Source: a virus (lineage: Duplodnaviria; Caudoviricetes). From it: DNA of 58,955 nucleotides. Positions 1 to 58,955 of this stretch are shown piece by piece (positions within the stretch are counted from its first letter, which is position 1; the number at the start of each line of letters is the position of its first letter). The notes below the pieces were generated by a model that did not search any database, was not told the origin of the DNA, and saw only the letters and a program-made list of their open reading frames with translations. The stretch lies in IMG/VR virus record IMGVR_UViG_3300043776_000546, positions 1 to 58,955 of that record. One strand, 5' to 3'. The translations under genes and the position numbers were made by a program.

Positions 1-2883
1 TTCGACAAGTACGACATCCACAAGCGGCCGGTGCGGCTGTACCAGTGGTTCACCGGCCTGGCCTTGAGCGACAAGTTCCTGGTGTTCGCGGGGCTCATTA
101 ACACCCCGGCCAGTTGGAACGAGCGGGCGCGGACCGTCAAGTTCGATGTCGTCTCCCAGATCGAGGACAAGGAGATCGGGTTCTCGGCTGAGGAGGGACA
201 GTTCCCGTACATCCCGGCCAACATGGTGGGGAAAGCATGGCCGATGGTGTTCGGCCTGGCCTACGATTATCCGGCGCTCAAGCTGGACATGGCGGTCCAG
301 GGCACGACCCTCACGGGCGCGGGCATCCTTGCCGGCCTGGAATATCTGTCGCCGCTCTACGAGAACGGCACGAGTTCCGACCACAAGAAACTGCAACAGT
401 TGGCCCTCGAAACGATCCACATGGGCTTCCTGTGGCAAGCGGCAAGCTGCTGGGAAGTGGGCGGCAACGACACCCCGGCCGCGCAGACGAAGATCAAGGA
501 ATACTTGGACGCCGGCAACCAGATCAGCGCGCAGATCGGCGCACAGACCGCGCAGATCAAGACGCAGGAGTTGTGCGCCCAGCAGCGATTGCAACTCCAG
601 ATTTACAACGCCAATCTCGCGGGCACCGGGGCCAATCCGATCCAGGTGCTTGGCGGCGAGGACTTCCCGCAGAACACGCCGCTGACCATCAACATCAACG
701 GCGGCCTGTTCTACGGCCATTTCGAGGGCCAGGCATTCTACGTCAGCGCCAGCATCAATCCGCAGTTGGAGGCCCAGGTCGAAGCGATCATCGCCAACAA
801 CTTGACGGACCAGAAGTACCAGCAGGCGCGGCTTCCGTTCTGCACGCCGCCGCTCCAGAGCCAGGCGCAGGCTTACGATTACCGTGCGCCCGTGCCGTGC
901 GGCACGTCGAACGACTTCTTCAATCCCTGCGAGTTGCGGTCGTATGGCTGGCTGATCCCGCGGCCCACGTCGAGCATTTCGGCACCGGGCAACATCGTCA
1001 TGCAGCAATTCTGGGCGGACGCCGGCTCGAAGGTTGAACTTTACACGACGACGGCTGTGACGTATATCGCGTCGATTACGCCCGGAACCGTGCTGGCGGT
1101 GAAAGCCTTCCAGACGGTGGACGGCGTGCGGCGGCTGACGCTGGTGCCGGACGACCTGTACACGATCACGACGCAGACTTACGGCAGCGTCACGGCCACG
1201 CAGGTCACGTTGAAACAGAAGTTGAGCCAAGTGTGGTTCACGAACGCCAAGGGCGACTGGGTGCAAGGCTGGTCGGACGAGTTGTACGTGACCTTCCAGT
1301 CCTCGGTCGGCCCGAACATCGTGGACATCCTGGAGTACATCATCGACAACTACTCGGCCTTGACCTACGACACGGAGAGTTTCAATTACGTCCGCACGAA
1401 GCTGGCCCCCTTCCCGGCGAACTTCCCGCTCTTGCAACGCAAGAACGTGGTGCAGGTGCTCAAGGAAATTTGCTTCCAGTCCCGGTGTGCGCTGCACCTG
1501 GAAGATAACGTGGTTTACCTGACGTACCTGCCGGAAGAGCCGACGCCTGTGGACACGATCACGGTGAGCGACATCGACGCAGACGCCGGGATACAAGTGG
1601 ACCTGGCCGTCAGGACGGAGGACATCATCACGAAGATGAACATACGCTGGCGCTGGACCAATGTGCCGGGCTTCGAGGCGTCCGCCGAACAGACGCCTTC
1701 CGACCAGTTCATCACGCTCCGCCACAACGTAACGAAGTACGGCCTCTGGGAGCGCGAGTACGAGTGGTACATTTTCAATCAGCCTGACATCGTGCTCAAG
1801 ATGGCGACGTTCTGGCTGATTCGCTTGTCGAGCGCATGGAAGCAAGTGAAGTTCCGCACGTATCTGCACAAGTTGGCGCTGGAGGCGTTCGACTGTGTGA
1901 CGCTCGACGCACCGGGCTACGTTGCAACAGACCCGGTGAAGATGGTCGTCACGAAGGCAGCCTACAATTCGGCGGACAACTGCATTGATATTGAGTGTGC
2001 TACGCCGGTGAAGGCGGGGACCCTGGTGCCGGATGTCTACTACTGGCCCTCGAATCTGCCGGTGACGACGCTCTGGCCGTCGGAGTTGGACATCGACAGC
2101 GGCAATGCAGGCGGCGGCGGCATTGGGACGAACGCCAGCGGACAGCTTCCGGTTGGGATGGTTGGGACACTGGGGATGGTCGGTTTCAATCCGGTCGGCT
2201 TGCCGAACGGTGGAAACGTCACCGTCAACATGCCCCAACTTGGGCCGATTTCGCTGGCCCCTGGCGCGAACTTCCAGAGTTTCCGTCCGCAGTCCGTGAT
2301 CTTCGTGGGTGGTCCGAACGTGGTGTTCACTGGTCCTGCGGATTGGGGCGACCGCACGCCAACGGACCTGGGATTTGTGGCGCAAGCCCTGCCGCTTGCG
2401 CCAGCGTTTGGCGGGATAGCAGCGAGTAGTCGCCCTGTCCTGAATATGCGGACATATCCGCTGCGTGATTCCGAGCCGATGCAAGTCGCAAAAGACCCGG
2501 TGCCGGTCGTGCTTGATCTGGACAAGACGCAGATCGTCTCTTCCGTCGCTGGCGACCATCGGATGGCTTACCTGGCGGATGTGTTCAACATACCGGCTGC
2601 GTCGGACAACGACCCAGGCGGGTTGCGGATTGATCTGGCCCGTGCGCGTGTCATGGACAGCACGCCCGCGGACTCGACGACTACCTGGTCGGATGCGTTG
2701 AATCAGGTGTTCGTGCTGACGGATGGACCGGATGGCGGCACGACCCTGATGATCGACGGGCGATCTGACCAGGGCACGTTGATTCTCACGGATGATGCCA
2801 CGACTGGTGCGCGGTTTGACTTCAAGTACGACACCACCGGTCAGAAATTGGGTGCAGGGACGGCCTTCTTGCAGTCACCTTAA
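1..2883 (+). CDS. Phage tail/baseplate-type structural protein (5' truncated)
   Basis: Frame is open from base 1. The protein exceeds 950 aa and has tail-hub-like segments (GKAWPMVFG, NIVDILEYII, VLKEICFQSRC) and a Gly/Pro-rich C-terminus. Function is inferred. Confidence 0.6.
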   Translation, partial: FDKYDIHKRPVRLYQWFTGLALSDKFLVFAGLINTPASWNERARTVKFDVVSQIEDKEIGFSAEEGQFPYIPANMVGKAWPMVFGLAYDYPALKLDMAVQGTTLTGAGILAGLEYLSPLYENGTSSDHKKLQQLALETIHMGFLWQAASCWEVGGNDTPAAQTKIKEYLDAGNQISAQIGAQTAQIKTQELCAQQRLQLQIYNANLAGTGANPIQVLGGEDFPQNTPLTININGGLFYGHFEGQAFYVSASINPQLEAQVEAIIANNLTDQKYQQARLPFCTPPLQSQAQAYDYRAPVPCGTSNDFFNPCELRSYGWLIPRPTSSISAPGNIVMQQFWADAGSKVELYTTTAVTYIASITPGTVLAVKAFQTVDGVRRLTLVPDDLYTITTQTYGSVTATQVTLKQKLSQVWFTNAKGDWVQGWSDELYVTFQSSVGPNIVDILEYIIDNYSALTYDTESFNYVRTKLAPFPANFPLLQRKNVVQVLKEICFQSRCALHLEDNVVYLTYLPEEPTPVDTITVSDIDADAGIQVDLAVRTEDIITKMNIRWRWTNVPGFEASAEQTPSDQFITLRHNVTKYGLWEREYEWYIFNQPDIVLKMATFWLIRLSSAWKQVKFRTYLHKLALEAFDCVTLDAPGYVATDPVKMVVTKAAYNSADNCIDIECATPVKAGTLVPDVYYWPSNLPVTTLWPSELDIDSGNAGGGGIGTNASGQLPVGMVGTLGMVGFNPVGLPNGGNVTVNMPQLGPISLAPGANFQSFRPQSVIFVGGPNVVFTGPADWGDRTPTDLGFVAQALPLAPAFGGIAASSRPVLNMRTYPLRDSEPMQVAKDPVPVVLDLDKTQIVSSVAGDHRMAYLADVFNIPAASDNDPGGLRIDLARARVMDSTPADSTTTWSDALNQVFVLTDGPDGGTTLMIDGRSDQGTLILTDDATTGARFDFKYDTTGQKLGAGTAFLQSP

Positions 2884-2906
2884 CCATCAACAGGAGGGCC
2901 AAGCCA

Positions 2907-3089
2907 ATGGCCGAGAAATGGATTCAGGGTGCAATCAAGCACCCTGGGGCCTTGAAAGCCAAGGCCAAGCGGGCTGGTGAGAGCCTTTCGCAGTTCATGC
3001 GGGAGGCCCACAAGGACCCGACGACCAAGCGCCAGGTCGCAATGGCGCAAACCCTGATGGCGATGTCCCATCGCCGGAAGGGCAAGTAG
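2907..3089 (+). CDS. Small basic phage protein
   Basis: RBS AGGAGG upstream; 60 aa; KWIQGAIKHPGAL resembles small basic phage proteins (from recall). Confidence 0.75.
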   Translation: MAEKWIQGAIKHPGALKAKAKRAGESLSQFMREAHKDPTTKRQVAMAQTLMAMSHRRKGK

Positions 3090-3123
3090 CGTCAGCCGGC
3101 GTTCGGTTGACGTGCGTTTTGTT
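3090..3123 (+). terminator. Putative intrinsic terminator
   Basis: CGTCAGCCGG/TCGGTTGACG hairpin directly after the stop codon, followed by a T-rich tract. Confidence 0.5.
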
Positions 3124-3156
3124 CGATCCTGTTTCTACTGCGAAAGGTTCACTACG

Positions 3157-3345
3157 ATGCAGAACATCGGAGCCCCCGCCGGCAACGGCAAACTCGACAC
3201 CATCCTCGTCCAGGCCCAAGGCGAGACCGGCGATCACGTTGACCGCCAGCCCGCGCTGAGCGAAGCCCTGAAGGACTCCGCCGAAGTCAAGGCCCCCGAG
3301 GTCAACAAGGCCGCCAAGTACGACGGTCAGTGGAAGGGCCTGTAA
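3157..3345 (+). CDS. Small protein, paralog 1 of 3
   Basis: GAAAGG RBS; begins MQNIGAP...DTILVQAQG. Confidence 0.7.
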   Translation: MQNIGAPAGNGKLDTILVQAQGETGDHVDRQPALSEALKDSAEVKAPEVNKAAKYDGQWKGL

Positions 3346-3348
3346 ACC

Positions 3349-3552
3349 ATGCAGGAGATCTGCAAGAACCCTCAACCGACCCATGATGACATGGCGCTGA
3401 TTGCGGCCCAGGGGCGTGACCCCGCGGTTGTCAACCAGGATGTCGCCGATGCCCGCGCCAGCGATCATGCGAAGAAGATGGAGCCAGAGTATCCCGGCCC
3501 GCAGTGGGTCCATGATGACCCCAGCCCGGATCGTGGCTACGCGGGGGAGTAA
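3349..3552 (+). CDS. Small protein, paralog 2 of 3
   Basis: TAAACCATG junction; begins MQEICKNPQPTHDDMALIAAQGR. Confidence 0.7.
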   Translation: MQEICKNPQPTHDDMALIAAQGRDPAVVNQDVADARASDHAKKMEPEYPGPQWVHDDPSPDRGYAGE

Positions 3553-3555
3553 GCC

Positions 3556-3732
3556 ATGCAGGCGATCAACTCCCCCAGACCAACCCACGAGGATGTGGTC
3601 CTCGTCCAATCCTCCGGGCGTGAGACGGTCCAGCAGGACTTGACCACGGCCCGGAAGGCAGCCGAGGCGATCCGCGCGGAACGTGTGGCAGCCCAGGGTC
3701 CTGACCCTGACTGCCCGGTGCCAATTCCATAG
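3556..3732 (+). CDS. Small protein, paralog 3 of 3 (58 aa, absent from the ORF track)
   Basis: TAAGCCATG junction; MQAINSPRPTHEDVVLVQSSGRETVQQD aligns with paralog 2. Confidence 0.7.
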   Translation: MQAINSPRPTHEDVVLVQSSGRETVQQDLTTARKAAEAIRAERVAAQGPDPDCPVPIP

Positions 3733-3752
3733 TTGGGAGTCCAGAAGCAGAG

Positions 3753-3792
3753 AAAGGGCAGCCAGGCGTTCGCCTGGCTGCCCTTTTGTTTT
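3753..3792 (+). terminator. Intrinsic terminator, possibly bidirectional
   Basis: AAAGGGCAGCCAGGC-GTTC-GCCTGGCTGCCCTTT perfect 15-bp stem followed by TGTTTT, between convergent gene blocks. Confidence 0.85.
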
Positions 3793-4048
3793 GGGTGTGA
3801 CCGGCCTTCCGCTCCCCGCAACCCCTTAAATTCACGGGATTTACGATCTGGTGGTTGACCGAATGTCCAATGTTTTGGCCAAACATTGCCGACGAGCGTC
3901 GCGCGGGCTCAGCGATGTTCGGAAGTTCCGACCTATGTTCAACGTCAACCCTCGATTTCTCCGGTGATTTTCAATCCGAAGACACGGAAACACGATCCCA
4001 CACACACCCCAAAGCCCCCAAATTCAGAGCGGAAGGCCGGTTACACCC
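3793..4048. mobile_element. MITE-like element or end-paired ncRNA (256 bp)
   Basis: 22-bp terminal inverted repeats GGGTGTGACCGGCCTTCCGCTC / GAGCGGAAGGCCGGTTACACCC (1 mismatch), flanked on both sides by TTTTGTTTT (3784-3792, 4049-4057). Confidence 0.55.
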
Positions 4049-4065
4049 TTTTGTTTTGTGCGGTG

Positions 4066-4596
4066 CTACTTCTTGGCCTGGATGCGGGCCTCCGTGACCG
4101 GCTTTCCCTTGGCGATCATGGCGGCCACCATTTCCGCGACCGTGGACGGCCGGGGCTTGTAGACCTTGGCCGGCTGCCGCTCGGGGCAGGCTGCGCACTG
4201 GTCGAGCGTGACCGGGTGGGAGCAGAGGGCCGCCCGGGGATTGTGGCACTTCCCCGCGATCTTGAGTTGCTTTTCGTGGATGAAGACCCCGAGTATCCGG
4301 TGGATGCACTCCGGCCACGCCGGGTGGAACCGCCGCGGGTTCGTGCCGTCGCGGGTGTAGCCGTAGAGATCGCCAGGCTCGCCGGTTGGGAATTCGAGCG
4401 ATCCATCGTCATGGCCGATGGGCCGCCCGCATTCCAACTCACCTTCAGGAATCGCGTATGCCACCGACCGGTAAATGTCGATCTGTGGCCCGTCGTAATT
4501 GAGGAGCACGTTCAACTGGTGCCCGGATTGTTTGGTGCCGGGCATCGGTAGCAGAGTGGGTGGGCAGTCGGTGCAAGGTTGGATGGGCTCGGTCAT
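4066..4596 (-). CDS. Cys-rich hypothetical protein (one copy of the DGS..WPxC..CxxC domain)
   Basis: Overlaps the stop of the upstream gene and shares a domain with 4593..5372. Confidence 0.75.
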   Translation of the reverse strand: MTEPIQPCTDCPPTLLPMPGTKQSGHQLNVLLNYDGPQIDIYRSVAYAIPEGELECGRPIGHDDGSLEFPTGEPGDLYGYTRDGTNPRRFHPAWPECIHRILGVFIHEKQLKIAGKCHNPRAALCSHPVTLDQCAACPERQPAKVYKPRPSTVAEMVAAMIAKGKPVTEARIQAKK

Positions 4597-5372
4597 GGCT
4601 TACTCTTCACGGGACAGGTCTCGCAGGTTGTGTGCGGCAGACGTTGCCCGAACATGGGCGACTGCGGATTGTTGCACCGCATGATAAGGTCGATGCAGCC
4701 GCAGTTGGCCTTGAGAAAGGCGCTCTGCACACGCAACGTGCAGATCGGCCAGAGCGGCAGGAACCGCCAGGCGTTGTTGGGATCGCGGGCGTAGCCGTTG
4801 ATGTTAGCGGGCGGCTCCCAGTCGTTGTCGGCGTGCGGATAGATGATGGAGCCGTCCGCCTCGAACACCGGCCGCCTGAAGGTCTGTTCCTTGGCAGGTT
4901 CCGCCGGTGGCAGCGTGTTGGCGATGGCCTGCAAGTCTGGTCTTGGTTCTACAGGCGGTGGCGTGGGGGTGGCGACTGGGAAGGTCGCGGGCCACGGAAG
5001 CGGGGTCGGCGTCCAGACGACGCCGCCGATAGGTTTTCCCTTGTCGTCAACCGGGACTGAGCGGTCAGGCTGCTTGTTGACCCGCAGTGTACCGATCTCT
5101 TTTCCGTCAGCATCAACTTGTGGGACGGTCACGAGTTCAAGGGTCTCGGCCTGATTACACGCAAGGCAGTCCTGGATGGTGCCGGTCAAGTGTAAGAGGA
5201 GACAGTGGACGGCGACCCACGGCCGGTCGTTGTGGCTCCCGTAGGAGAGGCAGCGGTAGCCGCAAGGCGGCCATGTCGGCACATAGCGGCCGTCACGCTG
5301 GACCCAGCCGGCGGGGATCGGCGTGTCGGGGTCGGCTTGAAAGGAGCCGTCGTCATTGAAGGTGATGCTCAT
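4593..5372 (-). CDS. Cys-rich hypothetical protein (two copies of the same domain)
   Basis: Internal repeat separated by a Pro-rich linker. Confidence 0.75.
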   Translation of the reverse strand: MSITFNDDGSFQADPDTPIPAGWVQRDGRYVPTWPPCGYRCLSYGSHNDRPWVAVHCLLLHLTGTIQDCLACNQAETLELVTVPQVDADGKEIGTLRVNKQPDRSVPVDDKGKPIGGVVWTPTPLPWPATFPVATPTPPPVEPRPDLQAIANTLPPAEPAKEQTFRRPVFEADGSIIYPHADNDWEPPANINGYARDPNNAWRFLPLWPICTLRVQSAFLKANCGCIDLIMRCNNPQSPMFGQRLPHTTCETCPVKSKP

Positions 5373-5375
5373 GGC

Positions 5376-6497
5376 TTACCCGTACTGGGGCTGCGTGATA
5401 AGGAGTTGGGCCTGCCCATTGGAGGTTTGCTGGCAGATGGGCAGCGTGCTGCCCACGCTACAATGGTTGGAGTAGCAGGTGTAGGTGCCGAAAATCGGGG
5501 CCTCCTCCAGGTAAAGAAAGTAGGGGTGGCCGTCTGGTGTAAAGGACCCACCTGCGATGGAGGCCCACGGGAACTGAACGCCAAGGATGTTTTGGCCCAG
5601 AGGACCGTTGGTGTAGCGGTACTGCAACGAAAAGTTTGCCGAGCAATTCAGGGGCAGGCAGCAGTTCGTGGGCGGGATGAACGGCCAGCCAAATATGGTC
5701 GTTTGGGCGGCGTACCAGGTCTGGATCATGGAGGCCAGGTTGACGAAGGAGGAGCCGTCTGACGATGCGAGGGCTGCCGCCAGCGACATGCTGAGATCAG
5801 CGGCGTTGTTGGCCTTGGTCTTGAGGGCGACGGCGCTTATTTCAAGGAGGCCCCGTTGTGTGCTTATCGCCGCCACCACGTCCTGTTGGGCGTTGACGGC
5901 TTGAATTGCAGCCTGACAGGGTAGCAAGGGCGCTTCTTCACCTTCACATGCGAGATCGCGGGCGTGGCCTAAGCTGGCTAACTTAGCCATTTCAATAACA
6001 ATCTGCGCTTCGAGTTTGCACATTTGTTGCACGGCGAGGGCGTACTGGTAGACGTAGCCTGACGCCTGACTGCCCGCGTTGGTGATGGCCTTCAGCACCG
6101 AGCTACCGGGCAACGGTGGATTCCAGAGGGATTCGGTGCAGCCGGCGACGGTCCAACTGCCGAGGAAGGCCGTGCTCTGGACCGGCTTGACATGGTTGGA
6201 GCAACAGTTCTGGTTGCAGGAGCACCAGCCGGCGGCGAGGGCCGTATTGATCTCGTCAATCGTGGACTGCTTCCAGAGTGGATTGATGGGGCTGGCGAAG
6301 ACGACCGTGTTGCACATGGCCTTCAAGGTCGTCTGCACGGTCTGGATGTCCGTTACGGACCAGCGGTGCGGTGCAGTCGCCAAGGGGATGGCCGCCTGTG
6401 CCGAGCAGCCCGGAGGCGGATTCGTTGCGAGCGTATTGATAGCCGTGACGAGGCCATTCCAGTCAGTAAGATGTTCAACGACAGTGGCAGGCATCAC
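5376..6497 (-). CDS. Cys-rich hypothetical protein, possibly a virion component
   Basis: 373 aa; AGGAG RBS; central coiled-coil-like stretch. Confidence 0.65.
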   Translation of the reverse strand: MMPATVVEHLTDWNGLVTAINTLATNPPPGCSAQAAIPLATAPHRWSVTDIQTVQTTLKAMCNTVVFASPINPLWKQSTIDEINTALAAGWCSCNQNCCSNHVKPVQSTAFLGSWTVAGCTESLWNPPLPGSSVLKAITNAGSQASGYVYQYALAVQQMCKLEAQIVIEMAKLASLGHARDLACEGEEAPLLPCQAAIQAVNAQQDVVAAISTQRGLLEISAVALKTKANNAADLSMSLAAALASSDGSSFVNLASMIQTWYAAQTTIFGWPFIPPTNCCLPLNCSANFSLQYRYTNGPLGQNILGVQFPWASIAGGSFTPDGHPYFLYLEEAPIFGTYTCYSNHCSVGSTLPICQQTSNGQAQLLITQPQYG

Positions 6498-6503
6498 GGA
6501 CTC

Positions 6504-7115
6504 CTAGAACATTTGCAGCAGTGCCCGGTAGATTTCGGCCTCGGCTAAGGCGTCGGCCAGGGCGTCGTGGGCGTTGGCGTTGACGACGTTGAACTTGGCA
6601 CAGAGCGATCCCAACCCCACGCGGTTGAACGGGATCGCCTCGCCACGCATGGCGGCCCGGTCGTTGATGGCGATGGCCAGCAGCATCCCGTCGCGGGCAT
6701 GGCTGAACCAGATGTCGTCGAAGAGCGTGACGCCCAGCCATTCCTTGAGCCAACTCGCCTCGAAGGCCCAGTTGTGCGCCATCGGCACCAGGCTTTTCTT
6801 GAAGGGCAGGTCCAGGCCCTCGAACCATTCGACGAACAGGTCCTTCACCTTGTCCTGGTCGGGGGCATGAAGGAGCAGTTGCTCCATCGGGATGTTGTGC
6901 TTGAACTGTGCCTGCTGCTCGGCCCGCTCGGGGAAGTTGGGCTTGATCTCGGTGTAGAAGGGACGGAGATTGGCCGCGGGCTTCAATTCGGCGTCCAGCG
7001 GCACGCAGGCGACCTGGATGATCTCGTGGTAGCCTGGCCGCCGGCCGGTCGTCTCCAAGTCCACGGACACGAGCAGATTGCCATTGAGATTCAGAAGTCC
7101 GGGATAGGTTTTCAT
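6504..7115 (-). CDS. DEDDh 3'-5' exonuclease
   Basis: VDLETTG (ExoI), AHNWAFE (ExoII), HDALAD (ExoIII). Confidence 0.85.
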   Translation of the reverse strand: MKTYPGLLNLNGNLLVSVDLETTGRRPGYHEIIQVACVPLDAELKPAANLRPFYTEIKPNFPERAEQQAQFKHNIPMEQLLLHAPDQDKVKDLFVEWFEGLDLPFKKSLVPMAHNWAFEASWLKEWLGVTLFDDIWFSHARDGMLLAIAINDRAAMRGEAIPFNRVGLGSLCAKFNVVNANAHDALADALAEAEIYRALLQMF

Positions 7116-7179
7116 GGGGGTTTGCTCGGTCGGATGCCTCCGGCCCCGCGTGTGCGGGGCCGGAGCGGCTGGGATTGGG

Positions 7180-7644
7180 TCAGGATTTGCGGGTCTGCCT
7201 TGCGGCCTTCTTCGCCGACCTGGGCCTGGCGTGCTTCCCCGCCTTCCGCCTGACGGCCCTCAAGGCGGCCTTGATAACGGCACGGTAGGTCGGCATGTCG
7301 TTCAGGCTGGCGGGCAACACGCCGCGCTCGATCATCTCTTCGTAGTGGATCAGGGCCATCGCGTTGAACATGATCGCCGCCAGGTGATCCTCGTCCTTCA
7401 ATCCCTGCTGGAACTTCATCAGGTGCCGCTTCAGGGAGGCCACGCACCGGCTGAACGGCATCCCGTTCTCCCAATTGCGCTCGGCATATTTCGCGGCTCC
7501 CATGCGGAGCCAGTGGCCCTGCCGCTCTTCGGCGAAGGGGGAGATCAGGTCGGGCCGCGGCTTGTCGTCCGCGGTGTCGCGGATCGCCATGCCCTTGCCG
7601 AAGGACTGTCGCTTGCCATTGTCAGCCATGCTGTACTTGCTCAC
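7180..7644 (-). CDS. DUF5664-type dATP/dGTP diphosphohydrolase
   Basis: KPRPDLI, GAAKYAERNWENG, SLKRHL and EDHLAAIMFNA motifs. GTG start chosen after GGAG; start is uncertain. Confidence 0.8.
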   Translation of the reverse strand: MSKYSMADNGKRQSFGKGMAIRDTADDKPRPDLISPFAEERQGHWLRMGAAKYAERNWENGMPFSRCVASLKRHLMKFQQGLKDEDHLAAIMFNAMALIHYEEMIERGVLPASLNDMPTYRAVIKAALRAVRRKAGKHARPRSAKKAARQTRKS

Positions 7645-7807
7645 GGTCTTCTTCTCCAGGTGCAACTTCGAGGTGATCGCCGCCGTGCTCGTCGGCGAAG
7701 TTCTGGGGATCGTCCGGGAAGGCGTCCACTTCGACTTCGGTGACGGGCCGTGCGAGCAGGATGGAGCGGGTAAGATGGTCAGTGGTTTGGTAGACGTGGA
7801 TCAGCAT
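7622..7807 (-). CDS. Small hypothetical protein
   Basis: Fills the gap between primase and DUF5664 with overlapping start/stop codons. Confidence 0.55.
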   Translation of the reverse strand: MLIHVYQTTDHLTRSILLARPVTEVEVDAFPDDPQNFADEHGGDHLEVAPGEEDREQVQHG

Positions 7808-10482
7808 GGCTCGCCCTCCACTGGTGCCTTGAATACCAGGTCTTGGACATAGCGTTCATGTGCATGTCCCTCGACGACACGGTGCCGGTTGGGCATTTCA
7901 CGTCGCACCTTGATCTTGGACCACAGGTGTTTTTCACCCATCTCCAGGGACTTTTGGAAGCCGTCGTAGAATTCGCCGAATCGCAGGCTTTGAGCGCCCC
8001 GCTTTACCTGGCAGTATTCGAGAACGAACTTCTGCAATGCGGTCAGGTTCATTTCTTCCGTGGCGGCCTTGCTGGGAGTGGCCACCACCGGCAGCCGTAG
8101 CCGGGTGGTAGGCGGCGGAAGCTGCATGTTCATCAGCGTGTACATGAAGTGCGGGCCTTCCTCCTTCAACTTGATTTTCATAAGCGGCTTGGGGACTTCG
8201 GTGTCCGGTATCAGGTCGCTGACTTCAATCACCGTGATGCGCGTGTCGCCGGGAATCACGGGGCACGCCCCTTGCTTGTTGGAGGTCTGAATCCAGTGCG
8301 TGGTGTTGGGCACGCTGTAGACATCCCGCCGCATCTGGCGGATGGACAACGTGGTGGCGGTGACAAACTCCTTGATCCGGGCATGTGCGCCGGGCGTGAG
8401 GGAGACATCCTTCTCTTCCACGGCGCAGATGATGGCCCCCACCAACTCCGCGTTGAATTCGTTGTTGCTGGTGAGGGACTTGTCTGCCTTGACCACGCCC
8501 TTGGTCACGAGAAGTTCCAGGGCTTCATGGAGGATGCTTTTCCCGGACAACTCGTTGCCCCACAGGAAGAGATAGGGAAGCGGCTCGAAGGGCTCGCGGA
8601 AGGCACAGGCCACCCACGCCCTCAAGTAGTCGCCCCCGGTCTTGATGTTGGCCTTTTGTGCCCAGGGAAGCTGCCGCAGGGCGGGCGTCAGTTCGACGCC
8701 GATGTGGTCGAAGATCATGTCCCAGTGCGGATGCACCGGCGTCTGATCGGGCTCCAAGGCGGCCGGCGGATAGAGGAATTGTGCGGCATCCAGGTTCCAT
8801 TGACGGCCGCCCGGGTACTCTTCGCGGAAGGGCAGGCTCACCAACCGCCAGCCCTTGCTAACGGCACCGCCCATGATGCACTCCGCGGCGTCCTTGGCGT
8901 TGCCGAGGTTTTGCAACACCATCTTGATGTTGGCCGCCGGCTGTCCGACCCATTCGCCGTCCTTGTGGATAACCCAGCCGACGAATTGCTTGGCTGAGGT
9001 CTCGATGGCACGAAGGAGGTTGTCGTACTCGGTCAGGCCGAGGTCATCGTTCTCCTTCTTGTCGTTGATGGTGGTCTCGAAGATGCGGACCCATTTGGTC
9101 TTCTTGGCGAGCCATCCGTCCGGTTCAGCTAGTTCCGCGTCCCCTTTCTTTCGGTCGATCTCCATGACCAGGCGGCCGTCCTTGTGTGCCTTGAGTTGCG
9201 TCCTGCGGCCCTCGAAAATAGGGGCGATTGTGATGTCGTCCTGGCCCAAGACCTTGGCGACCTGAACCGCCTCGTCGGGCGTCTTGAACGTGAAGCCAAC
9301 CTTGTCCGGGTCTTCCATGCCGCCGTGGGCCTTGGCAACGGTCGCCAGGTCCGGCAGCCGGTTGAAGTAACACGTCGTCCAACCCTGGCCGTCCTGGCTC
9401 CAGGTGTCGGCCTCGGCCACGCCGGGCGAGAAGCGGAAGACCCGCCAGCCGCCATTACTCAGGGGGAAGAGGAAGCAGTTGGGGTTGCCGGGGTTGCGGC
9501 CGGCGGAGTTGGTCTCGAAGAGACCGATCAGCCCCAATTCCTTGCCTTCACCCTCCATCAACTCTTCCAGGGCCTTTGTGTGTGTCTGCAACAGGTGGTG
9601 GTCGTCGATCCAGAGGGTCGTGTAGCCGGAGCGTTGCAGGGCCTCGATCTGCTTCTTGTGGCTGTCGTCCAGGGGGATGATTTTCCGGCTGGATGCCAGG
9701 GCCTCAAAGGGTTTCATGTCCTCGTCGGCGATCTCGTTGATGCGGACCTTGGAACGCTTGCGATTGACGACTTCAATGTTGTCCCGCCAGTTGGCCGGCA
9801 GGTCGGCTTCGCTGAGCAGCTTGGTGGCCGGCTTAATCAGCGTGAGGCCCTGGTTCTCGGGCGACATCTTGCGATGCCATATCCACATCACACCGCCGCA
9901 GCAGTCGATCTGTGAGGCGAAATCGAAGTTGCAGTCGCGGGACATCATGCCCAGGACGCACCGGGCCAGCGCGGCGTGGACTGTATGGTTCTCACATGGG
10001 ATGCCGGCATCGTCGCACCGTACATATAGATGTATGCCGCCGCCGCCCGTGCTCTTGCGCACCTCAACGTAGGGAAGCTGCATTGCCGCCTGCTTGACGT
10101 TTTCCAAGTCAGCAGCCGTAAGGCCCACGCCTACGGCGTGGTTGGTCAAGGCGTCGAAGTCAAAGCCGAACCAGCAGGAGCGCAGCGCCTGCCAGTCCCA
10201 GCCCGTGCAGCCGATCCCCTCGGCGTGCTCGGCGATCGAGAAAGAGAGGTTGTAGTCCCGCCATGACGGCTCCGAGTTGGCGTCCTTGGGGATACGGATG
10301 GAATGCCAAGAGTCGATGCCGTTGGAGTAGGTGGACCGTTTCCCGGCCATCGGCTCCCCGTCGTCGGCCGCCACATTGACCTGCGTTTCTTTCGCAACGG
10401 ACCACTGCGCGATCAGGTCGGCATTAGCCGGCGTCTTACGGGCTTGCAGGAAGGCTCCAATGGCTTCGCTGACTCGGACCAT
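7801..10482 (-). CDS. Primase-helicase (AEP-like primase plus C-terminal SF3/D5-like NTPase)
   Basis: FDFD and STGGGGIHLY primase motifs; GNELSGKS Walker A, AVEE Walker B, TSN and DTRI motifs. Confidence 0.8.
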   Translation of the reverse strand: MVRVSEAIGAFLQARKTPANADLIAQWSVAKETQVNVAADDGEPMAGKRSTYSNGIDSWHSIRIPKDANSEPSWRDYNLSFSIAEHAEGIGCTGWDWQALRSCWFGFDFDALTNHAVGVGLTAADLENVKQAAMQLPYVEVRKSTGGGGIHLYVRCDDAGIPCENHTVHAALARCVLGMMSRDCNFDFASQIDCCGGVMWIWHRKMSPENQGLTLIKPATKLLSEADLPANWRDNIEVVNRKRSKVRINEIADEDMKPFEALASSRKIIPLDDSHKKQIEALQRSGYTTLWIDDHHLLQTHTKALEELMEGEGKELGLIGLFETNSAGRNPGNPNCFLFPLSNGGWRVFRFSPGVAEADTWSQDGQGWTTCYFNRLPDLATVAKAHGGMEDPDKVGFTFKTPDEAVQVAKVLGQDDITIAPIFEGRRTQLKAHKDGRLVMEIDRKKGDAELAEPDGWLAKKTKWVRIFETTINDKKENDDLGLTEYDNLLRAIETSAKQFVGWVIHKDGEWVGQPAANIKMVLQNLGNAKDAAECIMGGAVSKGWRLVSLPFREEYPGGRQWNLDAAQFLYPPAALEPDQTPVHPHWDMIFDHIGVELTPALRQLPWAQKANIKTGGDYLRAWVACAFREPFEPLPYLFLWGNELSGKSILHEALELLVTKGVVKADKSLTSNNEFNAELVGAIICAVEEKDVSLTPGAHARIKEFVTATTLSIRQMRRDVYSVPNTTHWIQTSNKQGACPVIPGDTRITVIEVSDLIPDTEVPKPLMKIKLKEEGPHFMYTLMNMQLPPPTTRLRLPVVATPSKAATEEMNLTALQKFVLEYCQVKRGAQSLRFGEFYDGFQKSLEMGEKHLWSKIKVRREMPNRHRVVEGHAHERYVQDLVFKAPVEGEPC

Positions 10483-10542
10483 GAATCGCTCCGTTTGATG
10501 CGTTTACACGCAGTTCGGCCGTGCAGTGCAACTGTCTCCGAT

Positions 10543-10621
10543 ACCTTTACCAGAGGGCAGAAATCGGAGACTTTCCACGTTCTTTGTGGAAATAGGATCG
10601 TTTCTGCCCTCTGGTAAGGGT
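10543..10621. repeat. Nested inverted repeat between divergent primase and parB-like genes
   Basis: ACCTTTACCAGAGGGCAGAAA / TTTCTGCCCTCTGGTAAGGGT (20 of 21) enclosing TTTCCAC/GTGGAAA. Confidence 0.8.
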
Positions 10622-11512
10622 GTGAACGATGAACTCCGGTGGATAGCGACAGATCAGCTTGTTGACCCGCCCGTGGTTCTCCGCTTGGTGAATCGCGGGT
10701 CGCTCGCCTACGTGGAACTGCGGGACTCGATTGCCGACCGTGGCATCCTGAACCCGATCCTGGTTCGGCCGTCCGCCCGCTTTCCCGGGAAGTACGACGT
10801 GGCGGATGGCCTTTACCGCGTCACGGGCTCCCGTGAAGTCGGCCTGCCGACGATGCCGTGCCTGGTGAAGGACTTGACGGACGACGACCTGCTGGCGATC
10901 CAGATTCAGGCGAACGCCCTGCGGCCAGAAACGACGCCGATCGAGTATGCCCGTCAGATCAAGCGGATCATGGAGGCCCGTCCCGAGGCCACCTTGGCGG
11001 AGATCAGCACCCGCATCCTCCACAAGAGCCCCGGCTGGGTCAGCGAGACCTTGGGGCTGCTGGCCTTGAGGAAGGAGTATCAGACGGCGGTGGATCGCGG
11101 CGAGATGCCGTTGGGGTCCGCCTATGAGTTGGCACGGGTGCCCTACAAACACCAGGCGCAGTTCTTCGACCTGGCGCGGACGATGCCGGTCGGCGAGTTC
11201 CGGGCCGCCGTCCAAGCGTTCCTGAAGCAGTTCCAAGAGGCCGTGCGGCAAGGAAAGCTGGACGCCTTCTTCACGGAAGACTTCACACCACAGCCCTACA
11301 TGCGGCCCCTGAAGGAGATCCAACCGGAGCATGAGCGGCCAACCGTCTCGGCCCTCGTCATGGCCGCCGAGAACTGCAAGACACTGCTGGACGCCTGGCG
11401 GGCGGCGCTGGCCTGGGTGATGCACCTGGATCGCGCGAGCGTTGAGAACCAACGCCAGGTTGTGATGAACCGCAACCGCAAGCGAAAGGAGCCTTCCGAC
11501 AAGCAAATCTGA
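10622..11512 (+). CDS. ParB/Srx-like N-terminal domain protein with HTH
   Basis: ELRDSIADRGILNPILVRP, DGLYR, IQANALR, then an HTH-like segment. GTG start is inferred. Confidence 0.8.
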   Translation: MNDELRWIATDQLVDPPVVLRLVNRGSLAYVELRDSIADRGILNPILVRPSARFPGKYDVADGLYRVTGSREVGLPTMPCLVKDLTDDDLLAIQIQANALRPETTPIEYARQIKRIMEARPEATLAEISTRILHKSPGWVSETLGLLALRKEYQTAVDRGEMPLGSAYELARVPYKHQAQFFDLARTMPVGEFRAAVQAFLKQFQEAVRQGKLDAFFTEDFTPQPYMRPLKEIQPEHERPTVSALVMAAENCKTLLDAWRAALAWVMHLDRASVENQRQVVMNRNRKRKEPSDKQI

Positions 11513-11566
11513 TCCCCTGACTGTCTTGTTTCTCTGTTGCTATTCACCTGTTTCGAGGCCACATCA

Positions 11567-12325
11567 ATGTCAGCACATGAGCACACGAACACGGACACCT
11601 CTCTGGTCCCCGTGAACCTGGACCAACTCCCTTCCACGCAGATTGGCAGCGACGATCAGTTCGCCGATCTCGCCAAGAGCGCCGACTACATCGGCCGCCT
11701 GCAACTGTTCACCAAGGGCAAGGCGGTCAACCGGAACCTCGTGCGGCCGGGCAACTACGGCATTCCCGAGTCCGACGAGGAAGTGATCGACATGGGCGAC
11801 TGTATCGACATCATCCCGCTGGCCCGCCGGCCGAAGGCCATCGACATGACCGACAGCGAGGCGATCATCGTCAACTACGCCCCGGATTCGGCGGAGTTCA
11901 AGCGGATCGCCGAGCAGTCGTTGGAGAAGGAAAGCCACTGCATGTACGGCCCGTCGTTCCTCGTCTTCGAGAAGGGCACCTGCCGCTTCCTGGAGTTCTT
12001 CTGCGGCAACAAGTCGAGCCGCAGCGAGGCCAAGAAGCTCTACCCCTACCTGCCCCTGTCGCAGGCCGACATCGACGCCAAGGCGGCGAAAGGCGACGAC
12101 GTGGGCGACCTGACGCCACACGGTCCGCTGCCGCTCACGCTCAAGAGCCGGCTGGTGGAGAAGGGCACGTACTCGTGGCACGTCCCGGTCGTCGTGAAGT
12201 GCGGCACGGTGTTCCCGAAGCTGCCGCCGATGGACCGCATCGTGAAGGAGATCAACGCCTTCTTGACCGTGAAGGACAACGGAGTGGAACGCGCTGCCCC
12301 GGCACCGACCGGCCGCGCCCGCTAA
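11567..12325 (+). CDS. Phage replication-region protein, possibly ssDNA-binding
   Basis: Strong GC3 codon bias and position in the replication module. SSB function is a guess. Confidence 0.6.
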   Translation: MSAHEHTNTDTSLVPVNLDQLPSTQIGSDDQFADLAKSADYIGRLQLFTKGKAVNRNLVRPGNYGIPESDEEVIDMGDCIDIIPLARRPKAIDMTDSEAIIVNYAPDSAEFKRIAEQSLEKESHCMYGPSFLVFEKGTCRFLEFFCGNKSSRSEAKKLYPYLPLSQADIDAKAAKGDDVGDLTPHGPLPLTLKSRLVEKGTYSWHVPVVVKCGTVFPKLPPMDRIVKEINAFLTVKDNGVERAAPAPTGRAR

Positions 12326-12344
12326 CACACCCGCTGCACCGCTC

Positions 12345-12500
12345 CCGCAAGACGCCGGCCGACAGCGCATCGGCAACCAGCGCTCGGTGACGTGCATCAT
12401 GGGCGGGTATCTGTTCCCCGCCGGACCTGCCGCAAGGCCCCGGCGGGGTTGTTGAATCACCACCTCGTCTTGCGGTGGGAATCTCCCACCGCAAGGCGAG
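12345..12500 (+). ncRNA. Candidate structured leader with alternative pairings
   Basis: CGTCTTGCGG (12466-12475) can pair with 12345-12354 or form the 17-bp hairpin 12464-12500. Confidence 0.45.
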
Positions 12501-12519
12501 CACTTCTTGCGTGGTCGCC

Positions 12520-13044
12520 ATGAATCCTGAATGCCTCTTGATAACGATGCCCGCCGTGGACTTCCGCACTTTCACTGGCGTCTGCCAGCAAGTGCTGGGG
12601 TACTCGCCGCTGCGCGCAGCAGACGCCTCACCACGCGAATTGTCCGAGGCCGAGAAGTTTCTGAGTTGCCTGGCGGCATTGCGGGACAAGAAGGCTCCGG
12701 CCGGGTTCGCGGCGAATCTCTTGTCACACGCAGCATTCAGCGTGTTCCTGGTCGCGGACGACCGTGATCTGCTCGACATCCTGGAACGCTGTTCCGGGAT
12801 GTCGTTTGTTACGGCGGACACGACGGTGCGTGGCGTGACGGCAGCGGTCGTGAGCGGCACCTTGGCTCAATGGCGTGATGCCGTGGCCGCGGGGTCTACG
12901 CGCACTGTGGAGCCGGCCGTTCGTTTCGGCTTCAACAAGCTCTACGGCATCTTCTGCGGCGCGGGCCTCGACGTGTGGAGTGATTACCGCACCCGCGAGG
13001 CCCCCGACAAGACTCTTCTCTTGGAATACAAGCCACAACGATGA
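12520..13044 (+). CDS. Degenerate ThyX-like protein
   Basis: LLSHAAFSVFL and VVSGTLAQWRD echo ThyX segments; the RHRx7S signature is absent. Confidence 0.45.
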   Translation: MNPECLLITMPAVDFRTFTGVCQQVLGYSPLRAADASPRELSEAEKFLSCLAALRDKKAPAGFAANLLSHAAFSVFLVADDRDLLDILERCSGMSFVTADTTVRGVTAAVVSGTLAQWRDAVAAGSTRTVEPAVRFGFNKLYGIFCGAGLDVWSDYRTREAPDKTLLLEYKPQR

Positions 13045-14234
13045 ATCCCTACTACCAGCGTGACAACATCACTCTCTACTGCGGCGACAACCGCGAGATC
13101 GTGCCGACGTTGCCCGAGGCGTCGATGGACTTCATTTGCACCGATCCGCCCTACGGGCTGGGCTTCATGGGCCATGAATGGGACCACGGTGTCCCTGGCC
13201 CACTGTTCTGGGAGAACTTCCTTCGGGTGTGCAAGCCGGGCGCGATGATGTTGGCTTTCGGCGGCACCCGCACGTATCACCGGCTCGTCTGCGCGATCGA
13301 AGACGCGGGGTGGGAGGTTCGTGACTGTCTCATGTGGCTCCAAGGCCAGGGCTTTCCCAAGGCCCCGGACGTGGGCCTGATGATCGACAAGGCGAAGGGA
13401 GCCAAGCGGGAGGTGGTCGGTACGAAGGTCGGCCAGCCTGGCTATTCGTTGGCCGATAACGGCCGCACGAACGAGGTCTACGGCGATCTCCATAACCCGG
13501 CGGCCGAGTGTGCGATCACGGCCCCGGCCACCGATCTGGCGAAGTTGTGGACCGGTTGGGCCAATTCGCTGAAGCCCGCCTGGGAGCCTATCACGCTGGC
13601 GATGAAGTGCCTGGACGGCACGCTGGCCCACAACGCCGAGCAGTGGGGCGTGGCCGGGCTGAACATCAATGCCAGCCGGATCGGGACGGACAGCACGATC
13701 CGCACCCATAGTCCGGCGTCCAATTCGGACGGCGGCTGGGTCAGTGTCAACCGGCCTCCTGTGGGCGGCTCCGAATGCGGGCGCTGGCCGGCAAACCTGC
13801 TCCTGGACGAAGGGGCGGCGGCCCTGCTGGACCGACAAACCGGCACGCTCAAGAGCGGCATGATGAAGGCCGGGCAGCAGCGCTCGGATGGCAAGGACGG
13901 CGGCTATCACCGCGGCTTTCCGCCTACGGCCACGGCTGCGGGCACCTACGGAGACTCGGGCGGGGCCAGCCGGTTCTTCTACACGGCGAAGGCCAACAAG
14001 AAGGAGCGCAACCCGCCGGGGATGAAGAATGACCACCCCACGGTCAAGCCCCTCGCGCTGATGGAATATCTCCTGACGCTGCTGTCTACGCCTACGGGCG
14101 GGATGGTGCTGGACCCGTTTGCCGGCAGCGGCTCGACGCTGCTCGCCGCCAAACGGCTCGGACGGCCCTGCATTGGCATCGAGCTAAGCGGGCACAACTG
14201 CGAAATCGCTGCTGCCCGGTTGGAAGCACTCTAA
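13041..14234 (+). CDS. DNA methyltransferase, N6/N4 beta class
   Basis: DPPY, HPTVKP and DPFAGSGST motifs. Confidence 0.92.
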   Translation: MNPYYQRDNITLYCGDNREIVPTLPEASMDFICTDPPYGLGFMGHEWDHGVPGPLFWENFLRVCKPGAMMLAFGGTRTYHRLVCAIEDAGWEVRDCLMWLQGQGFPKAPDVGLMIDKAKGAKREVVGTKVGQPGYSLADNGRTNEVYGDLHNPAAECAITAPATDLAKLWTGWANSLKPAWEPITLAMKCLDGTLAHNAEQWGVAGLNINASRIGTDSTIRTHSPASNSDGGWVSVNRPPVGGSECGRWPANLLLDEGAAALLDRQTGTLKSGMMKAGQQRSDGKDGGYHRGFPPTATAAGTYGDSGGASRFFYTAKANKKERNPPGMKNDHPTVKPLALMEYLLTLLSTPTGGMVLDPFAGSGSTLLAAKRLGRPCIGIELSGHNCEIAAARLEAL

Positions 14235-14266
14235 TTCCCAGCCGGAACGTTGATTTAACTAATAGG
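14228..14266 (+). promoter_or_regulatory. Bipartite motif, copy 1 of 5
   Basis: ACTCTAA-N14-GTTGATTTAACTAATAGG. Confidence 0.75.
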
Positions 14267-14301
14267 CAGCGATTTTGTCCAAGTGACCAATAAGCCATGA
14301 A

Positions 14302-16269
14302 GTGCGTGTAAACGTGACAACAGGACTTGTCCAAACCAAACTGCGAACCACAACCTCCTCCGGGACGGCGATCCTGGTGTCGGCCACCTTGGAGTACAAG
14401 GACGGTCGGATCTTCTTCGTCAAGTCGCCCTACAGCCTGAAGGACGAGATCAAGGCCATGCGCGGCTCGCGCTGGCACGGCTACGAGGAGGAGAACCCCC
14501 GCAAGATTTGGTCCGTGGAAGACTGCCAGCGTAACCGCTTCCAGCTTTCCTTCCTCGTGGGCGAGGACGCCTACGCCTGGTTCGACCGGCCGCTCGTGCG
14601 GCACGAGTACACGCGGCCGTTGAAGGACCATCAGAAGGACTTGACCGACAACGGGCTGACGTACCACTACCACATCTTCGCAGCCGAAATGGGCACGGGC
14701 AAAACCCTGTCGGCCCAGGAAGTCATCGAGCGCTCCGGCGTCGATTGGTGGTTTTGGGTCGGTCCGAAGACCAGCCTGCCGAACATCAAGCGGGAGTTCC
14801 GCATCTGGAACTTCCCTTCCGACCGGTTCAACGTCGAGTTCTTCACCTACGAGGGTCTAAAGACTTGGGTTGACCTGTGGAAGCCGGGTCAGCCAATCCC
14901 GGCGGGGATGATTTGCGACGAATCGAGCCGCTGCAAGAACTCTGGCTCACAGCGCTCCGAAGCCTGCCAACGCCTTGCGGACATGATCCGCGAGCACTTC
15001 GGGTTGGAACACGGCTACGTGATCGAAATGAGCGGTACGCCGTCGCCGAAGTCGCCCGTCGATTGGTGGAGCCAGTGCGAGATTGCCTGGCCCGGCTTCC
15101 TCCGCGAAGGCAGTGCGAAGGCAATGGAAGAGCGGCTAGCTTTCATGGTCCAGCAGTCGCTTGAAGACAGGACGACGTTCAAGAAGCGCATCGGCTGGAA
15201 GGACGACGAGACGAAGTGCGCCGAGTGCGGCGAGACCCGTGAAGCGGGGCCCCACGAGTTGGACGGCATCACGGAGCCGGACGCCTACCATCCCTTCAAG
15301 CCGAGCAAGAACGAGGTTGCCTACCTGTACGAACGGCTCAAGGGGCTGGTCACGATCAAGCACAAGAAGGACTGCCTGCAACTGCCCGACAAGCGTTACC
15401 GCAAGATCATCTGCCGGCCGACCGCGAGTACCCTGCGCGTGGCCGAGGCCATCGTGCAATCGGCCCCCAATGCCATCACCGGCATGACACTCCTGCGCGA
15501 GTTGAGCGACGGCTTCCAGTACCGCGAAGAGCAGGACGGCATGACGCGCTGCACGCATTGCACGGATGGGACCGTGAACGACTGGTACGAGCCGGACAAC
15601 CCTGACCACCGGTATTCGCAAATTGAGTTGCTGGACCCGGAGGTTGTAGCCCGGCTCGTTCAGGAGACGGTGCCTTGCCCGGTCTGCGGCGGAGCGAAGG
15701 AAGTGCCCAAACTGGTCCGCACGGCCCGCGAGGTTCCGTGCCCAAAGGACGCCGCCCTGAAGATGCTGCTGGACGAGAACGAAGAGACCGGCCGTATTGT
15801 GGTCTTCGCCGGCTTTACGGGTTCGGTGGACCGGATAGCCCGGCTGTGCCACAAGGAAAAGTGGAACGTGGTCCGTTGCGACCAGGGCACGTTTCAAGTG
15901 CTCACGCACGACGGCGAGCCGGTCAGCGAAGAGCCACTGGACTACTGGGCCAACATGAATCACCCACGGGTGGCCTTTGACGCCAACCCGGAGTCCGGCG
16001 GCATGAGCCTGACGTTGGTGGAAGCACGCACTGCGGTCTACTGGTCCAACTCCTATAAACCGGAGTACCGCATCCAGAGCGAGGACCGGATTCACCGCAT
16101 CGGTATGGACCTGAACCTGGGTTGCCTGATTGTGGACCTGATCCACCTGCCCACGGATAACCGCGTGCTCGACGTGATCCGCGAGAACCGACGCCTGGAA
16201 CTGATGTCAATGGGTGAGTTGATGTCGGGCATCCAGTGGGAAACGGATGGCGCGGAAGGAACGATGTAG
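14302..16269 (+). CDS. SNF2-like SF2 helicase with CxxC insertions
   Basis: EMGTGKT, CDESS, SGTP and QSEDRIHRIG motifs. Exact start is uncertain. Confidence 0.88.
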   Translation: MRVNVTTGLVQTKLRTTTSSGTAILVSATLEYKDGRIFFVKSPYSLKDEIKAMRGSRWHGYEEENPRKIWSVEDCQRNRFQLSFLVGEDAYAWFDRPLVRHEYTRPLKDHQKDLTDNGLTYHYHIFAAEMGTGKTLSAQEVIERSGVDWWFWVGPKTSLPNIKREFRIWNFPSDRFNVEFFTYEGLKTWVDLWKPGQPIPAGMICDESSRCKNSGSQRSEACQRLADMIREHFGLEHGYVIEMSGTPSPKSPVDWWSQCEIAWPGFLREGSAKAMEERLAFMVQQSLEDRTTFKKRIGWKDDETKCAECGETREAGPHELDGITEPDAYHPFKPSKNEVAYLYERLKGLVTIKHKKDCLQLPDKRYRKIICRPTASTLRVAEAIVQSAPNAITGMTLLRELSDGFQYREEQDGMTRCTHCTDGTVNDWYEPDNPDHRYSQIELLDPEVVARLVQETVPCPVCGGAKEVPKLVRTAREVPCPKDAALKMLLDENEETGRIVVFAGFTGSVDRIARLCHKEKWNVVRCDQGTFQVLTHDGEPVSEEPLDYWANMNHPRVAFDANPESGGMSLTLVEARTAVYWSNSYKPEYRIQSEDRIHRIGMDLNLGCLIVDLIHLPTDNRVLDVIRENRRLELMSMGELMSGIQWETDGAEGTM

Positions 16270-16286
16270 ATTGTGGAGGCCGTGCC

Positions 16287-16577
16287 GTGAATCGTTTCAC
16301 CTACCACATTCACCTGTCACAGGGAACCTGGGGTCGGCCACCGACGCCAAGCCGCGTGCGAGAGAGCGTGAGTACGTGCGGGAACAATGATGGCGGTCTC
16401 TGCCACCTCACGTTCTTTGAACCTGATGACGAAGAAACGCGGCTCGAATGCCGTGCGTGCTTCGAGGCGAAATGGTCCCATTCCGAGATCATACGGGACA
16501 AGTTGATTGAAACCCTGTCACTCCGGTTCCAGCCGGAATATGACAGCATGGTCGAGGTGGAGGTCATAGACGACTAG
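16287..16577 (+). CDS. Hypothetical protein
   Basis: GGAGG RBS with GTG start. Confidence 0.55.
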   Translation: MNRFTYHIHLSQGTWGRPPTPSRVRESVSTCGNNDGGLCHLTFFEPDDEETRLECRACFEAKWSHSEIIRDKLIETLSLRFQPEYDSMVEVEVIDD

Positions 16578-16680
16578 CGGCTCGTCCCCGTGGGGGTTGT
16601 CCCGTGTGGCAAGACCCTGTGCCCATGTGGTATCAGTGCCGAGAACATTTCTTACCTTTTCACCTTTTGGAGTTGCACCG

Positions 16681-17610
16681 ATGAAGAGCAGCCTGTTTCT
16701 GGTTTTCGCCCTCTTCCTGTTGGGCGGCACGGCCCTGGCGGGCGTGCCCGATGACTTGCAGCAGATCAGCGTGACCATCAAGTCCGGGGAGGCCCAGGGT
16801 TCCGGCAACCTCGTCACCCGAAGGATCGGCGACGATACCGTGAGCTTCGTCTGGACGGCGGCCCACGTCGTTGACAATCTGCGCACGTCGCGCACGGTCG
16901 TCACCGCCAACGGCACCACGCGGACCCTGATCGAATACAAGGACGCCGAGATCGTCCAGGAGCGGCAGGAAAGCGGCCGGCGGGTCGGCGAAGTGAAGTT
17001 CGACGCCAAGGTCATCAAGGTGTCGGACGCCGATTACGGCGAAGACCTGGCCCTGCTCATGGTCCGCTGCAAGAATGCCTACCCCATCACGCTGAATACG
17101 AAGTTCCACCTGGAGAAGGACTACATCCCGGCCATCGGCGTCGAACTTGCCCACTGTGGCAGTCTCCTCGGCCAATTCGGGGCCAACAGCTACACAACTG
17201 GCGTGCTCAGCCAGGTGGGGCGGACGTTGCCGATGAAAGGCGCGAACGTCAAGGTCTTCGACCAGGTGACGGCCGTGGCTTTCCCCGGTAGCTCGGGCGG
17301 CGGCGTGTACATCAAGGCGGATGGCGTCTACGTCGGGATGCTGACCCAGGGCGTGCAGCGGCTCCAGGGCTTCAACTTCATCGTTCCCGTGCGGCGCATC
17401 CATGCCTTCGCCAAGGAAGCCAAGATCGAATGGGCCATCGACCCGACCGCCAGGATGCCCAGCCTGAAAGAGATCGAGGCCATTCCGGTGGAAGACGCCG
17501 CGGTTGTCGGCTCCGGGCGCGGCGGCCCCGACTTGTCCGAACCCTGTCTGGGCGGCTTCAACTTCGCGGCCGTGCGTAGCTGGATCGAGCAGTTCGTTCG
17601 CACACAGTAA
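16681..17610 (+). CDS. Secreted trypsin-like serine protease
   Basis: Signal peptide ending ALA; TAAHVV, DLALL and GSSGGG triad motifs. Confidence 0.88.
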   Translation: MKSSLFLVFALFLLGGTALAGVPDDLQQISVTIKSGEAQGSGNLVTRRIGDDTVSFVWTAAHVVDNLRTSRTVVTANGTTRTLIEYKDAEIVQERQESGRRVGEVKFDAKVIKVSDADYGEDLALLMVRCKNAYPITLNTKFHLEKDYIPAIGVELAHCGSLLGQFGANSYTTGVLSQVGRTLPMKGANVKVFDQVTAVAFPGSSGGGVYIKADGVYVGMLTQGVQRLQGFNFIVPVRRIHAFAKEAKIEWAIDPTARMPSLKEIEAIPVEDAAVVGSGRGGPDLSEPCLGGFNFAAVRSWIEQFVRTQ

Positions 17611-17700
17611 GTCCAGCCCTCCCATGCCGGACGGTCCCGTCCCAGGGGCCGTCCGGCGTTCTCCATTTCCTGTCACCGGCGAGGCGAGAGCGGAGTCACC

Positions 17701-19014
17701 ATGCGCTTGTCCAAGAGAACAGTCGTGAAGATCAAGACGGCGATCGCCGCGGGCGTATCGCAGCCGGTCATTGCCAAGCGGCACAAGGTCAGCCGATCCA
17801 TCGTGTCCGACATCGCCACCGGCCGCGTGCATAAGGACGTGCCGTGGCCCGATGGGGAAGCCCCCGGACCCAAGGCAGCCGGCGGCCAGCACAAGGCACT
17901 CCCCGACTATGACCCGACCGACAGGAAGATCATGGAGTTGGAGGCCGAGGTCATCCACCTGACCGAAGAGCGCAACCGCGAGCGGCAGAAGGTCAAGGCC
18001 AGCGCCAAAAGCGCCGGCCTGTTCAAGGCCATTGTCGGTGAAATGGAGCAGCGGGTAACGCCGTTCGCCGCCCTCCCGCCGGTTCTGGACTTCCGCCGCA
18101 AGGCGAAGATTACCGAGCATGTCGTCATGCACCTTTCGGACGGCCACCACGATCAAGTCGTGCGGCCGGAGGAAGTCGGCGGCCTGGAAGACTACAGCTT
18201 CCCGGTGAGTTGTGCCCGCGCCGAGCGGTACGTGGACACCGTGGTCGAATGGACCCAGGACACCCTGGTGCCGAAGTTCTATTTCCCGGTGCTCTGGGTA
18301 CTGGCCTACGGCGACTACACCAGCGGTGAAATCCACCGGGCGTGTGAGCGGTCCTACTACCGCAACCAGTTCAAGAACTGCCTGGCCATCGGCCAACTCC
18401 ACGCCCTGATGTACCGCGACCTGGCGGCCCACTTCGAGCAGGTCCATATCCTGTACCTGGCGGGCAATCACGGCCGGCGGACGCCGAAGAAGGACTACCT
18501 CGGCGCGCAGGACAATTGGGACTATCTGGTCGCCGAGGTGGCCCGCTTGCACTGCCGTGAAATGGGCAACGTCCATTTCACCATCCCCGATGCGTGGTCG
18601 GCGAACCTGAACATCAACGGCGTCGGGTTCAACGTCTCGCACGGCGACGACGTGCGATCGAACCTGGGCATCCCGTGGTACGGCATGGTCCGCCGCCAGA
18701 AGGGCCTGATCGCCCTGGGGGCCGCGGCCGGCGCACAACGCTGCCGGTACTTCTGCTGCGGCCATCACCATGCCGCCAGCATCCTCTCCGACGTGGACGG
18801 CGAATTGCTGGTCAACGGTTCGTGGGTCGGCACCGACGCCTTCGCCTACAACTCGCTGTCCGGCTACCGCGAGCCGTCGCAATGGATTCACGGCGTCAAT
18901 GCCAAGCACGGCATCACCTGGCGGATGAACGTCAAGCTGCGGCACGAGCGCGAGAAGCAAGGACCGCGGCGCTACCTGATCGACGGCGGCCGTGACGTGG
19001 GGCCGTTGCAATAG
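17701..19014 (+). CDS. HTH plus calcineurin-like metallophosphoesterase
   Basis: N-terminal HTH and coiled coil; SDGH, GD, GNHGR, HGD and GHHH motifs. Confidence 0.8.
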   Translation: MRLSKRTVVKIKTAIAAGVSQPVIAKRHKVSRSIVSDIATGRVHKDVPWPDGEAPGPKAAGGQHKALPDYDPTDRKIMELEAEVIHLTEERNRERQKVKASAKSAGLFKAIVGEMEQRVTPFAALPPVLDFRRKAKITEHVVMHLSDGHHDQVVRPEEVGGLEDYSFPVSCARAERYVDTVVEWTQDTLVPKFYFPVLWVLAYGDYTSGEIHRACERSYYRNQFKNCLAIGQLHALMYRDLAAHFEQVHILYLAGNHGRRTPKKDYLGAQDNWDYLVAEVARLHCREMGNVHFTIPDAWSANLNINGVGFNVSHGDDVRSNLGIPWYGMVRRQKGLIALGAAAGAQRCRYFCCGHHHAASILSDVDGELLVNGSWVGTDAFAYNSLSGYREPSQWIHGVNAKHGITWRMNVKLRHEREKQGPRRYLIDGGRDVGPLQ

Positions 19015-19051
19015 AACGAGTCGTTTCCGTTCCTCTAACCCCGAGTGTTCT

Positions 19052-19333
19052 ATGTTCAACAAGGTCTCCTTGTCCCTGTCTTTTCTGCTGGGAACTATCT
19101 GCCTGATCGTGGCCGCAGCGATGGTCCGCGGGTTCTGTCTGTCGGTCCTGTGGGGCTGGCTGATCGTTCCCGTCTTCGGGCTACCGAAGCTGACCATTGC
19201 CGCCGCCCTGGGCGTGGCCCTGGTCATCAATTACTTCCTCCGCACGACGAAGGAAGGCGGCAACATTCTGAACGTGTTCGCCGAAGGGGCCGTGGTCCTG
19301 GGCCTGGGCTTCCTGTTTCACCTTTTCATCTGA
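19052..19333 (+). CDS. Small membrane protein
   Basis: Three to four hydrophobic segments. Confidence 0.65.
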   Translation: MFNKVSLSLSFLLGTICLIVAAAMVRGFCLSVLWGWLIVPVFGLPKLTIAAALGVALVINYFLRTTKEGGNILNVFAEGAVVLGLGFLFHLFI

Positions 19334-19347
19334 GACCCTGAGCGAGC

Positions 19348-19566
19348 ATGAGAGCGATCTTCCTGAGCGGCCCATGCGATGCGCAAGAGCGGGTGGCCAA
19401 CGGCGACCAGCGCTTCCGCGACGTGCGGATGCAGACCGGTGAACTGGTTCGCTACGAGTTGGTCATGCGGTACGGCGACACGCTGATTTATGCCCACGGC
19501 CTGACGCTGTATCAGGTCATGGACCTGCTCGTCAACTATTACGTGATTGGAGATACCGGTGCGTGA
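19348..19566 (+). CDS. Hypothetical protein
   Basis: In-operon ORF with GC3 bias. Confidence 0.6.
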   Translation: MRAIFLSGPCDAQERVANGDQRFRDVRMQTGELVRYELVMRYGDTLIYAHGLTLYQVMDLLVNYYVIGDTGA

Positions 19567-20113
19567 CACCTATCGCACGATTGTTGCTGACCCGCCGTGG
19601 CAGCCGGTCATGGCGATCATCAATAGCCCTGCGTCGGGTGTCGGTGCGCCAAAGGCGAGTCCCCAACGGCATTACCCGACCATGAGTACGCAGGACATTG
19701 CCGCCCTGCAAGTACCGGCTGCCGAGAAGGCCCATTTGTGGCTGTGGGTGCTGAGTCAGCACATCGACTGGGGCTATCTCGTCGCAAGGGCTTGGGGCTT
19801 CGAGCCGCTGCAAACGATAACGTGGTGCAAGCCGGGACTTGGCGCAGGACGGTTCCAGTGCAACACGGAGCATGTTCTGGTGTGTCGAAAAGGAACTCGC
19901 CAGGGGAATCCGTTTGGGATGACAGGCGGGACATGGTTCGCATGGCCGAGAGGACGCCACAGCGAGAAGCCGGATGATTTCTTCCGGCTTGTTGAGTTAG
20001 TATCACCAGGCCCATATCTGGAATTGTTTGCTCGCACACGTCGCCCTGGGTGGGATGCCTTCGGCAACGAGGTGGCCGGCTCGATTCAGCTTGAGGAGAG
20101 TATCCATGCGTGA
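19559..20113 (+). CDS. MT-A70 family adenine methyltransferase
   Basis: ADPPW, HYPTM, LWLW, HSEKP, LELFAR and GWDAFGNE motifs. Confidence 0.9.
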   Translation: MRDTYRTIVADPPWQPVMAIINSPASGVGAPKASPQRHYPTMSTQDIAALQVPAAEKAHLWLWVLSQHIDWGYLVARAWGFEPLQTITWCKPGLGAGRFQCNTEHVLVCRKGTRQGNPFGMTGGTWFAWPRGRHSEKPDDFFRLVELVSPGPYLELFARTRRPGWDAFGNEVAGSIQLEESIHA

Positions 20114-20450
20114 TCTTTCCCAGTACGACTTTTACAAGTTCATCCGCGCGGCCGCGCACCGCGATCCGTGGAGCGAGCAGGTGGGCTTCCTGCTAGTGGA
20201 GCATGTGAGCGGCCAGCCACGGCGGATCGCCAAGCCCCTGGAGTTCGTGGAGTTGCCGGACGGCGCACCGCTCGATCCGACCTTTCGCCTTCAGGGAATG
20301 GAGGCCCAGGAGCTAATGGACATGCTCTGGGATTGCGGGCTGCGGCCCACCCAGAGTAGGAGCAGCATCGGGCAAGCCGAGGCCGTCCAACGGCACCTGG
20401 CAGACATGCGGACCATCGCCTTCAACCGCCTGGAGATCGAGAGACCATGA
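20106..20450 (+). CDS. Hypothetical phage protein
   Basis: GAGGAG RBS; coupled to neighbours. Confidence 0.7.
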   Translation: MRDLSQYDFYKFIRAAAHRDPWSEQVGFLLVEHVSGQPRRIAKPLEFVELPDGAPLDPTFRLQGMEAQELMDMLWDCGLRPTQSRSSIGQAEAVQRHLADMRTIAFNRLEIERP

Positions 20451-20704
20451 GTACGCTCCGCTACTACCTCAAGCAGATTTTGCCGTTGACCTACCGCACC
20501 CGCTACTGGGACGCCCAGCATCAGCTTCACTTTTGCGTCTGGCGGCAGTGGTTCGGCCGCTGCTTCAACGTGGACGACGTTGTGGTCGTCTACGACGCCG
20601 AAATGGAGCGCCGGTGCATCGCCGCAATCGAGCGCGGCGAATATCAGACGCTCGACGAGGTGCTCGGCGAGTTGCGAGCCAAGACCCGTGAGGTGACGCC
20701 ATGA
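20447..20704 (+). CDS. Hypothetical protein
   Basis: ATGA overlap with the upstream gene. Confidence 0.65.
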   Translation: MSTLRYYLKQILPLTYRTRYWDAQHQLHFCVWRQWFGRCFNVDDVVVVYDAEMERRCIAAIERGEYQTLDEVLGELRAKTREVTP

Positions 20705-21210
20705 AGTATCTCTTGACCATCATCCTGATTCTGACCGCCGGCCTCGTGCAGGCAGCGACCGTGAGCCTGCCCAAGGGCGCAGTGCTCGTCTTGGCGGATG
20801 GCATCCGTTATCTGGTTCCTGCGGGGGCCCGCTTGGAGATCACAGACAGCGAGCCTATGCCGGCACCGCCGACGCCGAGCTACCACGTCACCAACCCCTA
20901 CGTGGATGGTTCATCTTGGATCTTCTACCCGTCTCTGTGCAGCGACCCGTATTACGGCCACCGGTACGAGGACGGCTACTACTCCGGCTACTCTGGCTGG
21001 ACACCGAGATCGAACGGTCCGTCGTGCTACCCGCCGTGGCACGACTCGTATCCGAGGCCGCACGACGACCCACATCCAGGGTCAGGGCCCCATACAGGGC
21101 CAGGATTAGGACCCGGGCCAGGCCCACACTCGGGCGGCCGCGCGGGGTCGCCGTCTGCCGGCAGCCATGCGGCCGGCGGTGGCGGTGGACGTGGCGGCGG
21201 GCACCGTTGA
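20701..21210 (+). CDS. Secreted protein with Tyr/Pro/Gly-rich tail
   Basis: Signal peptide and low-complexity C-terminus. Confidence 0.65.
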   Translation: MKYLLTIILILTAGLVQAATVSLPKGAVLVLADGIRYLVPAGARLEITDSEPMPAPPTPSYHVTNPYVDGSSWIFYPSLCSDPYYGHRYEDGYYSGYSGWTPRSNGPSCYPPWHDSYPRPHDDPHPGSGPHTGPGLGPGPGPHSGGRAGSPSAGSHAAGGGGGRGGGHR

Positions 21211-21294
21211 ACCATTGTGGCGGTGGGTTCTTGGTTCGAGACCAGCCGTTACCGCTTCTGTTCCTGTTCCTTGCACCGCGTTCAGGAGTTCCCC

Positions 21295-21546
21295 ATGACC
21301 GACGCCGAGAAGCCCGTGAACGATCTGACCACTCAGCCCGTCGAGCAGCCCGAGGAATGGGACGACGAGGACGAGTTCGACGATGACGAGGACGAGTTCG
21401 ACGATGACTTCGACCCCTACTTCGACAACCTGGATGACGAAGACGAGGACCTGGACGACGAGGACTGGGACGACCCGTATGGCGACGAGGACGACGAAGA
21501 TGACGATGCCTACGAGGACCCGGGGCGGTTTCAAGAGAAGCCCTAG
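21295..21546 (+). CDS. Highly acidic small protein
   Basis: AGGAG RBS; 45 of 83 residues are D/E by hand count. Confidence 0.75.
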   Translation: MTDAEKPVNDLTTQPVEQPEEWDDEDEFDDDEDEFDDDFDPYFDNLDDEDEDLDDEDWDDPYGDEDDEDDDAYEDPGRFQEKP

Positions 21547-21611
21547 CTGATCCGCCATTGCGGAAACAGCACCCGCACCGTGGCCCAGACAGGTTGCGGT
21601 GCGAGCCGTTC

Positions 21612-21684
21612 TGCATCGTAGCTCAATTGGTAGAGCACCGCACTGTTAATGCGGCGGTTCCAGGTTCGAGTCCTGGCGATGCAG
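21612..21684 (+). tRNA. tRNA-Asn (GTT)
   Basis: Cloverleaf: TGCATCG/CGATGCA acceptor stem, GCTC/GAGC D stem, CCGCA-CTGTTAA-TGCGG anticodon arm, CCAGG-TTCGAGT-CCTGG T arm. CCA is not encoded. Confidence 0.95.
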
Positions 21685-21687
21685 CTT

Positions 21688-21849
21688 ATGAACATCCGCG
21701 TGGTTCTGCAACTCGACAACATGCCGGACGACGCCGCTCTGCACTCGGTCACTGACATCCTGCGGGCACAAGTCTGCGAATGGCTGGGCTTTGACACCCA
21801 TCCAGCCGACGTGCATGTCCTCACCGTGGAGAAGACGGATGAAACGTAA
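21688..21849 (+). CDS. Small hypothetical protein
   Basis: Starts 3 nt after the tRNA and overlaps the start of the next gene. Confidence 0.5.
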   Translation: MNIRVVLQLDNMPDDAALHSVTDILRAQVCEWLGFDTHPADVHVLTVEKTDET

Positions 21850-22513
21850 ACCGCGCCGCAGCATCTCGCAACGTTCGGAACTGGTCTACGACCTCCATGA
21901 GTTCGGGATCAATCCCGATACGCGCGAGATCGTACTGATGAGTCCTGCCGCGAATGAGGAGGACGGCATTGATTTCGCCTGCGCCAACACGTTCATCAAG
22001 AACCTTCTCTTTCTGAATTCGCTGAACCATCAGTCCATCCTCGTGCATCAATGCACCTGTGGCGGCGACTGGAATTACGGCATCGCCATCTACGATGCCA
22101 TCACGGCCAGTCAATCGCCCGTTACACTGCTCGCCTACGCCCACGCGCGAAGCATGTCGAGCATCATTCCGCAGGCCGCCAAGAAGCGGGTCATCATGCC
22201 CAACGCGGACTTCATGGTCCACTTTGGCACGGCCGCCTATGAAGGCGATGCCCGCAGCTTTCTGGCGGAGGCCAAGCAGAATGATCGCCTGGACGGCCAG
22301 ATGCTCGCCATCTACACGGCCAAGTGCTACCGCGGCTCGTTCTTCCGGCGCAACAAATACTCCAAGGACCGTGTGCGCGAGTACCTACGGCAGCGCATGA
22401 ACGAGGTCCGGGAGTGGTACATGCCTGCGGCGGAGGCCGTTGACAAAGGGTTCATGGACGGCGTATTCGGGACACCCGGCTTCCGCACGCTGGACGAAAT
22501 CAGACCACGCTAA
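21839..22513 (+). CDS. ClpP-like protease subunit
   Basis: GGDWNYGIAIYD, ARSMSS (catalytic Ser), MVH and EAVDKGFMD motifs. Confidence 0.85.
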   Translation: MKRKPRRSISQRSELVYDLHEFGINPDTREIVLMSPAANEEDGIDFACANTFIKNLLFLNSLNHQSILVHQCTCGGDWNYGIAIYDAITASQSPVTLLAYAHARSMSSIIPQAAKKRVIMPNADFMVHFGTAAYEGDARSFLAEAKQNDRLDGQMLAIYTAKCYRGSFFRRNKYSKDRVREYLRQRMNEVREWYMPAAEAVDKGFMDGVFGTPGFRTLDEIRPR

Positions 22514-22530
22514 CCCAGAGAGCCAGACTC

Positions 22531-23319
22531 ATGCCGCACTTTTGTGTCAGTGACCTGCACGCTTGTGACAAGGGCCCGCGGGATGCGTTCGCCTTCCAGG
22601 ACCGGGAGGTGCGGTTCGGCAAGTTCCTTGACATGGTGGAGAACGAACACGGCCGGCTGCTGATCCTTGGCGATCTGCTCGATTTCTGGCAGGTTCCGGT
22701 TGGGGCTGCGATCGTGGCGCACCGCCTGCTGTTGGATCGGCTCGATGCAATGGGGGCGACCTGGATTGTGGGGAACCATGACAACGCCCTGGCCCCGCTG
22801 ATCGGCACGCCGCTGATGATCGACCACCCGCTGTTCCAGCGGTCCTGCCATCCGTTCGAGGAAACCATCGGCGGCCGGAGGTTTGCCTTCCTCCACGGCC
22901 ATGAAGCCGATCCGTACTGCTGCGAGCCGAATCCCGGCATCGGTGAAATCACGGCCATCATCAGTGGGATGCTGGAAGATCGCAACAAGAGCCCGTTCAC
23001 GCACAAGGGTCATGCGGTCGCCGACGAGTTTGTCGGCACGCTGGAGAGCGCCCTGACGCTGTGGAGGACGCTGACGTTCCAGCACGGTCGGCAGGCTGAG
23101 ATGGTCGAGGGCGTGGAGAAGTACCGCCAGGAAAAGCGGTGCGACGTAGTGGTCTACGGCCATACGCACGCCCCAGGTCGAATCGGCGACTACCACTTCA
23201 ACACCGGGTCGTGGGCCCGTCAAAACGACACCTATGTCAAGATCGAAGACGACGGCACCACCAACGTCTTGGAGTGGCTTGGAACATGGCCGAAGCCGTG
23301 CAACACGAAGCTGGGCTAG
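22531..23319 (+). CDS. Calcineurin-like metallophosphoesterase
   Basis: SDLH, GDLLD, GNHD, HGH, GHTH and NTGSW motifs. Confidence 0.88.
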   Translation: MPHFCVSDLHACDKGPRDAFAFQDREVRFGKFLDMVENEHGRLLILGDLLDFWQVPVGAAIVAHRLLLDRLDAMGATWIVGNHDNALAPLIGTPLMIDHPLFQRSCHPFEETIGGRRFAFLHGHEADPYCCEPNPGIGEITAIISGMLEDRNKSPFTHKGHAVADEFVGTLESALTLWRTLTFQHGRQAEMVEGVEKYRQEKRCDVVVYGHTHAPGRIGDYHFNTGSWARQNDTYVKIEDDGTTNVLEWLGTWPKPCNTKLG

Positions 23320-24107
23320 ATCGCCTGCCGCAGTACGACGCCTACGCGGTGCCGATCGCCAGCATTTTCTACGACGAGAGTTTCAATTGCCGTGGTCCGT
23401 TCACGCTGCAATCCGTCGAGGACCTGGCGGCGAGCATCCGAGACAGCATCCTGCAATTCCCCGTAGTCGTCGAACCGTGGGACCGCGACAACTATGCCTA
23501 CCGTTTGCTGGCCGGGCACCGGCGCTTCGTCGCTGTGGCCCAAATCCTCAAATGGAAGACGATACCCGCAGGCGTCCGGCGCAACCTCACCGAGCGTCAG
23601 GCACGCATCCTGAACTTTACCGAGAACCTTGAACGCAAGGACCTGAACCCGTTGGAAGAGGCGCAGGCGCTAGGCCGCCTGTTTCCTGAAGGTGTGAGCC
23701 TGCGGACGGCCGCCGCCGAACTGAAGCGACCGACCCGCTGGGTCCATGACCGGCAACGGCTGCTGATGCTCCCCGCGGAGGTCCAGCAGCTTGCCGCCGC
23801 CGGACTGCTGGGCATGGTCCACGTCCAAGTCCTGCTGGCCCTGCCGCCGGACGAGCAGACCGTCGCCGCCCGCAAGATCGTGGACGCCAAGCGCGAGCAC
23901 GGCAAGACGGCCTCATTGAAGCACCTGGACCCGAAGTACCGCCGCAAGTTCGGCTATCGGAAGTCCAAGGCAGAGATCAACAACATGGTCGGCAAGATGC
24001 TGGGACGCGGCATCACGGGACTCGGGCCGCGGATGGGCGCATGGTGCGCGGGTTACATCAGCGATGCGGAACTGGAAGAAGACATTCAAGCGGCAACTCT
24101 GACGTGA
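23286..24107 (+). CDS. ParB/Spo0J-like protein
   Basis: LAGHRR, ENLERKDLNPLEEA and an HTH segment. Confidence 0.88.
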   Translation: MAEAVQHEAGLDRLPQYDAYAVPIASIFYDESFNCRGPFTLQSVEDLAASIRDSILQFPVVVEPWDRDNYAYRLLAGHRRFVAVAQILKWKTIPAGVRRNLTERQARILNFTENLERKDLNPLEEAQALGRLFPEGVSLRTAAAELKRPTRWVHDRQRLLMLPAEVQQLAAAGLLGMVHVQVLLALPPDEQTVAARKIVDAKREHGKTASLKHLDPKYRRKFGYRKSKAEINNMVGKMLGRGITGLGPRMGAWCAGYISDAELEEDIQAATLT

Positions 24108-24140
24108 GCACAACCGCTGATTGTAGGGGTGGAGCGTGAC

Positions 24141-24482
24141 ATGAAGACCTTGGCGGACAAGTTGCGACAAGAGCCCGGCATCGACGTGAAGCGGCTCAAG
24201 GTCGGTATGCGCCTGCTGGTGGAGACGGAGCAGGCTATTTATGAGATGCGCGTGCTACACCAGGGCTTGAGCCTGGTGGAAATCTCGTCAAGCGATCCCG
24301 TCCTGCGGCAACCTACCGTGGGGCAGTTCATCGGCAGTCAGCTTCCGCCCGCGTGCGCGGTCCCGAATTGGATCGGCAAGGGGCTGTCCATGCACCTCCG
24401 TTTTCGTAACGGGGACTACTTCTCGGCCCCTGTCCTCAGTGCAGAAGTGAAAGGCGACACCTGGCATTACGACCTGTTCTAG
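24141..24482 (+). CDS. Hypothetical protein
   Basis: GGAG RBS. Confidence 0.65.
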   Translation: MKTLADKLRQEPGIDVKRLKVGMRLLVETEQAIYEMRVLHQGLSLVEISSSDPVLRQPTVGQFIGSQLPPACAVPNWIGKGLSMHLRFRNGDYFSAPVLSAEVKGDTWHYDLF

Positions 24483-24620
24483 GCAGCCGGACTCCCGGCA
24501 TGTGCCCACCGGGCACTGAACCCATAACCGCACGGCGGGTGATTGGGGTGGCTACGCCTGAGCCGTAACAGTATCCGCAGGCCGGCGACCTGGGCGTCGT
24601 GCGACGGCCGGGAGCCCTGC
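24483..24620 (+). ncRNA. Candidate structured RNA
   Basis: Nested helices 24492-24499/24607-24614 and 24529-24537/24595-24603, internal hairpins and a possible pseudoknot. Strand is assumed. Confidence 0.4.
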
Positions 24621-24648
24621 TGCTCAATCCCTTTTCTGGAGACTCTGT

Positions 24649-25116
24649 ATGTACCCTGCGTTGCTCTTGGTGCTGGTCGTGAGTTTGGCAGCCTTGGCTT
24701 TGATCGGCCGTTACCGCCGCGCGATGCGGGCGGCCCAGAACGAACTGTACGAAAGCCGGCAACAGACGCAACTCGCTCTGCGATGCGCCGAGGGCTACAA
24801 GCGGTTGCTTGCCGACGCCCGAGCGTTCTACGCAATGGATTCAGCCTGCGCGACGATGGAGCACCAGCGGCAATTGGGGGAGCAGGCCGTGAAGCATGAC
24901 GAGCAGGTCACAGCGCTGCTCGGTGAAATCGGCATGGCGGTCCTGGAAAGGATGCACGCGGAAACGCTGGCCGAAACCTGGAAGTCCTACGCCCTTGCCT
25001 ACGAAGTGCTCTGCGAGGCCGCGGCCGAAAAGGATTCCGCTGGGGCATCCAACGCCGGTGCCGCCGTTGCCGAGGCGCGCCGTATCCTTTCGGCCCTGGG
25101 TCAGTACGACGCATGA
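24649..25116 (+). CDS. Membrane-anchored coiled-coil protein
   Basis: N-terminal transmembrane helix; GGAG RBS. Confidence 0.65.
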   Translation: MYPALLLVLVVSLAALALIGRYRRAMRAAQNELYESRQQTQLALRCAEGYKRLLADARAFYAMDSACATMEHQRQLGEQAVKHDEQVTALLGEIGMAVLERMHAETLAETWKSYALAYEVLCEAAAEKDSAGASNAGAAVAEARRILSALGQYDA

Positions 25117-27692
25117 GCAAGCTGTACATCGACTCTGAAACGTGCGGGCTGCACAGCATGATGGTGCTGTTGCAGTATGCGCAGGACGAGGGGCCGATCA
25201 ACCTCCATGAGGTCTGGCGGCGGCCAATCCGTGAGACGTTGCGCCTGATCGAATGGCTGTGCGAACACACGGTCGTGGGCTTCAACTTGTCGTTCGACTG
25301 GTTCCATATCGCCAAAATCTACACCATCTTCCGCCTTTGCAACCCGGACTGGATTCCGCGGGAGCACATCAACGAGATCGCCCTGCTGGAGCGCCGCGGG
25401 CAGGATGGGCCGTGCGTCAAGCCGGCCTGTGCCCTGGACCTGATGCTCCATTCCCGCAAGGGGCCGTACCAGTCGCTCATGGCCCGCGAGGACATCCGCA
25501 TCAAGCGGGTGCCTTCCGCGCTGGCCTACGCCCTCGCTTCTGAGTTGGAGGGCCGTGTCCAACTGGATAACATCTACTTTGCCAAGTCGGCTGACCCGAA
25601 CGCTCCCAAGTGGCAGGTCTTCGACCGCAAGGATCGCTACGGCGACATCGACACCGATTTCAAGGATGTCGTGTTGCGCTTCAACCCAGCCGGCGGCCTC
25701 AAGTTCCTCGCCGAACACGCGATGGGATTCAAGCCCAAGTTCCACTTCAAGGACGTTGAGCCTTCTACGGCTTGGCGGCCTTACGAGCTGGGCTATGCGC
25801 CCACGGCGTTGGCCGTTTCGTCGCCCGACAAGAATTGGGAGGTGTGGGGCAAGAAGAAGGGCAAGCGGGTCAAGGTGGCCGTCGAAGAGCAACTGACGGA
25901 CCCAGCCCTGAACCTGGACGACCCGCACGACGACGAGGAAGTGGTCCCCAAGAAGGCGAAGCCCAAGCCAGGCGATGATGTCTTGTTGGGATATGCCTGG
26001 CCCGGCGTGATCGACAAGCACATTGAGCACTGGGCCACGCGGCCGGACGCCCGCGAGTACGCCAACGATGACATCGTTTACACGCGGGCGCTCGACAAGC
26101 ACTTCGGCTGTCCGACGCCAGGCGACAACGACTCGACGCTGGCCTGCATGGTCCCGGTCGTCCGATGGCACGGCTTCTCCATCAACAAGGCCGGCATGGG
26201 CGAACTGCTCGCCAAGGCCGAGGCCGTGGTCGCCAACTCCCCGGTCAACATCAACAAGCCAGGTGAGGTCCGAGCCTACATCACGGCCGCAATGGACTCC
26301 ACCGAGACGATCATCCTCGAAGAGTCCACCAAGAAAAGCAATCTGGAGGCCATCAACAACTGGGAGATCGCGGCTCCCGAGCCCTGCGGCCGATGCGAAG
26401 GCAGGCCGGGCTGCGTCCGCTGCGGCGGCACGGGCACGATCCAGCCGGGCAAGCACCCGGCCGCCGTCCGGTCCAAGGCAATCCTGGACGTGAAGGTCGC
26501 CGCCAAGGAAGTGGAACTGTACAAGAAGCTGCTGCTGGCCGGCAAGTTCCACGCCAGCTTCGTCGTGATCGGCACGCTCTCAAGCCGCATGGCCGGGGCT
26601 GACGGCCTGAACCCGCAGGGCATCAAGCACGCCAAGGACGTGCGCAAGATGTTCCCGTTGTTCTGGGAGGACATGATCCTCTGCGGCGGCGACTTCGACT
26701 CGTTCGAGGTGACGATTGCCGACGCCGTGTACAACGATCCGGCCCTCCGCAAGGACCTGACCACCAAAGGCCCCTGCCCGAAGTGCGGCGGCACCGGTAT
26801 CGAAAAGAAGAAGGGCGGCCCTTGCGGCGAGTGCGAGACCACCGGCATGACGCCGCAGAAGCTCCATGCCCTGTTCGGCATGGCCCTGTCCGGTCTGTCC
26901 TATGCCGAGGTCATCAATTCCAGCGGCACGGAGAACGACTGGTACGACAAGGGCAAACGTGGCGTGTTCGCCCTGGTATACGGCGGCGACTGGAATACGC
27001 TGGTGCAGAAACTCGGTGTTACCGAGGCTCGGGCCAAGGCCGCCTACGCGGACTTCGTGAAGCGCTACCCCGGCATCGACAAGGCCCGCCGCAAGACCTT
27101 TGACGCCTTCTGCTCCATGCGGCAACCCGCAGGCATCGGGAGTGCGGTGGTCTGGGCAACGCCGGCCGAGTACATCGAAACCTTCCTCGGCTTCCGCCGC
27201 TACTTCAGTCTGGAAAACAAAATCTGCCAGGCCCTCTTCGACCTGGCCCGCAACCCGCCGAAGCATTGGCGAGCGTGCAAGGTCAAGGTGGTGCGGCGGG
27301 ATCGCGTGCAGACAGCCGGCGGGGCCGTCGCCAGCGCACTCTATGGTGCCGCATTCCAGATGCAGGCGGCCAACATGCGAGCGGCGGCCAACCACGAAAT
27401 CCAGAGCCCTGGTGCGGAAATTACGAAGTCTGTCCAGCGGCGGCTGTGGGACTTGCAGCCTGCGGGTGTCCATCCGTTGCGGCTTGCCCCGCTGAACGTC
27501 CACGATGAATTGATGGTCGTGGCGATGCACAGCATCGTCACCGCGATCACGGCCAATGTCCGCGAGGTCGTGGAATCCTTCCGCGGCCATGTCCCGCTGG
27601 TGGGCATGACCTGGTTCGAGGGAATGGACAACTGGGCCGAGAAGAAGGGCGGTGCCGCCCCGGTCAAGATTCGAGCCCCGGAGATGATGTAA
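25113..27692 (+). CDS. Family A DNA polymerase with 3'-5' exonuclease and zinc-finger insertions
   Basis: IDSET, GFNLSFD, YANDD exonuclease motifs; DFDSFE (A), KRGVFALVYG (B), VHDEL (C). Confidence 0.9.
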   Translation: MSKLYIDSETCGLHSMMVLLQYAQDEGPINLHEVWRRPIRETLRLIEWLCEHTVVGFNLSFDWFHIAKIYTIFRLCNPDWIPREHINEIALLERRGQDGPCVKPACALDLMLHSRKGPYQSLMAREDIRIKRVPSALAYALASELEGRVQLDNIYFAKSADPNAPKWQVFDRKDRYGDIDTDFKDVVLRFNPAGGLKFLAEHAMGFKPKFHFKDVEPSTAWRPYELGYAPTALAVSSPDKNWEVWGKKKGKRVKVAVEEQLTDPALNLDDPHDDEEVVPKKAKPKPGDDVLLGYAWPGVIDKHIEHWATRPDAREYANDDIVYTRALDKHFGCPTPGDNDSTLACMVPVVRWHGFSINKAGMGELLAKAEAVVANSPVNINKPGEVRAYITAAMDSTETIILEESTKKSNLEAINNWEIAAPEPCGRCEGRPGCVRCGGTGTIQPGKHPAAVRSKAILDVKVAAKEVELYKKLLLAGKFHASFVVIGTLSSRMAGADGLNPQGIKHAKDVRKMFPLFWEDMILCGGDFDSFEVTIADAVYNDPALRKDLTTKGPCPKCGGTGIEKKKGGPCGECETTGMTPQKLHALFGMALSGLSYAEVINSSGTENDWYDKGKRGVFALVYGGDWNTLVQKLGVTEARAKAAYADFVKRYPGIDKARRKTFDAFCSMRQPAGIGSAVVWATPAEYIETFLGFRRYFSLENKICQALFDLARNPPKHWRACKVKVVRRDRVQTAGGAVASALYGAAFQMQAANMRAAANHEIQSPGAEITKSVQRRLWDLQPAGVHPLRLAPLNVHDELMVVAMHSIVTAITANVREVVESFRGHVPLVGMTWFEGMDNWAEKKGGAAPVKIRAPEMM

Positions 27693-28003
27693 TGCGCTAC
27701 ACAGACAGCTACGAGATCGAGTTCAAGACACCCGGCGGCGAGTGGGAAAGTGTGGGCCACGTCTATCCTCACTACGTCTGGCAGATCGTTTGCCCTTGGT
27801 ACTTCCTCGGGCTGGTCCGCTGGCCGCGGATTGTCAACGCGGCGGCTGTTGAAGACCTACAGGCGCGCCACACTGCCGTGATGGCAGCCGTAGCCTTTTG
27901 CCTGACGGGCCCGAGAACCTACTACCGCATCTGGCGATGGGAGCGTCGTGGCTGGCGGCTGCGACGGACGCTGGACGGCGGCTGGGAAGGCATGTTGCCG
28001 TGA
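27692..28003 (+). CDS. Hypothetical protein
   Basis: TAATG coupling with the polymerase gene. Confidence 0.55.
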   Translation: MRYTDSYEIEFKTPGGEWESVGHVYPHYVWQIVCPWYFLGLVRWPRIVNAAAVEDLQARHTAVMAAVAFCLTGPRTYYRIWRWERRGWRLRRTLDGGWEGMLP

Positions 28004-28410
28004 AGAAGGTTTGCCGCCCGAAGCACGGCCCAGAATGGCATATCCAGAAGGACGTTATCAGGTATCTGATCGCCCGCGGCTGGCACGTTGAACACACCCA
28101 CGGCAATCTCTATCAGACCGGCTTTCCTGATCTGTTCGCGGCCCACAAGAAATGGGGCACCCGCTGGATCGACTGCAAGCAGCCGAAGAAGTACAGCTTC
28201 ACCAAAGCACAAAAACAGAAGTGGCCTCTGTGGGAGTCCTTTGGCATCGGAATCTGGATTCTGACGGCGGGCACCCAAGCGGAATACGACAAGTTGTTCA
28301 ACCTGCCGAATTGGCGTGCCTATTGGAAGGAGTCCTGGGGCCGGATTCCTACGCAGGCTGACATCGACCGGATGCTCGACGAGCTAGTGCGCGAAGGCCA
28401 ATCAGCCTGA
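28000..28410 (+). CDS. VRR-NUC-like nuclease
   Basis: E..IQ, GFPDL, WIDCK and TKAQ motifs. Confidence 0.75.
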   Translation: MKKVCRPKHGPEWHIQKDVIRYLIARGWHVEHTHGNLYQTGFPDLFAAHKKWGTRWIDCKQPKKYSFTKAQKQKWPLWESFGIGIWILTAGTQAEYDKLFNLPNWRAYWKESWGRIPTQADIDRMLDELVREGQSA

Positions 28411-28455
28411 TCTACCGCGCCAGCACACCGCTCAACCTTCAACTGCGGAGACGCT

Positions 28456-28935
28456 ATGCGCCTATTACGCAAGCCGGAACGCTGGATGTGTCTGCCGGCA
28501 TCCTTTGCGATAGTCCTGGATCTGCCGCTCAGCGACATCTTCAGGGAGATCGGCCACGACGGCAGCCAGATCATGTGGCCTGATCTGCTGGAGCCCACTT
28601 GTCGGCGCGCCTTTCACCCCCAGGAGTTGATCCACGTTTGCTTGAGTCACGGCCACGCTGCCACGCGAATCGAGTTGTTTCCCGTCCTGTGTCCGACGCC
28701 TAACGGCGGCAAGCACATTATCGACTACCCGGATGACAACTGGGTCCGCTTCACACGGGTCATTGATCTCAGCCGCGGCGTGATTGAAGGCGTCGGCCAG
28801 CGTTGCGGTCATGCGGTCGCCTATGAGTACGGGCACATCTTCGACCCGGATGGCCACGAGTACGACTACTCGCGCGAAGCCTGTGAGCAACGAGGCTTCT
28901 TCACACAGCATCTCTGGCGCATTGACAGGATTTGA
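28456..28935 (+). CDS. Putative papain-fold (C39-like) peptidase
   Basis: CLPASFA, GHAVAY and IFDPD give a Cys-His-Asp pattern. Confidence 0.55.
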   Translation: MRLLRKPERWMCLPASFAIVLDLPLSDIFREIGHDGSQIMWPDLLEPTCRRAFHPQELIHVCLSHGHAATRIELFPVLCPTPNGGKHIIDYPDDNWVRFTRVIDLSRGVIEGVGQRCGHAVAYEYGHIFDPDGHEYDYSREACEQRGFFTQHLWRIDRI

Positions 28936-28937
28936 GC

Positions 28938-29564
28938 ATGGCATCCAGTGTTGACCGGAATAACGAACTGTTCCCCTTGGTCGTCGCCGGGAATGCCGCA
29001 GCCCGCACGGCGCTGATCGACGAGAACATGGTTCTCGTGGTACTCAAAGCAGACTCGTTGATTAAGCAAGTCCCGAGCATCAGCTACCTCCGCGATGATT
29101 TGATTAGTGCAGGTTACATCGGTCTGGTGATTGCTGTCAATAAAGTGGCACAGGGCAGGATGACAAATGCGCGCGGCTTGAACTGCTACCTTGGTCGCTG
29201 TGTGCGGCGCGAAATGTTGGAATTGCTGCCGCACGAGCGGCCGATTCACGTCCCCAAACGATCTAGTGCTGTCGCCCGCAACCCGGCGAGTGTGTCCTGG
29301 AACGTGCAGCCAATTGAAATACCGGTGGTTGTGAACACCCTTCCTGACGGTCTCCAAACCGATTCACCCACCGCTGCCGTGGAGCTACGAGACATTTTTG
29401 CGGTGTGCTGCAAATCAGACCGGGAGCGCGAATGCCTGCGACTACGGGAAGAAGGCTACACGTTCGTGGAAATCGGTGAGCACCTGGGCATCGGCAAATC
29501 CCTGGCGCAACGGATATTCACCCGGCTACGCGCCCGCATCTATTCACACCTGGAAAAGCCATGA
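28938..29564 (+). CDS. Sigma-70 family factor, FliA/WhiG-like region 2
   Basis: ARTALIDENMVLV and RDDLISAGYIGLVIAV; region 4 HTH YTFVEIGEHLGIGKS. Confidence 0.85.
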   Translation: MASSVDRNNELFPLVVAGNAAARTALIDENMVLVVLKADSLIKQVPSISYLRDDLISAGYIGLVIAVNKVAQGRMTNARGLNCYLGRCVRREMLELLPHERPIHVPKRSSAVARNPASVSWNVQPIEIPVVVNTLPDGLQTDSPTAAVELRDIFAVCCKSDRERECLRLREEGYTFVEIGEHLGIGKSLAQRIFTRLRARIYSHLEKP

Positions 29565-30133
29565 TCCGACGCATCTTCTTGGACCTGGATGATACCTGCA
29601 ACACGCTGGCCATGCACGTCTTGTACTGCGTGGGTTGCCCGGTCAATCCCCGAGACTACCGGCAGCATCCTGTGGCCTTCGGCTACGAAATCCACGAGGC
29701 AGCCAATCATTTGCTCGGCCGTCCCAAGTTCGCCAACGCCGGCCAGTTCTGGTCCACCATCACCCGGACCGATTGGGCCGAGTGTCCCACCTCCGAAATC
29801 TTCCCGCGGATTCTGTTGCGGGCGGCCCGGCTGGTCGGGCGCGAGAACGTCTGCATTGCCACGGGCCCGACGAAATGCCCCGAGAGCCTATCCGGTAAGC
29901 TGGATTGGATTCACCGGGTCATGCCGCATTGGATGCACCGCCAATACGCAATCACGCCTCGCAAGCACCTCTTCGCCCGCCCGGACGCCCTGCTGATCGA
30001 CGATCTGGAAGCCAATCTGGATCGTTTCCAGGCTGGCGGTGGTCATGGCATCCTGGTGCCCCGGCCGTGGAACAGGCTACGGGGCGCGGACCCGTTCGAT
30101 GCGATCGATGGGCAACTGGAAAATCTTTTCTGA
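29561..30133 (+). CDS. HAD-family 5'(3')-deoxyribonucleotidase-like protein
   Basis: FLDLDDT, GKLDWI, LIDD and PRPWN motifs. Confidence 0.82.
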   Translation: MIRRIFLDLDDTCNTLAMHVLYCVGCPVNPRDYRQHPVAFGYEIHEAANHLLGRPKFANAGQFWSTITRTDWAECPTSEIFPRILLRAARLVGRENVCIATGPTKCPESLSGKLDWIHRVMPHWMHRQYAITPRKHLFARPDALLIDDLEANLDRFQAGGGHGILVPRPWNRLRGADPFDAIDGQLENLF

Positions 30134-30147
30134 TTTTCCACGGACTC

Positions 30148-30186
30148 ACTCTAATTTTGGCCCCCGGCGTTGATTTAACTAATAGG
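30148..30186 (+). promoter_or_regulatory. Bipartite motif, copy 2 of 5
   Basis: ACTCTAA-N14-GTTGATTTAACTAATAGG. Confidence 0.75.
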
Positions 30187-30212
30187 CACCCATTTTGACC
30201 GGAGATCAAACG

Positions 30213-30392
30213 ATGCACGAAGTCGAGTTCATTCCCGCGGAATGGCTGGAACGCTCCCTGTGGGCGGCAATGCGCGGTCAGACGTTGCTTTGCTACAGCC
30301 GGCCGGTGATGGTCGAACGCCGCATCCAGACCCGGCGGACGGCCGACATGACATTGCTGATTCAATCCGCACTCTTGGCAAAGGCGGCATGA
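30213..30392 (+). CDS. Small hypothetical protein
   Basis: GGAG RBS downstream of motif copy 2. Confidence 0.55.
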   Translation: MHEVEFIPAEWLERSLWAAMRGQTLLCYSRPVMVERRIQTRRTADMTLLIQSALLAKAA

Positions 30393-31543
30393 TGGCGCGA
30401 CGCGAATTCCTGCAACTGGCCGACCATTACGACCCATCCAAGAGTACGGTGGCCGGCTGGTTCATTTCCGAGAAACTCGACGGCACCCGTTGCTTCTGGG
30501 ACGGCGGCCTGTCCCGCGGACTGGCCACGGACACCATCCCTTGGGCCAGCATCATCGACCCGAAGACCGGCAAGCGAAAGGCGAAGATCAAGCCGGTGGC
30601 CACGGGGCTCTGGTCCCGCTACGGCAATCCGATCCTCGCCCCGGACACGTTCCTAAACCAGCTTCCGTGCTGTCCGCTCGACGGCGAGCTATGGGCCAGG
30701 CGGGGCAACTTCCAACTGTGCCGGTCGATCTGCGGTGGCGACGAGCCCGATCCCCGTTTCGAGAAGCAGATCGTCTATGCCGTCTACTCGGCCCCGCCGC
30801 TGGCAGCCGTGTTCGGCACGGGCGAGATCAAGAACACCAACATGGTGTGCAATCTCGACTACATCGGCATCGAGCAGTGGGTTCGCCGCCGGGTGGACGC
30901 ACTGGGTCGGGAGCCGGCCTGCGAGGGCGTGCCGATCCCGAAACGCTGCCTGGCCGACGACTACAAGTACCTGCCCCTGGGTGTGCCGTTCTCGGATGAA
31001 GTCCGCTTCCTGGCCGGCAACTTGGACAATGGCCCCGAGTCCAAGTGCTATCTCCATCCGCAAACGAAGTTGATCGACATTGCCGACGAGGCCGCCCAGC
31101 AGGTGGAGGCGTTCCTGCAACGGGTTCTGGACAAGGGCGGCGAAGGCGTCGTGATTCGCAATCCGAATGCCGTGTGGACGCCAAAGCGCCACAAGGGCCT
31201 GCTGAAATACAAGCCCTTCGAGGACGCCGAGGCCCGCATCATCGGCTTCACTTCCGGCCGCGAGACAACGAAGGGCAGCAAGCACCTCGGTCGGATTGGG
31301 GCGCTCATCACCGACTACAAGGGCAAGCGGCTCGAATTGTCCGGTTTGACCGACGCCGAGCGCGAGTTCTCGTCCAGCGAGATGGGCGTCTTCGCATCGG
31401 CCAACCCCGGCATGGACATGCCCGACTGGTTTCAGGGCCGTGCCTTCAAGAAGGGCCAGGCGGTCACGTTCAAGTACCGCGAGCTATCGGATGACGGCAT
31501 CCCGAAAGAGGCGCGGTACTGGCGACCGAGGGACGTGGAATGA
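30389..31543 (+). CDS. ATP-dependent DNA ligase
   Basis: EKLDG, LDGELW, GEGVVIR, LLKYK and OB-fold TFKYRE motifs. Confidence 0.92.
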   Translation: MMARREFLQLADHYDPSKSTVAGWFISEKLDGTRCFWDGGLSRGLATDTIPWASIIDPKTGKRKAKIKPVATGLWSRYGNPILAPDTFLNQLPCCPLDGELWARRGNFQLCRSICGGDEPDPRFEKQIVYAVYSAPPLAAVFGTGEIKNTNMVCNLDYIGIEQWVRRRVDALGREPACEGVPIPKRCLADDYKYLPLGVPFSDEVRFLAGNLDNGPESKCYLHPQTKLIDIADEAAQQVEAFLQRVLDKGGEGVVIRNPNAVWTPKRHKGLLKYKPFEDAEARIIGFTSGRETTKGSKHLGRIGALITDYKGKRLELSGLTDAEREFSSSEMGVFASANPGMDMPDWFQGRAFKKGQAVTFKYRELSDDGIPKEARYWRPRDVE

Positions 31544-32058
31544 AGACGGGTATCGGCAGTCACACCCGCGCCGTCCGGGGAGCAACCGACTGCTGGCTGA
31601 CGCCGCCGGAGGTCATCAGGGCACTGGCGCCTTTCGACCTTGACCCCTGTGCCGCTCCCGGCCAGCCGTGGACGACAGCAAAGCATCAGTACACCCCGCC
31701 GCAAGACGGCCTGCAACTGCCGTGGTTCGGCCGAGTGTGGCTTAATCCGCCCTATGGCCAACAGACAGGGCTGTGGTTGGATCGTCTGAGTCAGCACGGC
31801 AACGGAATCGCTTTGGTTTTCGCCCGAACCGAGACGGCAATGTTCTTTGAGCATGTCTGGAGCAAAGTCGCCGGAGTCCTGTTTCTGGAGGGCCGGTTGT
31901 ATTTCTGCCAACTGGACGGAACCAGGGCCAAAGGCAACGCTGGCGGGCCATCTGTGTTATTGGCCTACGGCGCGGAGAACGCCCAAGTGTTGCAGGGCTG
32001 CTCATTAGAGGGCGCGTACTGCACGACGATCGAGAGGCCGCGAAGGAAACAGCCATGA
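31540..32058 (+). CDS. Phage Dam-type N6-adenine methyltransferase
   Basis: WLTP, FDLDPC, DGL, WLNPPY and ARTET motifs. Confidence 0.88.
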   Translation: MKTGIGSHTRAVRGATDCWLTPPEVIRALAPFDLDPCAAPGQPWTTAKHQYTPPQDGLQLPWFGRVWLNPPYGQQTGLWLDRLSQHGNGIALVFARTETAMFFEHVWSKVAGVLFLEGRLYFCQLDGTRAKGNAGGPSVLLAYGAENAQVLQGCSLEGAYCTTIERPRRKQP

Positions 32059-32834
32059 CGAGTCGCACCTCAGTACCTTCAGCGAGAAAGCCACCAATGT
32101 CCGTCCGTAACCCGAAGCAGGAAGGCACGCCGTTCTGGGACTGTATCCCACAGGTTGGCCCATGCCCGATCGCCTGCGACCAGTGTTTCTACAACCGCCC
32201 CGGTGCGTACTACGTGCCCATCGACCGGCCGCACGTCCCAACAGGCACGGAGGTCGGCGATGGCATCGTGCGGATGAACTGCGGCAACGATTCCAACAAC
32301 CAGCGGGAGTTGGTGATCGAGACCGCCCAGCGGTACAAGCGGTTCTTCTTCAACACCAGCATCCCGCGATACGACTTCCCCGGCCCCGTCGTCCTGACGG
32401 CCAACCCGAAGGAGGAAGACGAGAGCAAGTACGCCATGCCGAACTGGCACATGGACGACTGGTACTCGCCGGCCGCAAACCTGATGTTCGTGCGGCTCCG
32501 CACGTCGGCCACCAACCTGCTCCTGGTGGACAAGGCCGTGGCAGCGTGGACGGCCGCCAAGGTGCCGTGCGTCATTACCTTCATGGCCTACTACGACCAT
32601 GAGCCGAACCTGCCGGCGGACCTGGCGTTCAAGGGCCAGTGCTACGAGTGGCGCGTGCGGCACATCAACTCGTACTGGTGCCCGACGAAAGAGTTCATGC
32701 GCTGGGTCATGCTTCGCTACGCCGGCAATCGCCTGGTGAGCATGTGCAGCAGCATTGGGTCCGCCTACTGCCGCGATTGCCGCAACTGCGAGACCCACTA
32801 CCTGCAAACCATGAAGAGGCTCCGCCGTGAGTAA
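32055..32834 (+). CDS. Radical SAM-like protein
   Basis: CPIACDQCFY (CxxxCxxC) and C-terminal CRDCRNC. Start may be 32097. Confidence 0.65.
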   Translation: MTSRTSVPSARKPPMSVRNPKQEGTPFWDCIPQVGPCPIACDQCFYNRPGAYYVPIDRPHVPTGTEVGDGIVRMNCGNDSNNQRELVIETAQRYKRFFFNTSIPRYDFPGPVVLTANPKEEDESKYAMPNWHMDDWYSPAANLMFVRLRTSATNLLLVDKAVAAWTAAKVPCVITFMAYYDHEPNLPADLAFKGQCYEWRVRHINSYWCPTKEFMRWVMLRYAGNRLVSMCSSIGSAYCRDCRNCETHYLQTMKRLRRE

Positions 32835-32982
32835 CGGGCTCGTCACCATCACCATCGCTGGCCTGGTGGCAGGTGTCGTCATCACGATCACCGCCCCGCC
32901 GGTCGCGGCCGTCCTCATGGTCGGCTGGATTTCCACTGTCTGGCTGATCGGCTACCTGATCCTCAAGAAGCAAGGGGGTTGA
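32827..32982 (+). CDS. Small membrane protein (51 aa)
   Basis: Hydrophobic ORF overlapping the upstream stop; read manually. Confidence 0.55.
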   Translation: MSNGLVTITIAGLVAGVVITITAPPVAAVLMVGWISTVWLIGYLILKKQGG

Positions 32983-32985
32983 ACA

Positions 32986-33210
32986 ATGGCGTCCGCGCAA
33001 CAGAACCGCGACTTCACCACGGCCGTCGTTAGCCAGTATCCGCTGGACGAGGCCATCGACTGGATTCGCAGCAACATGGAGCCGGAGGACGTGTTCGAGC
33101 CCGAGACGCTCTTGGCCTGGGCCAAGGAGAACGCCCCCAGCCCCGAGGAAGTCTGCTCGCAGCGGGACCTGGAGAACTGGGCCGAAGAGAACGGCTTCAC
33201 CCAAGCATGA
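32986..33210 (+). CDS. Small acidic hypothetical protein
   Basis: GC3 bias; in operon. Confidence 0.65.
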   Translation: MASAQQNRDFTTAVVSQYPLDEAIDWIRSNMEPEDVFEPETLLAWAKENAPSPEEVCSQRDLENWAEENGFTQA

Positions 33211-33386
33211 ACCTTCAGGCCGCAGTGAAACAGATCGACACGACGCTCGGCGAGGGTTACGCCAAGGCGCACCCCGAGCTTCTGGCCGCCTACGTGGTGG
33301 CGGACGCGCTGACCGAGATCGACAAAACGCTGGTCGAGACCGCCCAGACCATCGCCGACCTGGCCAAGCGATTCAGCCTCTTCTAA
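33207..33386 (+). CDS. Small hypothetical protein (59 aa)
   Basis: ATGA overlap; read manually (GEGYAKAHPELLAAY). Confidence 0.6.
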   Translation: MNLQAAVKQIDTTLGEGYAKAHPELLAAYVVADALTEIDKTLVETAQTIADLAKRFSLF

Positions 33387-33398
33387 GGGATTCCCTGC

Positions 33399-34508
33399 AT
33401 GTCCGACATCACGGTCACGATCCAAACTATCAGCAGTATTGTCCCACATCCAAATGCGGACAAGCTGGAGATCGCCACCATTCTCGGCACCCAGACGATC
33501 GTGCCCAAGGGGCAGTACAGGGTCGGCGAGCCGGTGGTCTACTTCCCGCCGGACATCTGCCTGCCCGAAGACGAAGCCAACTGGCTGGGCGTGTTCAAGT
33601 ATCTCAAGTCGGGCGGCCGGGTGGCGGCCTGCCGGCTGCGCGGCGTCCCATCCTACGGCTTCGTGGCCCCGGTGCCTCCGCGCTTGGCCAGCATGGTCGA
33701 TCATGCCGACGCCGACTTGACGGAGCACTATCACGCTTGGAAGTACGAGCCGCCCGTGCGGGTCTACCGCGGCCACGGCGGCGGCACGGGCGAGGTGTGG
33801 GGCGGCCTGGCCCGCGAGCCGGAGAACTTCCACCACTACACCGACATCCAGGCGTTCTGGAAACACCACCGCGAGTTCACCGCCGACGTGCCGGTGCGGG
33901 TGACGGAGAAGATTCACGGCACTAACAGCCGCGTGGCCCTGCTCAAGGTTGATGACGAATGGGACTTCTACGCCGGCAGCCATAAGAAGTGCCGCCGGTG
34001 GCATGACACCGAGGGGCGTGATTCCGTCTACTGGCATCCGTTCAACATCCCGGGCGTCATGGACCTGCTCACTGAGTTGTGCAACTGCAATGACGACCCG
34101 ACCAGGGACGTGATCCTCTTCGGCGAACTGTTCGGCCCCGGCGTCCAGGACCTTGACTACGGGATTCCTGCGGGTGAGATCGGCTGGCGGTGCTACGACT
34201 GCTCGGTCAACGGTTGCTATCTCGATTGGCCCGTCCTCGTCGCCTACTGCATTGCCTTCGGCGTGCAGACGGTCCCCGTGCTCTACACCGGCCGGTTCAA
34301 GGCTGACTTGGTGGAGGAGTGGACCAACGGCCCGACGATCGCCGTGGACCCGGCCACTGTCAAGGCCAAGTTCAAGGGCCGCGAAGGCTGCGTGATTACC
34401 CCGCTCACTGAGACCTACAGCAAGGCTCTCGGCGGACGGCTGATTCTCAAGAGCGTGTCGGCGGACTACCGCGACCGGAAAGGGGCAAGAGATGAAGGCG
34501 AACTGTAA
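33399..34508 (+). CDS. ATP-dependent RNA ligase (DRB0094/Rnl5-like)
   Basis: N-terminal HPNADKLE; EKIHGTN, FGELFG, REGCVI and ILKSVS motifs. Confidence 0.9.
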   Translation: MSDITVTIQTISSIVPHPNADKLEIATILGTQTIVPKGQYRVGEPVVYFPPDICLPEDEANWLGVFKYLKSGGRVAACRLRGVPSYGFVAPVPPRLASMVDHADADLTEHYHAWKYEPPVRVYRGHGGGTGEVWGGLAREPENFHHYTDIQAFWKHHREFTADVPVRVTEKIHGTNSRVALLKVDDEWDFYAGSHKKCRRWHDTEGRDSVYWHPFNIPGVMDLLTELCNCNDDPTRDVILFGELFGPGVQDLDYGIPAGEIGWRCYDCSVNGCYLDWPVLVAYCIAFGVQTVPVLYTGRFKADLVEEWTNGPTIAVDPATVKAKFKGREGCVITPLTETYSKALGGRLILKSVSADYRDRKGARDEGEL

Positions 34509-34992
34509 GTCCTGGATTCAAGTCACGCTGATGGGGGTGCTCTACGGCATCATCGTGCAACTCAGCCTGCCGTTCATCGGCGGCCTGTACTACGCCACCT
34601 GCGGCGACCATGACGACGAGCAGATGTACTTGGACCACTGTATCCAGCACTTGAAGCTGCTCCGCCATTGCACGCATGACCCCGACTTGCAAGGCGTCCT
34701 GGACTACGCGATCCAGCGCTACAACAGGGTCGGCCCCTGGGACGTGATGTTCATGCCGCTCAACGGGCCGCCCGGCGGCAAGACACTTGGCTGCAACTGC
34801 CCCTGGTGCCCCGGCATCACGCTCGATCCCTGCCTACTGCGCTGGGAGCCGGAAGACACGGCCCTCGTCATCGCGCACGAGGCCATGCACGACTACTACC
34901 CGTTCTTCGGCCATTCCTTTCACGCCACACGCGAACCGGTGCTCTACGAGTTGTCCTATGCTCTCCGACGCCTTTATCGAAGTCACCTGTGA
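34492..34992 (+). CDS. Membrane-anchored HExxH protein
   Basis: Transmembrane helix; IAHEAMH. Confidence 0.6.
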   Translation: MKANCKSWIQVTLMGVLYGIIVQLSLPFIGGLYYATCGDHDDEQMYLDHCIQHLKLLRHCTHDPDLQGVLDYAIQRYNRVGPWDVMFMPLNGPPGGKTLGCNCPWCPGITLDPCLLRWEPEDTALVIAHEAMHDYYPFFGHSFHATREPVLYELSYALRRLYRSHL

Positions 34993-35098
34993 CGGCTGCC
35001 ATGTCGTTGAAGTGGTCCCGTTGACGGCCAACGGCGACGAGCACTGGTGCGACGAGTGTACCAAGATCAACCGCCACCAACCGAGTTAGGAGGTTCCG

Positions 35099-35269
35099 AT
35101 GGCCCAAGGCGATTTCACGAAAGAGGAAGCCAACGAGATCGAGAGGGTTTTCAAGGAAGTCTTCGACGCGCTGCCCAAGCGCAAGCAGATCGAGTTCATC
35201 GGGCACGCCAACGACATCTACCTGTTCCTGGCCGCCTGCCAGCGCGAGTGTCCCGCGGAGAAGAAGTAG
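35099..35269 (+). CDS. Small hypothetical protein (56 aa)
   Basis: AGGAGG RBS; read manually. Confidence 0.65.
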   Translation: MAQGDFTKEEANEIERVFKEVFDALPKRKQIEFIGHANDIYLFLAACQRECPAEKK

Positions 35270-35931
35270 TGGCAAGTCCGCTGACCGTCAAACGAAACGA
35301 CTACCTCAGCCGTCCGAAGGAAAGCGCGGTGTATACACCAAATGGCGTGTCGCGCTTCCTCTACGAGACGCTGTGCAATGCCCACCCGTTGCGGTCGGCC
35401 AGCGGGCCGTCCGCGGGCGGCGGTCGCTGCCTGCCCACGTTCTACTTCGTCCTGGACCCCGCCATCGGCACCGGCCACCTGACGGCCCCGTGGCTCCACG
35501 GCCACCCGCATCACTACATCTACGGCTGCGACATCAAGGCCCACGGCAAGGACTACTGCCACCAATTCTACCACGGCCGGTACGAGGAACAGACGGAAAT
35601 GGGCCGCCCCGACCTGGTGCTGTGCAATCCGCCCTTCAACGGAGCTGCGGGCCGGAAGCTGTACCCGGAAGTCTTCCTGGCGCACACGTTCAAGCTGTTC
35701 GGTCCCGAGACGCCCACGGTCCTGTTCGCACCGATGGGGATGCGGCTGAATCAGCGGCGCAAGAGCACCCGTTGGCGGTGGCTGCGGGACTGTGGCGCGA
35801 AACTGTCCAGCATCGTGTCGCTCCCGCTGGACACGTTCCCCGACGTGGAGTTCCACGCCGAAATCCTGATCTTCAACGTCAAGGGCATCGCCCCGCATTA
35901 CTTCCTCCCCGAGAAGGCCCTTTATGACTGA
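35269..35931 (+). CDS. N6-adenine DNA methyltransferase, gamma class
   Basis: YTP, LDPAIGTG and CNPPF motifs. Confidence 0.85.
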   Translation: MASPLTVKRNDYLSRPKESAVYTPNGVSRFLYETLCNAHPLRSASGPSAGGGRCLPTFYFVLDPAIGTGHLTAPWLHGHPHHYIYGCDIKAHGKDYCHQFYHGRYEEQTEMGRPDLVLCNPPFNGAAGRKLYPEVFLAHTFKLFGPETPTVLFAPMGMRLNQRRKSTRWRWLRDCGAKLSSIVSLPLDTFPDVEFHAEILIFNVKGIAPHYFLPEKALYD

Positions 35932-36631
35932 CATCCCGACCGACGTGATCCAAGAGAACGCAGTGCCGCGGGAAGTCCCGCAGGCCAGCCGTGGGCAGAT
36001 CATCGCCGCCTTGGACATCGCCGTCTTGAAGCCGGACGCCCGGCTGGAAGACGTGACCAATGCCGCCAGGGTCGTCGAAGACCTGGGGGCCGCTTCCGTC
36101 TGCGTGGCGAGCTACAACGTCGCGGTCGCCAGGCCGATCACCCCGCGGGTCTGCGCCGTCGTCGGCTTTCCGCACGGCAATACGTCGCCGGACATCAAGT
36201 TTCAAGAGGCCCGCGCCGCGATGGAAGACGGGGCGACGGAGGTGGATGTCGTCATCAACTACGGCCGCTTCCTGGAGGGCCGTGCGATCTCCGCTGTCCA
36301 GGAGCTAGGCCGCATCGTGCAGTTGGCGCGTCGCTTGAACGTGAAGGTCAAGGCCATCCTGGAGACGTGCTACTACCAGCCGAGACAGATTACGGACGCC
36401 TGCAACCTGTGCCTGGACGCCCGCGTGGATTGGGTGAAGACCTCCACTGGCTTCGGGCCTGGCGGCGCGACGCCTTGGGCCGTGCAATTGATGGTCGAGG
36501 CCGTCAAAGGGGCGGCACAAGTCAAGGCGAGCGGCGGCATCAAGACCTACGAGGACGCCTGCCTGTACCTCGCTCTCGGCTGCACGCGGCTCGGGGTTGG
36601 CGTGGCCAGCTACAAGGGCTTGCTGCCGTGA
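35924..36631 (+). CDS. deoC: Deoxyribose-phosphate aldolase
   Basis: VGFPHG, EVDVVIN, KAILET, VKTSTGF (Schiff-base Lys), VKASGGI and RLG motifs. Confidence 0.92.
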   Translation: MTDIPTDVIQENAVPREVPQASRGQIIAALDIAVLKPDARLEDVTNAARVVEDLGAASVCVASYNVAVARPITPRVCAVVGFPHGNTSPDIKFQEARAAMEDGATEVDVVINYGRFLEGRAISAVQELGRIVQLARRLNVKVKAILETCYYQPRQITDACNLCLDARVDWVKTSTGFGPGGATPWAVQLMVEAVKGAAQVKASGGIKTYEDACLYLALGCTRLGVGVASYKGLLP

Positions 36632-36810
36632 GAAGTGTGCTCCACGACGTTTATGCGCTACCGCCTGCCAAGGTGCTCCGATTCTTCACCCGCGATGAAC
36701 GGAACTGGCACGAGTACCTCCAGCGGTCGGACGCCTTTACACCGGAAGCCTTTGCCGAGTTGCAGCAGAAACAACGGGCCATCCTTGACGACTTGCAGAG
36801 CGCACCATGA
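36628..36810 (+). CDS. Small hypothetical protein
   Basis: GTGA and ATGA overlaps with both neighbours. Confidence 0.55.
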   Translation: MRSVLHDVYALPPAKVLRFFTRDERNWHEYLQRSDAFTPEAFAELQQKQRAILDDLQSAP

Positions 36811-37424
36811 GAAAGATGAACCGACTCGCCTTGAACCGCGGCTACCTGTGCGGCGCGATGGATCGCGTACTGGACGGCGGCGTAGGCTGGCGTCAACACC
36901 TAATTCAGAGCCTCAAGGACCTGAAGATCCTCTGGCTCGATCCCACACGCAAGCCCATCGACATCGGCGTGGAGGACCTGGAGAACCGTGCCCTCCGCCA
37001 CAAGGCGAAACGGGCCGGCGACTTCGAGTGCGTCCGCGGCCAGATGAAGCAGATTCGCCCGGTCGATCTGCGGATGGTGGACATCTGCGACTTCCTGGTC
37101 GTCAACCTGGACATGCAGGTCCACGCCTGCGGCACCTACGAGGAGTTGTTCTGGGCGAACCGGATGAAGAAGCCGGTGTTGATACGCATTGAGCAGGGCA
37201 TCGAGCACACGCCGGACTGGCTCTTCGGCACCTTCCCCTTCGAGATGATCTTCTCGACCTGGGACCAGGTGACAACGTACCTCCGGCACATTGCCCACGA
37301 TCCGGTAATCGACCGGCTCAATCGCTGGTACTTCTTCAACTGGATGGGTGAGAACTGCTTGGACGGCCACAACCACGGCAAGCCGGCGCGGCGCGGCGGC
37401 ATCGTGACGCGGAGGAAGAAATGA
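36807..37424 (+). CDS. Nucleoside 2-deoxyribosyltransferase/N-glycosidase fold protein
   Basis: YLCGAM, WR, DLRMVDICD, GTYEELFWA and KPV motifs. Confidence 0.78.
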   Translation: MRKMNRLALNRGYLCGAMDRVLDGGVGWRQHLIQSLKDLKILWLDPTRKPIDIGVEDLENRALRHKAKRAGDFECVRGQMKQIRPVDLRMVDICDFLVVNLDMQVHACGTYEELFWANRMKKPVLIRIEQGIEHTPDWLFGTFPFEMIFSTWDQVTTYLRHIAHDPVIDRLNRWYFFNWMGENCLDGHNHGKPARRGGIVTRRKK

Positions 37425-37636
37425 AACCAGACACGAGCAGCCGTAAACGAACTGTCGTCAAGGGATTGTCGTTTGAGATCGTCAGCAATCTGGCGGGCCT
37501 TGGACTCGCCTACGCGGTCTTCGGCAACTTTGGTAGCTGTGCGGTCTTCACGCTGGTCTGCTTCGTCGTGAAGCTGATCCTTTTCTATTACCACGAACGC
37601 ATTTGGCATCAATGCGATTGGGGAAAGCGAGCGTAA
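37421..37636 (+). CDS. DUF2061-like small membrane protein
   Basis: RTVVKGLSF and FYYHERIW motifs. Confidence 0.75.
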   Translation: MKPDTSSRKRTVVKGLSFEIVSNLAGLGLAYAVFGNFGSCAVFTLVCFVVKLILFYYHERIWHQCDWGKRA

Positions 37637-37642
37637 GTCCGT

Positions 37643-37769
37643 GAGCGGGTGAGGGTGCCCAGCAAGGTTTCGGTAGTAGCTGGGCCGGGTGGGAGCCATT
37701 TAACGGCCGCAGGGCGCGTGGAGTAGCGGAGATTATACCGGCATAGCGAAACGCGCAAGTAACCCGCTC
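37643..37769 (+). ncRNA. Candidate structured RNA
   Basis: Closing helix GAGCGGGT/ACCCGCTC; inner stems GCCCAGC/GCTGGGC and GCGCGT/ACGCGC. Confidence 0.4.
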
Positions 37770-37789
37770 CATTTTCAGAGAGGCAAGCG

Positions 37790-38419
37790 ATGGCGGACTG
37801 GAACGAGACTCAGAAGCACGAGGCCGAGTATTGGGGCAACTGCCTCGGTATGCGGGCGTGGGGAGAGTTTGTCAAGCAGGAGATGTACGCGCGGGAGATG
37901 GGGCTGTGGGAAGCCTACGGCAACGGCACCGGCGAATTGGTCATGGGGCAGCGGTCCGTACTCGATGTCGGTGGCGGCCCGGTGTCCATGACCCTTCGCT
38001 GCCTCAACGCCCGTTACCCCACGGTCGTGGACCCGTGCGATTGGCCAGCCTCCGTTGAGCGCCGCTACCGCAACTATGGCATCCACTTCGTCCGTGCGCC
38101 TGGCGAAGAGTTGGACAAGCAGCACCTTGCCTTGACGCACTACGACGAGGTGTGGCTGTACAACGTCCTGCAACACGTCCAGGACCCGGCGAAGGTTATC
38201 GCTAACGCCGTGGCCCGCGTGGACCCGAATGGCGGCGTGCTCCGCATCTTCGAGTGGCCCAACATCCCGGCCGACGCCTGCCACCCGCACATCCTGACGC
38301 CGGAGGGCCTCCTGAACTGGCTTCACGGCTGCCAGATCGTGAAAGTCGGGCTCCCGCACCTCAAGGAATACTGGTCCGACTCCGTGGCGTTCACGGGAAT
38401 CTTTTCGAGGCCGTTCTAA
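37790..38419 (+). CDS. Class I SAM-dependent methyltransferase
   Basis: VLDVGGGP, VVDP and NVLQHVQDP motifs. Confidence 0.82.
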   Translation: MADWNETQKHEAEYWGNCLGMRAWGEFVKQEMYAREMGLWEAYGNGTGELVMGQRSVLDVGGGPVSMTLRCLNARYPTVVDPCDWPASVERRYRNYGIHFVRAPGEELDKQHLALTHYDEVWLYNVLQHVQDPAKVIANAVARVDPNGGVLRIFEWPNIPADACHPHILTPEGLLNWLHGCQIVKVGLPHLKEYWSDSVAFTGIFSRPF

Positions 38420-38432
38420 CTGGAGGACAATC

Positions 38433-38717
38433 GTGCGCTACCTTTCGCTGCTATTGCTCCTTGTGCTGGCCGGCTGTTGGATCGAGCCGCCGCAACCGCG
38501 GCGTCCCCTGCCGCTTCGCCCGATCCTTGTGCCCAAGCCGATCATCGTGCCCGCGCCAATTATCGTGCCGGAGCCGCCGGTCATCGTCGTGCCGGTGATC
38601 CCGGATCGCCGCCGGCCGCACCCGATCCCCGATCAGCCCCGGCCGCCGCGCCCGCAGCCGGACCATCCCCGGCCGCCGGCACCGCGTCCGCATCCAACCC
38701 CGGCACCTCACAGGTAG
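38433..38717 (+). CDS. Pro-rich lipoprotein
   Basis: LAGC lipobox; GGAGG RBS. Confidence 0.7.
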   Translation: MRYLSLLLLLVLAGCWIEPPQPRRPLPLRPILVPKPIIVPAPIIVPEPPVIVVPVIPDRRRPHPIPDQPRPPRPQPDHPRPPAPRPHPTPAPHR

Positions 38718-38724
38718 GACACGC

Positions 38725-39159
38725 ATGAACGCAAGACGAGCCAACACCCGCCGGCAAGGTCCCATCCTGCCCGTGCAGCCCCGTATGGACATCCGCCGCA
38801 ACCAGCCGTGCCCTTGCGGAAGCGGCCGGAAGGCAAAGAAGTGCTGCCTGGCGCGACTCAAGATGATGGCGGCCCTGCCGCCCGTCGTCCGCACCCAGGC
38901 CATTGTCGCTGGCATCCTCGGCCGCTGGCCGATAACAGCGCCGCCGCCCCCGGTCCCCGCGGCCGTCAAGCAGCGGTACGACGACCTGGTGGCCAAGCAG
39001 ACCGCCAAGACAGTCATTCCTTTCGAGAGCGGCATCATTCAATCCGGCAACACGGTCATCGACACCGGCCCCGGCACCCTCACCCTGACAACGGAGGACA
39101 CCCATGCGGCGACGACACCGGAGACACCGGCTGCGGCGACTGATCTGCCGGTTGCATGA
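38725..39159 (+). CDS. SEC-C motif protein
   Basis: RNQPCPCGSGRKAKKCC. Confidence 0.8.
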   Translation: MNARRANTRRQGPILPVQPRMDIRRNQPCPCGSGRKAKKCCLARLKMMAALPPVVRTQAIVAGILGRWPITAPPPPVPAAVKQRYDDLVAKQTAKTVIPFESGIIQSGNTVIDTGPGTLTLTTEDTHAATTPETPAAATDLPVA

Positions 39160-39541
39160 CGCCTGGTACTGGCTGAAGTGCCGGCTCTGGCATCGCTACA
39201 ACGTCGTGGTCTGCCGGGACCTGCCGCCGACCTGGTGCGACCGCGACCACCTGCTGCTCTATGCCGCCTTCACGATCCTCGAAGAGTTCGTGGAGAAGGA
39301 AGAGGGGCATTTCAACGAGCCCGACGTATTCGCCCTCTACGCCGACTACAACGGCGACGATCCCGACGAGAAGGCAGCCAACGACGAGTACGCCCGCAAG
39401 ATGGAGGCAAACTGGAAGACCATCCACGAGTTGTACGCCTGGTGGAAGGGTCGCAAGAACGACAACGACCACGATGACTACGAGCAAGACAACGCCATGC
39501 TGCATCGCCTCGTGGATATTCGCGGACACCTTTGGACTTGA
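39104..39541 (+). CDS. Hypothetical phage protein
   Basis: GGAGG RBS; GC3 bias. Confidence 0.7.
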   Translation: MRRRHRRHRLRRLICRLHDAWYWLKCRLWHRYNVVVCRDLPPTWCDRDHLLLYAAFTILEEFVEKEEGHFNEPDVFALYADYNGDDPDEKAANDEYARKMEANWKTIHELYAWWKGRKNDNDHDDYEQDNAMLHRLVDIRGHLWT

Positions 39542-39544
39542 ACC

Positions 39545-40543
39545 ATGAAGACACCGCGCTCACTTTCCTATTCGTCCATGACCCTCTGGGAAAAGAACCC
39601 CGAGGAGTTCTACCTCCGCTACCTGGCGGAGCACGCGGCCCCGCGGCTGCCCCAAGAGCCGCCGATGGCCGTGGGCAGCAGCTTTGACGCCCGCGTCAAG
39701 TCTGCCCTGCACGCCGATCTGTTCGGCGCAGGCAGCGACCCGCGGTTCGCCTTCGAGGCGGTCTTCGAGAGTCAGGTCGAGCCACAATGCCGGGATTTCG
39801 CCCTGACGGCTGGCCAGGTCGTCTTCGACGCCTACAAGCTGTCCGGCAGCTATGACGAATTGCTCGGGCTGCTGAAACAGTCTGTCGAGCCGCCCCGCTT
39901 CGAGTTCAAGGTCGATGGCACCATTGGCGGCGTGCCGTTCACGGGCAAGCCGGACTGCCGCTTCATCCTGGACTTCGGCCTCGGACGCATCGACTGCATC
40001 GAGGACTGGAAGGTCCGCGGGTATTGCAGCAAGTATGCCACCAGCCCGTCCAAGGGCTACATGCTCTGCCGGGACGGATTCCAGAGCGACAAGCCGAGCA
40101 AGAGCCACGGCACGCAGCACACCAACTACCTGGCGTTCAACCACCGGGGCCTGACGATCAACGCCGGCTACATGGAGTATTGCAACGACGAGTACGCCGA
40201 CCAGCTTTGCCTTTACGGCTGGCTGCTGGGCGAGAAGCCCGGTGACGAGGACATGGTGGGCATGATCGAGGAAATCGTCGCCAAGCCGGGCACGCCCGCG
40301 CCGACCCTCCGGGTGGCCAACCACCGCAGTCGCATTAAGGCGGACCATCAGCAGAAGCTCCAAGACCGCGTGGCCCGCTGCTGGAACGCCATCACCACCG
40401 GCGACATCTTCCCCGACCTGAACCACGAGGAAAACGAGAGCCGGCGCGAAGTGCTGGAGGACATGGCCGTGAGCCTCGGCAAGAGCGCCGGCCCCTACGA
40501 CGACTGGTTCAACGAGGTCACGAGACCGCAACTCAAGTTCTAA
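39545..40543 (+). CDS. PD-(D/E)XK nuclease, RecB-like
   Basis: LSYSS, GKPD, IEDWK and QLCLY motifs. Confidence 0.8.
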   Translation: MKTPRSLSYSSMTLWEKNPEEFYLRYLAEHAAPRLPQEPPMAVGSSFDARVKSALHADLFGAGSDPRFAFEAVFESQVEPQCRDFALTAGQVVFDAYKLSGSYDELLGLLKQSVEPPRFEFKVDGTIGGVPFTGKPDCRFILDFGLGRIDCIEDWKVRGYCSKYATSPSKGYMLCRDGFQSDKPSKSHGTQHTNYLAFNHRGLTINAGYMEYCNDEYADQLCLYGWLLGEKPGDEDMVGMIEEIVAKPGTPAPTLRVANHRSRIKADHQQKLQDRVARCWNAITTGDIFPDLNHEENESRREVLEDMAVSLGKSAGPYDDWFNEVTRPQLKF

Positions 40544-40559
40544 CCCGCAGGAAACTTCG

Positions 40560-40814
40560 ATGCCGTTCACGATTCCGCAAAACATCCGTCAACGTCTGCT
40601 GCTGGCCCACCTCACGCCGGCCAAGGTCACGTCGATCATCGACGCATTGGAGAAGGGCATCAACGAGCGCCGCCTGGACGACGCCGCCGTGGACTTCGAG
40701 TTCGTGATGGAAGGCGAAGTGTTCGGCGCATCGGACCTGCTGCCGACCATCACCTTCGGCCTGCGGAAGGCCGTGCCACCGCCGCCTGCGCCCAAGTTGG
40801 AATTGCCCGGGTGA
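40560..40814 (+). CDS. Hypothetical protein
   Basis: AGGA RBS; GC3 bias. Confidence 0.65.
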   Translation: MPFTIPQNIRQRLLLAHLTPAKVTSIIDALEKGINERRLDDAAVDFEFVMEGEVFGASDLLPTITFGLRKAVPPPPAPKLELPG

Positions 40815-40842
40815 AGAAGAGACCCGCGTAGGAGGGTGACTT

Positions 40843-41151
40843 ATGCCGTGGTGGAGCATCGTGACATTCGCGTTCGCTTGCGGGTTCCTCATGGACGTTG
40901 TGTGGACCCTCTGCGTCACCGCCGTGACCTGCAAGAAGCCCCTGACGGCCGCCAACTTCAGCGCCCTGCTTTACCTCTGCACCGTCGTCTCGACGGTGCT
41001 GATCGTGGAGAGGTGTACTACCGCCGTGGCCGCCTACATCGTTGGCGGCTGGCTAGGAACGTACTTCGTCGTGGCCCACCGCAGGCACAGCCCCAGCAAC
41101 CCGAGACAGCAACAAAGCCACAGGAATCCTGAAGGTGAACAAGCACGTTGA
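40843..41151 (+). CDS. Small membrane protein
   Basis: AGGAGG RBS; three hydrophobic segments. Confidence 0.65.
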   Translation: MPWWSIVTFAFACGFLMDVVWTLCVTAVTCKKPLTAANFSALLYLCTVVSTVLIVERCTTAVAAYIVGGWLGTYFVVAHRRHSPSNPRQQQSHRNPEGEQAR

Positions 41152-41407
41152 CATCCTGATCTACCACGGCAAGCACGGCGACCAGTTCTGGCTCGTAGAC
41201 ACGCCGGCCCGCATGAATGCGGCAATGAGGTCGCTGTTCAAGCAGCTTGACGACATGCGTTGCTACAAGAGCGAGAACACCCGCTTCAACGAGATGCTCG
41301 CCCTTGCCCGCAACGGCGGCGTGTGCTGCATCAAGGCGATCCTGGAATCCCGTTGTGGCTATGAGTATGAGTCGTGGGACATCGAGGCCGCGGAGATCGC
41401 CGAATGA
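41135..41407 (+). CDS. Hypothetical protein
   Basis: In operon with overlapping junctions. Confidence 0.6.
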   Translation: MNKHVDILIYHGKHGDQFWLVDTPARMNAAMRSLFKQLDDMRCYKSENTRFNEMLALARNGGVCCIKAILESRCGYEYESWDIEAAEIAE

Positions 41408-42159
41408 GATACCACCTCTACAACGGCGACTGCCTGGAAGTGCTCCAAACCCTGGAGTCCGTGGACACGCTGTTCGCGGACCCGCCGGACAACATCGGAC
41501 TCGACTACAGCGAGTACCGGGACCGCCGGACGGAGAGCGACTACATCGACTTGCTCCGCAAGTGGCTCAACGCCTTCTTGTTGAAAGCCCAGACGGTGTG
41601 GTTCTCGTACAACTCGAAATGGACCTTCCACGTCGGCCGCATCGTGACCGAGATCGAAGGGAAGCATGGCAAGTTGATCGAGGCCAAGCCTTGCGTCCAG
41701 GCGTTCACCTTCGGGCAGCACAACCACCATGACCTGGGCAATAACCACCGGCCGCTCCTGCGGCTCCGCTGGTCCCACGCCCCGCTCTTCCCGGACGCCA
41801 TCCGCGTGCCGTCATGGCGGCAAGAGAACGGCGACAAGCGGGCCGATCCCCGCGGGCGGGTCCCCGGCGACGTATTCGACTTCACCCGCGTCGTGGGCAA
41901 CAGCAAGCAACGGCGGACCTGGCACCCCACACAACTGAACGAGGGCCTGGTGGAGCGGTGCCTGAAACTCACCACGCCCGAAGGCGGGACAGTTTGTGAT
42001 CCTTTTGCGGGCACCGGTACGACGCTGCGTGTGTGTAAACGCATCAATCTGCCTTGCACCCTGATCGAACTGGATCGGGAGTATTGCAAGAAGATCGCCG
42101 CCGAGAACGACTTGGCCCCGCTCAATTACGCGCACCGAGCCGTGTGGGAGGGCGTATGA
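41404..42159 (+). CDS. DNA methyltransferase, N6/N4 beta class, with variant DPPD motif
   Basis: GDCLE, ADPPDNIG, HPTQ and DPFAGTGTT motifs. Confidence 0.85.
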   Translation: MRYHLYNGDCLEVLQTLESVDTLFADPPDNIGLDYSEYRDRRTESDYIDLLRKWLNAFLLKAQTVWFSYNSKWTFHVGRIVTEIEGKHGKLIEAKPCVQAFTFGQHNHHDLGNNHRPLLRLRWSHAPLFPDAIRVPSWRQENGDKRADPRGRVPGDVFDFTRVVGNSKQRRTWHPTQLNEGLVERCLKLTTPEGGTVCDPFAGTGTTLRVCKRINLPCTLIELDREYCKKIAAENDLAPLNYAHRAVWEGV

Positions 42160-42893
42160 GGGTCCTGGTCGTCTGCCTCGTGCTGTTGGCGGGCTGTGGG
42201 CCTGCGGCCGTGCCACCGGCTCCCCGGCCGCCTGCGCCTGCCTGGACGCCCTGGCCGCCCCTGCGGGACGCCAGCGGCCTGGAACCGGTCGTGCGGGACA
42301 TCGAATCCCACCTGCCCGCCGGCCACCCCTATCACAGTGCCGACCGGATCATCTGGGTGCATGAGGGGACGCACGGCGTCAACAGCCGGCTGCGCAACGC
42401 CTACCAGTGCCCCGGCTTCTATGTCCTGGGCAACCGGGCCGTTCTGCTGCGGGAGCCGGCCACAACCCTTGCGACCGTGGCAGCACTCGTACCGCCTTCG
42501 CTGCGGGGCGAGGTCTACCGGGACTACCTGTTGCAGACGCAAGGTGACTGGGGCGATCAGCCATCCTATGTCTTCGACGAATGGACCGCCTACACGAACG
42601 GCTTGGAGGCCCGCTACCGCCTCGGGATCACCGAGCACGCAGAGACAGGCCGCTTTGCCTTGGAGTTCGTCGTCTATGCCGTCTGCGTCCCCTGGGCCGC
42701 GCGATCGCAGGACCCGCTGACGAAAACCTTCCTCCAATGGCAGACCGAGCGGACCTTGGACCTGTGCCGCAAGTCAGGCATCCATTCAGCCATCTTCGAC
42801 CGTCTCCGTACCGCCTCCGATGCTGCGATGCTCCGCAGCTTCACACGGCAATACTTCGACCCCGATTGGACCCGCAGGACTCTGGGATTCTGA
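42156..42893 (+). CDS. Lipoprotein with HExxH motif
   Basis: LAGC lipobox; VHEGTHG; downstream DEWTAY. Confidence 0.7.
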   Translation: MRVLVVCLVLLAGCGPAAVPPAPRPPAPAWTPWPPLRDASGLEPVVRDIESHLPAGHPYHSADRIIWVHEGTHGVNSRLRNAYQCPGFYVLGNRAVLLREPATTLATVAALVPPSLRGEVYRDYLLQTQGDWGDQPSYVFDEWTAYTNGLEARYRLGITEHAETGRFALEFVVYAVCVPWAARSQDPLTKTFLQWQTERTLDLCRKSGIHSAIFDRLRTASDAAMLRSFTRQYFDPDWTRRTLGF

Positions 42894-42938
42894 GATGCAC
42901 AATCCGCACAATCCCGACGACCCGATGGGGTGCTGCTG

Positions 42939-43190
42939 ATGCTCCGAATCACCATCGAACTGCTGCCTGGCGGCTGCGAGGCCCGAAAACGGACGCTCGC
43001 CACGGGCACGATTGCCAACGTCGGCACCGGGAGCCTGTCCCAAGGCGACTATTTTGCCGATTTTCGGGACGCCGCCGGCCGCCCGTGGAAGCATTGCACC
43101 GTGACCGGCTTCCCGCGTAAACGCCTGCTTGCGTGGGATTTGCTGTTCCGCGTGCTGAAAATTTTGGTCGGTCCACGAAATCCACTCTAA
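42939..43190 (+). CDS. Hypothetical protein
   Basis: Begins MLRITIELLPGG; its stop codon lies inside motif copy 3. Confidence 0.65.
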   Translation: MLRITIELLPGGCEARKRTLATGTIANVGTGSLSQGDYFADFRDAAGRPWKHCTVTGFPRKRLLAWDLLFRVLKILVGPRNPL

Positions 43191-43222
43191 TTTCGCCCCG
43201 CCGCGTTGATTTAACTAATAGG
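43184..43222 (+). promoter_or_regulatory. Bipartite motif, copy 3 of 5
   Basis: ACTCTAA-N14-GTTGATTTAACTAATAGG. Confidence 0.75.
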
Positions 43223-43256
43223 CACCCATCAGCAACGCAACACAAGGGGACATGAA

Positions 43257-43499
43257 ATGACAACCAAGAAGTTGGAACTGATCCTGGAGCAAAACGGCAT
43301 CCACCCGAAGTTCTGGCCCGAGATGAAGGCCCTGGTCTTCGACGGCACGCGGCCGTCCGCCGAGTTGAAGACCCGCTTGAACCATGTCGTCAACTACAAG
43401 ACTGCCCTCGACACCATCCTGGCGGAACTGTCGAAGCAGGTCCATTTCAAGTTTCCGCCGCCTGTCCACCACTACGAAAGTCTGGAGGTTCCCGCATGA
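43257..43499 (+). CDS. Hypothetical protein
   Basis: First ORF after motif copy 3. Confidence 0.65.
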   Translation: MTTKKLELILEQNGIHPKFWPEMKALVFDGTRPSAELKTRLNHVVNYKTALDTILAELSKQVHFKFPPPVHHYESLEVPA

Positions 43500-43708
43500 C
43501 ACCCGCCGTCGATTTCACGGGCCGCACCATCGAGGCCGGTCACGTCGTCGTCTACCCCGTTCGCCGGGGCAGCAGCATGTGGCTCAATAAGTTGAACGTC
43601 ACGCAGGTCCGCGACGACAGCATCGCCGGCTACAACACCGCCGGTCGCCTGCTGACCATCAGGAACTTGCAGAACGTGGTCATCGTCCCCAAGGCGGAGA
43701 CGGTCTGA
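43496..43708 (+). CDS. Hypothetical protein
   Basis: GGAGG RBS; ATGA overlap. Confidence 0.65.
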   Translation: MTPAVDFTGRTIEAGHVVVYPVRRGSSMWLNKLNVTQVRDDSIAGYNTAGRLLTIRNLQNVVIVPKAETV

Positions 43709-43710
43709 GC

Positions 43711-43917
43711 ATGACGCTGTACGACATCCACTGCAATGCCTGTGACGCCTACTCGGAGGTGTGGCAGGACCGGAGCGCCAAAGGCCCCTTCCGGTGCCCA
43801 AAATGCGGCAAGCGGCGCGCCTACCGCACCATCCTCGCGCCGCCGGCCTTCCGGGACACTTATTCACCGATGCACCCGCGAAGAGGCCGCGGGAGCGGCA
43901 TCGGGAAGAAAGGCTAG
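43711..43917 (+). CDS. FmdB-like zinc-ribbon protein
   Basis: YDIHCNAC and CPKCG motifs. Confidence 0.7.
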   Translation: MTLYDIHCNACDAYSEVWQDRSAKGPFRCPKCGKRRAYRTILAPPAFRDTYSPMHPRRGRGSGIGKKG

Positions 43918-44627
43918 TGACGGCAGACACTCGGCTGAACGAACTGCGATCGCAGGTCAAGCGGAAAGCCCGCTTCATCGGCCGCAAGCCGGACTCGCAC
44001 AACATCGTCGGCTTGACGCTTGCAGAGATCGCGCAGACGTTCGGCCGGGCCAAGGTCAACAAGGCTGTCCGTGACTTCACCCTAAAAGCCAAAGGCTTCA
44101 ACGAGGAACCCGAGGGAGAGCAAATGGCTATTGACATCAAGAAGTTCATCGAAAGTAGTACACAGCCGGCACCGGACGGAATCATCCCGATAGTGCGGCT
44201 CTTTAGACATTTCTACCGTTCCTTGACCGCCGCGGAACAGCAGAAATGGACACGCAGCCGCTTTCTCGTTGCGCTGACACAAGCCGGTTATACACCCCTC
44301 CTGGACTCCAAATTGCAATCGGTAATTGTTGGCCGCCGGTGCCTTGACAAATGTTTGGTCGTCACAGACGGCATCGTCGCCATCCGACCGCTTCCACCCA
44401 TCCTGCGCCCAGCGTCGGCCAACCTCCTTCGCTCTTGGAGAGCAGTGATTGGGCGTGATGCCGAGGGCAACGTCCAAAGACGCTTTGTGTCACTGGCCGA
44501 GGCTAAACGGACTGGTTTTTCGCGGGAGGCGATTGAAAAAGCCATACACGCTGGGCAACCGTATCAAAAGCTCCACTGGTCCTATGTCAGCGCCGATACC
44601 ACGGAACCCGAGAGCCTAACACCATGA
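43917..44627 (+). CDS. Two-part protein: N-terminal paralog domain plus C-terminal NUMOD1-like HTH
   Basis: Internal RBS and ATG at 44124; FVSLAEA..TGFSREAI..HWSY at the C-terminus. Confidence 0.55.
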   Translation: MTADTRLNELRSQVKRKARFIGRKPDSHNIVGLTLAEIAQTFGRAKVNKAVRDFTLKAKGFNEEPEGEQMAIDIKKFIESSTQPAPDGIIPIVRLFRHFYRSLTAAEQQKWTRSRFLVALTQAGYTPLLDSKLQSVIVGRRCLDKCLVVTDGIVAIRPLPPILRPASANLLRSWRAVIGRDAEGNVQRRFVSLAEAKRTGFSREAIEKAIHAGQPYQKLHWSYVSADTTEPESLTP

Positions 44628-44803
44628 ACCCAACTGACGCCGAAGATGCCGTGGCCGCCTACATCCACTTCCGCGAAAAAGTCCAGCAAGCAGGGCTGCG
44701 TATGGAGCCAGCCACGATCATCCTGCTGATGATCGCCGAGCGCTTGAATCAGATCGGCCGCCGCTTGGACGACATCGACGAAAGCATCGACGAGCGCAAG
44801 TAA
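44624..44803 (+). CDS. Small hypothetical protein (59 aa)
   Basis: ATGA and TAATG overlaps; read manually. Confidence 0.6.
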   Translation: MNPTDAEDAVAAYIHFREKVQQAGLRMEPATIILLMIAERLNQIGRRLDDIDESIDERK

Positions 44804-45630
44804 TGCAATTCGTCCGCAAGAAGAAGCGTGGCGTCAACCACAAGGTTGCCCGGATGTGGTTCTCGAAGGAGGGCTACCGGATTACCTGGCGTAAGGAAGC
44901 CTTCGGCATTCGCGTGCCCGCGCGCTTCAAGGCGTGCGTCCGCGTGATGGTCCCCAACTACAGCGGCGAACATGGAACGTCGCGGGAGGTGTGGGACTTC
45001 CTCGGCAAGCCCCGTTTGTACAAGACGATGAATGCCGCCAAGGAGGATTGCGAACGGCACCTGCAATTATGGACGAAGGCGTGCGAGGCCACCGGCGTTC
45101 GGGGGCTGCTCGACGTGTTCGGCAAGCTGCCGGTAGTGATTCCCCTTTGGGCGCGAAAGAAGCTGAACCGCAAGGCACTGGCCATTTTGCTCGCTCCCAA
45201 TACCAATGACCGCGCGGAGGAAGATGACGAATGCCCCGAGAGTTCATCACCGGCTGGCGGCGAACCGAACCGAAGCGAAGCTGCCGCAGCCTCGCCGATT
45301 TCCGACGCCAACTCTTCCTCTGGAAGCCCGCGGCCTGGGTCGCCGCCAACCCCGACAAGTGGCCCTGCCTCGCCTGCCGAGGACGGGGATGGAACTACGA
45401 CCCCACGGACCCGCCGTGCCCGATCGAAGGCAACCGCTCACGACGAACCCTGGAATGTGCCACTTGCGGAGGAAGCGGCTGCGGCCCCCGCAAAGCAGTC
45501 GCGGAAGCGTACCGCCAACTCGTCGAAGCGTTCAAGACCGAGAAAGCCGACTACGACCGGCTCGTCAAAGTCTACAAAGCGGCGATCAAGAGGCTCACGG
45601 TCAAGCAAATCCGAGCCCTCAAAGAACTAG
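44803..45630 (+). CDS. Hypothetical protein with Ser/Arg-rich tail overlapping the next gene
   Basis: The N-terminal ~140 aa look globular; the tail is an alternative frame of 45231..45638. Confidence 0.55.
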   Translation: MQFVRKKKRGVNHKVARMWFSKEGYRITWRKEAFGIRVPARFKACVRVMVPNYSGEHGTSREVWDFLGKPRLYKTMNAAKEDCERHLQLWTKACEATGVRGLLDVFGKLPVVIPLWARKKLNRKALAILLAPNTNDRAEEDDECPESSSPAGGEPNRSEAAAASPISDANSSSGSPRPGSPPTPTSGPASPAEDGDGTTTPRTRRARSKATAHDEPWNVPLAEEAAAAPAKQSRKRTANSSKRSRPRKPTTTGSSKSTKRRSRGSRSSKSEPSKN

Positions 45631-45638
45631 GAATCTGA
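45231..45638 (+). CDS. DnaJ-type zinc-finger protein
   Basis: GGAGG upstream; CLACRGRG and CATCGGSG. Confidence 0.7.
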   Translation: MPREFITGWRRTEPKRSCRSLADFRRQLFLWKPAAWVAANPDKWPCLACRGRGWNYDPTDPPCPIEGNRSRRTLECATCGGSGCGPRKAVAEAYRQLVEAFKTEKADYDRLVKVYKAAIKRLTVKQIRALKELGI

Positions 45639-45640
45639 CG

Positions 45641-45970
45641 ATGGGAAAAGCCCTCGCACGACAGACCGACAACCGCGTGAGCATGGAAACCGCCACCAGC
45701 CTTAGCGGCCGGCGAGCGGAAATGGCCGCCCGCAAGCGAGCATTCCTTGCCGGCGACGAACACAGCCAAGGCAACCTAGCGGCCCTGCGTGAGAAGTTGC
45801 GGTCCGCGGACAAGGCCACGACCATCGCCACCCTCCACAAGATCGCGGACCAACACGGCCCGATGGAATACGACCGCGCCCTGAAACTTATCAACCCGAC
45901 TTACCGCGGCATGGACGTGATCCCCGAGAAGATCGCCGACATGAAGAGCATGAAGAAAGGAAAGAGGTGA
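45641..45970 (+). CDS. Hypothetical protein, paralog of 45976..46293
   Basis: Begins MGKALARQ. Confidence 0.65.
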   Translation: MGKALARQTDNRVSMETATSLSGRRAEMAARKRAFLAGDEHSQGNLAALREKLRSADKATTIATLHKIADQHGPMEYDRALKLINPTYRGMDVIPEKIADMKSMKKGKR

Positions 45971-45975
45971 CACCG

Positions 45976-46293
45976 ATGGGGAAAGCTCGCGCACGCCAAC
46001 TGCCGCTGACCAAGAGGAACCTGGCCGTCTCCGATGCCCAGTTCAAGACCGTGGGCAACCAGAAGGACCGCGGCAAGACGGAACTGATGGCCTTGCGGGA
46101 GACCATCAAGGCCCAGGCCCGCAGCCGGAAGGCCGCGCCCGTCAAGGTGCAAACCCTCCTGGGCCGCATCAAGAAGCAGTACGGCGATGCCGAGCTTCAG
46201 CGGGCACTGCGCGAGTTCAACCTGACGTTCAAGGGCATTACCCGCGATCCCGAGGAGGGCAAGAACCCGAGCCACTACGGCGGCGACAGGTGA
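45976..46293 (+). CDS. Hypothetical basic protein
   Basis: GAGG RBS; begins MGKARARQ. Confidence 0.7.
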   Translation: MGKARARQLPLTKRNLAVSDAQFKTVGNQKDRGKTELMALRETIKAQARSRKAAPVKVQTLLGRIKKQYGDAELQRALREFNLTFKGITRDPEEGKNPSHYGGDR

Positions 46294-46308
46294 GGGGATT
46301 TTACCACG

Positions 46309-46824
46309 ATGGCTGAATTCTGTCCCAAATGTGGAACGCCCTTAGAAACGGCCCAGGACCCGGCCCGGCTGTGCGACCTCTGCGGCTGGTTCGGCGATTG
46401 GACGGAGGTGCTCAGCAAGCCGCCGGCCGCAACGGAGGTCCAACCCGTCCGCTCCGTCATGCAGGCGCTCGCCTTCTACCGTGACGTTTGCCGGAAAGAG
46501 TTGGAAGCCGAAATCGTTTGCCGGGCGGGGAGAGTCACGGAGGCTGATCTGCGGAAGGTCCGCGTAGCAGCCCGCGAATGCCGAGATGCACTGGTCCAGT
46601 TATTCACAGCCCTGCACCGGCCGCACGCCGCGCCGCCGGCCGTCTTGAAGTACGTGAACGGCCTGGTGCCGTGGCCCCGCGAGTGGACCGACTACCGCTA
46701 CAACGCCTGCAACGAGCCGTGCGACATGCTCGTCGGCCCCTGTGCCTGTGGAGCTTGGCACCAGGATTCCGAGGATTGGGTCCGCGAAGTCTTAGCCCGA
46801 CACAACACGGTGATCCGACCATGA
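46309..46824 (+). CDS. Zinc-ribbon/Cys-rich protein
   Basis: CPKC..CDLC; CDMLVGPCACGAWH. Confidence 0.7.
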   Translation: MAEFCPKCGTPLETAQDPARLCDLCGWFGDWTEVLSKPPAATEVQPVRSVMQALAFYRDVCRKELEAEIVCRAGRVTEADLRKVRVAARECRDALVQLFTALHRPHAAPPAVLKYVNGLVPWPREWTDYRYNACNEPCDMLVGPCACGAWHQDSEDWVREVLARHNTVIRP

Positions 46825-47609
46825 AGAACCCGAAACTCTGTCCTGAGTGCGAGCGACCGTTGCAGATCGACCCGCGTTACTCCGTGTTGAGCGCCGAAGG
46901 CGTCGTGGCGGCGAACCCGACCGCGAAATGCTCGTGCGGCTGGCAAGGTGCATTCTCCTACGGCTTGACCGAGCCGCAGATACCGAATCCGAAGCCCGCC
47001 ATTCCCTATGTCTCCATCGACATCGAGACCACGGGGCTGGACCCCGAAACCTGCCAAATCCTGGAGATCGGGGCCGTCTTCGACGATTGGACGCTTTCAA
47101 TCCGGGACCTGCCCACGTTCCATTGCTACGTGGTCCACAAGCAGATCGTCGGCCAGCCGTTCGCCCTGGCACTGAACACGGCCATCCTCCGCAAGCTGGC
47201 CAATCCACCGCCCAACAACGGCCGGCACTGGCCGCCCACCAGCGATGCGTACAATCCGGGCGACATTTTCCTGCGGCCGGACGACGTGGCCGGCGACATG
47301 GCCACCTGGCTTCAGTGTCTCGGATGGGACATGAGCAAGGCCATTACACCGGCCGGCAAGAACTTCGCCTCCTTCGACCGGCAATTCCTCAAGCGGCTCG
47401 ACGGTTTGGAGAGGAAGTTCCGTTTGCACCACCGCACGCTGGACCCGGCCCCGCTCTACTGGTTGCCGACCGACGAGAAGCTGCCCGACAGCAAGGCGTG
47501 CTACGAGCGGGCCGGCATGAATCCCACGGTGGCCCACACCGCCGTGGAAGACGCGATAAGCGTGGTGCAACTGCTCCGCACGGGCGTCAAACGCTTGAGG
47601 CCCCACTGA
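46821..47609 (+). CDS. Zinc ribbon plus DEDDh exonuclease
   Basis: CPEC..CSC; IDIETTG, GKNFASFD and HTAVED motifs. Confidence 0.85.
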   Translation: MKNPKLCPECERPLQIDPRYSVLSAEGVVAANPTAKCSCGWQGAFSYGLTEPQIPNPKPAIPYVSIDIETTGLDPETCQILEIGAVFDDWTLSIRDLPTFHCYVVHKQIVGQPFALALNTAILRKLANPPPNNGRHWPPTSDAYNPGDIFLRPDDVAGDMATWLQCLGWDMSKAITPAGKNFASFDRQFLKRLDGLERKFRLHHRTLDPAPLYWLPTDEKLPDSKACYERAGMNPTVAHTAVEDAISVVQLLRTGVKRLRPH

Positions 47610-48283
47610 TGCACCGCCAAACCCTGCTCAACGGAGCCATCGAACTGCACTCCCAGCCGGCCACCCGGCAGGACGAGTGGGTGATTGAGCACACCCACGG
47701 TCTGAAGGGCGGCTACTTCATCGAGTGCGGCATCAACGACGGTCTGCGGCACAGCAACACGCTGGCCCTGGAGCGATCCTTCGGCTGGACCGGCCTGCTT
47801 GTCGAGGCCGACCCGTACTTGAGCGATCAGGCGCAAGAGAATCGCCCCGCCTGCCAGCACGCGACCCGCGCCTTGAGCGTGACGACGGATTCCACGGTGC
47901 AGTTCACCCGCGGCGGCCAGTGGGGCGGCCTGACGGCCTTCCTCCCGGACGCCTGGCGGCGCGAGCACGAGCATCGGCGGGCACCGATCATCTGGGTCAC
48001 GACCATCACGCTTTACGACCTGCTTCGCCAATACAAGGCCCCAGAGACGATCGACTATTTCTCGCTCGACATCGAAGGGGCCGAGGTGCCGGTCTTGGAG
48101 GACTATTTCCACCATGCGATGCACCGCTTCCGCTGCCTCACGGTCGAGTACCGCGAGGATGCCGGCGAACTGATGCGGCTCCGCCGCATCCTGGAACCCC
48201 ACGGCTACATCCTGGATCGCACCCGCGCGTGGGATGCGTTCTTCTACCATGAGTCCCTCACCCGATTTGGAGACCGCTCGTGA
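47609..48283 (+). CDS. FkbM-family methyltransferase
   Basis: SQ..QD, FIECGINDG..SNT, WTGLLVEAD and IDYFSLDIEGAE motifs. Confidence 0.88.
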   Translation: MHRQTLLNGAIELHSQPATRQDEWVIEHTHGLKGGYFIECGINDGLRHSNTLALERSFGWTGLLVEADPYLSDQAQENRPACQHATRALSVTTDSTVQFTRGGQWGGLTAFLPDAWRREHEHRRAPIIWVTTITLYDLLRQYKAPETIDYFSLDIEGAEVPVLEDYFHHAMHRFRCLTVEYREDAGELMRLRRILEPHGYILDRTRAWDAFFYHESLTRFGDRS

Positions 48284-48720
48284 ACAATCAGCCCGTTGCC
48301 GCGACAACCATTGCCGCCCGAACCCTCACCGAACTTGCCACCGGCATCATCGCGGACCTGGAAGCGAATCCGCCGCAGAGCCTCACCGAGGCCCGCCTGA
48401 AGCTGAAAGACCTGCTGGCGGCCTTGCGCGGCTCCATCGAGGAGCAGATGGTCAGGACGAAGACGCAGAATGCGCCCGACTACCAGGCCGCCATCGGCGA
48501 CGTGCAAATCCGCATGGAGGCCGTGGCCGCCGTGCTGCTGGCCATCACCGATCTGGAGAAGGCCGAGACCGCGGCGGCTGCCGCCTTGGAGCGGACCTTC
48601 AAGAAGCTCCACGCGCCCCGCACGGAAGCCCGTGTCTGGCGGAAGCTGGCCATCGCCACCGAAGTCGCGCTTGTGTCCGCCATGTCGGCCGACACCAGCC
48701 CCAACACCACCGTTTCCTGA
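48280..48720 (+). CDS. Helical hypothetical protein
   Basis: GGAG RBS with GTG start. Confidence 0.65.
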   Translation: MNNQPVAATTIAARTLTELATGIIADLEANPPQSLTEARLKLKDLLAALRGSIEEQMVRTKTQNAPDYQAAIGDVQIRMEAVAAVLLAITDLEKAETAAAAALERTFKKLHAPRTEARVWRKLAIATEVALVSAMSADTSPNTTVS

Positions 48721-48749
48721 CTCGTTCCTGTCACCTTTGGAGAAGTCCC

Positions 48750-49055
48750 ATGTTCGAGAAGCTGAATCAGGCCGCTCAAGCGGCCGAGGCCGCCGTGGAG
48801 AAAGTTGTCACGGCCGTCGAAACCGAAGTCGGAGCCCTGACGCAGGCCGCCAAGCCCGCCGAGCAGGCGGCATCCGCCGCCGTGCAGCAGGCCGCCCCCG
48901 CCATGCAGCAGGCCACCGCAACCGTCGAGCAGGCGGCGTCTGCCGCCATGCAGCAGGCCGAGACCGCCGTGCAACAGGCCGCCGCCCCGGCCACCCCGCC
49001 GGCCCCCGCGGCTCCCGCCGCCCCGGCTGCCCCGGACGCCCCGGCGTCCGTGTAG
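48750..49055 (+). CDS. Ala/Gln/Pro-rich low-complexity protein
   Basis: GGAG RBS; EQAASAA(V/M)QQA repeats; PAA tail. Confidence 0.7.
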   Translation: MFEKLNQAAQAAEAAVEKVVTAVETEVGALTQAAKPAEQAASAAVQQAAPAMQQATATVEQAASAAMQQAETAVQQAAAPATPPAPAAPAAPAAPDAPASV

Positions 49056-49056
49056 C

Positions 49057-49219
49057 GTGCAAGGGTTCGCGGCTACCCGTAGGGCGCAATCGTCCAAACC
49101 GCCGGAGACGGCCGCCGTGACCGGGGACCAGCACAAGATGCTGGCGAGACCGGAACCGACCTACGACTTACCGCTCCCGTGAGAGCGGCTTCGCCGGTCC
49201 ACAAGACCGGCTCTTGCGC
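49057..49219 (+). ncRNA. Candidate multi-stem structured RNA
   Basis: Closing helix plus at least five internal stems. Confidence 0.45.
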
Positions 49220-49251
49220 TCATCGTCTAAGCATCTCCCGCGGGGCATCCC

Positions 49252-49638
49252 ATGCGCGACACGTACACCGATCGCCTCCTCAGCTATTGGGACCCGGGCC
49301 TTCGTGGCTTCAAGCATGAGGGCTACACGCACGGGGCGTCCGACGTGAGCAGCATGTGCGGCGATGAAGTCGAGTTCCGACTGGTCATTGGCGAAGGCGG
49401 CCTGGAAGTCGTGGATGTCGTGGCGAGCGGTTGCTGCATCAGCGAGTGCTGCGCCGCCATGCTCGCCGAGTTGGCCCGCGGGAAGCCGCTGGCCTGGCTC
49501 GACACGTTCTATGACGCCGACTGGGACCGGCACGTCAATGTCCTGGTGCCCGCCAGCCGGCGGAAGTCGTGCATGATGTTGCCCCTGCAATGTCTGCGCA
49601 AGGCCGCAGGCACGGAGTTGACCGATGCCCAGCACTGA
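49252..49638 (+). CDS. IscU/SufU-like Fe-S scaffold protein
   Basis: CGDEV, GCCISECCAAMLAEL..GK and RKSCMMLP, giving three Cys sites. Confidence 0.82.
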   Translation: MRDTYTDRLLSYWDPGLRGFKHEGYTHGASDVSSMCGDEVEFRLVIGEGGLEVVDVVASGCCISECCAAMLAELARGKPLAWLDTFYDADWDRHVNVLVPASRRKSCMMLPLQCLRKAAGTELTDAQH

Positions 49639-49792
49639 CGTTGACAGCAGCAAGATTGTGATTCTCACCGAGGCCGAAGCCCGGCGAGTCTACGAGTACC
49701 TCAGTGGGCCTTGTCCGCGCGACGCCTTGGAACAAAGGCTGGCGGACAAGATTGCCCGCGACCTGGACCTTCCACCCCTGGAGTAAGCACCG

Positions 49793-50293
49793 ATGTTTTT
49801 GCACGACCATCCCGACCTGGAAGCCGTGAAGGGTCTCGACGGCAGCCACGTCATCGTGGACCGAGTTGAGTGGCAGCAGGCACGGCTCCAATTGGACGCC
49901 GGAACGCCCAACTACCTCGCCCTCAGCAAGCGGAACCTGCTCACCCTCTTGCACAAGCTGGTCATGGGCGACAGCGAGCGGGCCTTGATTAAGCCGGGTC
50001 TGGGTGGCCCCACCTACGTCACGGTGGTCACGGACGAGGAAGCCTACCGGAACCGTGCGCCGGGCCCGATGCACCCGCAGACCGAGACGTTCATTCGTCT
50101 CGCCGACCGGGCCCTGAAGGTGGCCGCGAAGCAGATGCAGACCGACGCGAATCCGCCGACCTGGGCCATCAACGCCGCCCGCGACCTAGCCAAACGGGAC
50201 GGCTTCTGCGCCTCCGACACCTGCTGTTGTTCCGAAATGGTCCGGGACGCCAAGGTCATCGCCGCGGCCCACGACGCCTACTTCGAGGAGTAG
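49793..50293 (+). CDS. Hypothetical protein
   Basis: GGAG RBS; GC3 bias. Confidence 0.65.
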   Translation: MFLHDHPDLEAVKGLDGSHVIVDRVEWQQARLQLDAGTPNYLALSKRNLLTLLHKLVMGDSERALIKPGLGGPTYVTVVTDEEAYRNRAPGPMHPQTETFIRLADRALKVAAKQMQTDANPPTWAINAARDLAKRDGFCASDTCCCSEMVRDAKVIAAAHDAYFEE

Positions 50294-50299
50294 AGGGCG

Positions 50300-50494
50300 T
50301 TGAACCACTACTACGTCCGCGCGATCGTGTGTGACCGTGACACGGAGAAGATGGTCGCCGAAGACCGCATCTTCGACGTGTTCTTCGACCACGGCGACTG
50401 GTATCCCGCGTGGCAAAAGGAGTTCGGCCACCGGTGGAAGTTGCAGGAGGTCATATCCGTTGACGTAGCACACCCCGACGCAGCACTCGCATGA
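50300..50494 (+). CDS. Small hypothetical protein
   Basis: In operon; TTG start. Confidence 0.55.
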   Translation: MNHYYVRAIVCDRDTEKMVAEDRIFDVFFDHGDWYPAWQKEFGHRWKLQEVISVDVAHPDAALA

Positions 50495-50612
50495 GAACCA
50501 TAGATGTTCGATGGGCCCCAGCCCATTGCGTGGAGGTGCGCACCCACGCCGGCCACAGCTACAAGAGCCACAGCGTCCGTGCGCACCGGATCGCCAAACT
50601 GCGAGGGGAGTA

Positions 50613-51083
50613 ATGCGCACGCGACTAACCGGTGGGCCACGGTTCCTCGGCCAACGAGACAGCTACCATTGTGGCCCAATTGCCCTGCTCAACCTGGACA
50701 AGTGGCTCGGCTGCAAGGTGACTCGTCGTGACCTGCCGCGCTACACCCGGCTGCTGGGATGCTGCCGCCGGCACGGGACGCCGGCCGAGAACTTTTGGCG
50801 GACCACCGGCCAAAATGGCGGCCCGCTGACCTACCGCCGCTTCAAGCGCCAGATCGAATCGGGCACGGCGGCCGTGGTCCTGACAAAGTATCCAGCGCGC
50901 AATGGCCCCTGGCACTATTACCTGGTTCCCTGCACCGGCTGCCAAGTGCAAGACAAGTGGCATGGATTCATCGCCATCAACTTCGCACGCGCCCGCGGGA
51001 CAGTGACGCTGCTCACCTGGCCGCACATGAAATGGCTGCTGCGGCATAGCACCGTTTGGCTCTTTCCAAGGAAGTGCCCATGA
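50613..51083 (+). CDS. C39-like cysteine peptidase
   Basis: QRDSYHCGPIAL (Q..C) and WHYYLV motifs. Confidence 0.65.
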   Translation: MRTRLTGGPRFLGQRDSYHCGPIALLNLDKWLGCKVTRRDLPRYTRLLGCCRRHGTPAENFWRTTGQNGGPLTYRRFKRQIESGTAAVVLTKYPARNGPWHYYLVPCTGCQVQDKWHGFIAINFARARGTVTLLTWPHMKWLLRHSTVWLFPRKCP

Positions 51084-51367
51084 AGATTTCTCAGTGGATC
51101 GAGCTGCTTCAAGGCATGGACCCGGAAACGGAAGCCTCGTGCATGTACGAGAGCGAAGCCGCCATCGTCCTGAACGCAATGCCCACCACGGTCCCGAACC
51201 CGGACCCCATCCGCGTGCTGCACGAGTTGTTCGAGGTCGGCGACCTGGAAGACCATTTCTATGCCATCCGCGAGCGGGAAGGGCAGGGCTGGGACGGTCC
51301 ACTGATGCTCCGGTGGGGCAAAGCGTGCGCCGATGCCCGGCAAGTCCTCCAAGGTTTCAAGCCGTGA
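51080..51367 (+). CDS. Hypothetical protein
   Basis: ATGA overlap. Confidence 0.6.
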   Translation: MKISQWIELLQGMDPETEASCMYESEAAIVLNAMPTTVPNPDPIRVLHELFEVGDLEDHFYAIREREGQGWDGPLMLRWGKACADARQVLQGFKP

Positions 51368-51663
51368 GGCCCTGGCTGCGGATCAAAGTCTGCGACTCCA
51401 TCCCGCAAGGCTTCACGTCGTCGGACGTGGCCTGCTACCACCCCGCCAAGCGAACCATTTGGATCATTCGTCGCCTCCCGAAGCTGCAATTTGTCTGGAC
51501 CCTGATCCACGAGCTAGGCCACTGGCTGCTGGACCTGGCAGGTTGCCGATCCAACCAACACCACCACTACGACCGGCTCTGGAAGGTCCTGGACCCGTAC
51601 CCGGTCAACCGTGAAGCCCTGGGAATCGCCACGAATCACTCTAATTTCACCGCGGGACGTTGA
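51364..51663 (+). CDS. Small HExxH (ImmA/IrrE-like) metallopeptidase
   Basis: WTLIHELGHW. Confidence 0.6.
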   Translation: MRPWLRIKVCDSIPQGFTSSDVACYHPAKRTIWIIRRLPKLQFVWTLIHELGHWLLDLAGCRSNQHHHYDRLWKVLDPYPVNREALGIATNHSNFTAGR

Positions 51664-51676
51664 TTTAACTATTAGG
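51638..51676 (+). promoter_or_regulatory. Bipartite motif, copy 4 of 5
   Basis: ACTCTAA-N14-GTTGATTTAACTATTAGG, running directly into the AGGAGG RBS. Confidence 0.75.
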
Positions 51677-51685
51677 AGGCAACAC

Positions 51686-52099
51686 ATGAGCGAAACGAAA
51701 ACCGCCCGAGCGTCGGTCGAATTGACCAAGAACGACGAGGGCACCTGGTTGAACGTCGAGATCGCCGGCCGCAAGGCCCAACTCTCGCTGAACAACAGCA
51801 ACCACGGGCCGATGGTGTCGAGCATCCTGGCCGAGTGGGGCGAGAGCCACTTCAAGCCGACCGGCTTCACGAAGAAGGCCATCGTCCTGATTACCGAATG
51901 CCTGATCGCCGGCTTTATGACCGTGCTGCTCGTCGGAATCATCGGCGGTGCCTTGTATCTCTGCTACGTCCACGCCGGCAGCATGGCCGAGGGCTTCGGC
52001 CTGGCCATCGGGGCGGGCCTGCTGGGCGGAGCCGTCCGGTACTTCAAGACGACCCGCCGGGTGCTCAGCCATCTGAGCGGAGGCAAGCTGTTCCAATGA
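51686..52099 (+). CDS. Membrane protein
   Basis: AGGAGG RBS; two transmembrane helices. Confidence 0.7.
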   Translation: MSETKTARASVELTKNDEGTWLNVEIAGRKAQLSLNNSNHGPMVSSILAEWGESHFKPTGFTKKAIVLITECLIAGFMTVLLVGIIGGALYLCYVHAGSMAEGFGLAIGAGLLGGAVRYFKTTRRVLSHLSGGKLFQ

Positions 52100-52242
52100 A
52101 CCGGCTCACCACCATCGTCCGTGAAATCCGCTACGACGGCAGCGTCTTCGAGGTCCGGGTCTACTTGGACGCCTGGATTGAACTGTTCATGGACGGCCAC
52201 TGCTTCAAGAGCTATCTCCACGGGCCAACCACGGCGTAACCG

Positions 52243-52440
52243 ATGGCACGTTCCCAGTACATCTACTTCGTCCGCTCCAAGCAGTGCGGCACCTTGCTGG
52301 GTGCCTTTACGGTGAAGCACGAAGCGCACGCCTGGGCCAAGGACCACTCCGGCCACCCGCTGGAGACCCTGCAACTGTCGTCCATGCGGGATGGCGTCCA
52401 CGGCGACAAGACCGAGAACAAGATCGACTGGCCGGAATAG
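52243..52440 (+). CDS. Small hypothetical protein
   Basis: GC3 bias. Confidence 0.6.
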   Translation: MARSQYIYFVRSKQCGTLLGAFTVKHEAHAWAKDHSGHPLETLQLSSMRDGVHGDKTENKIDWPE

Positions 52441-52444
52441 CAAC

Positions 52445-52921
52445 ATGGTCATCAACACAACGCCACACTTGGTCTTGCCGCCAACCAGCATCGCTGACGG
52501 CGGAAGCATCCGTGCCCTAATCGACCAGATGCTTGGCGAGATCATCGACTTGGGGCTTGATCCCGATGCTACACCGGCCAACACGAAGCGTAATCCGAAG
52601 TTCGCGCGGGTCGCAAAACTCTGGCTGAAGGACAAGCGGTGCATCGTGTGCGGCGGCCGAACGCGGCTGCAAGCACACCACAAGTTCCCGTTTCATCTGT
52701 TCCCGTCACTCGAAATGGACGAACGCTACTGGCGTCCCTTGTGTGAAGGGGATCACCGGCTGAATTGTCACCTCTTGGTTGGACACGGCGGGGACTTTTC
52801 CGGCTTCAATCCATTGGTCGATGAAGTCGCCGGCATCATGCACTTCATCCTGCGGACCAACGGCGTCTTGCTCCATGCGATCCGCGAGCAGGCCCGCCGC
52901 GAGAATCCACCCAGGAAATAG
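52445..52921 (+). CDS. HNH endonuclease-like protein
   Basis: CIVC..AHH..LC..CH..GH pattern. Confidence 0.75.
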   Translation: MVINTTPHLVLPPTSIADGGSIRALIDQMLGEIIDLGLDPDATPANTKRNPKFARVAKLWLKDKRCIVCGGRTRLQAHHKFPFHLFPSLEMDERYWRPLCEGDHRLNCHLLVGHGGDFSGFNPLVDEVAGIMHFILRTNGVLLHAIREQARRENPPRK

Positions 52922-52941
52922 GTCCGCAAGGACTTCCGGCT

Positions 52942-53181
52942 ATGGGACAGCGTGAATCCGACTACGACGACATCCCCCGGCACCGCAAGCGGGCCTGCAA
53001 GCCGCGGCGCAAGAAGTTCGGCATCGAGCAGTGGTCCAAGTGGTTCAAGGAGTGGTGCCACCGGACCTGGTACGTCACCGAGAAGGCCCGCGACCAGGCC
53101 CTCGAAGACCTGAAGAAGCACACCTGCAACATCTTCAAGATGACCGGCGAAGAGCCCAAGTTCCGAAGGATCAACCGGTGA
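52942..53181 (+). CDS. Small basic protein
   Basis: AAGGA RBS. Confidence 0.6.
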   Translation: MGQRESDYDDIPRHRKRACKPRRKKFGIEQWSKWFKEWCHRTWYVTEKARDQALEDLKKHTCNIFKMTGEEPKFRRINR

Positions 53182-53447
53182 GCGACCTGGCCGCCCTCCT
53201 TACCGACGTAGAAGCCGCCTTGGAGCTGGCCTACCAAATGGGCCGGCTCGAAGTCACGGGCCAGGTCAACATCCAGCGAATCCGGGCCTTGAAGGAACGC
53301 TACGACAGCCTGCGGGAGCAACTGGAAACCACCCCGAGCGACGAGTTGATCCGCAAGGCGAATCGCTTGCGACGACAGCTTCGCCGGGCCTGCGAGGTTG
53401 GCATCCGCAACGAAGCCCAATTGGAGAAACTGACCGATGCCGGGTGA
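53178..53447 (+). CDS. Hypothetical protein
   Basis: GTGA overlap. Confidence 0.6.
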   Translation: MSDLAALLTDVEAALELAYQMGRLEVTGQVNIQRIRALKERYDSLREQLETTPSDELIRKANRLRRQLRRACEVGIRNEAQLEKLTDAG

Positions 53448-53617
53448 AGAGGAGATCCGCCGCTACCAGCAAGAGCACCCCACCAACCTGGCGTTACGGC
53501 TCATGCAAACAACCATCCCGCAGATCGAGTTCGATCCAGCGGTCGTGCGACAGAAGCTGGCCGAAGAGTTTCGTTGTCGAACAGCCCCATTGGAGAAACG
53601 GACCGACGCCCAGTGAA
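53414..53617 (+). repeat. 35-bp imperfect direct repeat (30 of 35 identical)
   Basis: Copies at 53414-53448 and 53583-53617. Confidence 0.7.
53437..53616 (+). CDS. Small hypothetical protein (59 aa)
   Basis: GGAG RBS; read manually (MPGEEEIRRYQQEHP). Confidence 0.55.
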   Translation: MPGEEEIRRYQQEHPTNLALRLMQTTIPQIEFDPAVVRQKLAEEFRCRTAPLEKRTDAQ

Positions 53618-53624
53618 AGCGAAA

Positions 53625-53813
53625 CCCGGCTGGCGGCCGGCGACGGCTGCAAGTGGCCGTGCCCGAGCCGCCAGCGCCCGGCGGGCGGCTAAAGGTCTGA
53701 CCGTGAAGCCCGAGCACGCTCGCGACGGCACGGACCACTCTTGCTAGCACAATCGCCACAGGCGATTTCTTTAGACCATTCTCGGTCACAAATCTGTGGG
53801 TAGCTTTTCCGGG
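53625..53813 (+). ncRNA. Candidate multi-stem structured RNA
   Basis: GCTGGCGGC/GCCGCCAGC, CCGTG/CACGG, CTAAAG/CTTTAG and AATCGCC/GGCGATT stems. Confidence 0.4.
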
Positions 53814-53853
53814 ACTCTAAGAATCGCCAGCGAGGTTGATTTAACTATTAGAG
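53814..53853 (+). promoter_or_regulatory. Bipartite motif, copy 5 of 5
   Basis: ACTCTAA-N14-GTTGATTTAACTATTAGAG. Confidence 0.75.
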
Positions 53854-53886
53854 CCCTTGACCTTGCTCCTAATTAGGAACATCACC

Positions 53887-56406
53887 ATGAAAAGCCAGAA
53901 TCTCATTACCCACGACTTCCGCACCGCCCCTTGGACCAAGACTGCTCCCTTAACCGTGTCGGACCCGACACAGCCGTCGCTTCGTGGCTCTCAGCGGGGT
54001 GTTTTTGCTGCCCTCAAGGATCGCCAGTTCGCCATCCTCAATGCCCCCACCGGCTGGGGCAAAAGCCTGGTCATCATCTTCCTGGTGGTCTACAAACTGT
54101 TGCGACACCCGCGGCTGCGCTTCATCATTTCCGTACCCCAGACCGTGATCGCCCGCGGGTTCGTCAACAAGGATTGGAAGCTGCGGATCGACCGGAAGCT
54201 AGTCGATTGGATCGTGGGTCACAATCTTTGCCACACCCAGGCCACCGACACCATCGCCCACTTGATCCAATTCCTCCGAGGACATCATACCTTGCTCGGC
54301 AACCGCATCCTGCTCTGCACCCACGCTACTTTGGCCCAGGCGTATAAACGGCTCAAGCGCCAACACCAACTCGGCCTATTCAAGAATGTCGTGCTGTGGA
54401 TCGACGAAGGCCACCACGTTATGAACGCCCAAGTGACGGGGAGCGAGGCGACCATCAACAACTCCCTCGGCGCATTGGTCAAGTATTGCATGGCTCACGG
54501 CAACCATGTCGGCTTGGCGACCGCGACGTACCAACGGGGCGATATGCGACATATCCTATCGGATGCCGTCCAGGCGAAGTTCACTCGCGTCAGCATCCCT
54601 TACGATGTCTACTTCAACGAAGCAAAGCCCGTGGAGACGTTCGAGTTCAACATCATCGCCGGAGATGTCCTCAAGGCGATTGCCTCCATCTTCAGGAAGA
54701 AGCGGCCAACGATTCTCTACCTGGCCAAGCGCAACAGCTACTACGCCGGCCGCTGCAAGTATCAGGAAGTCAGGCAAATCGTCCGGCGATTGGGTAAGCA
54801 ACTCAAGCAGCCCGTGCGCCGCGACGGTGTGCTGATCCGCGTCGGCGACCTGAAGATTCTCGATCTTGTCACGGAGAAGAACCGGGATGCCTGCAAAGCC
54901 TACCTCGACGACAATGGCGCAGTGGACATTATCATCGCCTTGGATACCTGCAAGGAGGGCTTCGACTGGCCGGAGGCCGAGCGGTGCATCATCCTCGGCG
55001 AACGGCATTCTGTGCCGGAAATGATCCAGATGATTGGCCGGCTTTTCCGGGCCGCCAAAGGCAAGACACACGCCGAAGTCTACCAAGTCCTACCGGCTGT
55101 CGTCCCCGACAGCCACCGATTCAAGGAGCAGCGCAATGATATCCTCACAGTGATCTTCTCGGCAATGCTGCTGGAAGACGTGTTCCTGCCAATCGCCTTC
55201 ACAGATGCACAGCCGATTAAACGTGGTAAACGGGACCGCACCGACCGCCTCATATCGGCGATCCCGAATACCGACAACGCCCAAGCCTTGATGCGCGACT
55301 TCCAGGTGGCTGTCCAAGCACGAGGCTACGACTACGATAAGTCATGGCGGCTGGCCCCCGCCATCTTGAAAAAGCATGGCATTGCGAAAGCCGACTGGCA
55401 GTTCATCTGGAAACGCCTGTGGATTCGATTCGCCCTCCAAACCCGTAAAGTCAGGGGCCTGCGGACTGACGTGTCCTTCGAGATACTGAAGCGGACGAAT
55501 CTGAGCGATGGACTGCTGACCCTGGCGTCAGACCTGTGCGGAGCCATGACCTTCCAGGAATTCCGAAGAGTCATCGGCCGGGGAACCAAGACCTTGACGG
55601 AACACGTCCAAGACGCCAAGCGGCTGGCAAAGGAGCGTAGAACCGTACCCAGCCAAAAATGGCTAATCGCCCACGGTTACAAGGGTCTTTGTCACGCCAA
55701 ATGCAACCACCCCGAAGCCTTCATCGGCATCAAGTGGGACAAAAGAGGAAAATCCCCCGCCGAACACCTTCAGGCTGCCATGAGCCTGGTGAAGAAGTAT
55801 GGAGCCGTGCCCAATCCGATGTGGTTAAGAGAACATGGCCAGTCTGCCCTTGAGGTGGCTATGCGAACACACCCAAGAGTCTTTGCGCACCTCAAGCAGG
55901 AGAGAAGTAGAGAGAAAACCCTTGCGAAATGCGTCTTGGACGCCAAGCAACTGGCAAAGACACATGGAGCGGTGCCGCACCAAGGCTGGCTCATGCGACA
56001 CGGCTGGGATCAACTCGTCTACATAAAACGCCGATACCCTGACGCCTTCGCTCACATCCCGCAAGAAAGGAAGCGGAAATCCCTTGCGGAGCGTGTAGAC
56101 GAGGCCAAACAACTAGCAAAAGAGCATGGGGGGTTGCCCAGTACACAATGGCTGATCGACCACGGGCACGGGAGTCTCGTCACCATGAGACAAGCCTGCC
56201 GTGCGGCCTTCAGCCACATCAAGTTGAAACATCCAAGGGGTAAATCCCTCGCACAAAGCATCCAGGAAGCCAAGCACCTGGCGAAAGAGAACAAGGGACT
56301 GCCCAGTACAAGATGGCTGCTCGCCCACGGGCACACACAAATCGTAAGTGCGAGATACAGACACCGCGAAGCCTTCGCCAACATCCCACGGCAGCGACTC
56401 CGATGA
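53887..56406 (+). CDS. SF2 (Res/DEAD-like) helicase with five C-terminal ~54-aa repeats
   Basis: APTGWGKS, IDEGHH, ATAT, KEGFDWP and QMIGRLFR motifs; repeats from about 55588. Confidence 0.85.
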   Translation: MKSQNLITHDFRTAPWTKTAPLTVSDPTQPSLRGSQRGVFAALKDRQFAILNAPTGWGKSLVIIFLVVYKLLRHPRLRFIISVPQTVIARGFVNKDWKLRIDRKLVDWIVGHNLCHTQATDTIAHLIQFLRGHHTLLGNRILLCTHATLAQAYKRLKRQHQLGLFKNVVLWIDEGHHVMNAQVTGSEATINNSLGALVKYCMAHGNHVGLATATYQRGDMRHILSDAVQAKFTRVSIPYDVYFNEAKPVETFEFNIIAGDVLKAIASIFRKKRPTILYLAKRNSYYAGRCKYQEVRQIVRRLGKQLKQPVRRDGVLIRVGDLKILDLVTEKNRDACKAYLDDNGAVDIIIALDTCKEGFDWPEAERCIILGERHSVPEMIQMIGRLFRAAKGKTHAEVYQVLPAVVPDSHRFKEQRNDILTVIFSAMLLEDVFLPIAFTDAQPIKRGKRDRTDRLISAIPNTDNAQALMRDFQVAVQARGYDYDKSWRLAPAILKKHGIAKADWQFIWKRLWIRFALQTRKVRGLRTDVSFEILKRTNLSDGLLTLASDLCGAMTFQEFRRVIGRGTKTLTEHVQDAKRLAKERRTVPSQKWLIAHGYKGLCHAKCNHPEAFIGIKWDKRGKSPAEHLQAAMSLVKKYGAVPNPMWLREHGQSALEVAMRTHPRVFAHLKQERSREKTLAKCVLDAKQLAKTHGAVPHQGWLMRHGWDQLVYIKRRYPDAFAHIPQERKRKSLAERVDEAKQLAKEHGGLPSTQWLIDHGHGSLVTMRQACRAAFSHIKLKHPRGKSLAQSIQEAKHLAKENKGLPSTRWLLAHGHTQIVSARYRHREAFANIPRQRLR

Positions 56407-56975
56407 AAACATGGTCTTGTCCAAAGAAGATCGCCGCCCGCGCCGACACGATCATCGCCCTCGGCCCCGTCAAGGGCCAGTATTGGTCGATGGCCGGCTT
56501 GTGTGACGGCCCCGGCTGCGAGGTCGATCAAGTCCTGAATTCCGGGATCGTTATGCCGGAGCAGTTCCACGGCGTCGAAATCCAGCGGGACATCTACGAT
56601 GCCAACGTGGCCGTCTATCCCGAACTCCACTGGCACCACGGCGACTTCCTCCAGGTGATGCAGGCGCACCCGGACTTCCGCCCCGGGCTGGTCAACGCCG
56701 ACCTGCTGCAAAGCGTGGACACGGCTGCCGATTACGTCGCGCGGCTGCTCTACTTCCTCACGCCGCACGACGCGAAGCTGGTGGTCAACTTTGTCATGGA
56801 GTGTCGCGGCTACCGCACGACCACGGACCACGTTATCGAGCGTCTGATGCAATGCCAACAGTTTCGCTACGCCGTCCGTCGCGGCTGGACGCACGGCGAC
56901 CGCTGCTACCTGTACCCCGGCACCAGCCACCGTCCCCGCACGGTCATGGGCACTTTCATTTTCCAGCACCCCTAA
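56403..56975 (+). CDS. Putative SAM-binding (methyltransferase-like) protein
   Basis: ATGA overlap with the helicase; FHGVE, HGDF and VNADL resemble class I MTase strands. Confidence 0.5.
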   Translation: MKTWSCPKKIAARADTIIALGPVKGQYWSMAGLCDGPGCEVDQVLNSGIVMPEQFHGVEIQRDIYDANVAVYPELHWHHGDFLQVMQAHPDFRPGLVNADLLQSVDTAADYVARLLYFLTPHDAKLVVNFVMECRGYRTTTDHVIERLMQCQQFRYAVRRGWTHGDRCYLYPGTSHRPRTVMGTFIFQHP

Positions 56976-56992
56976 ACCTCGTGAGAAACACC

Positions 56993-57337
56993 ATGAGAAA
57001 CCGGCCCCTCGCCACCATCCTCTGGCCGCACTGCGTCGTCCTGCTGCTTGTGGCCACCCTGCTGGTCATCGTCATCAATGGCGGCCTCGACACCCCGGAG
57101 CCGGTCGCGGCGTCTGTGCCGGTCACCTCCGCTGCCGTGCCGCTGCCAACCCCGGCCCCGGCCGTCCCACACGTCATGCCAGTCCGTTGCGGCACCGTCG
57201 AAGTCGTTCTATCGGCCGTCGTCCAGCCGCCAGTCGTCACGGCCGGCGCCAAGCCGGCCGTGAAGCAGAGGACAAACGACGCCAGCGGGTCGCAGCCGCG
57301 CCCCCAGCATCGCCGCGGCCTGTTTCGGAGACGCTAG
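56993..57337 (+). CDS. Membrane-anchored Pro/Ala-rich protein
   Basis: N-terminal transmembrane helix; RRGLFRRR C-terminus. Confidence 0.6.
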   Translation: MRNRPLATILWPHCVVLLLVATLLVIVINGGLDTPEPVAASVPVTSAAVPLPTPAPAVPHVMPVRCGTVEVVLSAVVQPPVVTAGAKPAVKQRTNDASGSQPRPQHRRGLFRRR

Positions 57338-57745
57338 ATGGACGCCACCGTTTTCACCACCTACCGCGAGTACCTGGACCAAACCGGCGGCAATGAGGCC
57401 GCCGCCGCCAGCCTGGCCCTGGCTGACGTGATGCAGCGGACGCTTGACGCCGGCCCGCGTCCATCAGCCGAACCGCCGGCCGAAAGGCCCATGACCGTAC
57501 CGGAAGTGGCACGGCTTCTGCGGGTCACGGCCGACAAGGTTCTGCGCTGGATTCACGGCGGTGAGTTGCCGGCCACCAACGTTGCCACCCGACCGACCGG
57601 CCGTGGGCGCTATCGGGTCAGTCACGCTGGTCTGGCCGCCTTCGAGCAGCACCGCGCCTCGCTCACGACGCAGAGCATTGCGCCCCGAAGGATAACACGT
57701 CGGCTGGTTCATCCATTCCCAAAAACCAGGCATCCGACGACCTGA
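57338..57745 (+). CDS. Excisionase-like HTH protein
   Basis: MTVPEVARLLRV..KVLRWIHGGELPA..YRV; adjacent to the integrase. Confidence 0.8.
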   Translation: MDATVFTTYREYLDQTGGNEAAAASLALADVMQRTLDAGPRPSAEPPAERPMTVPEVARLLRVTADKVLRWIHGGELPATNVATRPTGRGRYRVSHAGLAAFEQHRASLTTQSIAPRRITRRLVHPFPKTRHPTT

Positions 57746-58955
57746 GCCAATTGCGAATGCAATCGGCGACGGGCCGAATCCGCTCGTCGTCCACGTCATT
57801 CCAGTCTTCATCATAGACTGACGAGAGCATATCGTTTTCATCCGTGACGTGGCCGGTAATCATGCGGATGGCGTCCATGTCGGCAATTTCCTTGCGGGCC
57901 TGCGTGATGAACGTGTGCCGCAAGGCGTAGAAACCGGGAGCACCGTCCAAGCCCGCCTTCGTGCGAACCTTCTTGAACTCGTCGCACACGCTCAAGTCTG
58001 ACCAGGCGTTGCCACGCGCGGTAATGAATACTCGACCGGCCAGGGCAGGGCAGGGGGGGACAGGGCGCATCACCAAGGCGGCCCGCAAGGCGTCCACTGT
58101 TTCCGGCCACAAGGGACACCGCCGCTTCACGCCGGTCTTCTCGCGGATGAATGTTGCCCAGCCGCCTGCCAAGTCCAATTCCTGTTCCCGCAACACGGCA
58201 CAGTCCGTGTCGCCGAACGCACAGTTGATCCCCAGCCAGATCATGGCCTGCATGACCGACCCCGCGTTGCTCAGTAGGGCGGCTATTTGTTCGGGGAGGA
58301 AACGCCGCTTTGGCTTTCCCTTGCGTTCCAGGCGCAGCGACTTCTTCGAGGGCACCTTGAAAACCCCGTAGGCCGGCGACCTGACGATGTAGCCCGCCTC
58401 CTTCATGTAGTTGAAGAACACACGGACCTTGCGGACATCCCCCTTGAGCGAGACCAGGGATTTGTGGCCCTTGGACATTCGCTTGCGGTGGAGGGGCGAA
58501 CGGGTCTGGATCGGGTGCCCCGCGGCGAAGTGTGCCTTCAACTTGGCAAAATCCTTCAGATCGAGGCTGGCGATCGCCGTGCCGGCGCCCCACACGTCCT
58601 TGAGCCGCTGGCCGATCTTCGCGTACTCGCGATAGGTCTGCGGCTTGAGTTCGCCTGTCTTGACCAGGGAGTCCTTGGCGTCCAGGGTCAGGGCCACCAT
58701 TTGCCCAACCGTGATGCGGTGTTTTTCGGCGGCAGCGGCGGCGGCCTCTTTGCGGGGATTGCGGCCTGCATCCCACGCCGACTGCTCCCGATAGTAGAGG
58801 TCCAGGGCGGCTTGGGGGTCTGCCCACACGCCGAAGTAGACATTCCCCTGACCACGGATGGCCTTGGCCCACTGGCCGTTCCTGTGCGGGAACAGCGGAA
58901 AATTCGGGTTGGGCTTTGCCGGCTTGGTTTTCGTGGTAAAATGTTGGCGTGCCAT
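57663..58955 (-). CDS. int: Tyrosine recombinase (phage integrase)
   Basis: REKTG, FYALRHTF, ITGH and VY catalytic region; N-terminal FPLFPH..GQWAK.IRG..YFG. Confidence 0.9.
   Translation of the reverse strand: MARQHFTTKTKPAKPNPNFPLFPHRNGQWAKAIRGQGNVYFGVWADPQAALDLYYREQSAWDAGRNPRKEAAAAAAEKHRITVGQMVALTLDAKDSLVKTGELKPQTYREYAKIGQRLKDVWGAGTAIASLDLKDFAKLKAHFAAGHPIQTRSPLHRKRMSKGHKSLVSLKGDVRKVRVFFNYMKEAGYIVRSPAYGVFKVPSKKSLRLERKGKPKRRFLPEQIAALLSNAGSVMQAMIWLGINCAFGDTDCAVLREQELDLAGGWATFIREKTGVKRRCPLWPETVDALRAALVMRPVPPCPALAGRVFITARGNAWSDLSVCDEFKKVRTKAGLDGAPGFYALRHTFITQARKEIADMDAIRMITGHVTDENDMLSSVYDEDWNDVDDERIRPVADCIRNWLRSSDAWFLGMDEPADVLSFGAQCSAS

Follow-up and report, generated by a model that had tools for sequence, protein, structure and literature searches.

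The analysis of the 194-nt spacer at positions 12326-12519 of the window, by which we mean the whole stretch of DNA analyzed here (an IMG/VR provirus record of 58,955 bases with ~62% G+C), reveals three RNA modules, designated M, T1, and H, rather than one riboswitch. The first of these modules, M, is carried by the phage without a toxin gene and belongs to an RNA family that no Rfam entry covers and that is linked to AbiF toxins. That M belongs to the RNA family partnering the Abi_2 genes that follow it in bacteria is highly probable. The whole statement, namely that the M copy of the window is an orphan AbiF-antitoxin-like RNA of this AbiF-linked family with an anti-AbiF decoy role, is given a probability of about 0.5.

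The spacer lies between two plus-strand genes of a replication/modification module. The upstream gene, p262 (11537-12325, plus strand, 262 aa in the ORF list), ends in a TAA stop codon (12323-12325) that overlaps the first bases of M; its product had no Pfam or PHROG match and retrieved 66 related viral loci. An atlas lead from p262 to Pam3_Gp34 (PF23977) is recorded as a lead only. A ParB-like gene and a DUF5906 primase-helicase lie farther upstream, while the gene downstream of the spacer, p174, is followed by an N6/N4 DNA methyltransferase and then an SNF2-type helicase. The ends of the window also carry phage genes (integrase, DNA polymerase A, and ligase). A blastn comparison of 12200-12700 with phage and plasmid collections gave no match, Rfam at gathering score returned only one tRNA across the whole window, and a scan for sigma-70 promoters and terminators found nothing within 12326-12519. 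The first-pass annotation had matched the spacer to no known class, and this assessment holds, with M and the spacer both free of a credible Rfam family match in a scan of the spacer up to E 10. The best hit inside the spacer at that threshold, Acido-1 on the minus strand, reached 14.8 bits against a cut-off of 50 and was judged to be chance.

M was delineated with a covariance model (R1), which returned a single match in the window, at 12323-12409 on the plus strand, with 67.9 bits and an E-value of 1e-15. The motif is an irregular hairpin of ~55 nt. Its fold consists of a seven-pair P1 (12329-12335 with 12402-12408), a 6-nt 3' bulge of consensus AUCAWG (12396-12401), P2 (12336-12339 with 12392-12395; GCAC/GUGC), an invariant 4x4 internal loop (CGCU/UGAC), and a variable P3 with its base at 12343-12346 and 12386-12390, all on the plus strand. 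The P3 loop ranges in size from 4 to 39 nucleotides, and its cap is frequently GCAA, GCGA, GAAA, or UUCG. In the window, P3 carries a lineage-specific insertion of 39 nt (12347-12385, plus strand) that is found in only two of 31 distinct M copies, those of the window and of locus L090.

This fold is a conserved, covarying RNA structure that stands well above its controls. Covariation was assessed on 51 of 71 distinct strings, the other 20 having been omitted by eye for a repeated core or a difference confined to the flanks. Across these 51 copies, 99.4% of the cells pair, compared with 93.1% in shuffles (0 of 500 reach the observed value) and 26-39% when the partner is slid. Pair 12-85 of P1 is CG in 26 copies, GC in 15, UA in 9, and GU in 1; pair 11-86 is CG in 41, UA in 9, and GC in 1; and pair 18-73 of P2 is AU in 44 and GC in 7. 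RNAalifold, run unguided, recovered the same P1, P2, and P3 and showed six standard pair types at pair 27-65 of P3. An alternative P2 (CACC/GGUG) fits almost as well, mostly through G-U pairs. The G-U pairs in M (for example, UG in 10 copies at 15-82) are compatible with the plus strand only, which places the M RNA on the gene strand. Two other readings of the conserved letters were rejected: the conserved CATCAT as a -10 box, given the lack of a conserved -35 element and the tolerance of P3 for insertions ranging from 4 to 39 nt, and a small ORF starting at the ATG at 12399 inside M, given that this ATG is AAG in many copies. The structured leader RNA proposed by the first-pass annotation is thus borne out as a conserved covarying structure for M alone (12323-12409), and it does not extend to a riboswitch acting as one unit.

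The link to AbiF comes from bacterial copies of M. A search of genomes with a 19-nt motif pattern gave 120 loci, 4 of them genuine M and 116 chance matches; all four genuine copies belong to Planctomycetota MAGs (one Sedimentisphaerales, one Phycisphaerae, and two Fimbriiglobus). An Abi_2 gene follows M on the same strand at all four of these loci and at 9 of 52 metagenomic M loci, where tblastn places it 69-114 nt downstream of M. At the four genome loci the ORF lies within about 100 nt of M, and the two of these ORFs that were scanned against Pfam matched PF07751 at E-values of 6e-58 and 2e-51. The protein following M at locus L237 matched PDB entry 8vz6_A (E 3.4e-46, residues 16-309), its sole PDB match, so that the partner protein is identified as an AbiF homologue by both PF07751 and 8vz6_A. 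The layout is uniform: at all 13 Abi_2-linked loci, M, which starts with AACACAC, is preceded at a distance of ~7 nt by a sigma-70-like -35/-10 promoter, and P1 is directly followed by a U-run and then Abi_2. Two of the Abi_2-linked loci are flanked by housekeeping genes (AccA and ClpP) and not by phage genes. The position that M occupies in bacteria is that of an AbiF partner RNA, upstream of full-length homologues of AbiF.

The Rfam abiF motif, RF03085, gave no match on the window (E up to 10) or on four bacterial M loci (E up to 5). The link to the characterized AbiF RNAs is accordingly one of position and partner protein and not of recognized homology; M would be a separate RNA class at the same position as the abiF motif. 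M-Abi_2 pairs are rare in genomes. When the pattern was run on 401 Planctomycetota genomes, four genomes matched and only the match in the centre genome was M, giving 1 of 401 by pattern, while a reversed control pattern matched three. An R1 search of 151 Planctomycetota genomes likewise recovered the centre genome only, although this was a weak test that scored 37 candidates per genome. Searches for the neighboring phage genes, which had no positive control and are uninformative on the host, gave no p262 relatives in 81 genomes of the order of one Fimbriiglobus MAG (G003) and no p174 profile match in 151 Planctomycetota, 201 Acidobacteriota, and 5 other genomes.

M is encountered more widely in viral records. 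A 19-nt degenerate pattern taken from the most conserved stretch of M gave 43 viral loci, of which 34 passed a stricter filter, 3 were divergent copies, and 6 were unrelated; a longer pattern gave 60 metagenomic loci, with M in 52. Many M loci come from overlapping or related assemblies, and these counts are not independent. Viral and metagenomic M is always oriented as its flanking genes and occurs in at least three contexts: between p262 and p174, between a ~157-aa membrane-anchored protein and a thioredoxin-like lipoprotein, and with a gene pair of the tail region. In two contigs, the p262/p174 spacer is without M, and M sits instead in the membrane-protein/thioredoxin spacer. R1 found exactly one M per record in the window and in five long related records. 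Phage M is thus one movable unit per genome. In the phage records, a strong hairpin invariably follows M within about 10-20 nt (T1, H, or another one in the thioredoxin context).

The phage copies closely resemble those linked to the host gene. Phage and host-linked M share 24 invariant columns, the P2 variants GCAC/GUGC and GCGC/GCGC both occur in both sets, and R1 scores the window at 67.9 bits against 69-78 bits for the host loci. No Abi_2 match was found in the window or in any of the five long M-bearing viral records, three of these being at least 90% complete. Two features expected of an antitoxin mimic are therefore present in phage M, namely resemblance to the host RNA and absence of the toxin gene (0 of 6 records, three of them incomplete). 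Unlike the bacterial copies, the M of the window is without promoter and U-run, and its 39-nt P3 insertion could impair binding. The transcript data are neutral on M expression: RNA run X20 yielded contigs of relatives only (the 3' part of p262; T1 followed by a tRNA-like sequence), none of them over M, and no contigs were found in two other RNA runs.

A comparison with known systems places these observations in context. In the C. difficile phi027 prophage, an AbiF toxin is neutralized by the upstream ncRNA RCd22 in the order promoter, ncRNA, terminator, and abiF, and RCd22 is described as having two modes of action, premature "riboswitch-like" termination in cis and binding of the protein in trans (PMC12373285). 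Bacterial M resembles RCd22 and the abiF motif RF03085 in being a structured RNA directly upstream of Abi_2/AbiF, with the same strand and layout at 13 of 13 loci. It differs in being unmatched by that family and in forming a single ~55-nt irregular hairpin, as opposed to two 33-35-nt motifs; the window M differs further in having no toxin gene, promoter, or U-run. According to PMC13064643, AbiD, AbiD1, and AbiF each pair a protein with an upstream RNA. The structure 8VZ6 (Zilberzwige-Tal et al. [quoted passage not shown] The L237 protein aligns with 8vz6_A over nearly its whole length. The PbAbiF RNA, AbiFr, is described as inhibiting via single-stranded bulge nucleotides (PMC12737573, PMC13064643), and M has an invariant 6-nt bulge and 4x4 internal loop, a likeness drawn from the published description.

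Two phage-encoded RNAs serve as precedents for the proposed role. Pseudo-ToxI of Pectobacterium phage TE reproduces the host's antitoxin RNA of type III in a phage genome that lacks the toxin, as phage M is proposed to do, and it is proposed or shown in PMC3475682 to block abortive infection. It differs in targeting ToxN, a member of another toxin family, and in working through expanded repeats in escape mutants (PMC3475682), whereas M is present as one conserved copy in many records of wild phages and its effect is putative. The cos-site hairpin of the lactococcal phage sk1 is reported to inhibit AbiF (Rince 2000 and Zilberzwige-Tal 2025, cited in PMC13064643), which makes it a phage-encoded hairpin countering AbiF, as M putatively is; the sk1 hairpin is, however, said in PMC13064643 not to resemble the AbiF ncRNA, whereas M shares all host-linked invariant positions. 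Terminating riboswitches and attenuators have in common with M a conserved aptamer-like fold upstream of hairpins and genes, and bacterial M ends in a stem and U-run; M differs from them in having no conserved alternative pairing, no consistent class of downstream gene, and no Rfam match. No prior statement of this RNA class or of its phage copies was found in the literature search, whose scope left aside the primary AbiF/Cas13 paper and its supplements.

By analogy with these systems, M probably binds and neutralizes its AbiF. Published AbiF upstream RNAs are described as binding the HEPN RNase, neutralizing it, and reducing read-through into the toxin gene. A phage that carries an orphan M without the toxin gene would make it as the 3' part of the p262 transcript, ending at T1. 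In the infected cell, the phage M would then keep the host AbiF bound when the host antitoxin RNA runs out, which would amount to an antitoxin-mimic counter-defense like the pseudo-ToxI of phage TE. H would belong to the p174 leader as a structural hairpin in its own right, and neither T1 nor H would be a partner of M in a ligand switch.

The spacer had originally drawn attention as a riboswitch-like leader with mutually exclusive pairings, and all of the individual pairings reported for it are present when read from the sequence. The 10-bp pairing joins CCGCAAGACG at 12345-12354 to its perfect complement CGTCTTGCGG at 12466-12475. GCCGA (12358-12362) pairs with TCGGC (12370-12374), GGTGA (12386-12390) pairs with TCACC (12457-12461), and CCCCGCCGG (12416-12424) pairs with CCGGCGGGG (12440-12448), enclosing an inner GCC/GGC stem and a GCAA loop. 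The hairpin at 12464-12500, with its 3-nt loop and 17 pairs of which one is G-U, ends 19 nt 5' of the ATG at 12520. The 200-nt stretch as a whole folds to -94.7 kcal/mol against -79.9 ± 4.5 kcal/mol (z -3.3) and beats all 200 dinucleotide shuffles. The centroid keeps only the 12416-12448 stem-loop (T1) and the 12464-12500 hairpin (H), and the 10-bp long-range helix is absent from both the MFE structure and the centroid.

The abundance of one short word offers an account of this long-range helix. The duplex between the 12340-12392 segment and the 5' arm of H is worth -22.0 kcal/mol, an energy that 8.2% of 1000 shuffles reach, and the 10-bp pairing is built on the word CCGCAAG. This 7-mer has 43 matches in the whole window against 14.6 expected, three times the expectation, and 0 of 100 shuffles reach 43; it occurs four times within the 151 nt of 12345-12495, with one copy inverted. 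For annotation more generally, the lesson is that a convincing terminator/antiterminator pair in GC-rich phage DNA can stem from an abundant 7-mer and need not switch.

The comparative data do not support the proposed terminator/antiterminator switch. The 12345-12354 segment overlaps the start of the 12347-12385 insertion, which also holds the GCCGA/TCGGC hairpin (12358-12374), and it therefore has a counterpart in only 2 of the 31 distinct M copies. In L090, that counterpart has a 1-nt deletion with no compensating change, leaving six contiguous pairs, while the hairpin of the locus itself is perfect; in the window, the 12345-12354 strand pairs within the P3 extension in M's own fold. Across 12 loci, cognate duplexes between the M P3 region and the hairpin arm average -16.06 kcal/mol against -15.71 for non-cognate ones (sd 3.97), the window ranking first of 12 and the other loci 3rd to 9th, and the hairpins' own stems are worth -18 to -38 kcal/mol. 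The first-pass annotation had named beforehand the result that would speak against it, and this is the result obtained: homologues keep the hairpin, with no compensatory support for the 12345-12354 pairing. A further candidate contact, GCUCCC of M with GGGAGC in the H loop at four related loci, was set aside, as it shows no cognate advantage and H keeps the word where M is degenerate (L015/L016).

Other parts of the proposal fare similarly. The supposed closed domain does not behave as one unit, given that its parts occur alone or reordered in relatives. Nor is M bound to the ThyX-like gene, since it also precedes Abi_2, thioredoxin-like, and tail-region genes; a folate, flavin, or nucleotide ligand is accordingly without support. 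With at least four types of downstream gene, there is no consistent regulated class of the kind expected for a riboswitch, and a conserved covarying sensor domain is found for M only.

The remaining two modules are best understood from their arrangement in relatives. T1 (12416-12448, plus strand) is a GC-rich stem-loop with a 9-bp outer stem, recovered in the MFE structure as well as the centroid, and its tail, UUGUUGAAU, runs to 12457. Relatives carry 13 further distinct versions with compensatory stems, separated from the stop codon of p262 by 6-8 nt (by 48 nt in L032). T1 appears to be the terminator or 3' hairpin belonging to the p262 unit. H (12464-12500, plus strand, 17 bp) lies 19 nt before the ATG and is followed by CACUUCUU. 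All 12 M-bearing loci examined in the p262/p174 context have a hairpin of 10-18 pairs at this position, and because the stem sequences differ considerably between these loci, H is a conserved, covarying structure. Neither T1 nor H has a U-run, their tails being UUGUUGAAU and CACUUCUU, and a terminator scan of 12326-12519 did not class them as consensus terminators.

The 330 nt after the p262 stop codon comprise 55 distinct sequences among relatives, the window included, in which the parts of the window spacer recur in different order or singly. Several relatives have T1, then a block matching window 12326-12409, then an H-like hairpin and the ATG; in the window and in L077/L247, the M block lies between the stop codon and T1. 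In a contig of a close relative from a DNA run, position 12294 is joined to 12415, and T1 directly follows the stop codon without M. Other relatives fill the same slot with a different structured element of ~90-105 nt, with tRNA or tRNA-like genes, or with a DUF3800-IX RNA. T1 and H probably serve as structural hairpins for 3'-end formation or protection, and they possibly provide partial termination before the p174-methylase-helicase genes.

The downstream gene itself was examined to clarify its ThyX label. p174 (12520-13044, plus strand, 174 aa) has its ATG in frame with an ORF listed from the GTG at 12475, and its stop codon overlaps the start of the DNA methyltransferase gene (13041-14234). 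An AlphaFold2 model built from 29 sequences reached a pLDDT of 90.7 and a pTM of 0.80. Foldseek with this model gave 23 PDB matches at E ≤ 0.001, and all 27 matches listed, down to E 1.1e-2, are ThyX/FDTS entries, the best being 3fnn (E 7e-7, TM 0.56, ~12% identity). The sequence had no Pfam match at E ≤ 0.01, no PHROGs match, and no PDB sequence profile match. The ThyX sequence motif is RHRxxS, of which p174 keeps only His70 and Ser74, and its 174 aa compare with 180-245 in the matched ThyX chains. Neither membership in the Thy1 sequence family nor the RHRxxS motif was therefore found for p174. The "ThyX-like" description given to the gene agrees with its predicted fold, all top Foldseek matches being ThyX, and not with a sequence family, the Pfam and PDB profile searches being empty; on the strength of the model, the label appears right at the fold level only.

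The main rival to the decoy reading is a cis attenuator, in which M, T1, and H set the passage from p262 into the p174-methyltransferase-SNF2 genes, M senses a factor (likelier a protein than a metabolite), and termination occurs at T1 or H. The bacterial copies are indeed leaders, with P1 and then a U-run ahead of the gene, and RCd22 is described as acting in cis by premature termination (PMC12373285); T1 and H, however, are without U-runs. Phage M does always lie on the gene strand with a strong hairpin about 10-20 nt downstream, yet the downstream genes differ between contexts, T1 normally precedes M, and H persists where M is degenerate (L015/L016). The window's 12345-12354 segment can pair either within the P3 extension or with the 5' arm of H, an alternative that is not conserved. 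One M per genome, in shifting locations, is more in keeping with an RNA acting in trans than with a leader specific to one gene, and we consider the attenuator unlikely. A quite unlikely alternative makes M the binding site of a phage RNA-binding regulator (an antiterminator or a translational one), which bacteria copied before Abi_2 as a sensor so that the regulator turns the toxin on. M is far commoner in viral records (of the loci matched by the pattern, 34 of 43 are M in viral records and 4 of 120 in genomes), and M followed by a terminator has the layout of an antitermination site, but no candidate regulator gene travelling with M was found and the flanking genes differ by context. A phage protein is reported to bind the mRNA of AbiD1, a member of the same protein group, and to activate its translation (Bidnenko 2009, cited in PMC13064643); against this, the partner of M is a full-length AbiF homologue, and the published role of the AbiF upstream RNA, as described together with a solved complex, is that of antitoxin (PMC12737573, PMC13064643).

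We regard as very unlikely that M serves RNA processing, as either a self-cleaving ribozyme or the target of an RNase, or that all of the hairpins are mere terminators or stabilizers with no specific partner. M combines many invariant unpaired nucleotides, varied gene contexts, and frequency in phages, a pattern shared by small self-cleaving ribozymes, but it matched no Rfam ribozyme family up to E 10, and a plain terminator would need no invariant internal loops. The processing of its own ncRNA by AbiF (PMC12737573) would suit an RNase target; 13 Abi_2 loci with their own promoter and U-run are not expected of a free ribozyme. A DNA-level element rather than an RNA, such as a recombination, replication, or packaging site or an operator made of CCGCAAG words, is hardly credible. 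The spacer does lie in a replication module near ParB, primase-helicase, and methylase genes, but the G-U pairs of P1 and P3 work on one strand only, stem lengths vary under GNRA or UUCG caps, and the orientation is always that of the genes; the four CCGCAAG copies in 151 nt, one inverted, belong to a word that is over-represented throughout the window.

The decoy reading bears on how phages escape AbiF-type toxins with RNA antitoxins, a recently characterized defense and proposed Cas13 ancestor, and little is known of how they do so in nature. Two precedents exist: an RNA mimic against ToxIN, obtained by laboratory selection, and the cos-site hairpin that inhibits AbiF. Tentatively, and at somewhat worse than even odds, wild phages of uncultivated bacteria may commonly keep one selectively maintained, toxin-free, slot-moving AbiF antitoxin RNA as a natural decoy, with M as a second structural class of AbiF partner RNA that is unlike the Rfam abiF motif. 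If true, this would provide a new class of partner RNA for Abi_2 proteins, helping to decipher RNA recognition by HEPN RNases, as well as natural phage-borne copies for direct tests of RNA-based counter-defense and a marker for AbiF-exposed phages in metagenomes.

The conserved irregular-hairpin RNA motif M (12323-12409), which precedes Abi_2/AbiF toxin genes in bacterial loci, is present in some close relatives and absent from others. A contig of a co-occurring relative from DNA sequencing run X6 carries 40 different letters in place of window positions 12294-12415 and so lacks M; on this contig the GC-rich stem-loop T1 (12416-12448 in the window) stands directly after the stop codon.

The same spacer, between the genes p262 (11537-12325) and p174 (12520-13044), is occupied in many relatives by another conserved element of ~90-105 nt (L025:3814-3921, L022:3823-3919, L027:3787-3894 and 10 further loci; alignment A6), with its 3' end ~15 nt from the p174 ATG. 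Its 8-bp closing stem, UCCGCUUG/CAAGCGGA, shows one compensatory pair in 2 of the 13 aligned sequences, and no Rfam match was obtained among the members tested. In some relatives the spacer is filled by tRNA genes for Arg-CCG, Cys and Thr called by ARAGORN; tRNA genes or tRNA-like sequences were located in it at L040:2299-2370, L043:3775-3847, L032:3825-3912 and L021:3860-3933, as well as 3' of the p262 stop in L019, L024, L044, L047, L048, L058 and L061. At several more loci ARAGORN left uncalled sequences that resemble the acceptor and T arms of a tRNA and contain long inserts. Locus L073 carries M and, ~100 nt 3' of it within one spacer, a DUF3800-IX RNA (RF02968; L073:414-477) scoring 55.5 bits, above the gathering score.

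A tRNA gene (L240:1261-1332) is also present in a Fimbriiglobus MAG, where the M-Abi_2 cassette follows ~170 nt downstream of it; nearby tRNA genes are a feature of many integration hot spots. Where M lies between genes for a ~157-aa membrane protein and a thioredoxin-like protein (L250, L253, L260 and other loci), a second hairpin follows 60-100 nt after M and includes within its 5' arm GGCUCCCG, immediately 5' of a GGAG ribosome-binding site; this word is identical to M's invariant GCUCCC.

The 7-mer CCGCAAG, with copies at 12345, 12430, 12469 (minus strand) and 12489, occurs 43 times in the whole window against 14.6 expected, a count reached in 0 of 100 shuffles, and 32 of the 43 are on the plus strand. 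It frequently resembles a C-GCAA-G hairpin loop.

Turning to the flanking genes, a protein-atlas feature search grouped p262 with viral clusters in which 14-32% of members have PF23977 (Pam3_Gp34), a relation that serves as a lead only. The sole consensus terminator-like site within 11400-13200, a 14-pair stem with a T-rich tail, is situated inside the p174 coding region (12774-12804). The p174 product has a ThyX-like fold in which ThyX sequence motifs were not detectable. The stop codon of p174 and the start codon of an N6/N4 DNA methyltransferase gene (13041-14234) share the sequence ATGA, an arrangement that suggests a coupled function in nucleotide or DNA modification.
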